From NCBI GenBank assembly GCA_041662745.1, contig JBAZRV010000003.1, forward strand, positions 60,001 through 92,000: a DNA stretch of 32,000 nt. The letters are read 5' to 3'. The translations under genes were made by a program, and so were the position numbers. Shown in pieces: positions 1 to 32,000 of this stretch. The DNA comes from Patescibacteria group bacterium. GTDB lineage: Bacteria; Patescibacteriota; Patescibacteriia; 2-01-FULL-39-33. How positions within the stretch are numbered: the first letter of the stretch is position 1; each line of letters begins with the position of its first letter. The notes under the pieces were generated by a model, which worked only from the letters and a program-made list of their open reading frames with translations, searched no databases and was not told where the DNA came from.

Positions 1-8
1 ACAGAAGG

Positions 9-33
9 CGTCCCTTGTCGGGACGTTTTTTTT
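9..33 (+). terminator. Rho-independent terminator of an off-window upstream + strand gene
   Basis: Stem cgtccc (9-14) / gggacg (20-25), 5-nt loop, then a T8 run (26-33). Confidence 0.75.
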
Positions 34-74
34 ATTTGGCATTATAATGTTTCTTGTTATTTTTACTCTCTCAT

Positions 75-278
75 GTCATTCCTGGCTTGACCAGGAATCC
101 AGGTTTTCCTGTCATCCTGAGGCGCACCTGCCTGCCGGTAGGCAGGGACGGGAATCCAGGTTATTTTTATCCGTCATTGCGAGCGAAGCCGTAATCGGCG
201 AAGAGCGGCAATCTTTCAGTGAACATAAATGTGGCCTTCAATATTGCTTCGTTCCGCTACGCTACACTCGCAATGACG
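75..278. repeat. Cluster of four short hairpin-forming GTCAT-type repeat units (three direct, one inverted)
   Basis: Unit 1 is 75-103 (gtcattcc..ggaatccagg, hairpin ttcctgg/ccaggaa at 79-97). Unit 2 is 111-160 (gtcatcctgagg..ggaatccagg) with inner hairpin cctgcct/aggcagg at 127-146. The 12-nt direct repeat ggaatccaggtt occurs at 94-105 and 151-162. Unit 3 starts with cgtcattgcgag (172-183) and its inverted copy ctcgcaatgacg lies at 267-278. Confidence 0.6.
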
Positions 279-338
279 AAAAGCAATTTGACTAAGTTAA
301 GATAAAATAGCTATAATATATTCATATTAAGCTATTTT

Positions 339-361
339 TCTCCCCCTTACGAAGGGGGAGA
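339..361 (+). promoter_or_regulatory. Stem-loop in the pheS 5' leader, downstream of a tataat box at 312-317
   Basis: tctccccc (339-346) pairs with gggggaga (354-361) around a 7-nt loop. No T-run follows. A purine-rich SD-like agagggag lies at 365-372, before the ATG at 386. Confidence 0.4.
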
Positions 362-385
362 TTAAGAGGGAGTTATAGAGAAACT

Positions 386-1444
386 ATGAAAGAAAAACTT
401 AGCCAATTAAAGGCGCAATTCACCGAAGAATCGGCAAAGGTCAAATCAGCCAAAGAGCTGGAGGAGCTGGAGAGTAGATTTTTGAGTCGTAAAAGCGGAC
501 TGCTGACCGGTATCATGAAGGAGATCAAGGATGTGGCCAAGGAAGAGGTGGCGGAAATCGGCGCTTTGGCTAACGAAACCAAGGAATATATCGTTGAGGG
601 ACTGGCAGCGCTTAAGGGCAATTTGGCCGGCGCCGGCTCTTTTAATTTTGATTTTACCGTGCCCGGCCATAAGCCGCCGGTCGGACATTTGCATTTATCA
701 ACCATTGCCATCCGCGAAATTGAAAGCATTTTAGAGCCGTTGGGGTTCAAGCGTGTTAGGCATCCTGATATTGAATGGGATTATTATGCTTTTGAAACCC
801 TGAATATGCCCGGAGATCATCCGGCGCGCGATGATTGGGAAACTTTTTTTATTGATGAAGCGCCGATTAAGATGAATTTGCCGGCTAATTCCAAAAAACT
901 GGTCAAAGAGGGGAGACGGCTGCTCACTCCGCACACTTCCAGCATTCAGGTGCGTGAAATGGAAAAAGGCGAACTGCCGATTCGGATGATGAATATTTCC
1001 AAATGCTATCGCCGGCAGATTGATGTTTCCCATGTGCCGATGTTCCATCAGTTTGAAGGACTGGTGATTGACAAGGGGATTAACATCACCCATTTGAAAG
1101 GCACGATTGATTATTTTGTTAAGAAATTTTTCGGCGAAGATCGGGTTATTCGTTTGCGTCCGCATCATTTCCAGTTTACCGAACCGAGTTTTGAGGTGGA
1201 TATTTCCTGCGGTTTGTGCAATGGCGCGGGTTGCAAGATGTGCAAAGAGGGCTGGCTGGAACTGGCTGGCGCCGGCATGGTGCACCCCAATGTCCTAAAA
1301 GCCGGAGGAATTGATCCGGAGAAGTATTCCGGGTTTGCTTTCGGTTGGGGTGTGGAGCGATGTTTCTCAATGAAATCGGGACTTAATATTGATGATTTGC
1401 GGTTGATGTATAAGAATGATTTGAGGTTTAATGAACAGTTTTAA
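386..1444 (+). CDS. pheS: Phenylalanine--tRNA ligase alpha subunit
   Basis: 352 aa. Class II motifs are present: YRRQIDVSHVPMFHQFEG (motif 2) and GFAFGWGVERC (motif 3). HPARD and the CGLCNGAGCKMCKEGW zinc knuckle are typical of bacterial PheS. Confidence 0.97.
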   Translation: MKEKLSQLKAQFTEESAKVKSAKELEELESRFLSRKSGLLTGIMKEIKDVAKEEVAEIGALANETKEYIVEGLAALKGNLAGAGSFNFDFTVPGHKPPVGHLHLSTIAIREIESILEPLGFKRVRHPDIEWDYYAFETLNMPGDHPARDDWETFFIDEAPIKMNLPANSKKLVKEGRRLLTPHTSSIQVREMEKGELPIRMMNISKCYRRQIDVSHVPMFHQFEGLVIDKGINITHLKGTIDYFVKKFFGEDRVIRLRPHHFQFTEPSFEVDISCGLCNGAGCKMCKEGWLELAGAGMVHPNVLKAGGIDPEKYSGFAFGWGVERCFSMKSGLNIDDLRLMYKNDLRFNEQF

Positions 1445-1468
1445 GATTAATATCATAATTAGTATTAT

Positions 1469-2017
1469 ATGGGTAACCAAATTAAAAACAACAAATTAAA
1501 ATATCTATTTTGGCTATCAAGTATAGCCATAATATTTTGGATAATTTTTGGTCTCGGCTTGCAAAGGGATTATAAGAACTGCGGTAGTGCAATCTCTAAA
1601 ATTTCCTTTTTTGGAATAGTTTTGTATGAGTACGATAATCCGTGTCCTGTTACAAATACAAAAACACCAGAATTAAGTGACTTAGATATATTTTCGATAG
1701 AAATTAATAGGCATCCAAATTTGAGAGGATTTCCATTTTCTGAAGTTGTAGATTTTTCTCGTTTTGATAAAAGTAATTTGAAAGCTATTTGGATGATTAT
1801 ATCATTTGTTTCATTATTGAATTTGATTTTTTATTTTGTTTTTTTTCAAATACTATTTAAAATTTTAGATAAGGTTAGTAACAATTATAGAAAAATAGTT
1901 TTTATAATTTTGATGATTACGATTTCTCTTATATTTTTAATTATATCATCTATAAATGCCAAATATTCTTTAAGTTATTTAACTTTCTATTCAATTTTAA
2001 CAATTTTTAAATTGTAG
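1469..2017 (+). CDS. Hypothetical polytopic membrane protein in a strongly AT-rich segment
   Basis: A 182-aa ORF stays open through very AT-rich DNA, where stop codons should be frequent. It has several long hydrophobic stretches (LFWLSSIAIIFWIIFGLGL, AIWMIISFVSLLNLIFYFVFF, IVFIILMITISLIFLIISSI). No SD and no recognisable family. Confidence 0.6.
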   Translation: MGNQIKNNKLKYLFWLSSIAIIFWIIFGLGLQRDYKNCGSAISKISFFGIVLYEYDNPCPVTNTKTPELSDLDIFSIEINRHPNLRGFPFSEVVDFSRFDKSNLKAIWMIISFVSLLNLIFYFVFFQILFKILDKVSNNYRKIVFIILMITISLIFLIISSINAKYSLSYLTFYSILTIFKL

Positions 2018-2061
2018 GCTTTTTATAAATCTAAATATTTCAATAACCGACTGAAGTCGCT

Positions 2062-2577
2062 ATGATTAAACCCCTCAAGCAATCAACATACGAAACTTGT
2101 TTGACCTGTTGTTTATTAATGCTTGCAGGAAAAAGCAGAAAAGATGAAATTGAAATTTGGAAGCATGGCTGGAAATTCAATTATCTAATCGGCCAGATTA
2201 ATTTTGTTAGCAGCAAATACAATAAAAAGGTAACCGCTTATATTGAGAATAAGTATTATTTTAATGAACTGAAAAACCAAGGCGGTAAAAATGTCAGATT
2301 AATTAACAGCAAAATTAACTTAAAGCTGATTAATAAGCTTTTAGAGGAGGGGAGTGTCGGGGTTTATTGTGATGCTTACTATCCTTTTGCCGCCCATTCC
2401 GGTTATGTCCATGCTCCGCACTTTATAGTATGTTTAAGCAGGGATGGGGATTTTATGGAATTAGCCGATCCCTGGGATGGCCAGATCAAAAAGTGGCCGG
2501 TCAAAGAAATCAACAAGGCGATAATCAGTTTACGTAATCATTTAAAGTATAGCCCAGTTTTGATAACAATTAATTAA
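2062..2577 (+). CDS. Stand-alone papain-like cysteine peptidase, C39-like (bacteriocin-processing peptidase fold)
   Basis: 171 aa. Q7-x5-C13 (KQSTYETCLTCCLLML) matches the Gln/Cys spacing of the C39 family. HAPHFIVCLSRDGDFMELADPWDG matches the HfvV...DP..G His/Asp block. Confidence 0.6.
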   Translation: MIKPLKQSTYETCLTCCLLMLAGKSRKDEIEIWKHGWKFNYLIGQINFVSSKYNKKVTAYIENKYYFNELKNQGGKNVRLINSKINLKLINKLLEEGSVGVYCDAYYPFAAHSGYVHAPHFIVCLSRDGDFMELADPWDGQIKKWPVKEINKAIISLRNHLKYSPVLITIN

Positions 2578-2580
2578 TAT

Positions 2581-4953
2581 ATGAATTTAAATATCTCTTA
2601 CAACTGGCTAAAGTCGTATGTCAAAACCAGTTTGACACCGCAAGAATTTGCTAAACGGATCTCGCTTTCCGGACCATCGGTTGACCGCATTAATGCCATC
2701 AAACCGAATTTCAGCAAGGTAGTCGTCGGGCAAATCAAAAAAATAGAACAGCATCCCAATGCCGACAAGCTTCATGTTTGCAAGGTTAATATTGGCAAAG
2801 AAGAATTGCAAATAGTTTGTGGCGCGCCAAATATTAAAGAAGGTCAAAAAGTGCCGGTAGTTTTGGTTGGCGGTCAAGTCGGTGAGTTTGAAATCAAAGA
2901 AGCCAAATTAAGAGGCGTAGAAAGCTTTGGTATGATGTGCTCTCAAAAAGAATTAGGGTTAGGCGAGGATCACACCGGAATTTATATTTTGCCGGCAGAT
3001 GCCAAAGTTGGCGAGCCGTTAGAGAAAATCATGCCCATGGATGATGCGATTTTGGATATTGAAATCACTTCCAACCGCCCGGATGCCATGAGCGTTATCG
3101 GCATCGCCAGAGAAGCGTCAGCAATTTTGGACGCTAAGTTTTTATATCAAGCCCCTAAGCCTAATTTGGCTGTCAAAGGCGGTAAAAAGGATTTAAAGAT
3201 TAAGGTGGCTGAAGAAAAATTTTGCCCTCGGTATTCCGCTATTGTTATGGGGGAAGTCAAAGTTGAGGCCTCGCCCTTATGGATGCAACAGCGGCTGCTC
3301 GCTTCCGGCTTGCGTCCGATCAATAATCTGGTGGATATCACTAATTATATTTTATTGGAATACGGCCAGCCGATGCATGTGTTTGATTATGATAAATTAT
3401 CAGGCGCGGAGATTAATGTCCGCAAAGCCAAAAAAGGCGAGAAGATTTTGGCGCTGGACGGCAAGGAATATGAATTGTTAACTGATCAATTGGTGATTGC
3501 GGATGCTAAGGTCCCGGTCGCTGTCGCCGGTGTCATGGGCGGAGAATTGTCGGCCGCCACAACAGAAACCAAAACCATTGTGTTTGAATGCGCTAATTTT
3601 AATCCGGTTTCAGTCAGGAAGACTTCCAGAGCCCTGAATTTGCGTTCTGAGAGCTCGGCGCTTTATGAGAAGGGAATCAGTCCGGAAAATGTTATCGCCT
3701 CAATGTTGCGCGCCATAGAGCTGGCGCAGGAATTGTGCGGCGCCAAAATCGCCGGTAGATTAATTGATGAGAAGTCATATAAAATTAAAGATAAGGAAAT
3801 TGTTTTGGATTTGGATAGTGTTAATTCCGCTTTGGGTGTTAAAATCAAACCAGCAGAAATCAAAAAGAATTTAGAAGCTTTAGGTTTTAAAGTTTCTTCC
3901 ACCAAGTCCAAGCGCGATGAATTTATGGTGGTTGTGCCGTGGTGGCGGGAAAATGATATTGACGGCCAGCATGATTTAATTGAGGAAATCGCTCGCATGC
4001 ACGGTTATTATAATCTGCCAACTGAGCTTATGTCTGGCGCTTTGCCAAAAGCCGCCAGCAGCATTAATTTTGGTTTAGAAGATAAAATCAAGGATGTTTT
4101 GGTTGGTTTTGGTTTAACCGAAGTTTATACTTACTCTTTCATCTCTGAAAAACAAATAACCGCCTGCGGTTTAAAGCCGGAGGATCATATTAAAATCGCC
4201 AATCCCTTAAGTGTTGATTTTGAGTACATGCGGATTTCACTCTTGCCGGGAGTTTTGCAAATTATTGCTGAAAACGAAGGTTTTTATCCGGCTGGAAAAT
4301 TGTTTGATTTCAGCCAGGTTTATTTGCCGTTAGGCGCAAACGATTTAGCCGATGAAAAATTTAAATTATTAATCGCTTGCTATGGCGCTGAAATCAATAA
4401 AGTCGCCGGTGATGTCAGGGGATTATTGGATGGTTTAATGCAACGGCTTTATATTTCCGGTTTGGTTTTTAAAAATACTGCTGATGGCTCAGAGATTTAT
4501 GTTGGTGATAATAAATTGGGCGAGATCAAAGTCATTAATAATAAAATTTTATCCGCTTTCGGCATTAAGAAAGCAGTAACAATCGTAGAATTGGATTTTG
4601 AAGCTGTTAGTAAATCAGCCAAGTCCGCGCCGACTTACCAGCCGATTCCTAAATTTCCGGCGATTGAACTAGACTTGTCAATGGAAATTGATAATGTCGT
4701 GACTTTTGCCGAGGTGGCTAATATCGCGACTGACGCCGGCCTGCCTGCCGGTCAGGCAGGCGCGCCATTGGTAGAGAGAGTTGATTTTTTATCAGTATAC
4801 AGAGGTAATGATTTGCCGGAAGGTAAAAAAGCTTTAGCGATTAGAATCGTTTATCGTGACTTGAACAAGACGCTGGAATTAGCTGAAGCGCAAAAAGCGC
4901 ATGATAAAGTTGTAGCGGAATTAAAAAAGAGTTATAATATAAGTGTAAGATAA
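2581..4953 (+). CDS. pheT: Phenylalanine--tRNA ligase beta subunit
   Basis: 790 aa. N-terminal tRNA-binding domain (HPNADKLHVCKVNIG), then B3/4 and B5 regions, and a C-terminal FDX-ACB-like end (VDFLSVYRG). It starts 4 nt after the preceding stop. Confidence 0.97.
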   Translation: MNLNISYNWLKSYVKTSLTPQEFAKRISLSGPSVDRINAIKPNFSKVVVGQIKKIEQHPNADKLHVCKVNIGKEELQIVCGAPNIKEGQKVPVVLVGGQVGEFEIKEAKLRGVESFGMMCSQKELGLGEDHTGIYILPADAKVGEPLEKIMPMDDAILDIEITSNRPDAMSVIGIAREASAILDAKFLYQAPKPNLAVKGGKKDLKIKVAEEKFCPRYSAIVMGEVKVEASPLWMQQRLLASGLRPINNLVDITNYILLEYGQPMHVFDYDKLSGAEINVRKAKKGEKILALDGKEYELLTDQLVIADAKVPVAVAGVMGGELSAATTETKTIVFECANFNPVSVRKTSRALNLRSESSALYEKGISPENVIASMLRAIELAQELCGAKIAGRLIDEKSYKIKDKEIVLDLDSVNSALGVKIKPAEIKKNLEALGFKVSSTKSKRDEFMVVVPWWRENDIDGQHDLIEEIARMHGYYNLPTELMSGALPKAASSINFGLEDKIKDVLVGFGLTEVYTYSFISEKQITACGLKPEDHIKIANPLSVDFEYMRISLLPGVLQIIAENEGFYPAGKLFDFSQVYLPLGANDLADEKFKLLIACYGAEINKVAGDVRGLLDGLMQRLYISGLVFKNTADGSEIYVGDNKLGEIKVINNKILSAFGIKKAVTIVELDFEAVSKSAKSAPTYQPIPKFPAIELDLSMEIDNVVTFAEVANIATDAGLPAGQAGAPLVERVDFLSVYRGNDLPEGKKALAIRIVYRDLNKTLELAEAQKAHDKVVAELKKSYNISVR
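4740..4760. repeat. GC-rich perfect hairpin inside the pheT coding sequence, related to the hairpin at 127-146
   Basis: cctgcctg (4740-4747) / caggcagg (4753-4760) with loop ccggt. The copy at 127-146 is cctgcctgccggtaggcagg. The pheT copy is translated in frame as LPAGQAG. Confidence 0.8.
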
Positions 4954-4968
4954 AATAATTATATTCCC

Positions 4969-5277
4969 ATGCTTGTCACATCAAAAGACCTATTCTGGGT
5001 CGTGTTATCGTTTGTTATTCTCTTTGGCGGTATTTGCACCAGCTTCGCTATTTTTTACTTCGCCATGATTCTACGCGACGGCTGGTACATCACCAAGGCC
5101 ATCAGGCGCAAGGTGGAAGCGGTAGAAAAAGTCATGACCGCTTTCAAGTCTAAAGTGGAAAACACCGCCAGCTATGTGCCGCCGTTAATTGACGGCGTGT
5201 CCAAATTGGTTGAAGCCATAGCCGAAAAGAAAAGATCTTCGGCCGCCAAAACCGGCAAAAAATCAAAAAGAAAGTAA
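4969..5277 (+). CDS. Hypothetical small membrane-anchored protein with a Lys-rich C-terminus
   Basis: 102 aa with one N-terminal hydrophobic helix pair (FWVVLSFVILFGGICTSFAIFYFAMIL), a helical region and a KKRSSAAKTGKKSKRK tail. Confidence 0.6.
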   Translation: MLVTSKDLFWVVLSFVILFGGICTSFAIFYFAMILRDGWYITKAIRRKVEAVEKVMTAFKSKVENTASYVPPLIDGVSKLVEAIAEKKRSSAAKTGKKSKRK

Positions 5278-5288
5278 AACATTACAAT

Positions 5289-5519
5289 ATGCTGTCAACA
5301 ATCGCTTTGATGCCGATTTTCGGCTATCCGGCCATCATGTATGGCGGAATTATTACTTTCATTCTTTTCCTCCTTGTTGCTTTCATGGGTTATCGAATAA
5401 ATAAAGGAAAATGCCGTTTACCTAATCCAATTAAATGGCATCAGACTATAGCGCTTCTGGCGTTAATTCTGGCCGTAATCCACGGCATCCTGGGGTTATC
5501 TATCATGGTAGGATTCTAA
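5289..5519 (+). CDS. Hypothetical small membrane protein (2-3 TM)
   Basis: 76 aa, mostly hydrophobic. A terminator follows directly. Confidence 0.6.
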   Translation: MLSTIALMPIFGYPAIMYGGIITFILFLLVAFMGYRINKGKCRLPNPIKWHQTIALLALILAVIHGILGLSIMVGF

Positions 5520-5529
5520 AGATAAAAAT

Positions 5530-5556
5530 AGCCGGCCTTTGCCGGTTATTTTTTTG
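5530..5556 (+). terminator. Rho-independent terminator
   Basis: Stem agccggc (5530-5536) / gccggtt (5541-5547), loop cttt, then a T-rich run. Confidence 0.7.
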
Positions 5557-5646
5557 TTATTGACTTTTTATTGATTTTTTAGTATCATAAGCAATCGTAC
5601 CTTTAAATCGTTTATTCATTAAGACTATTATAAAGGAGAATTAATA

Positions 5647-6189
5647 ATGAAGATTATCAGATGGTATTCCGGCAATACCAGATTTGTCTTAGTGATTGGT
5701 TTTTTGGCTTTTAAGTTTGCCAAAATCAATCTGTTTATGGCTTTAAAATGCGAATTCAGGCAATTATTTACGAACAGTCATAATGTGAGACGCTTAGTGA
5801 AGAAATATGGTTATGTATGCCCGGTATCGCCACTTTATTGGCTGCTCCGCGGAATCACAGCCAATTGGCTGGAATGGCGTTATTATCGGCGCACGCGCTT
5901 ACCGATTCTTGCTCCAACCTATTTGTCGCTTGGCTTAGTAAATATCCAGGCGGCCGGCGTTTATCCGCAAGTAACCGAAAAATATTTTAGAAGCCAAATC
6001 AGCGCCATCATCGGCCATGATGAGAATAATGATGAAGATATCCATGCCGATCCACACACTCTTCGTCAAATGGAAAACTACATCGTCTTTAACGGCAGAC
6101 TGAAGATCATTGATTATGGATCACCAAAATCCTGGACGTTTTTGGAGAAATGGGGAAAAAAGATATTTGATGAATTTATCGCTCTGTAA
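5647..6189 (+). CDS. Hypothetical protein with protein-kinase-like (Bud32/RIO/Kdo-type) motif remnants
   Basis: 180 aa with SD aaaggaga just upstream. IHADPHTLRQMENYIVFNGRLKIIDYG resembles an HxD...N catalytic loop plus a DFG-like IDYG. LAFKFAKI could carry the beta3 Lys and NWLEWRYY the alphaC Glu. Confidence 0.35.
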   Translation: MKIIRWYSGNTRFVLVIGFLAFKFAKINLFMALKCEFRQLFTNSHNVRRLVKKYGYVCPVSPLYWLLRGITANWLEWRYYRRTRLPILAPTYLSLGLVNIQAAGVYPQVTEKYFRSQISAIIGHDENNDEDIHADPHTLRQMENYIVFNGRLKIIDYGSPKSWTFLEKWGKKIFDEFIAL

Positions 6190-6200
6190 TCCAGCCACTT

Positions 6201-6230
6201 AAGCCACGCTTAGTCGTGGCTTTTATATTT
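6201..6230 (+). terminator. Rho-independent terminator
   Basis: Stem aagccacg (6201-6208) / cgtggctt (6215-6222), 6-nt loop, then ttttatattt. Confidence 0.75.
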
Positions 6231-6266
6231 GCTATTTTTTGCTGATTTTCGTATAATATAAGCATT

Positions 6267-6593
6267 ATGAAGATGGAAAACGAGCCGGTAAATTCGGTTT
6301 TAAACGAGCCGGGATTTCAGGAATTCATCAGGAATCGCAAGATTCAAGAAGCGGACTTTCCGCTTTTGGAGGAACTGGCGGAAATTCCCAAAGATTTGCT
6401 ATTTGTTGAATTGCATAATTTTTTTAATTCTAATCGAGAAAGAAGCGCCGAGGAATTAGAGCGCCAGCTTTTGACTATGGAAGACGGTGGCAAGAAGCGT
6501 TATTTTGAGTTACTGTTGCGTTTTACCCGGGCTTATGACTGGACAGCTTGTTATAATTTAGAAAGAGTTTTAGAAAGAAGATATGAAAATTAA
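6267..6593 (+). CDS. Hypothetical acidic helical protein
   Basis: 108-aa ORF whose 3' end overlaps the lysS start by 11 nt. A tataat box at 6252-6257 lies only 9 nt before the ATG. No recognisable family. Confidence 0.5.
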   Translation: MKMENEPVNSVLNEPGFQEFIRNRKIQEADFPLLEELAEIPKDLLFVELHNFFNSNRERSAEELERQLLTMEDGGKKRYFELLLRFTRAYDWTACYNLERVLERRYEN

Positions 6594-8088
6594 AAATATG
6601 CCCCAACAATCAGAAGCTAATCCTTTGGATGAGAAAGTAATGCGTTTAAAACGTCTTGCTGACATTAAGTCGTCCGGTGTCAATCCGTATCCGGAAAAAT
6701 TTGATAAATTACAAAGCCTGGCCGAGGCCAAAGCCGGCAAAGAGGGGACTAAGGTCAAGACAGCCGGCCGAATTATGACTATCAGAAGCATGGGCAAGAT
6801 TGCTTTTTGCCATTTGTCCGATTGGAGCGGCAAATGCCAGGCCGTATTGAACATTACCGAAATCGGAGAGGAAAAATTGCAATGGTTCAAGGACTACGTG
6901 GATAGGGGTGATTTTATCGGCGTTTCCGGCGAAATTTTTACTACTAAGGCCGGAGAGATTTCCATTTTAGTCAAAGAATATGAATTCTTGGGTAAGGCGC
7001 TTTTGCCGTTGCCGGAAAAGTTCCATGGCCTGAAGGATACGGACACGATTTATCGCCAGAGATACTTGGATTTGATCGTCAATAATGAGGCCAAAAAACG
7101 TTTCCAATTCCGTTCGGATTTTATCCGCGCTATTCGCGAGTTTTATTGGCAGGAAGGGTTTATGGAAGTGGAAACTCCAACTTTGTTGCATCAAGCGACC
7201 GGAGCGACGGCTACTCCCTATGATACGCACAATAATGCCCTGGATGTGGATTTGGTTTTGCGGATTTCCCACGAATTACCGCTGAAGGAGTTGATTGTCG
7301 GCGGCATGGAAAAGATTTTTGAGTTGGGCAAAGCTTTCCGCAACGAGGGAGTTGACCCCTCGCATCTGCCCGAGCATACGCTTTTGGAACATTATGCGGC
7401 TTATTGGAATTTTGAAGATAATATCAAATATACCGAAAAGATGTTTGATCATTTGTTTGATAAGTTAAAATTGCAGAAAGTTTTGGAGGTAGAGGATCGC
7501 GAAGGCCAAAAACAAAAAGTTGATTTTACCACGCCTTGGCAGCGGGTTGATTTTATTGAGATGATCAAAGTTGATACCGGCATTGATATTACTGAATTTG
7601 ACGAGGCCGCAGAATTATTAAAAGAAATCAAAAAGAAGAAAATAGAATTTGAAGATATGGATGGGATGAGTTTGACGGGATTAGTGGATAATTTATATAA
7701 GAAAGTCAGTCGCTCAAAAATCGTCGGCCCGGTGATTCTTTATCATTACCCCAAATATATGCAGCCGTTGGCGCGCGTTAATGATAAAGACAAGAATATT
7801 GTTGATCAGTTCCAACTCATAGTCAACGGCTGGGAAATGCTCAAGGCCTATTCCGAATTGGTTGATCCCACAGATCAGAAAGAACGTTTTGAAGCGCAAA
7901 GAAAGGCCAAAATCAAAGGCGAAGGCGAAGTGATGGAGGGTGATGATGAGTTTATTACCGCTCTGGAGCATGGCGCGCCGCCGATCTCCGGCTGGGGCAT
8001 GGGCATTGACCGCACCGTGGCCATTTTGACCGGCCAAAGCAATTTGCGGGATGTAGTGCTGTTTCCGTTATTAAGACCGAAGGAATAA
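6583..8088 (+). CDS. lysS: Lysine--tRNA ligase, class II
   Basis: 501 aa. FRNEGVDPSHLPEHTLLEHY (motif 2), GWGMGIDRTVAIL (motif 3) and an N-terminal OB anticodon-binding region. An alternative start at 6598 is possible. Confidence 0.96.
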   Translation: MKIKNMPQQSEANPLDEKVMRLKRLADIKSSGVNPYPEKFDKLQSLAEAKAGKEGTKVKTAGRIMTIRSMGKIAFCHLSDWSGKCQAVLNITEIGEEKLQWFKDYVDRGDFIGVSGEIFTTKAGEISILVKEYEFLGKALLPLPEKFHGLKDTDTIYRQRYLDLIVNNEAKKRFQFRSDFIRAIREFYWQEGFMEVETPTLLHQATGATATPYDTHNNALDVDLVLRISHELPLKELIVGGMEKIFELGKAFRNEGVDPSHLPEHTLLEHYAAYWNFEDNIKYTEKMFDHLFDKLKLQKVLEVEDREGQKQKVDFTTPWQRVDFIEMIKVDTGIDITEFDEAAELLKEIKKKKIEFEDMDGMSLTGLVDNLYKKVSRSKIVGPVILYHYPKYMQPLARVNDKDKNIVDQFQLIVNGWEMLKAYSELVDPTDQKERFEAQRKAKIKGEGEVMEGDDEFITALEHGAPPISGWGMGIDRTVAILTGQSNLRDVVLFPLLRPKE

Positions 8089-8091
8089 GAT

Positions 8092-8802
8092 ATGAAAAAC
8101 AAATATTTGTTAATCGCTTTAATTATTTGCTCTGTTGCTTTAACCGGTTGCGGGATCCAGAAGGATGAAGTCAAAGAGGCCGTGCCGGCCGGGAGCGTTG
8201 CGGTTATCGGTCGGACAGTAACTGAATCGCCGGCCAGTCCGGCTGATGCCAGTTCCAGCCAAGCAACCTCATCCGCCACAATTATTAATAAAACACTTAC
8301 TATGCCGGAAATTATTATTGATCAAAGCAAAACTTATACCGCCGTTTTGCACACCGACCGGGGCGATATTACCGTCGCTTTAAACGCCAAAGCCACGCCG
8401 ATCACCGTTAATAACTTTGTTTATTTGGCTAAGAATAATTTTTATGATAACACGATCTTTCATCGCGTGATTAAGGACTTCATGATCCAGGGCGGCGATC
8501 CCAAAGGTGATGGCACCGGCGGGCCGGGCTACAAGTTTGCCGATGAAAAATTTACCGGCGAATATGCCCGCGGCACGCTGGCGATGGCTAACTCCGGACC
8601 CAACACCAATGGTTCGCAATTCTTCATTATGCACGCCGATGTGCCCTTGCAGAAAGATTATGTCATTTTCGGCCGCGTTACCAAGGGATTGGACGTGGTG
8701 GATAAAATTGCCACCGCAGCGACGACTCTGGGCGCTGATGGCGCCATGTCCAAGCCGGTTACTCCGGTTAAGGTTAATTCCATAGAAATAATTGAGAAAT
8801 AA
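8092..8802 (+). CDS. Cyclophilin-type peptidyl-prolyl cis-trans isomerase, lipoprotein
   Basis: 236 aa. Lipobox ALTGC, then a Ser/Ala-rich linker. FHRVIKDFMIQGGDP and GTLAMANSGPNTNGSQFFI are cyclophilin signatures. Confidence 0.93.
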   Translation: MKNKYLLIALIICSVALTGCGIQKDEVKEAVPAGSVAVIGRTVTESPASPADASSSQATSSATIINKTLTMPEIIIDQSKTYTAVLHTDRGDITVALNAKATPITVNNFVYLAKNNFYDNTIFHRVIKDFMIQGGDPKGDGTGGPGYKFADEKFTGEYARGTLAMANSGPNTNGSQFFIMHADVPLQKDYVIFGRVTKGLDVVDKIATAATTLGADGAMSKPVTPVKVNSIEIIEK

Positions 8803-8812
8803 TTTAATAATT

Positions 8813-9283
8813 ATGAAAAAATTATTGTTAATTTTGCCGATCCTCGCTTTAATTTTAGCCGGTTGCGGCCGGGCCGACCAAGGCAAAGTTACTGTTGGCG
8901 ATGTGGCCAATACTTATAATGCCGCTCAAGAGCTTAATCAGGATATGAATGATCCCAATAAGATATCCTCCGAAGATAACGTGGAAAATATTTATACGAT
9001 TATGAATTATCAGGGTAATGAAGCCAAAGAAACAGTTAAAACGGCGATCAGGGCGGGGATAGAAGACGGTAAGGCCCAAGGCGAGCTGGATAAGGAATTA
9101 ATAAAAACCTCGGCCGCTAATAATAACGACTTAGGCACCGGTTATATGCTGGGCTATGTTTTTGGCTGCAAGGCCGTTACCGGCAATGAGGATAAGTGCA
9201 ATGATGATATGGGTGAAAAATACCAAGCGATCATGGTGGAGGAGATGCAGAAACAATTCCAAAACATGGGCGTGACCCAATAA
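8813..9283 (+). CDS. Hypothetical lipoprotein
   Basis: The ATG at 8813 gives MKKLLLILPILALILAGCG, a signal peptide with a lipobox. The ORF-track TTG start at 8792 overlaps the previous gene and is less likely. Confidence 0.75.
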   Translation: MKKLLLILPILALILAGCGRADQGKVTVGDVANTYNAAQELNQDMNDPNKISSEDNVENIYTIMNYQGNEAKETVKTAIRAGIEDGKAQGELDKELIKTSAANNNDLGTGYMLGYVFGCKAVTGNEDKCNDDMGEKYQAIMVEEMQKQFQNMGVTQ

Positions 9284-9309
9284 TATTTTAGATTTTTATA
9301 ACCAATTTT

Positions 9310-10563
9310 ATGTTAGACATTAAACAGCTCCGCGAGAATACGGAGAAAATCAAGGAGGCCTTGTTAAAAAGAATGGATAAAAAGGTTTTGGAATCCGCTT
9401 TGGACAAGATTTTGAAATTGGACAATGAGCGCCGTGAAGTTCTGCAGAAGGCCGAGGATTTGAAATCCGAACGCAATAAAGCGTCAAAAACCAAACCCAC
9501 TCCGGAGATTATTGAACAGATGAAATCCGTAGGGGAGGAAATTAAGGCCCTGGACACCCAATTGGCGGGGATTGAGGCTGATTTTGAATTGGCGATGGCC
9601 GAATTGCCGAATGCTCCGGCCGATGATGTTTTGCCCGGCGATAAAGAAAACAATAAAGTCATCAGAACCTCCGGCGATAAGCCGAAATTCAAATTTGAGC
9701 CCAAGGATCATGTGGAATTGGCGACTGAATTGGGATTGATTGATTATGAAAGGGGAGTGAAGATGTCCGGTTCCGGTTTTTGGATTTATAAGGGGCAAGG
9801 CGCGCTTTTGGAGTGGGCGTTATTGAATTATTTTTTGGATTTTCACACTAAGAACGGCTATACTTTTATTTTGCCGCCGTATTTATTGACCGAGAAGTCC
9901 GCCTATACCTCCGGCCATTTGCCGAAATTCCGCGACGATCTGTTCTGGACGCAGGATCAGCTTTGCCTTAATGCCACCTCCGAAATGATGCTGGGCAATT
10001 ATCATCGCGATGAAATTCTGGAAGAAAAAGAATTACCGCTTAAATATTGCGCTTATTCCGCCTGTTTCCGCCGTGAAGCCGGTTCTTATCGCAAGGAGGA
10101 GCGGGGGATGATTCGCGGGCATCAATTCAATAAGATTGAAATGTTTCAATTCACCAAGGTCGGAGAGTCCTGGCCGGCTTTTGACGAGTTGACTCGCAAT
10201 GCCGAGGCGCTGGTGGAAGGTTTGGGTTTGCATTTTCAAACAGTCCAGTTGGCGGCCGGCGATGCTTCCGCGGCCATGGCCAAGACCATTGATATTGAGG
10301 TGTGGATTCCGTCCATGGGTATCTATAAAGAAGTCTCCTCGGCTTCCAATGCCCTGGATTATCAGGCGCGCCGCGGCAATATACGCTACAAAGATACCAC
10401 CACCGGCAAAAATGAGTATGTCCATACTCTTAATGCTTCCGGATTGGCTACCAGCCGCTTATTCCCGGCCATTTTGGAACAATTCCAGCAAGCTGACGGT
10501 TCAGTGATTATTCCCGAGGTTCTGCGCCAATGGACGGGATTTGACAAGATTAAGAAGAGATAA
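9310..10563 (+). CDS. serS: Serine--tRNA ligase
   Basis: 417 aa. N-terminal coiled-coil arm, then FRREAGSYRKEERGMIRGHQFNKIEMF (motif 2) and TLNASGLATSRLFPAILE (motif 3). Confidence 0.97.
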   Translation: MLDIKQLRENTEKIKEALLKRMDKKVLESALDKILKLDNERREVLQKAEDLKSERNKASKTKPTPEIIEQMKSVGEEIKALDTQLAGIEADFELAMAELPNAPADDVLPGDKENNKVIRTSGDKPKFKFEPKDHVELATELGLIDYERGVKMSGSGFWIYKGQGALLEWALLNYFLDFHTKNGYTFILPPYLLTEKSAYTSGHLPKFRDDLFWTQDQLCLNATSEMMLGNYHRDEILEEKELPLKYCAYSACFRREAGSYRKEERGMIRGHQFNKIEMFQFTKVGESWPAFDELTRNAEALVEGLGLHFQTVQLAAGDASAAMAKTIDIEVWIPSMGIYKEVSSASNALDYQARRGNIRYKDTTTGKNEYVHTLNASGLATSRLFPAILEQFQQADGSVIIPEVLRQWTGFDKIKKR

Positions 10564-10578
10564 ATAATCGATGGATTT

Positions 10579-11157
10579 ATGGGAAAAATATTTATTGTCA
10601 GGCACGGGCAAGATACTGATAATGTAGCCAAGATTTTAAACGGCCGCCGGGATACGGAGTTGACCGACTTAGGCAGGAAACAAGCCAAAGAAACGGCTAA
10701 AAAGCTTTCCACCGAATATTCCATTAAAATAATCTATTCGTCGCCGCTTAAGAGATGCTACGAAACAGCTCGCATTATTGCTGAATTTTTGCATGTTGAC
10801 GAGATTGTAGTTGACGAGCATTTAATAGAAAGAGAATTCGGAATTTTAACCGGCAAGCCATTGGCTGACATACCCAAATACAGCAATAAGATTCTGCATA
10901 GCGACGGGGTGAATTATTTTTTGGAAGCGGACGGCGCCGAGGATTTTCCTGCTGCTTATGAGAGAGGAAAAAAGATCTTGGACGAGATAAGAGAAAGGCA
11001 TCCCCAAGATAATATTTTAATCGTTACTCATGGCGATACCGGCAAGATGATTCGCGCCGCCTTTCATGATTGGGGCTGGGAGAAAGGATTAATGATGCCA
11101 TATTTTGATAATGCTTCAGTTTTGGAGCTTTTTAACACGCAAGATATTATCAAATAA
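10579..11157 (+). CDS. Histidine phosphatase family protein (phosphoglycerate mutase-like)
   Basis: 192 aa. It has the IVRHGQDTDN RHG motif near the N-terminus and a VTHGD distal His. Confidence 0.88.
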   Translation: MGKIFIVRHGQDTDNVAKILNGRRDTELTDLGRKQAKETAKKLSTEYSIKIIYSSPLKRCYETARIIAEFLHVDEIVVDEHLIEREFGILTGKPLADIPKYSNKILHSDGVNYFLEADGAEDFPAAYERGKKILDEIRERHPQDNILIVTHGDTGKMIRAAFHDWGWEKGLMMPYFDNASVLELFNTQDIIK

Positions 11158-11171
11158 ATTAGGAATGCAGC

Positions 11172-12020
11172 ATGATCAAGGATTATTCTTATTCCGGCGG
11201 GAAGGCGGGAGTCAAGAAGGATTACCAAGTCAAGAATTTCAACAATCCCTATTTCCATCCGGAGAAAAAAAGCCTGACTAAGCACTTCAACACCAAGCTG
11301 TATCTGCAGATCCTCTTGGCTCTTTTTTTATTGTACGTGATTATTTATAGCGATTTGTTTAAGATTGCCGCTGTCGGTATTTCCGGCACTGATTTGATCG
11401 ATCAGAATGAGATCAGATCCATGGCCGAGAAAGAACTCAGCGGTTATAAGCTGTTTCTGTTTCCTCGCCGCAATATGATTTTTTTCAACCAGAAAAAGCT
11501 GGAGCGGGAAATCAACAGCCGTTATGCCCTGAATAAACTGGAAATCAAAAAGAGCTGGCATCGTTTGGACATTAATTTGGAAGAAAAAGTCGCTTATCTT
11601 ATTGCCACCGACAACCAGAGATCTTATTTTGTTGATCTGACCGGCACAATCATTAAAGAGTTGTCGCCCCAAGAGGTGATTGACTACTCGCCGCGTTTTC
11701 CCAGCTTGATTTTGATGTCAGAAATAAAAATCGGCGATAAGCCGATCTCCGGGAGATTCGTCAATTATGTTTTGGAATTGGATAATGATTTGCAGAGCCA
11801 CGGCATTAAGGTTAAGGATTATCAGGGCGGGGGAGTGGATCAGGTGTTTATGAACGCTGAGGCGGGCTGGCAAGCCAAGTTTTCCATTAATACCAATATC
11901 AAGTTCTCTCTTGAGAATCTCTACTTCTTTTTGGACAAGAAGCTCAAAGGCAAAACATTTCAATATATTGATTTGCGCATCGGGGATCATGTTTATGTTT
12001 TTCCGGAGCAGGGAATATAA
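11172..12020 (+). CDS. FtsQ/DivIB-like cell division protein (TM + POTRA-like region)
   Basis: 282 aa with a single TM (LYLQILLALFLLYVIIYS). This is followed by IAAVGISGTDLIDQNEIRSMAEKEL, which resembles the FtsQ POTRA start. Assignment rests on architecture only. Confidence 0.55.
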   Translation: MIKDYSYSGGKAGVKKDYQVKNFNNPYFHPEKKSLTKHFNTKLYLQILLALFLLYVIIYSDLFKIAAVGISGTDLIDQNEIRSMAEKELSGYKLFLFPRRNMIFFNQKKLEREINSRYALNKLEIKKSWHRLDINLEEKVAYLIATDNQRSYFVDLTGTIIKELSPQEVIDYSPRFPSLILMSEIKIGDKPISGRFVNYVLELDNDLQSHGIKVKDYQGGGVDQVFMNAEAGWQAKFSINTNIKFSLENLYFFLDKKLKGKTFQYIDLRIGDHVYVFPEQGI

Positions 12021-12122
12021 TTTTTATTATTTGCTTTAGTTTACGCCTTTGTTATATAATATATTTAACTTCGTATAACGCAGGATAACCGATGTAGTAT
12101 TATCAAATAATGCCTAGTAACT

Positions 12123-13091
12123 ATGAAAAAGTCATCAGAACCGTTAATTAAACACATTAATGACTTTTTGGATTACGTGGAGGTGGAAAAGGGTCTTTCC
12201 CCCGTTTCTGCCAAGAATTACCATAACTTTCTCAAAGTGTTTATTGTTTGGCTTAAGGATAACAATTTGGCTCAGATTAAGCCTCACGAGTTGGATAGCA
12301 AGCATATCTGGGACTTCCGTCTCTATTTATCCCATAAAAAGGACCAGCGGGGTCAATATTTAAAAAAGACCACCCAGAGCTATTATTTGAGAGCTTTGAG
12401 GCAATTGTTGAATTATTTTGCTGAGAAGGATATCAGTTCCCTGCCCGCAGAAAAAATCAAATTGCCGAAACTGACTGATAAAGACAGGCAAATAAAATTT
12501 TTGTCTTACAGCCAAGTTGAACATTTATTGTCAATGCCGGACTTGAATGACGTTTCCGGATTGCGTGATCGGGTTATCTTGGAAGTTCTCTTTTCTACCG
12601 GCATGCGCGTGGCTGAATTAACTTCGCTTAACTTGAAACAGTTTGATTTGAGAATGATTTTAAATAATAAGATTAAGGATTTGGAATTATCAATAGCCGG
12701 CAAGGGCGGTAAGGTCAGGACGATTTATTTTTCACCCCGAGCCATTAAATACTTGTCGTTATATTTGAAAACACGCCAGGAGGACATGCTCGCTCCCCTG
12801 TTTATCAATTATAGCCGTAATACCGGCGATAAAGGCGAACGTCGTCTGACTCCCCGAGCAATTGAAAATTTGGTTAAAAAGTATACGGTCATGGCCGGCT
12901 TGCCGATTGATGCCACGCCCCACACCCTTAGGCACAGTTATGCTACCGATTTATTGGAACAAGGGGCTGATTTGAGATCGGTTCAGGAGTTGCTGGGCCA
13001 TAGCAATGTGGCCACCACCCAGATTTATACCCACGTTACTAATCCTCGGTTAAGGGATGTTTATAAAAAATTCCATAGTGGCAGTAAATAA
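12123..13091 (+). CDS. Tyrosine recombinase, XerC/XerD family
   Basis: 322 aa. N-terminal SAM-like core-binding region (FLDYVEVEKGLSPVSAKNY), GMRVAEL (Arg I), HTLRHSYATDLL and LLGHSNVATTQIYTHV (catalytic Tyr). Confidence 0.93.
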   Translation: MKKSSEPLIKHINDFLDYVEVEKGLSPVSAKNYHNFLKVFIVWLKDNNLAQIKPHELDSKHIWDFRLYLSHKKDQRGQYLKKTTQSYYLRALRQLLNYFAEKDISSLPAEKIKLPKLTDKDRQIKFLSYSQVEHLLSMPDLNDVSGLRDRVILEVLFSTGMRVAELTSLNLKQFDLRMILNNKIKDLELSIAGKGGKVRTIYFSPRAIKYLSLYLKTRQEDMLAPLFINYSRNTGDKGERRLTPRAIENLVKKYTVMAGLPIDATPHTLRHSYATDLLEQGADLRSVQELLGHSNVATTQIYTHVTNPRLRDVYKKFHSGSK

Positions 13092-13100
13092 ACAGCCAAT

Positions 13101-13130
13101 AAAAAACAACCGGCCATGGCCGGTTGTTTT
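13101..13130. terminator. Bidirectional terminator shared by the convergent Xer gene and the Cys-rich ORF
   Basis: Perfect palindrome acaaccggcc/ggccggttgt (13106-13127), flanked by an A-run on the left and a T-run on the right. Confidence 0.85.
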
Positions 13131-13149
13131 GTTAAGACTCAATCTTAGT

Positions 13150-13374
13150 TTACTCCTCATCATCCGTGTTCTCATCTTCCTCTTCCTCTTTCTTTTCATC
13201 CCCATCTACTCCCCCAACATCTTCCTCATCATCGGCATTGGAGTCGTCGATCATGTTGCTGCAGCCGCAAGAGCAGTCCGGGCCGCAAGCGCAACAATGG
13301 AAGCAGAGCGAGGTGTCGCAACTGCATTTGCTGTCGTCACTAACGGGCATACCGCATTTGACGCATGTGTCCAT
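13150..13374 (-). CDS. Small Cys-rich (metallothionein-like) protein with a poly-acidic C-terminal tail
   Basis: 74 aa. There are 11 Cys plus 1 His in the first 38 residues (CVKCG, CSC, CFHCCAC, CSCGC), then a D/E-rich tail. The terminator lies 20 nt past the stop, and tgatataat is an extended -10 upstream. No SD, and low-complexity DNA keeps the opposite strand open too. Confidence 0.5.
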   Translation of the reverse strand: MDTCVKCGMPVSDDSKCSCDTSLCFHCCACGPDCSCGCSNMIDDSNADDEEDVGGVDGDEKKEEEEDENTDDEE

Positions 13375-13496
13375 ACATTTAAAATGGTTATTTTTATTAG
13401 GGTTTTTTTACCCCTTTTAAATTATATCAAAGATAATAAGAAAAATAAATATGGCTGTCAACCCCATTAAAAGTATTTTTGGTTTGAGCTTAGATT

Positions 13497-14726
13497 TTAT
13501 GGCAGATAGTTAAGGGGGTCAACAGGAATGCCATTGGCCCTAACCTCAAAATGAAGATGCGGCCCGGAAGAAAAGCCGGTACTGCCTGATAGGCCGATCA
13601 ATTGTCCTTTGGTGACATATTCATCACTGTCTACGTTAATGGAACTTAGATGGGCGTAAAGGGTGGAAATATTGTTGCCATGAATAATCATGATGTAATT
13701 GCCGTACCATTTGGTATTCCGACCGATTGTCGCTACATAGCCGGTGTCGGCGGCCTTGACTGGCGTGCCGGTTTTGATGCCGATATCGATGCCGGAATGT
13801 TCAAAGAGATAGCGGTAAGGGTATTCAGGATCATGGAAAACGCAAGTTAGCCTTTGGCTGGCCGTCGGCCAATTTAGCGCCGCCGCCCCCAATTGGTTAA
13901 AGCGCTCCTTTTCTCCCTTTTTAGCTAATTGATCGCGAAGCTTTTTTTCCAGGGTGGCAACCTGAGCGTTGGCCGCGGCTTGCTCCTTTTTTAAATCAGT
14001 AATCAGCGTCTGGAATTTTTTTTCTGATTTTTTGGTTTCCGTAACCAGGTAGTTTTTTTCCTGCTTTTTGTTGTTCAATATGGATTTTTCGTCTTCCAGT
14101 TTATTTAGGATGTCGGCTAACCGTTGTTTATTTTTATCCAATTCTTTTTTTTGATCGATTAGTTTATCGCTTAGCTCTTGCAAGCGATTAAGCGTTTTTT
14201 GCAAGTCGCTTCTGATATCCTCGGAATATTTTATTTGATCAAAAAATTCAGAGAATGAATTATTGCCTAAAAGTATGGAAATGTAGTCTTTATCATCATA
14301 CCGGGCTATTAGGCGCAAGACATTGCCTAATTTATCCTTTTCATTTTCCATCAAACCCTCATTTTTTTTGATATTGATGTTGGTACGCTCAATTTCCAGC
14401 TGGACTTCCTTGGCCTCCTCTTCTTTAATTTGGATATCTAAATCTGTTTTGCCGATTTGGTTGCTTAATATGTTTAATTGGTTTTGCAAGCTGACCTGTT
14501 CTAAGCGATTGTTTTTTACGTTAGTTTGATATTCGGTTATTTGTTGAGTCAGTTGGTCTATTTTGGCTTTTTGCGCTTCTATTTGTTTGTTAAGCTCAGC
14601 AGTCGCCGCCTGATCATCGGTACTCCCCTGCTCTGTTGCCGCCTGGACAACTTGAAGAATGCCAAAAACAGCCAAAATAGCCAGGCCTGCGGTTAAGATT
14701 ATTTTTTTGGTTAGATTATTCGGCAT
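13497..14726 (-). CDS. M23 family metallopeptidase with long N-terminal coiled coil (EnvC-like)
   Basis: 409 aa. Signal/TM helix, about 230 aa of Q/K/E-rich heptad-like sequence, then HSGIDIG and GSTGFSSGPHLHFEV, the M23 zinc motifs. Confidence 0.92.
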   Translation of the reverse strand: MPNNLTKKIILTAGLAILAVFGILQVVQAATEQGSTDDQAATAELNKQIEAQKAKIDQLTQQITEYQTNVKNNRLEQVSLQNQLNILSNQIGKTDLDIQIKEEEAKEVQLEIERTNINIKKNEGLMENEKDKLGNVLRLIARYDDKDYISILLGNNSFSEFFDQIKYSEDIRSDLQKTLNRLQELSDKLIDQKKELDKNKQRLADILNKLEDEKSILNNKKQEKNYLVTETKKSEKKFQTLITDLKKEQAAANAQVATLEKKLRDQLAKKGEKERFNQLGAAALNWPTASQRLTCVFHDPEYPYRYLFEHSGIDIGIKTGTPVKAADTGYVATIGRNTKWYGNYIMIIHGNNISTLYAHLSSINVDSDEYVTKGQLIGLSGSTGFSSGPHLHFEVRANGIPVDPLNYLP

Positions 14727-14760
14727 TTTCTTTATTATATTATAGCAGTCTAGTCAATAT

Positions 14761-14789
14761 TTGACAAAGACCGGCATAAGTATTAAGAT
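14761..14789 (+). promoter_or_regulatory. Sigma70-type promoter
   Basis: ttgaca (14761-14766), 17-nt spacer, taagat (14784-14789). Confidence 0.6.
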
Positions 14790-14886
14790 GGGCAAATCAT
14801 GGCACTTTATAAATAAACTGTAAAATAAGTTAAGATTTGTTGTTGTGAACGGGCAATATAATCAATCAAGTGGAGGACCAAAGACC

Positions 14887-15114
14887 ATGGCGATTTTAGA
14901 AGCGGATGGACAAATCATTTGTGATGGCATGAGAGAGGGCAGGAAGTGCCGGCGACAATTTAATATTATTAGGCCGTCGGCTGCGGCGATTGTCAGAAGT
15001 TCATTGGATTATTGGCGTAACGTATTGCAGCAAGCGCTGGATTGCAATTGGACTTATAACAGGGTGTCAAGGAAAATTTTTTGTCCTAAATGTTCTCAAA
15101 TCAGACAGCCCTGA
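14887..15114 (+). CDS. Hypothetical small protein with possible zinc-ribbon cysteines
   Basis: SD ggagg at 14872-14876 lies 10 nt before the ATG at 14887, which is preferred over the GTG at 14845. It has C-x8-C near the N-terminus and CPKC near the C-terminus. Confidence 0.5.
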   Translation: MAILEADGQIICDGMREGRKCRRQFNIIRPSAAAIVRSSLDYWRNVLQQALDCNWTYNRVSRKIFCPKCSQIRQP

Positions 15115-15141
15115 TTAAAAGACTAAAAGGAGGCGCCGATA

Positions 15142-15351
15142 ATGGTAATATTTGCCGTTTTATGCTTGTTAGCTTTGACGATTTTCTTCTTTCTTTATGC
15201 TTTCGCGGCTTCTTATAATGACGGATTTGAAGAGGGCGCAGTCTATGCCTTGTTGTTTATCGGCGTATGCTTAACGGTTTGTGATGTTGTACTTTTGGTA
15301 TTTATAATTATATATTTCGTAACTCTCACGCCGCCCATTCCAGTGTTATAA
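15142..15351 (+). CDS. Hypothetical small membrane protein (2 TM)
   Basis: Strong SD aaaggagg lies upstream. The 69-aa product is almost entirely hydrophobic. Confidence 0.6.
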   Translation: MVIFAVLCLLALTIFFFLYAFAASYNDGFEEGAVYALLFIGVCLTVCDVVLLVFIIIYFVTLTPPIPVL

Positions 15352-15408
15352 TTTCCGATCTAACACAGCCGCAACCATTACAATCATTGTTCAATAGGAC
15401 ATTCACAA

Positions 15409-15441
15409 ATACAGCGCCCTGCTGAGGCGCTGTATTTTTTA
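15409..15441. terminator. Bidirectional terminator between the convergent small-ORF unit and gltX
   Basis: Stem atacagcgcc (15409-15418) / ggcgctgtat (15426-15435), 7-nt loop, then a T6 run. Confidence 0.8.
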
Positions 15442-15448
15442 TTGTTTT

Positions 15449-16936
15449 TTAAGATAATTTTTTAATCGCTTCATTGATTCTCTTTAGGGTTTTTTCTTTG
15501 CCTAAAATTTCAGCGATTTCAAATGGCGTCGGAGATTTTTCCTGGCCGGTCAGGGCGGCTCTTAGTGGCCAAAGAACCTCGCCGTTAGTCAACCCAGATT
15601 TTTTAATCCAAGCCAATAATGATTTTTCCAAGTTGTTTTTAGACCAATCAGTCAGTCGTTCTAATTCTTCGGCCGTTAAGGACAGGTTCTTTAGAGTCGT
15701 TTGTTGGTCGGATTTTTTCCAAATCAGCAGTTCGGGGCGGTATTCCAACTTATCCGTAAATAGGAATTTAATCCCCTCTCCCGCCTCAGAAAGTTTGCTT
15801 ATGCGCTCCTGCTCAATCGCTAATATTTTTTCGATTTCGAGGCCTTCGGGCAATGCCCCAATATTCTTTTCTAAGTATGGTCGAGCTAATTGAACAAATT
15901 TTGTGTTCGGAAGTTTTTTAATGTATTCGCCGTTAAGCCAGTCCAATTTTTGCTGGTCAAAGATCGCCCCGGCTTTATGCACCTTAGCCAGGGAGAATTG
16001 TTTGATTAACTCGTCTAAGCTGAATATCTCTTGCTCGGTTCCCGGATTCCACCCCAGCAGCGCTACATAATTTATTAGCGCTTCCGGCAAGTAGCCGGCT
16101 TTCATGTAGTCTTCTACGGCCACGTCGCCCTGCCGTTTGGACAGTTTGGATCTGTCTTTGTTTAGGATTAGCGGCAGATGAGCATAAGCGGGCGCCGTCC
16201 AGCCGAAGCATTCAAATAGGATAATATGTTTGGGCGTGGATGGTAGCCATTCTTCGGCGCGAATAATATGAGTTGATTCCATTAAATGATCATCAACCAC
16301 GTGCGCCAAATGGTAAGTGGGAAAGCCGTCAGCCTTAAGCAAGACTTGGTCGTCTAATTCCTTAGTGTTGATTTTGACCTTGCCCCTGACCAAATCATTG
16401 AATTCCACTTCTTTATCTTCCGGCATTTTCATCCTAATAACGTGCTTTTCGCCTTGGGCCAAGCGGTCTTTAATTTCTGTCGCGGACAATTTTTTACATT
16501 GGCCGTCGTAACGGGTGGGGCGTTTGAGTTCCTCTTGCTCCCGTCTCAATTTCTCCAGCCTTTCGGGGGTGCAAAAGCAGTGGTAGGCGTAACCTTGGTC
16601 AACCAGCTCCCGGGCGTATTTCTGGTATAAATCAAGGCGTTTGGATTGCGTGTAGGGGCCAAATTTGCCCTTTTCAGCGGGTTTTCCTGCAGAATCCAGT
16701 AAAACACCTTCATCCGGCTCAATACCCGCCCATTTTAATACTTTTAACAGGTTTTCTACCGCTCCCGAAACTTCCCGGCTTTGGTCGGTGTCTTCAATGC
16801 GCAGAAAAAAAGTCCCGCCGTTTTGTTTGGCGAATAAGTATTCATACAGGGCGCTGCGCAAACTGCCCAAGTGCACATAGCCGGTCGGGCTGGGCGCGAA
16901 ACGCGTGCGGATTTTTGACTTGAATAAATTGAACAT
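15449..16936 (-). CDS. gltX: Glutamate--tRNA ligase
   Basis: 495 aa. RFAPSPTGYVHLGSLRSALY (HIGH-type) and LSKLSKRQ (KMSKS-type). Confidence 0.97.
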   Translation of the reverse strand: MFNLFKSKIRTRFAPSPTGYVHLGSLRSALYEYLFAKQNGGTFFLRIEDTDQSREVSGAVENLLKVLKWAGIEPDEGVLLDSAGKPAEKGKFGPYTQSKRLDLYQKYARELVDQGYAYHCFCTPERLEKLRREQEELKRPTRYDGQCKKLSATEIKDRLAQGEKHVIRMKMPEDKEVEFNDLVRGKVKINTKELDDQVLLKADGFPTYHLAHVVDDHLMESTHIIRAEEWLPSTPKHIILFECFGWTAPAYAHLPLILNKDRSKLSKRQGDVAVEDYMKAGYLPEALINYVALLGWNPGTEQEIFSLDELIKQFSLAKVHKAGAIFDQQKLDWLNGEYIKKLPNTKFVQLARPYLEKNIGALPEGLEIEKILAIEQERISKLSEAGEGIKFLFTDKLEYRPELLIWKKSDQQTTLKNLSLTAEELERLTDWSKNNLEKSLLAWIKKSGLTNGEVLWPLRAALTGQEKSPTPFEIAEILGKEKTLKRINEAIKKLS

Positions 16937-16965
16937 ATTAAATTATTATGAAACAATATCTTTAA

Positions 16966-17694
16966 TTATTTTTTTATTTTTTCTTTCAGCGCCAGCCAGC
17001 CGAATACGGCTGTCGCTTGCCAGATTCTCTTCCGTCTCTTGGGTTCTTTGATTAGGCGGAAAAGCCATTCAAAGCCGATGGCTCTAAGCCATTCGGGCGC
17101 GCGTTTGATTTTGTCAGCCAGATAATCAAGGGTTCCGCCAACGCCTATCGCCACTTTGACGCCGGGCATTCCGGCTAGGTTTTCGGCGATCCATTGTTCT
17201 TGCTTGACCTGGCCAAAAGCGACTAATAAAATATTAGCGCCGGAAGCGTTAATCCTCTCAATTATCGCTTCGTTGTTTTCTAATCGTTTGCCGTCAGAAT
17301 TTATCTTACCGCCGTCTTCCGCGCCGACAATTCCGGTGAACACAAATTTTGTTCGCACTGCTTCAGCTATGCCGGGCGCCCCGCCCAACAGATAAATCTT
17401 AGCCATTGGCAAGGCGCCTTCTAATAATTTTCGGCTTAAGTCCGCTCCGGTAACTCGTAACAGTCTGCGGCCATAAAGCAAACGCGCCGCTAAAACCAGA
17501 CCGAAACCGTCGCAAGTGTTAAGGGCGGTCCGGTTGAGCAAGTTCTTAAAAGCTTGATTTTTTTGCGCAGCCACGGCAAATTCCGGATTGATCGTAGCAA
17601 TCTGATATTGTCCTTCAGTGGCCAGCCATTCCCTTATTTGCGTTAAAACTCGGCTCTGATCAAGTTCATTTATTTTTATTCCTAAGATCTGCAT
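16966..17694 (-). CDS. WecG/TagA/CpsF family glycosyltransferase
   Basis: 242 aa. TINPEFAVAAQKN, CDGFGLVLAARL, LLVAFGQVKQEQWI and FEWLFRLIKEPKRRKR are characteristic of the family. Confidence 0.9.
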   Translation of the reverse strand: MQILGIKINELDQSRVLTQIREWLATEGQYQIATINPEFAVAAQKNQAFKNLLNRTALNTCDGFGLVLAARLLYGRRLLRVTGADLSRKLLEGALPMAKIYLLGGAPGIAEAVRTKFVFTGIVGAEDGGKINSDGKRLENNEAIIERINASGANILLVAFGQVKQEQWIAENLAGMPGVKVAIGVGGTLDYLADKIKRAPEWLRAIGFEWLFRLIKEPKRRKRIWQATAVFGWLALKEKIKK

Positions 17695-17698
17695 TTAT

Positions 17699-18445
17699 TT
17701 ATTGCCGGTTTAAGTAATCAACGGTCATTTTTATCACGCTGGAGCCGTCGGTGGAAAAGCTGTCGGTTAAGGACATGGCGCCGTCAATGCCGTTTTTGAA
17801 AAAGCTCAAGTCTATTTCCGTTGATTGGATTAATTCTTCAACCGTAAAACCCTTTGTCTCTAATTGTTTTTTATAATACTCGTATAAATCTTCTTTGGTT
17901 TTGTTGATATTGTTCCAAGACAGGGAGACGGTTTTGATTTCTTTCCTTCCATCGCCGGCAGTTGTTTTAATGTCTTTGACCGTAGGATTCTCCGAGATGT
18001 TTTCCGGTGTTTTGTTTTGGGCGATTATTTGGGTTTTTAGGTCGGGGTATAAGCGGTCGGCGATTATTTGTACGGCCCAGTCAGGCAAGGCCGCTGACAA
18101 TTGCTCAATCTTTTTTTTGCTTTCCGGCGATAAAACCTTGATGCTGGCTTGGTTGAGTTGGTAAATGATTAAATCTTTGGGGAAGTCTTCGGGCAGTTCC
18201 TCCACGGTTTTAATAATCGGGCCGGAAATATAAACGGTTAAAAAAATAGCGCAAGCCAAGACGGCTACGATCATTAAAAAGAAACAGCTGAAAAATTTCA
18301 AACAGGAATGATGTCCGGGTGGCCGGTGGCGGCTGTAATGCCGCGGTTCTTCCGGCTCCACCTCTATTCCCCTGTTTTCCGCTTCGGCTAAAACGTCTTT
18401 GGCCGCTTCAATCTCATCCAACGTGATGTTTTTGTCGCTTTCCAT
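17699..18445 (-). CDS. Hypothetical single-pass membrane protein
   Basis: 248 aa. Acidic N-terminus, one TM (FFSCFFLMIVAVLACAIFLTVYI), then an extracytoplasmic domain. It lies 4 nt upstream of the TagA-like gene, probably in the same operon with gltX. Confidence 0.7.
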   Translation of the reverse strand: MESDKNITLDEIEAAKDVLAEAENRGIEVEPEEPRHYSRHRPPGHHSCLKFFSCFFLMIVAVLACAIFLTVYISGPIIKTVEELPEDFPKDLIIYQLNQASIKVLSPESKKKIEQLSAALPDWAVQIIADRLYPDLKTQIIAQNKTPENISENPTVKDIKTTAGDGRKEIKTVSLSWNNINKTKEDLYEYYKKQLETKGFTVEELIQSTEIDLSFFKNGIDGAMSLTDSFSTDGSSVIKMTVDYLNRQ

Positions 18446-18554
18446 GTGTATAGGATAACAAAAATGGCTGATTTTTGCAATTAAGTTTTATTTGTTGTGC
18501 GGCTTATCGGTTTGTGGTATAATATTTATGAAAGATAAATAACCATCATTAACA

Positions 18555-19973
18555 ATGAAGTTGAAAAAACTCTTTATTTTTGCATTCTGTTTTGTCTTTA
18601 CCGCTTTAATCGCCGTTAACGCTCGGGCGGCGGATTTTACCGCCGATTATTTGATTTCCGACGTTGAAATGAATGACTATAGCGCTATGGATTTAAGCGA
18701 CATTCAGCGTTTTTTGGAAAAACGCGACGGCACTTTGGAGACTTATATTACCTTTGACAAGGAAGGCAATCCTAAGACGGCGGTTCAGACATTTTTTGAA
18801 ACTTCTCGTAATTGGCAGATCAATCCTAAATATCTGTTGGTTTTGGTGCAAAAAGAACAAAGCCTATTGGATGACCCCAATCCCTCGCAGAAACAATATG
18901 ACTGGGCGACCGGTTACGGGGTTTGCGATAGTTGCTCTATGGACGATCCTAATATTCAGCGTTTCAGGGGGTTCTATCGCCAAGTCAATTCCGCTGCCGC
19001 TCAGACGCGATATTACATGGACAACATTAAGGAATTTTCTTTTCAGCCGGGCAAAACCTATAACATTGACGGCCAGACCGTTACGATGAAAAACACAGCC
19101 ACTGCCGGCTTGTTCAACTATACCCCGCATATCCATGGAAATCAGCTGTTCTGGAATTTATGGAATAAATATTTTGGCAAATCTTGGCCGGACGGCAGTT
19201 TGTTGCAAGTTGAAGATGGCGGTCAGATATACTACATTGAAAACGGAGTTAAGCGTTTAATCGCCTCTAAGGCCGTGTTCGCTTCGCGTTTCAATAATAA
19301 TAGCATCCTGACGGTTAGTCAAAGCGATTTAGATACTTATGATGATGGCGCGCCGATTAAATATTTGAATTTTTCCATTTTGCAGAGCACGACTACCGGC
19401 GAGATGTATATGATCATTAATGATGTTAAACGTCGCATTGTCAGTGACGCTGTTTTTAAGAAATTAGGCTTTAGCGATGATGATTTGGCAAAGGTTATTG
19501 ATTCTGAGTTACAATTATATAAGGCTGGCCCGGATATTACCGAATATACTGTTTATCCGACCGGTATTTTGTTGCAGGACAGTAAAGCCAAAATCGCCGA
19601 CGCCGGCATATATTATGTCATCAGCGGTGAAAAAAAACCCGTATTAACCAAAGAAATAATGGCGGCTAATTTCCCCGGCATGACCGTCAAGAAAGTTCCT
19701 AGCGTAGAATTGGACAAGTATATGCCCGGCTCTAATGTAACTTTGCCCGACGGTTTATTGGTCAAGATAAATCCTAAAGCTCTAAAAGTCAAAACCAAGG
19801 AAGCGCTCGCCGCCGCCAGTACGGTCTATGTTATTTCTCATGGCAAGCGTTTGCCTATCATTTCTGGCGCAGTATTCAAACAAATGGGGTATAGCAGCAA
19901 GAACATCAAGATCATTTCCGAAGCCACTCTTAATGCCCATGATTTAGGCCCCTTCATTACCGGGCAACAGTAA
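18555..19973 (+). CDS. Hypothetical secreted protein
   Basis: 472 aa. Signal peptide MKLKKLFIFAFCFVFTALIAVNARA. An extended -10 tggtataat lies at 18515-18523. The function of the conserved-looking N-terminal block (INPKYLLVLVQKEQSLL...WATGYG) is not recognised. Confidence 0.8.
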   Translation: MKLKKLFIFAFCFVFTALIAVNARAADFTADYLISDVEMNDYSAMDLSDIQRFLEKRDGTLETYITFDKEGNPKTAVQTFFETSRNWQINPKYLLVLVQKEQSLLDDPNPSQKQYDWATGYGVCDSCSMDDPNIQRFRGFYRQVNSAAAQTRYYMDNIKEFSFQPGKTYNIDGQTVTMKNTATAGLFNYTPHIHGNQLFWNLWNKYFGKSWPDGSLLQVEDGGQIYYIENGVKRLIASKAVFASRFNNNSILTVSQSDLDTYDDGAPIKYLNFSILQSTTTGEMYMIINDVKRRIVSDAVFKKLGFSDDDLAKVIDSELQLYKAGPDITEYTVYPTGILLQDSKAKIADAGIYYVISGEKKPVLTKEIMAANFPGMTVKKVPSVELDKYMPGSNVTLPDGLLVKINPKALKVKTKEALAAASTVYVISHGKRLPIISGAVFKQMGYSSKNIKIISEATLNAHDLGPFITGQQ

Positions 19974-19983
19974 TCATAAATAT

Positions 19984-20775
19984 ATGTCACTCGTATTTGC
20001 AGCCATTACGCCACATCCGCCGATTTTAATACCGGCTATCGGCAAGGACAATATCAAACAAATTGAGAAAACAAAATCGGCCATGGAAAAGCTGGAAGAA
20101 GAGCTGTATTCGGCTAAACCTGATATTGTCATGATTATTTCGCCTCACGGCGAGATGAGCGCCGATTCTTTTACGGTAAACTTAAGCAACGATTATGAAG
20201 TTAATTTTGAGTCATTCGGAGATTTTACCACTAAATTGCAATTCAAGGGTGAGACCGTTTTAATGACTATGGGCAAAGAAAAGATTGCCGCTAAATCGCC
20301 TTTGAATATTATTTCTGAATCAGCGCTTGATCATGGAGCGGGCGTTCCCTTATTTTATCTGATGCGGCATCTGCCGCAGGTGCCGATTATTCCCTTATCG
20401 TTTTCTATGCTGGATAATCAGGCGCATGTGGAGTTCGGCAAGGGTCTGAAAGAGCTTATCTTAAATACCGATAAACGCGTGGCTGTTATTGCTTCTGGCG
20501 ATTTATCTCATTGTTTGACTAAAAACGCTCCCGTGCCCTATAACCCGGCCGGTAATGATTTTGATCAGACGCTAATTGAGTTGGTTAAGAAATGCGATAC
20601 GCAAGGCATCACTAACATTGATCATAAGTTAGTCAGTGATGCGGCGGAATGCGGTCTGCGTTCTATCTTGATATTATCCGGCATTATCAGCGATATGAAG
20701 TGTCAGCCGGAGGTTTTGAGTTATGAGGGTCCGTTCGGCGTGGGCTATCTGGTAGCCGAAGTAAAATTTGATTAG
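19984..20775 (+). CDS. LigB-type (class III extradiol dioxygenase subunit B-like / Memo superfamily) protein
   Basis: 263 aa. ITPHPPILIP, ISPHGE, LDHGAGVPLFYL and ASGDLSHCL match the metal-ligand blocks of the LigB/YgiD family. Confidence 0.8.
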   Translation: MSLVFAAITPHPPILIPAIGKDNIKQIEKTKSAMEKLEEELYSAKPDIVMIISPHGEMSADSFTVNLSNDYEVNFESFGDFTTKLQFKGETVLMTMGKEKIAAKSPLNIISESALDHGAGVPLFYLMRHLPQVPIIPLSFSMLDNQAHVEFGKGLKELILNTDKRVAVIASGDLSHCLTKNAPVPYNPAGNDFDQTLIELVKKCDTQGITNIDHKLVSDAAECGLRSILILSGIISDMKCQPEVLSYEGPFGVGYLVAEVKFD

Positions 20776-20790
20776 GATTATTATAAAATT

Positions 20791-20822
20791 ACCTCGGCCG
20801 CATAGCCGAGGTGATTTTTTTA
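20791..20822. terminator. Bidirectional terminator
   Basis: Stem acctcggc (20791-20798) / gccgaggt (20805-20812), 6-nt loop, then a T-run. It is flanked by an A/T run on the other side for the convergent minus-strand ORF. Confidence 0.8.
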
Positions 20823-21095
20823 TTTTTTTATACTGTTGGGATTATCTATCAGTTTGAAAAAATACCGCCATTTTGCTCCGCTGTGGCATAATTCCTTGGT
20901 TTCATTGAGCGCTCGTTCCACCAATTCTTTGGGGTTATCGCGGCAAACCTTAAAAACCGAACTTTTTTTGAAAGCCGGTACGCCTAATTCTTGAATGATT
21001 TGTAAAGCCAAGTCTTGCCACTGATAAGCAGGAGCTTTTCTAAATTGTCTTTTCTGCAACAGCAAACCGATTTTTTGGGGCTGAGTCTTGAACAT
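20820..21095 (-). CDS. Hypothetical small basic protein
   Basis: 91-aa ORF with no SD. tgataaaat (an extended -10) ends 6 nt before the ATG, so the transcript may be leaderless. Confidence 0.5.
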   Translation of the reverse strand: MFKTQPQKIGLLLQKRQFRKAPAYQWQDLALQIIQELGVPAFKKSSVFKVCRDNPKELVERALNETKELCHSGAKWRYFFKLIDNPNSIKK

Positions 21096-21180
21096 AATGT
21101 TATTTTATCAGGGATAGTTGAGTTAGTAAAGTTTGATTTTTTTCTTGAAATATGTTATAATTTTTTTATAACTTAAAATA

Positions 21181-21642
21181 ATGTTAAAAATACTGACTAT
21201 ACCGCATCCGCTATTAAGGAAAAAAGCCCTGGCGATTAAGAATCCTTTAGATAAAGAAATACAGAAGCTTATTCCGCAGATGGTGGAGACGATGCTGGAA
21301 AAAGACGGAGTGGGCTTGGCTGCGCCCCAGACAGGCCAAGGCATCAGATTGATAACCGTTCGCCATAAGGACGGTAATTTAGTCATGCTTAATCCCCAGA
21401 TTGTTAAAAAGTCGTTGATTAAAGAATGGGATGAAGAGGGTTGTTTGTCGGTGCCTAATATTTACGGCGATGTCAGGCGTTGCAAGAAGATCACAGTTAA
21501 GTTTATTGACAGCACCGGCAAGCCCAGGAAGTTGACCGGCGAAGGATTATTGGCTCGCGTCGTTCAGCACGAAGTTGATCATTTAGACGGCGTATTATTT
21601 ATTGATAAGGCTAAAAATTTAAGAAAATTGGAAACAGCTTAA
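21181..21642 (+). CDS. def: Peptide deformylase
   Basis: 153 aa with the three Def motifs: GVGLAAPQ, EGCLSVP and QHEVDHLDG. Confidence 0.96.
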   Translation: MLKILTIPHPLLRKKALAIKNPLDKEIQKLIPQMVETMLEKDGVGLAAPQTGQGIRLITVRHKDGNLVMLNPQIVKKSLIKEWDEEGCLSVPNIYGDVRRCKKITVKFIDSTGKPRKLTGEGLLARVVQHEVDHLDGVLFIDKAKNLRKLETA

Positions 21643-21646
21643 TAAA

Positions 21647-22591
21647 ATGAAACCGCTTAAGATAATTTTTGCCGGCACGCCGGAATTCGCCGTTCCTTAT
21701 TTGCGCGGCCTGTTGGCTGATGCGGATTTTGAAGTCATCGGCGTTATCACTCAGCCGGATCGGCCCAGCGGGCGCAAACAAGAGCTCACTCCCCCGCCGG
21801 TTAAGGTTTTGGCAACGGAAAATAATCTAAAGATTTGGCAGCCGGAAAAATTAAAAGGCAACGAAGAATTATTGCAGGAGTTGAAAGCTTTGGAATTTGA
21901 TTATTTGGTGGTTACCGCCTACGGTCTGATTATCCCCGCTGAATTTTTAGCTTTGGCTAAGAATGGCAATATTAACGTTCATCCCTCGCTTTTGCCTAAA
22001 TATCGCGGCGCCTCCCCGATTCAAAGCGCCATACTTAGCGGTGAGCAAGAAACCGGAATAAGCATCATGCTAATGGATGAGAAAATGGATCACGGGCCGA
22101 TTTTGGCGCAAAAGAAAGTCGCTTTGACCGGCGAGGAAACCAATGAATCCTTGCATTTTCAACTGGCTGAATTCGGCGTGCCTTTATTGGTTAAGACGAT
22201 TAAGGGTTTTTTTGCCGGAGAAATAAAGCCGCAAGAACAAGACCACGGGTCGGCGACATTTTGCACTACAATTGATAAGGAGCAGGCGCGGATTGATTGG
22301 ATTAGACCGGCTGAAGAAATAAAAAGAAAAATCCATGCTTTTTATTCTTGGCCGATAGCTTGGACTACTTTAGACGGTTTACGGCTCAAAATTTTACCGC
22401 CGGCGGAAGCGGTTGATTCGGATGATGCGTCTGAACCGGGGAAAATAATCATCACCCCGGACGCTGTAACAGTTAAGTGCGGCGAAGGAGGCATAAAGTT
22501 GAACCAGTTGCAATTAGAAGGGAAAAAAACTATATCAGCGTCGGATTTTGTCCGAGGCTATAAGGATTTGGCTGGTAGGGTGTTGAAATAA
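21647..22591 (+). CDS. fmt: Methionyl-tRNA formyltransferase
   Basis: 314 aa. IIFAGTPEFAVP, NVHPSLLPKYRGASPIQ and a C-terminal Fmt domain. It is adjacent to def. Confidence 0.96.
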   Translation: MKPLKIIFAGTPEFAVPYLRGLLADADFEVIGVITQPDRPSGRKQELTPPPVKVLATENNLKIWQPEKLKGNEELLQELKALEFDYLVVTAYGLIIPAEFLALAKNGNINVHPSLLPKYRGASPIQSAILSGEQETGISIMLMDEKMDHGPILAQKKVALTGEETNESLHFQLAEFGVPLLVKTIKGFFAGEIKPQEQDHGSATFCTTIDKEQARIDWIRPAEEIKRKIHAFYSWPIAWTTLDGLRLKILPPAEAVDSDDASEPGKIIITPDAVTVKCGEGGIKLNQLQLEGKKTISASDFVRGYKDLAGRVLK

Positions 22592-22604
22592 TTTTGACGA
22601 TATT

Positions 22605-22648
22605 AAAATAAGATGCCGCAAACCCATCTGTTTACGGTATCTTATTTT
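22605..22648. terminator. Bidirectional terminator between fmt and the convergent Wzy-like gene
   Basis: Arms aaaataagatgccg (22605-22618) / cggtatcttatttt (22635-22648) with one G-U pair. An inner aaac/gttt extension is present. Confidence 0.7.
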
Positions 22649-22651
22649 GTT

Positions 22652-23983
22652 TTAATTTTTGGCAATAATCGTCTCAGTGTTGATTTTAGTTAATTTGCGC
22701 CTCTTTTTTGTTATCAGATAAATACATAGCAGAGCAATCAGATCCATAAACAGCTCCTCCCGCTGGAAGTAGTTAGTATAAATAGACATGATACAGACAA
22801 AGGAAAAATAAGCGAATAACATGCTAGTCAGAGGGTTGGGCCGTCGCTGGGCAAAAGCGTAGATTGTTCCCAGCAGCGCTCCCCAACCGATGCCGGCCAG
22901 CGCAATCCCCCACCAGCCGAAGTCTAGGAAATATACAAATAAGAAGGTGGCGGTGATCCACCAGGGCAGAAATATCGCCGACCAATCAACTGGAGCGTGG
23001 AATTGCGGCAGATGGAAAATTTTTAAAGCCGAATTAAAAACCGCTAATTCGGCTTGGCCGAGATAATGTTGTTCCGTGTGCAATTCCACTCCTCTGTCCA
23101 GTGCTTGCAGATTGAACGCCGGTATCAGATAAATCGGCGTTAAAAATTGCAGGTAGGGCGGCAAATTAACTTGAGAAATGGTTGTTAAATAAGAAAATGG
23201 GTTATACTCGCCTTGGTAATTGTAATCGCGATAAGTGATAAATTGCCGAAAGGCCGGTATGGCGATGGAGACGCTTAAAATGGCTGTCAGGGCTAAAAGG
23301 GTGCTAACTATCAATCTTTTTAATTTAATGGTTTGCGAGTTTATTATAAGATAACCAAAGTAGCATAATAACACGGTAATTACGATAATCAGGCGTGAAG
23401 CGTATAAAGACAGAATGATAAAACCAATAACTATTACCAGCCAATAAAAAAATTTTTTTGCCCGGGTTAAATTTTGTTTGTCTAGAACCAATTCCAAAAA
23501 GGCCAGCGGAATGAATAAGCGCGGTAAAAGCGATAGCCATTCAAAAATACCGAAAATCTCCTTATTGATAATAAAGCGCATTTTATCGGGAATGGAGGAC
23601 AGAATGGGCAGGGTGCCGAATCGGCTGAAGATATAAAGATTAGCCGCAATACTGGCTAAGGCCATTAGGCCGATTAAAATAGCCATCAGACGGTTGTTTA
23701 TTTTGGGCCTTTTTTCTGTAACTGCCAGCTTTTTAGCGGTTAAACGTTTAACAAGATAATACGTTATGATAAAGGGCGGGAAGAATAACCCCAATATCAG
23801 CCACAAACGCCAGCTTAAAGGCCGTTCCAGCGGGCTTAGGCGCAATTGGCTGACAGCCAGAGCAGCCGACCACAGCGAGGCGAGAAGCAGGGCCGGAGAA
23901 AATTTTTCTTGGCCCAAAAAATAAAACCAGCCGAGGGCGGCTGCGGCTAGGAAAAAAATAAAAAATAAAAACCAAGTCAGCAT
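22652..23983 (-). CDS. Polytopic membrane protein, Wzy-like oligosaccharide repeat-unit polymerase / O-antigen-ligase-like
   Basis: 443 aa with 10 or more predicted TM helices, directly downstream of a GT2 gene. The call rests on architecture and context only. Confidence 0.45.
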   Translation of the reverse strand: MLTWFLFFIFFLAAAALGWFYFLGQEKFSPALLLASLWSAALAVSQLRLSPLERPLSWRLWLILGLFFPPFIITYYLVKRLTAKKLAVTEKRPKINNRLMAILIGLMALASIAANLYIFSRFGTLPILSSIPDKMRFIINKEIFGIFEWLSLLPRLFIPLAFLELVLDKQNLTRAKKFFYWLVIVIGFIILSLYASRLIIVITVLLCYFGYLIINSQTIKLKRLIVSTLLALTAILSVSIAIPAFRQFITYRDYNYQGEYNPFSYLTTISQVNLPPYLQFLTPIYLIPAFNLQALDRGVELHTEQHYLGQAELAVFNSALKIFHLPQFHAPVDWSAIFLPWWITATFLFVYFLDFGWWGIALAGIGWGALLGTIYAFAQRRPNPLTSMLFAYFSFVCIMSIYTNYFQREELFMDLIALLCIYLITKKRRKLTKINTETIIAKN

Positions 23984-23994
23984 AAGAAATTAGT

Positions 23995-24768
23995 TTAAGC
24001 CTTTTTTAGGAAGTACAACAAGGCTGATTTGAAAAATCGCCATTGGTTGGTTACGACTTTTTGCTGGCCGAAACTTTTTCCGCCGTGGTGGATGATTTTT
24101 GTTTCCGGCGTATAGATTATTTTGTAGCCGGCTCGGCTGACGCGGCGGCAGAAATCAACCTCCTCAAACCAAACGAAGAATCTTTCATCCAATAATCCGA
24201 CTTTATCTAAAACCGGACGCGGGATAAGCATAAAAGCGCCCATTACTTGCTCTACCTCCTGTTCTTTAGCATAATCAAGGTCCTCAGCCAGATAGCGGCT
24301 GATTGATTTTAAATGAGGCAGAAGCTTAGGCAGTTTTAGAAGCATTAAGATTACGGGCCACCGGGTCGGCAATCGCCTGACCGAGGGCTGCAGCCGGCCG
24401 TCGGGATAAATCATTTGTACGCCCAGAATGCCGCAAGCGGAGTGGCGTTTGACGGCTGCCACTGACTTGCTTAGGGTGTCCGGGAATATCTCGGTATCCG
24501 GATTGAGCAGTAGGATATATTCCCCAGTTGCTTGCTTGATGGCCAGGTTGTTGGCTTTGGCAAAGCCCAGATTCTTATCACTGGCAATTAACCGTGATTG
24601 AGGAAACTTTTTTTTAATCAGCTCGGCCGTGCCGTCACCGGAAGCGTTATCTACGACAAAAAGTTCCATCGTTAAATTGCCTTGATTCCGATAGATTGAA
24701 TCAAGGCATTTTTCTAATAAATCCTTAACTTTGTAGGATACGATGATAATGGAGAGCTGCGTTTTCAT
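23995..24768 (-). CDS. Family 2 glycosyltransferase
   Basis: SIIIVSYKV, VVDNASGDGT, NLGFAKANN and LLNPDT. The ATG at 24768 (MKTQLSIIIV) is preferred, because the longer ORF (to 24864) would run through the rplU terminator and overlap rplU. Confidence 0.9.
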   Translation of the reverse strand: MKTQLSIIIVSYKVKDLLEKCLDSIYRNQGNLTMELFVVDNASGDGTAELIKKKFPQSRLIASDKNLGFAKANNLAIKQATGEYILLLNPDTEIFPDTLSKSVAAVKRHSACGILGVQMIYPDGRLQPSVRRLPTRWPVILMLLKLPKLLPHLKSISRYLAEDLDYAKEQEVEQVMGAFMLIPRPVLDKVGLLDERFFVWFEEVDFCRRVSRAGYKIIYTPETKIIHHGGKSFGQQKVVTNQWRFFKSALLYFLKKA

Positions 24769-24804
24769 AACTATTACAATTATATCATGCTCCGGCATAA
24801 GAGC

Positions 24805-24839
24805 AAACAAAACGCCGCCCTCTTTGCGGGAGAGCGGCG
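24805..24839 (-). terminator. Rho-independent terminator after rplU
   Basis: Plus-strand arms cgccgccctc (24813-24822) / gagagcggcg (24830-24839) with one mismatch. The A-run at 24805-24812 gives the U-run on the minus strand. Confidence 0.7.
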
Positions 24840-24850
24840 AGAAGAAAAAA

Positions 24851-25156
24851 TTAAATTTTTTCAATCATGATTTCGGTGAAACATTGGCGATGGCCGAATT
24901 TCTTGCGGTATCTGGTTTTTCTCTTGTACTTAATGCCGGTAACCTTGTCAGCGCGGCCTTGGCCCAGGATTTTAGCCATAACTTTAGCGGCTAAGGTCGG
25001 TTCGCCCATCTCAACTTTTTCGCCATCGGCGACAAGCAGGGTTTCCAGTTCAATCTTGGATCCGTCGGCCTCCGCTAATTTTTCCACCTTAATTTTATCG
25101 TTTTCTTTAACCAGGTATTGTTTTCCACCGGTCTTAATAACAGCAATTTTTACCAT
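24851..25156 (-). CDS. rplU: 50S ribosomal protein L21
   Basis: 101 aa. MVKIAVIKTGGKQYLVKENDKIKVEKL is the canonical L21 N-terminus. Confidence 0.95.
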   Translation of the reverse strand: MVKIAVIKTGGKQYLVKENDKIKVEKLAEADGSKIELETLLVADGEKVEMGEPTLAAKVMAKILGQGRADKVTGIKYKRKTRYRKKFGHRQCFTEIMIEKI

Positions 25157-25184
25157 ATTTGTTTGTTTTGATATTTACTTAACT

Positions 25185-25213
25185 ATTTTAGCTCAATTGG
25201 CGTCTTTTGTCAA
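25185..25213 (-). promoter_or_regulatory. Sigma70-type promoter for rplU
   Basis: On the minus strand: ttgaca (25213-25208), 17-nt spacer, taaaat (25190-25185). Confidence 0.6.
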
Positions 25214-25231
25214 GGTGGTTGGCGGGAAGAT

Positions 25232-25272
25232 AAAAAAAGAGCGTTTTTTGTCCGAATTGGAGCAAAAAACGC
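25232..25272 (-). terminator. Rho-independent terminator after the radical SAM gene
   Basis: 10-bp stem gcgttttttg (25241-25250) / caaaaaacgc (25263-25272). The A7 run at 25232-25238 gives the U-run on the minus strand. Confidence 0.8.
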
Positions 25273-25282
25273 CCAAAATGTG

Positions 25283-26476
25283 CTAACGAACCATTGATAA
25301 TTTAACATCCGAACGAACGGTGTGGCGGTAGCTCACGCTATATCGTTTTCGCAAATACTCATCCAAAATATTGCAACATTCTTGGTAGTGCCTCTCCCAC
25401 TCCCTAATTTTTTGGGCGCTGAATTTTTCCGGATCTTTGCCTTCTCGCAAAGCTTTGGCCTTAAGCCGGGCAAGAGTCGGGCCGTAAGGCTTTAGGGGGC
25501 CGATATGGACGCGCAAAGCGAAGTTCTCAATATGTCTTTCAATCATCTCTAGCCATTTTTTCAAGCTGGCCGGATTCGGATTGTACATTTGCGGGAAAAT
25601 ATCCAGCCCTGCTTCCACTAATGTGCGCAGACAGAAAACCTGATCGGAAATAGTGGCGTTGGCTTGGACATTGTCTTGCAGATTGGCATTGTCCGTACCC
25701 TTAATGGCGGCTAAGACTTTAACCGGAAAAACTGCCAGATGACGGTAATAATCAATCGGCCACAAATGAGGCGTGGAGAGATTGGTGTCCACTTGTCCGA
25801 CCATATCCTCTCCCCGTTCTTCAATTCGGCGCCAGAGTTTGATAATCCAGTCCAGCACTACGGTCGGCTCGCCGCCGGAAACGCGCAGGACTTTAATATT
25901 CAGATCAATCCCGGTTTGTTTTTTGTAAATTTCCCGCACCTTATCCCGAGCCATTAAGAAGCTGTCAATAACATCGTCAACCTCAACCAGCCATTTATTT
26001 CCGGTTTGACGCAGGCCGTCATTGAGTTTGTTATCCACAAAACAGTAGAGACAACCGCCGTCGCAGGTTCCGGAATGGAAATTGCAGCCGGCGACCTGGA
26101 GGATAAATGGCGCATTATAATCTAAGGCGCGGGACAATTCATAGCCTGCGATATGCTTGTACCACAAGGCAAAATCAAATTCTTGCTGCTTGAGATAGTC
26201 TTCAATTACTCCCGGAGACATCTTGCCGATGTCAATGAAGTCCTTGCCGTAAGCCTTGGCCGCCAAGGGATCAACATCTTTGGCATTGAATTTGAACCGG
26301 AAAACGCGTCGGCCGTCCCGGTTAGGCATCAGGTCTATAACCTTGCTTGTGTCTTGGCCTTGCAGCGAATCGGAAAAATCCGCTACCAGTAGCCGTCCCC
26401 CCGGCGTGATTACGGTTTGGCGCAAGGCGGTGGCGCGATCTAATGGACTTTGGACATACGACGGATTTTTAGACAT
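25283..26476 (-). CDS. Radical SAM domain protein of unassigned subfamily
   Basis: 397 aa. It has CX3CX2C as C138-DGG-C142-LY-C145 (nt 26042-26065), preceded by an extra Cys in AGCNFHSGTC. VSGGEPT is the SAM-binding GGE motif. About 130 aa at the N-terminus and about 100 aa at the C-terminus are unrecognised. No SPASM-type C-terminal Cys cluster. Confidence 0.8.
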   Translation of the reverse strand: MSKNPSYVQSPLDRATALRQTVITPGGRLLVADFSDSLQGQDTSKVIDLMPNRDGRRVFRFKFNAKDVDPLAAKAYGKDFIDIGKMSPGVIEDYLKQQEFDFALWYKHIAGYELSRALDYNAPFILQVAGCNFHSGTCDGGCLYCFVDNKLNDGLRQTGNKWLVEVDDVIDSFLMARDKVREIYKKQTGIDLNIKVLRVSGGEPTVVLDWIIKLWRRIEERGEDMVGQVDTNLSTPHLWPIDYYRHLAVFPVKVLAAIKGTDNANLQDNVQANATISDQVFCLRTLVEAGLDIFPQMYNPNPASLKKWLEMIERHIENFALRVHIGPLKPYGPTLARLKAKALREGKDPEKFSAQKIREWERHYQECCNILDEYLRKRYSVSYRHTVRSDVKLSMVR

Positions 26477-26933
26477 AATGCTTTTCTCCCTCCTTTAAGA
26501 GTTTTGCGAATTCTTCAGCTAGGACTTGCAATTTTTGTTTGTCTTCCTCTGTCAGTCCGGCCAGAATCTGTTCTCCTCGGAAATGCAATTTTTGTAACAA
26601 AATGTAGGCTGATTTAGCGGCGATGTTGATTTCAGTTATCAATTCGGCAACTTCCATGCACCACAAAGCAGTACCTACTGAATCCTCATACCAATCGCCG
26701 GTATTTCCGCAATAACGGTAAAATCGGCAATCCCGGAAGAAAACAGCAAAAGCTTTCTGCTTGCTTAATTCTTTTAGGATATTGCATATCCTGCCTATGC
26801 GATTATCAATGATAATCTGACAATCGATTAGGCGGCTGATCAGTCCGGGTCCCGAGAGATGGAAAATTACGATGAGCAAATTTAGCATGTCAAGTTTTCC
26901 AGCCGGTGTTCGGTTGCGCGCTGTTGTCGGCAT
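26469..26933 (-). CDS. Hypothetical protein, translationally coupled partner of the radical SAM gene
   Basis: 154 aa. Strong SD gagggagg (26949-26942). Its stop overlaps the downstream ATG in ATGTCTAA (26469-26476). It looks helical, with 5 Cys including DCRFYRYCG. No family recognised. Confidence 0.7.
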   Translation of the reverse strand: MPTTARNRTPAGKLDMLNLLIVIFHLSGPGLISRLIDCQIIIDNRIGRICNILKELSKQKAFAVFFRDCRFYRYCGNTGDWYEDSVGTALWCMEVAELITEINIAAKSAYILLQKLHFRGEQILAGLTEEDKQKLQVLAEEFAKLLKEGEKHYV

Positions 26934-26990
26934 ATCTGTTACCTCCCTCGGTTATCGCTGGCTTATTAAGTTTTAATGTTCGGTTGAGTT

Positions 26991-27019
26991 ATCTTACTAT
27001 ATTGGGGGAGAAATGTCAA
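26991..27019 (-). promoter_or_regulatory. Sigma70-type promoter of the 154-aa / radical SAM operon
   Basis: On the minus strand: ttgaca (27019-27014), 17-nt spacer, taagat (26996-26991). Confidence 0.65.
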
Positions 27020-27020
27020 A

Positions 27021-27057
27021 TAAAAAATATCCTCGCAAACCTGCTTTGCGAGGATAT
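27021..27057 (-). terminator. Rho-independent terminator after secF
   Basis: 13-bp stem atatcctcgcaaa (27027-27039) / tttgcgaggatat (27045-27057), 5-nt loop. The A-run at 27022-27027 gives the U-run on the minus strand. Confidence 0.85.
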
Positions 27058-27068
27058 TGCCGTATGAA

Positions 27069-27974
27069 TTATTTTTTCAATTTTTTGTCCCAGATATTCC
27101 AGTCTAACAGCAAACAAGAAGCGATAAAAATCGAGGAGTAAGTGCCGATAAAAATACCTACCAGAAGCGCCAGAGTAAAGTTTTTAGTGCTGGCCCCGCC
27201 AAATAAGTAGAGGCAAAATAGAACCAGTAACACCGTTAAAGAAGTGTTGATGGAGCGCGTTACGGTTTGGTTGACTGAATCGTTAACCACCTCATCAAAT
27301 TTTCCGGTATAGAATCTGCCTAAATTTTCTCTGGTGCGGTCAAATACTACGATAGTGTCATGGACGGAAAAACCCATAATGGTTAGCAGCGCGGTAATGA
27401 ATAAACCGTCAACTTCCACGCCGGCAAAGCGTCCCAGAACGGCAAATAAGCCGACGACAATAGTAACGTCGTGGATTAGGGCTAAAATAGCCGAAACGCC
27501 GTATTTCCAGGAAGCGACCGGTTTGGAGACTTTGCGAAAAGCAAAAGCAATGTAGATAATAATGCACAGGGAGGCTACCAGAATAGCCAGCCAGGCCTTT
27601 TTCTGCAGTTCTTGGCCGATTACCGGACCGATTGATTCAAATCTTAATTCTTGGCTTTGGCCGGGGAATTTATCATTGATAGACTGCAGAATTTGCTGAT
27701 GCTGGTCTTCATTGACGTTTTGAAATTTTAAGATGACATTTCTGTCCCCTGACGGCTGGATAATCACCTCACCCAAATCAAGCGATTTAGTTGCTTCTTG
27801 GATTTCCGTATTTTGCGGTCGGTTGTCGGTAAAAGATAATTCCAAGAGCGATCCGCCGGTAAAATCCAGGCCGGGTTTTAGTCCCCAGGCAATAATAGCC
27901 AAAACGGAAGCAACAAACAGGAAGCCGGACACCAGGTAGTAATATTTGCGATTCTTGATGATTTGTAGTTTCAT
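27069..27974 (-). CDS. secF: Protein translocase subunit SecF
   Basis: 301 aa. GLDFTGGS, then six TM helices of the RND-like SecF layout. It is adjacent to secD. Confidence 0.93.
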   Translation of the reverse strand: MKLQIIKNRKYYYLVSGFLFVASVLAIIAWGLKPGLDFTGGSLLELSFTDNRPQNTEIQEATKSLDLGEVIIQPSGDRNVILKFQNVNEDQHQQILQSINDKFPGQSQELRFESIGPVIGQELQKKAWLAILVASLCIIIYIAFAFRKVSKPVASWKYGVSAILALIHDVTIVVGLFAVLGRFAGVEVDGLFITALLTIMGFSVHDTIVVFDRTRENLGRFYTGKFDEVVNDSVNQTVTRSINTSLTVLLVLFCLYLFGGASTKNFTLALLVGIFIGTYSSIFIASCLLLDWNIWDKKLKK

Positions 27975-28001
27975 ATTTTCTTTATAAATGAGAATCGTTG
28001 A

Positions 28002-29828
28002 TTAAATTTTTTTCTTGATGCCGTACAGCCATTTGTTTTGCGTCCATTTCCATTTAGCGGTTAATAGCAAGAATTGCCGGCTGATGATAATAGCCGAGAA
28101 CATGGAAACGGCAATGCCCAAGGCCAGAGTAAAAGCAAAACCGCGGATAATGCTGGAACCGAACCAGAATAAAATGGCGCAAGTGATTAAAGAGGAAAAG
28201 TTGGAGTCGCGGATTGAAGTCCAGGCGCGACCAAAGCCCTCATCAATGGCTTTCATTATGTCTTTGCCGGCGCGTAGTTCTTCTTTCAGGCGTTCAAAAA
28301 TCAGGATATTGGCGTCTACGGCCATGCCGATGGATAGAATGAAACCGGTAATGCCGGCCAAGGTCATGGTTACATGGATGATTTTAAACAAAGCCAGGGA
28401 GATGGCGGTATAAATTATCAAAGCGATAACTGACAGTAAACCCGGTAAGCGGTAAAAGCCGATCATGAATAAGGCCACGGCCAATAAGCCGATAAAGCCG
28501 GCAAATAAGCTTTTCTGCACTGCTTCTTGGCCCAAGGTGGCTCCGACGGTGGTTTGGGAAACTAATTTGATCGGTACGGGCAAGGCGCCGGCATTTAAGC
28601 GCTGGGCCAATTTTTTGGCTTCATCCTGGGTAAAATTACCTTGAATTACGGCTTGGCCGCCCAAGATCGGTTCATTGACTTTGGGAATGGAAATAGCGGT
28701 GCCATCTAGGAATATGGCGACCGGTTTACCTACGTTTCTGGTGGTGATATCGGCAAATAGTTGAGCGCCCTCATTGTCAAATTCCAAGGATACTTGCGGT
28801 ACTAAGGCAGTCTGATCGTACTCTACTGAGGCCTTTTTTAAATTTTTTCCGGAAAGTTTAGTATTAATCCACTCCGGCTCTTGAGCGATACCCAAATCAA
28901 CCGAAGTCTTGGTTTTTAGTAGGATATGGCGGACACTAACCGTACGGCCATCGCCCGTCCCCTGATCTCCTTCCAGTTTAATGATGTGATAGCCGAAAGC
29001 AGTTTTGACCAGATCATTATAAACTTCGCCGACTTTTAGTTTATTAAACGCAACATCGTCAAATTCGGTGACGAATTGGCCTTTTTTTACGCCCTCATAT
29101 AATCCCCCGTTGTCTTTACTGCCGGGATCCTCGCTATATTGCTTGGCCAAAGCGGAAAAATCGGCTCCATTCTTAATCTGTTGCAAAATGTTCACAGCTT
29201 GCTTGCGCACCGTCAAATTCATATCATCCAATTGTTTCTGTTGTTCCGGGGTTAGTTGTTGCGCTTGCGGATTTTCTTCTTTGAATTCCAGAAGCGGTGT
29301 TTCGCCGATCATTTTGATGGCGGAATTAATGTCATAAACGCCGGCCAATTCCACGCTAATACGCGGTTTATCGCCGGACATTGACGTTTGGACAATCGGC
29401 TCGGAAACGCCTAAGGCATTAACGCGCCGCTCAATAACGTCTTTAGCTCCGGCTAAAGCGTCATTCCTGCCGGCCAGAGGAATTTGTGATAAGTCAGCGT
29501 CATAAGTCAACTGGGCTCCGCCAAGCAAATCAAGGCCAAGACGAAACGGCAGGCCGTAAGATGATAATTCAATTTGTTTAATATTGCGCCAAACCAGCCG
29601 ACTACTGTTGTCGGAAACGTTTTTTTCCATTTTAGGGAAAATGTTCAAGTTAGAAATGACGGGAACGGCGGATAACCCGGCGTCCATAGCGTCAGCCGCT
29701 TTATTTTTGAAGCCGATGATGTCAATATAGGCGGCAATCAAAAACAAAATGGCAATACCGAAAAGCACCCAGCGGAGTCGGCCTCTTTGACCGGGTTTTA
29801 GCAGTTTTTCAAAGAAATTTTGCTGCAT
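28002..29828 (-). CDS. secD: Protein translocase subunit SecD with embedded parvulin-like domain
   Basis: [42 protein letters not shown] and the C-terminal 6-TM bundle. The ATG at 29828 ([10 protein letters not shown]) is preferred, because the TTG at 29873 abuts/lies within the tgttaagat -10 box (29872-29864). Confidence 0.92.
   Translation of the reverse strand: [608 protein letters not shown]
28908..29261 (-). other. PpiC/parvulin-type PPIase-like domain inserted in the SecD periplasmic P1 region
   Basis: [33 protein letters not shown]...[14 protein letters not shown]...[11 protein letters not shown] closely parallels E. coli Par10 ([19 protein letters not shown]...GGDLGEF...FGYHIIKV). 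The His-containing strand VRHILLKT follows this block instead of preceding it. Confidence 0.8.
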
Positions 29829-29946
29829 GTGTTTCTGTGGATAATAGTTAAAATGATGGATAAATCTTAACAAAATTGAGAAAAAAAGGCAAGAACGGCT
29901 AAGAACTCACCTTTTAAATCGCGGCATTAATCGGTTTATCGGTCGG

Positions 29947-30945
29947 TTATATGGCTATCGCCATTTCCACTAAACGGTTGGAATAACCCCATTCATTGTC
30001 ATACCAAGCCAGAACTTTGACCAGATTGCCGTCAACTACGCGAGTGTATTTTAAATCCACAATAGCTGATTCGGTGGTGCCGATAATGTCGGAAGAAACC
30101 AGTTCGTCATCGCCATCAGCAATGCCTAAGATATTTTTGTATAACGGATGTGAAGCCATTTTGCGGAAAGCATCGTTAACTTCCTCCGCAGTAACGTTTT
30201 TTTTGAGAACGGCGGTGATATCTGATAATGAACCGCAGATAACCGGCACGCGAATGGAGATGCCGTCAAATTTGTCTTTAAGCGTCGGGATAACAAGAAT
30301 GGTGGCTTTGGCGGCGCCGGTGGATGATGGCGCCATGTTGGCGGCGCCGGCTCGGCCTCGCCTTAGGTCTTTGGCATCGGGACCGTCAACCAGGCGTTGG
30401 CTGGCGGTGTAAGCATGGATCGTAGTCATAATCGATTTGACAACGCCGAATTTTGATTCCAAGATCTGCATAACCGGAGCGATGCAATTGGTGGTGCAGG
30501 AGGCGTTGGAGATTATGTTGTCGTGGCCGATTAATTTCTTGGTTAATTCCGTGCCGAATACCAAAGTTGTCACTTCATCCTTGGCCGGCGCAGACAAGAC
30601 GACTTTTTTAGCTCCGGCCAGGGCATGCTTTTTTAAATCCTCAGCCTTCTCAAAAACGCCGGTGCATTCTAAAACAACATCAACTTTGTATTTTTTCCAG
30701 GGCAGTTTAGCCGGATCTTTTTCGGCAAAGACCGGTATTTTTTTTCCGTCAACAATAATATTCTGTTTGTCATAAGTCACCTTTTTGCCATAACGGCCAT
30801 AAACCGTATCGTACTTGAGCATATAAGCCAAGGTGCGGGTATCGGTCAGATCATTGATGGCAACAATCTGCGCCCCTCTTTTTTCCAGGGCGATTTTAAA
30901 CGCACAGCGACCGATGCGGCCAAAGCCGTTAATGGCTATTCTCAT
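29947..30945 (-). CDS. gap: Type I glyceraldehyde-3-phosphate dehydrogenase
   Basis: 332 aa. INGFGRIGR, SNASCTTNC (catalytic Cys) and WYDNEWGYS. Confidence 0.96.
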   Translation of the reverse strand: MRIAINGFGRIGRCAFKIALEKRGAQIVAINDLTDTRTLAYMLKYDTVYGRYGKKVTYDKQNIIVDGKKIPVFAEKDPAKLPWKKYKVDVVLECTGVFEKAEDLKKHALAGAKKVVLSAPAKDEVTTLVFGTELTKKLIGHDNIISNASCTTNCIAPVMQILESKFGVVKSIMTTIHAYTASQRLVDGPDAKDLRRGRAGAANMAPSSTGAAKATILVIPTLKDKFDGISIRVPVICGSLSDITAVLKKNVTAEEVNDAFRKMASHPLYKNILGIADGDDELVSSDIIGTTESAIVDLKYTRVVDGNLVKVLAWYDNEWGYSNRLVEMAIAI

Positions 30946-31093
30946 AGATTTGTGTTAGTTAGCTTGATTCGTTGGTATTATAGCACAAAAATAAAAAATT
31001 AAGAAAATAATTGACCGAGGCGGTGATGGCGGAAAAAAATTAAAACCGCCAAGTGCATGGAGCGCGAGGCGGTGACAAGGTGCGTGTATTCAG

Positions 31094-31306
31094 TTATTTA
31101 TCGGACGGTTTTATTTCTGATTCTAATTTTTGCAGTTCTTGGCGTAATTGTCGTGTTATTCGCCGATCCTTGGCGATTAAATCCTTTAGACGCTGGCGAA
31201 AACTCGCAGTAATCGGTTCATTCAGCAGTTCTTCCCATTGACGATTGGCCAAAGCCAGCTGTGCCAAGGTCTTTTTTATCTGTTTGATGCGGCGTTTGGC
31301 GCACAT
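31094..31306 (-). CDS. Hypothetical small coiled-coil basic protein
   Basis: 70 aa. Strong SD ggagg lies 5 nt before the ATG. The sequence is R/K/Q/L-rich and helical. Confidence 0.6.
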   Translation of the reverse strand: MCAKRRIKQIKKTLAQLALANRQWEELLNEPITASFRQRLKDLIAKDRRITRQLRQELQKLESEIKPSDK

Positions 31307-31394
31307 TTTGTCCTCCGTTTGGATTTTAAAATCATTCGCTTTGTCCAGGTTGGCAATATAACAATACGGAAACCGATTAAAATAGCATCTGGCG

Positions 31395-32000
31395 TTAGTC
31401 TTTGATTATCGGAATTTCTACGATTACCGCTTTATCCTGATCGCGTTCTTTGTCTAATTCCACATCAACGCTGCAACGCAAAACATGCCAACCGACGACT
31501 ACGCCGCGGCCATGTTTAGTCTTGACTTTGGTGCCTAAAGCCGGCAATTTGGCTATTAAATCCTGATAGTAGGATTCTTCGTAGGCCAGGCAGCATTTGA
31601 GGCGGCCGCAGATGCCGGATAAACGCTCGGCTCCGCGATGCACGATTTGCTGGTCTTCGGCAAAATCGGAAGACACATTGCCGAGTTTTTTCAGATGTCC
31701 GCGGCAGCATTGCCCCAGTCCGCAAGAACCGACATCGCCTACCAGCTTAGCTTCATCCCTAACGCCGATTTGTTGCAAGCGTATCACGCGATTGAATGTC
31801 CGGCTCAGTTCCTTGACTAATTCGCGGAAATCAATGCGGCCGTCGGCAATAAAAGCAAAAGACAGGCGTTGACCGTCCAAGGAAAAATGCGCGTCAACAA
31901 TCTTCATTTCCAAGCCGTAGCGTTTGACTGCTTCCCGGCAGTCACGGATTACGCCTTCTTTATCTTGCCGGTTTTTTTCCAGCGCTTCCCAGTCGTCGGC
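31395..32000 (-). CDS. PSP1 domain protein (YaaT/RicT-like), 5' end off-window
   Basis: RIDFRELVKELSRTFNRVIRLQQIGVRDEAKLVGDVGSCGLGQCC...GRLKCCL is the PSP1 C-terminal signature. The frame stays open upstream of the TTG at 31913 to the window edge (ADDWEALEKNRQDKEGVIRDCREAVKRYG). Confidence 0.85.
   Translation of the reverse strand, partial: ADDWEALEKNRQDKEGVIRDCREAVKRYGLEMKIVDAHFSLDGQRLSFAFIADGRIDFRELVKELSRTFNRVIRLQQIGVRDEAKLVGDVGSCGLGQCCRGHLKKLGNVSSDFAEDQQIVHRGAERLSGICGRLKCCLAYEESYYQDLIAKLPALGTKVKTKHGRGVVVGWHVLRCSVDVELDKERDQDKAVIVEIPIIKD

Follow-up and report, generated by a model that had tools for sequence, protein, structure and literature searches.

The minus strand of the window (the whole 32,000-nt stretch of DNA analysed, from a Buchananbacteria-like CPR bacterium) carries a two-gene operon with its own transcription, translational coupling and insulation at both ends. 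Its promoter-proximal gene encodes an orphan protein of 154 aa, and the other a radical SAM (rSAM) enzyme of DPANN type, with a CX10CX2C motif and a predicted PflA-like fold. The joint reading of this operon, considered moderately probable, adds that the enzyme passed from archaea to CPR bacteria, that its substrate is anionic and universal, and that the 154-aa protein is a late accessory.

Anatomy of the two-gene unit

All features of the unit lay on the minus strand. Its upstream edge was the intrinsic terminator of secF (27026 to 27058), a stem of 14 bp with a trailing U-run. The hairpin proposed in the first-pass annotation was real, but its stem had 14 bp (27058-27026) and not 13. It folded at -20.2 kcal/mol (z = -6.1; 0 of 200 shuffles folded as well), and compensatory changes preserved the pairing in two related genomes (L001 and L012). 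A sigma-70-type promoter, TTGACA-N17-TAAGAT (26991 to 27019), matched the consensus at 10 of 12 positions, and both hexamers were invariant across the three related genomes (the window genome, L001 and L012). The Shine-Dalgarno sequence of the 154-aa gene, GAGGGAGG (26942 to 26949), had a core GGAGG invariant in the same three genomes. It preceded the 154-aa ORF (26469 to 26933), recognised from ORF calling, homologue search and dN/dS as encoding a lineage-restricted orphan protein.

An internal Shine-Dalgarno sequence for the rSAM gene, AGGAGG (26489 to 26494), was located within the 3' end of the 154-aa ORF, with the ATG 12 nt downstream, and had a purine-rich counterpart in L001 and L012. 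The two genes shared an 8-nt stop/start overlap, ATGTCTAA (26469 to 26476), kept as a -8 overlap in all three genomes and indicating translational coupling. The 397-aa rSAM ORF (25283 to 26476) was established from homologues, alignment and an AF2 model. The downstream edge of the unit was a terminator hairpin with a U-run (25232 to 25274; hairpin 25274-25239) that folded at -19.3 kcal/mol (z = -5.1; 0 of 200 shuffles folded as well), with compensatory stem substitutions in L001. A separate rplU promoter, TTGACA-N17-TAAAAT, was present at 25213-25185.

Coding dS was about 0.9 among the three related genomes, and the promoter hexamers, Shine-Dalgarno sequence and leader were nearly invariant. 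Because the signals were kept despite this divergence, and the stems by compensatory substitutions, the anatomy of the unit is more than chance. The Rfam scan of the whole window returned zero matches, so no riboswitch or ncRNA accounts for the conserved leader. GC composition showed no anomaly at the unit. The ORFs, overlap, Shine-Dalgarno sequence, promoter, flanking terminators and rplU promoter that had been described from the letters alone were all found in place and conserved, and the earlier view of a self-contained, translationally coupled unit held, with the -8 overlap conserved in three genomes.

The radical SAM enzyme

The predicted [4Fe-4S]-binding loop was C131-X10-C142-X2-C145 (26042 to 26086, minus strand), which includes a 7-residue insertion and the clade-specific C138. 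Cys was present at 131, 142 and 145 in 61 of 61 aligned homologues and at 138, an extra specific to the clade, in 4 of 61 only. The motif of the family is therefore CX10CX2C, with C131, C142 and C145 as the predicted cluster ligands. The triad called earlier (C-DGG-C-LY-C) had taken C138 as its first Cys, which was wrong. The CX10CX2C motif occurred in 118 of 120 close homologues; CNxxCxxC occurred in sister and distant relatives and in the close member P0129. With hhalign, C131, C142 and C145 aligned to C29, C33 and C36 of E. coli PflA with a 7-residue gap. The spacing arose because seven residues (FHxGxxxGG) were inserted in an ancestral CNxxCWYC loop of canonical CX3CX2C form. The predicted SAM-binding 'GGE' motif, SGGEP (residues 200-204; 25865 to 25879, minus strand), was invariant, in agreement with the GGEP motif first reported, and aligned with SGGEA of PflA.

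Mean column identity was 51% in the 61-sequence core-subfamily alignment (A1), in which R60, K62, K66, R198, K253, K259, R337 and R388 were invariant basic residues. Beyond the cluster ligands there was one common Cys column, C368 (50 of 61), and C138 and C282 were gained solely in the pair-bearing clade. The family was mildly acidic (median pI 6.35 vs 8.2 for archaeal neighbour ORFs), which gives no support to nucleic-acid binding, yet is not discriminating.

The AF2 model of the enzyme (pLDDT 95, pTM 0.93) contained six beta/alpha units. Residues ~1-120 formed an N-terminal alpha/beta domain, ~124-345 the PflA-like (beta/alpha)6 core and 349-379 a long C-terminal helix, so that the modelled enzyme would be a PflA-like six-stranded partial TIM barrel placed between family-specific N- and C-terminal domains. 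Foldseek against the PDB ranked PflA (3CB8, 8FO0) best (E ~5e-7; TM 0.65 normalised to PflA length), and 20 of the 20 matches with E <= 0.001 were rSAM enzymes. The Pfam PF04055 score of the window rSAM was 28.6 bits vs a gathering cutoff of 29.5, and many rSAM homologues had a precomputed PF04055 match. As judged from sequence and model, the features of the radical SAM superfamily appear to be present: a three-Cys loop of non-canonical spacing, the GGE motif and a (beta/alpha)6 partial TIM barrel.

Searches of NCBIfam, PADLOC and PHROGs gave no meaningful match for the rSAM or the 154-aa protein (best E ~0.007), and the PDB sequence profile search with the 61-sequence rSAM alignment had no match under E 0.2. 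Among the BFVD viral structures, Foldseek found generic rSAM matches only, and the viral contig scan found no relative. The literature search (DPANN, Woesearchaeota or Pacearchaeota radical SAM, CX10CX2C, AmmeMemoRadiSam) yielded nothing on this rSAM family. No match to the family was found among curated families, solved structures or papers, and the family has no subfamily model or name; the earlier judgement that the enzyme fits no characterised subfamily was borne out by profile searches (Pfam, NCBIfam, PADLOC and PHROGs) without a confident match. Two named types were tried and rejected. A SPASM/twitch maturase was discarded on the absence of a CX2CX5CX3C-type motif and of a PF13186 match and on the long C-terminal helix, and QueE on the lack of a match for the window rSAM, relatives scoring <=27 bits vs cutoffs of 206-260, and the lack of QueC/QueD neighbours.

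Family distribution and the 154-aa partner

Close homologues of the rSAM numbered 152, nearly all labelled DPANN, and the 36 rSAM loci in species-representative genomes were overwhelmingly from DPANN archaea. Among 1.84 billion proteins, E<1e-30 was reached by 33 cluster representatives only. The core subfamily occurred in Woesearchaeota and Nanoarchaeia and, outside the CPR copies, the family was confined almost only to DPANN archaea; the sister subfamily numbered 110 proteins, from Pacearchaeota, Aenigmatarchaeota and Nanoarchaeota.

In the NJ tree (35 sequences, rooted on a divergent Aenigmatarchaeota member), the three pair-bearing genomes formed a clade at 100%, which joined L026 and L041 at 97%, and the resulting group was nested inside archaeal sequences. 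MAG taxon labels are not fully reliable: L041 carries the label Gammaproteobacteria, and L045, on a contig of 1.8 kb, that of Saccharibacteria. L026 was genuinely bacterial (CPR), as it encoded a PBP transpeptidase, GreA, ScpA and DUF5671. A single bacterial clade lying within the archaeal copies implies inter-domain transfer: judging by the tree, the gene was probably acquired once by CPR bacteria from archaea and has since diverged along two or more CPR lineages.

No neighbour cluster was found in >5 of the 38 loci with an rSAM gene called (41 loci examined), and 114 neighbours matched 131 different Pfam families; neither clustering nor the Pfam census revealed a recurrent partner or a functional theme. 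The archaeal rSAM gene was always solitary, in varied contexts. The small ORFs common to L026 and L038 were a mobile MNT/HepT toxin-antitoxin pair, and a 153-aa ORF 6 nt upstream of the rSAM gene in L029 was rejected as unrelated to the 154-aa partner.

The 154-aa protein was basic (family pI ~8.8) and predicted to be all-helical, with H25, C38, C50, C69 and H117 invariant. Its gene had a dN/dS of 0.23-0.25 in the three related genomes, vs 0.07-0.11 for the rSAM gene, so the ORF is a real gene. Four homologues only were found among 5.8 billion proteins, and an independent metagenome scan found no further homologue; remote homologues of a protein evolving this fast could escape the searches used. 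The three copies on long contigs shared a single synteny (gap-secD-secF-154-rSAM-rplU), and the gene is limited to three or four closely related genomes. No trace of a homologue was detected by tblastn and HMM at the archaeal rSAM loci, and the sister CPR lineage (L026 and L041) had the rSAM gene and lacked the 154-aa gene. Partnerless rSAM comprised about 150 close and about 110 sister-subfamily homologues. No match was obtained for the 154-aa protein in Pfam, NCBIfam, PADLOC, PHROGs, PDB sequences or PDB folds, and the PDB sequence search with the partner alignment gave 0 matches, consistent with its having been called unrecognised from the start. Its AF2 model was unreliable (pLDDT 48), and the fold search made with it (E > 3 only) was discarded.

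Proposed role, alternatives and known systems

By analogy with established radical SAM chemistry, the reduced cluster would split SAM to a 5'-deoxyadenosyl radical, which would then take a hydrogen from a substrate sited between the barrel and the N-terminal domain. Since the rSAM gene is solitary in archaea and crossed domains without a co-transferred neighbour, its substrate would pre-exist in both bacteria and archaea. The many invariant basic side chains of alignment A1, together with the presence of the enzyme in both domains, make an anionic, universal substrate most likely, with RNA and anionic metabolites as the probable candidates. A conserved RNA of the translation machinery (tRNA or rRNA) is the first guess, and a nucleotide or a metabolite carrying phosphate the second. 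The substrate was not indicated by any neighbour, gene fusion or curated family.

The 154-aa gene would have arisen or been recruited only after the transfer, and would be kept by selection, its product being synthesised together with the enzyme. Its absence elsewhere in the rSAM family argues for an accessory role: most likely the protein fits the imported enzyme to its bacterial host, e.g. by substrate targeting, regulation or electron delivery, and we infer that it is neither an ancestral subunit nor the substrate of the rSAM. Within the pair-bearing lineage, an obligate complex would be compatible with the tight coupling and the gain of C138 and C282. A bolder proposal, possible though tentative, is that the DPANN-wide family performs a new radical SAM reaction on a substrate common to both domains (e.g. 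tRNA, rRNA or nucleotide modification in ultra-small episymbionts), and that a de novo Cys/His helical partner, in a lineage-specific complex and alongside the gained C138 and C282, would retarget the enzyme or feed it electrons.

Several other explanations were weighed. An obligate two-subunit enzyme or enzyme-scaffold pair, with the 154-aa protein as a stoichiometric partner needed for rSAM activity, would agree with the overlap and internal Shine-Dalgarno sequence conserved in three genomes, with the purifying selection on the partner, whose invariant H25, C38, C50, C69 and H117 could bind a metal or cluster, and with the two Cys gained in the pair-bearing clade alone. It is unlikely, given that >95% of the rSAM family, including all archaeal members and L026 and L041, had neither the partner nor any conserved neighbour, that the pair occurred in one synteny and one narrow lineage, and that the partner model was unreliable. 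The first-pass annotation had favoured a stoichiometric complex or enzyme-substrate pair; most rSAM lacked the partner, which had only 4 homologues. The neighbourhood census, in which recurrence of the pair in varied contexts would have counted as support, found a single synteny in three placed genomes. The two-component-system reading that made the finding attractive was not supported. That the 154-aa protein is instead a substrate modified by the rSAM, in RiPP-like or other protein maturation, would fit the small ORF directly 5' of the rSAM gene, a classic RiPP layout, and a partner rich in Cys and aromatic residues around DCRFYRYCG. It is highly improbable: a helical, basic protein of 154 aa is an atypical precursor, C75 in DCRFYRYCG was not conserved, the enzyme had no SPASM/twitch auxiliary-cluster domain and only C368 as a further common Cys, no protease or transporter was nearby, and the enzyme family is older than the partner and highly conserved without it.

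A DPANN-type counterpart of AmmeMemoRadiSam, in which the rSAM works with a Memo-family protein (and AMMECR1), is quite unlikely. In L048/L049 and L054 (Pacearchaeota-type), the sister-subfamily rSAM gene followed a bona fide Memo gene (264 bits vs TIGR04336) at a distance of 78 nt, in an operon-like block of CCA-adding enzyme, Memo, rSAM and DUF7768; in the window, a LigB/Memo-like gene lies 4.5 kb from the rSAM gene (TIGR04336 37.6 bits vs a cutoff of 26), and the known AmmeMemoRadiSam rSAM is also PflA-like. However, TIGR04337 (AmmeMemoSam_rS) was never matched by the window rSAM or 13 relatives in NCBIfam scans, about 35 Woesearchaeal loci and five other sister contexts had no Memo gene within +/-6 kb, and the LigB/Memo-like protein of the window was primarily LigB-like (131 bits), with six unrelated genes on both strands between it and the rSAM gene. 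A nucleotide-modifying antiviral enzyme of viperin-like defence is very unlikely. Weak matches covered the cluster-binding region only (NF038283, E 0.016; PADLOC pVip, E 0.008), relatives reached ~1e-6 to 1e-7 on prokaryotic viperin models, and the invariant basic residues could bind a triphosphate; scores were 14-30 bits vs a cutoff of 180 (window rSAM 14.4 bits), conservation was high (51% mean column identity) in housekeeping contexts rather than variable defence islands, there were no viral or PHROG relatives, and the MNT/HepT pairs near three loci were ordinary toxin-antitoxin modules. The defence role suggested earlier found no meaningful PADLOC match and no defence-type neighbourhood. 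A glycyl-radical-enzyme activase (PflA/NrdG type) for anaerobic ribonucleotide reductase or pyruvate formate-lyase agrees with PflA as the best structural match and with JGI labels on some members ('organic radical activating enzyme', 'pyruvate-formate lyase-activating enzyme'), yet is hardly credible. The DGPGIR of PflA (the glycyl-radical-domain-binding DGxGxR) aligned to YNAPFI and so was absent (family consensus DYNxPFI), no glycyl-radical enzyme (NrdD, PflB) was found in about 50 neighbourhoods or the 32-kb window, and in L050 a separate canonical NrdD-NrdG-thioredoxin cluster lay 2 kb away from the sister-subfamily gene. The window rSAM scored 12.2 bits on NrdG2 vs a cutoff of 131 and PFLA was not reported, relatives scored <=37 bits (TIGR02493, TIGR02495), and the rSAM had about 190 extra residues foreign to activases.

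Uncharacterised rSAM subfamilies are common. The present family is compact and well conserved, combines an expanded cluster loop with N- and C-terminal domains of its own, and is an apparent signature protein of several DPANN archaeal orders. Its single nested CPR clade illustrates how genes pass between two ultra-small, host-dependent groups of prokaryotes, and the cross-domain transfer constrains the substrate to one present in both domains. The orphan gene coupled to the imported enzyme shows how horizontally acquired enzymes may be integrated in a new host.

Compared with known systems, the window rSAM resembled PflA (3CB8, 8FO0) in the six-stranded partial barrel and in the aligned cluster Cys, SGGE(P/A) and DTN(L/G) motifs, but identity was 16-17% only, the cluster motif was at residue 131 and not ~29, with the 7-residue insertion, DGPGIR was lacking, and the protein was longer by about 120 residues at the N-terminus and about 50 at the C-terminus. 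The AmmeMemoRadiSam rSAM (TIGR04337), part of a system with no known biochemical function, was approached through the sister subfamily, which adjoined true Memo (TIGR04336) in L048/L049 and L054 only; it differed in that TIGR04337 was not matched and Memo linkage was missing in the core subfamily and most sister contexts. Generic PF04055 members shared the three-Cys cluster, the GGE motif and the partial TIM barrel, but not the non-canonical Cys spacing, and no subfamily model covered the window rSAM. QueE models matched relatives at E 1e-3 to 1e-6 only and did not match the window rSAM, size and flanking domains were unlike, and no queuosine or archaeosine genes were nearby. QueE nonetheless belongs to COG0602, whose name ('organic radical activating enzyme') JGI also gives to some rSAM members, and in QueE of Burkholderia multivorans the cluster loop is enlarged to CX14CX2C, which sets a precedent for extra residues between the first two Cys that are compatible with cluster and SAM binding.

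The two-gene unit and its conservation

The 154-aa partner ORF (26469-26933, minus strand) and the 397-aa radical SAM ORF (rSAM; 25283-26476, minus strand), both placed by ORF listing and sequence reading, were joined by an 8-nt overlap, ATGTCTAA. An SD, GAGGGAGG, lay upstream of the 154-aa gene, and an internal AGGAGG 12 nt 5' of the rSAM ATG. Consensus scanning placed the promoter of the unit (TTGACA-N17-TAAGAT) at 27019-26991 and a separate rplU promoter (TTGACA-N17-TAAAAT) at 25213-25185, both on the minus strand. The minus-strand hairpins after secF (27058-27026, 14-bp stem; -20.2 kcal/mol, z = -6.1) and after the rSAM gene (25274-25239; -19.3 kcal/mol, z = -5.1) were stable, and 0 of 200 shuffles folded as well as either. 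ORF listing, consensus scan and folding against shuffles therefore bore out the ORFs, overlap, SD, promoters and terminators claimed in the first-pass annotation. A 139-aa ORF (24867-25286, plus strand), antisense to rplU and overlapping the rSAM stop codon, was almost certainly a spurious shadow ORF.

The unit was compared among the three genomes carrying both genes (the window, L001/L002 and L003/L012; synonymous divergence, dS, ~0.9). Promoter hexamers, SD and leader were nearly invariant despite this divergence, compensatory substitutions preserved the stems of both terminators, and the -8 overlap was present in 3/3 genomes. Given these comparative data, the signals of the unit are more than a mere pattern match. 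The dN/dS was 0.23-0.25 for the 154-aa ORF and 0.07-0.11 for rSAM; the 154-aa ORF was therefore a real gene, evolving faster than rSAM. Promoters plus 5' leaders of the unit (26934-27019) and of rplU (25157-25213) were both nearly invariant in these genomes, with synonymous sites close to saturation (dS about 0.9), and neither conserved leader matched any Rfam family.

The surroundings in the window were ordinary CPR housekeeping genes (PheRS, SerRS, GluRS, Asp/Lys-type RS, def/fmt, secDF and GAPDH). Amid them was a tyrosine recombinase (12123-13091, plus strand; Phage_integrase and N-terminal SAM-like domains), either XerC/D-like or a mobile-element remnant. A 248-aa ORF (17699-18445, minus strand) had no match in Pfam, and a 472-aa ORF (18555-19973, plus strand) none in Pfam or NCBIfam; the 472-aa gene stood beside a LigB/Memo-like gene also in L003, a Buchananbacteria relative. 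Between GAPDH and secD, L003 had an additional radical SAM/SPASM gene (456 aa) and a divergent 105-aa ORF (702-2464), which may form a RiPP-like cassette; the insert was missing in the window, where GAPDH and secD were adjacent (29874-29946).

Iron-sulfur loop and fold of the radical SAM protein

In the alignment of 61 homologues of the core subfamily (mean column identity 51%), C131, C142 and C145 were invariant and C138 was Cys in 4/61 sequences, so that the triad C-DGG-C-LY-C, earlier read as starting at C138, had been mis-assigned. The pattern C-x-F-[HYNF]-x7-C-x-[YHF]-C-F, that is CX10CX2C, occurred in 118/120 close homologues. Sister and distant relatives, and likewise one close member (P0129), carried the canonical Q-x-x-G-C-N-x-x-C-W-Y-C-[FY]-V-D; the longer spacing of CX10CX2C therefore comes from seven residues (FHDGSxxGG) inserted between Cys1 and Cys2. 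Profile alignment with the authentic E. coli PflA sequence paired C131, C142 and C145 with PflA C29, C33 and C36, SGGEP with SGGEA and DTNLS with DTNG, and its gap coincided exactly with the insertion. An auxiliary-cluster domain was absent from rSAM, the sole further common Cys column in the alignment being C368.

No curated model covered rSAM in Pfam (PF04055, 28.6 bits vs a cutoff of 29.5), NCBIfam (best match E 0.007), PADLOC (pVip, E 0.008) or PHROGs (zero matches), and PDB sequences searched with the family profile gave nothing below E 0.2. The earlier statement that the protein could not be placed in a characterised subfamily accordingly held. The AlphaFold2 model built on the family alignment was very confident (pLDDT 95, pTM 0.93), and predicted six beta/alpha units (about residues 124-345), preceded by an N-terminal alpha/beta domain (about 1-120) and followed by a long C-terminal helix (349-379). 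Foldseek matches in the PDB were confined to the core, the top one being PflA (3CB8/8FO0; E about 5e-7, 16-17% identity, TM 0.65 normalised on PflA length), followed by OxsB, lysine 2,3-aminomutase, AprD4 and SkfB.

Distribution of the family and of the partner

A word-indexed search returned 152 rSAM homologues. Three close bacterial relatives had 78-100% identity, after which identity fell to about 55%, and named sources beyond those three were Woesearchaeota, Nanoarchaeota or 'archaeon'. Of 1.84 billion cluster representatives scanned exhaustively with an HMM, only 161 matched at E ≤ 1e-3 (33 at ≤ 1e-30). The 36 rSAM loci in species-representative genomes were nearly all DPANN. Intermediate relatives, which matched over near full length and carried the canonical CX3CX2C, constitute the sister subfamily, 110 proteins of Pacearchaeota, Aenigmatarchaeota and Nanoarchaeota; more distant proteins of 330-370 and 700-800 aa, equally unannotated, matched the rSAM core only.

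In a bootstrapped NJ tree the three pair-bearing genomes formed a 100% clade, united at 97% with loci L026 and L041, and this bacterial group sat inside the archaeal radiation. L026 was genuinely bacterial and CPR-like, encoding a PBP transpeptidase, GreA, ScpA and DUF5671. The 'Gammaproteobacteria' label of L041 was probably a binning artefact, since L041 and L026 had the gyrB-rSAM-aaRS synteny in common. There was no GC anomaly at the two-gene unit, which fits an old transfer, and no viral carriers of the rSAM gene were found by viral structure search and viral contig scan.

A search of 5.8 billion proteins turned up four homologues of the 154-aa protein. Three of them lay on long contigs, each upstream of rSAM in the synteny gap-secD-secF-154-rSAM-rplU-GT2, and metagenome contigs, pattern-scanned independently, yielded those contigs and no others. 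In archaeal rSAM loci, tblastn and HMM searches detected no similarity to it, and in L026 and L041 a divergent gyrB occupied its place upstream of rSAM. Profile searches (Pfam, NCBIfam, PADLOC, PHROGs and PDB sequences) gave zero matches, and the all-helical, low-confidence AF2 model (pLDDT 48) had no fold match; the partner was as unrecognisable as first reported, its only handles being the invariant H25, C38, C50, C69 and H117 and a basic pI of 8.8. With four homologues, one synteny and absence from archaeal loci, the pair was not a recurrent system; the two-component reading in the first-pass annotation found only partial support. The likeliest reading of the partner is a late, lineage-specific accessory; less probably, the two proteins form an obligate complex within this single lineage.

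C138 and C282 were common to the three pair-bearing genomes. C282 occurred in none of the other compared sequences, and C138 elsewhere only in scattered members (L025/P0057, P0050 and the L045 contig). Gain of both residues coincided with the appearance of the Cys/His-containing partner (window 25283-26476; L001, L012).

Neighbourhoods and candidate functions

The neighbourhood census examined 41 loci, with the rSAM gene called in 38. Matches of the 114 genes up to two positions away on either side were spread over 131 different Pfam families, without enrichment of any theme, and the commonest neighbour cluster, a Rad50-like AAA_23 ATPase, was found in only five loci, all of one sub-lineage. 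In these Woesearchaeal loci (L010, L015, L016, L023 and L043) the Rad50/SMC-like ATPase (about 690-707 aa) lay downstream of rSAM on the same strand, together with two paralogous 350-410-aa proteins, one scanned representative of which had no Pfam match; the block is clade-specific and conserved. MNT (nucleotidyltransferase)/HepT toxin-antitoxin pairs lay a few kb from rSAM at three unrelated loci (L026 7326-7974, L038 1712-2523 and L056 845-1460), probably by chance, since mobile TA modules are abundant. In L052, immediately downstream of a sister-subfamily rSAM, an intein bearing a LAGLIDADG homing endonuclease split an MCM helicase gene (5261-8635); the assembly carries the label 'Methanococcoides sp. 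SA1', and its 569-kb contig may come from a DPANN organism.

A defence role, raised at first reading, and a RiPP role were unsupported by the PADLOC scan, the neighbour Pfam census and the Cys-column analysis. Glycyl-radical activation was disfavoured by the missing DGPGIR motif in the PflA alignment; no glycyl-radical enzyme occurred in any rSAM neighbourhood examined or in the window, and a canonical NrdD-NrdG-thioredoxin cluster next to a sister-subfamily gene in one DPANN genome also counted against it. There is a link to AmmeMemoRadiSam/Memo, though a narrow one. In the Pacearchaeota-type L048/L049 and L054 the gene immediately upstream of the sister-subfamily rSAM was a true Memo (TIGR04336, 264 bits; L048 3050-3922; L054 3068-3922), in the order CCA-adding enzyme, Memo, rSAM, DUF7768, and the window had a LigB/Memo-like gene 4.5 kb from rSAM (19984-20775, plus strand; Pfam LigB 131 bits; TIGR04336 AmmeMemoSam_B 37.6 bits vs a cutoff of 26), syntenic in related genomes; however, Memo was missing from every other locus examined, and no family member scanned matched TIGR04337.

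The rSAM protein works alone in archaea and probably crossed domains without any neighbour. Together with the invariant basic residues R60, K62, K66, R198, K253, K259, R337 and R388, this would point to a universal, anionic substrate, an argument to which the mildly acidic pI of the family (6.35) lends no help; conserved RNA is the favoured guess, followed by a nucleotide or phospho-metabolite.

What emerges above all is an unnamed radical SAM family of DPANN type, a member of a very large known superfamily, which has a CX10CX2C loop and flanking domains that are novel. Its gene was probably transferred into CPR bacteria, and one of their lineages then coupled it to an orphan gene.
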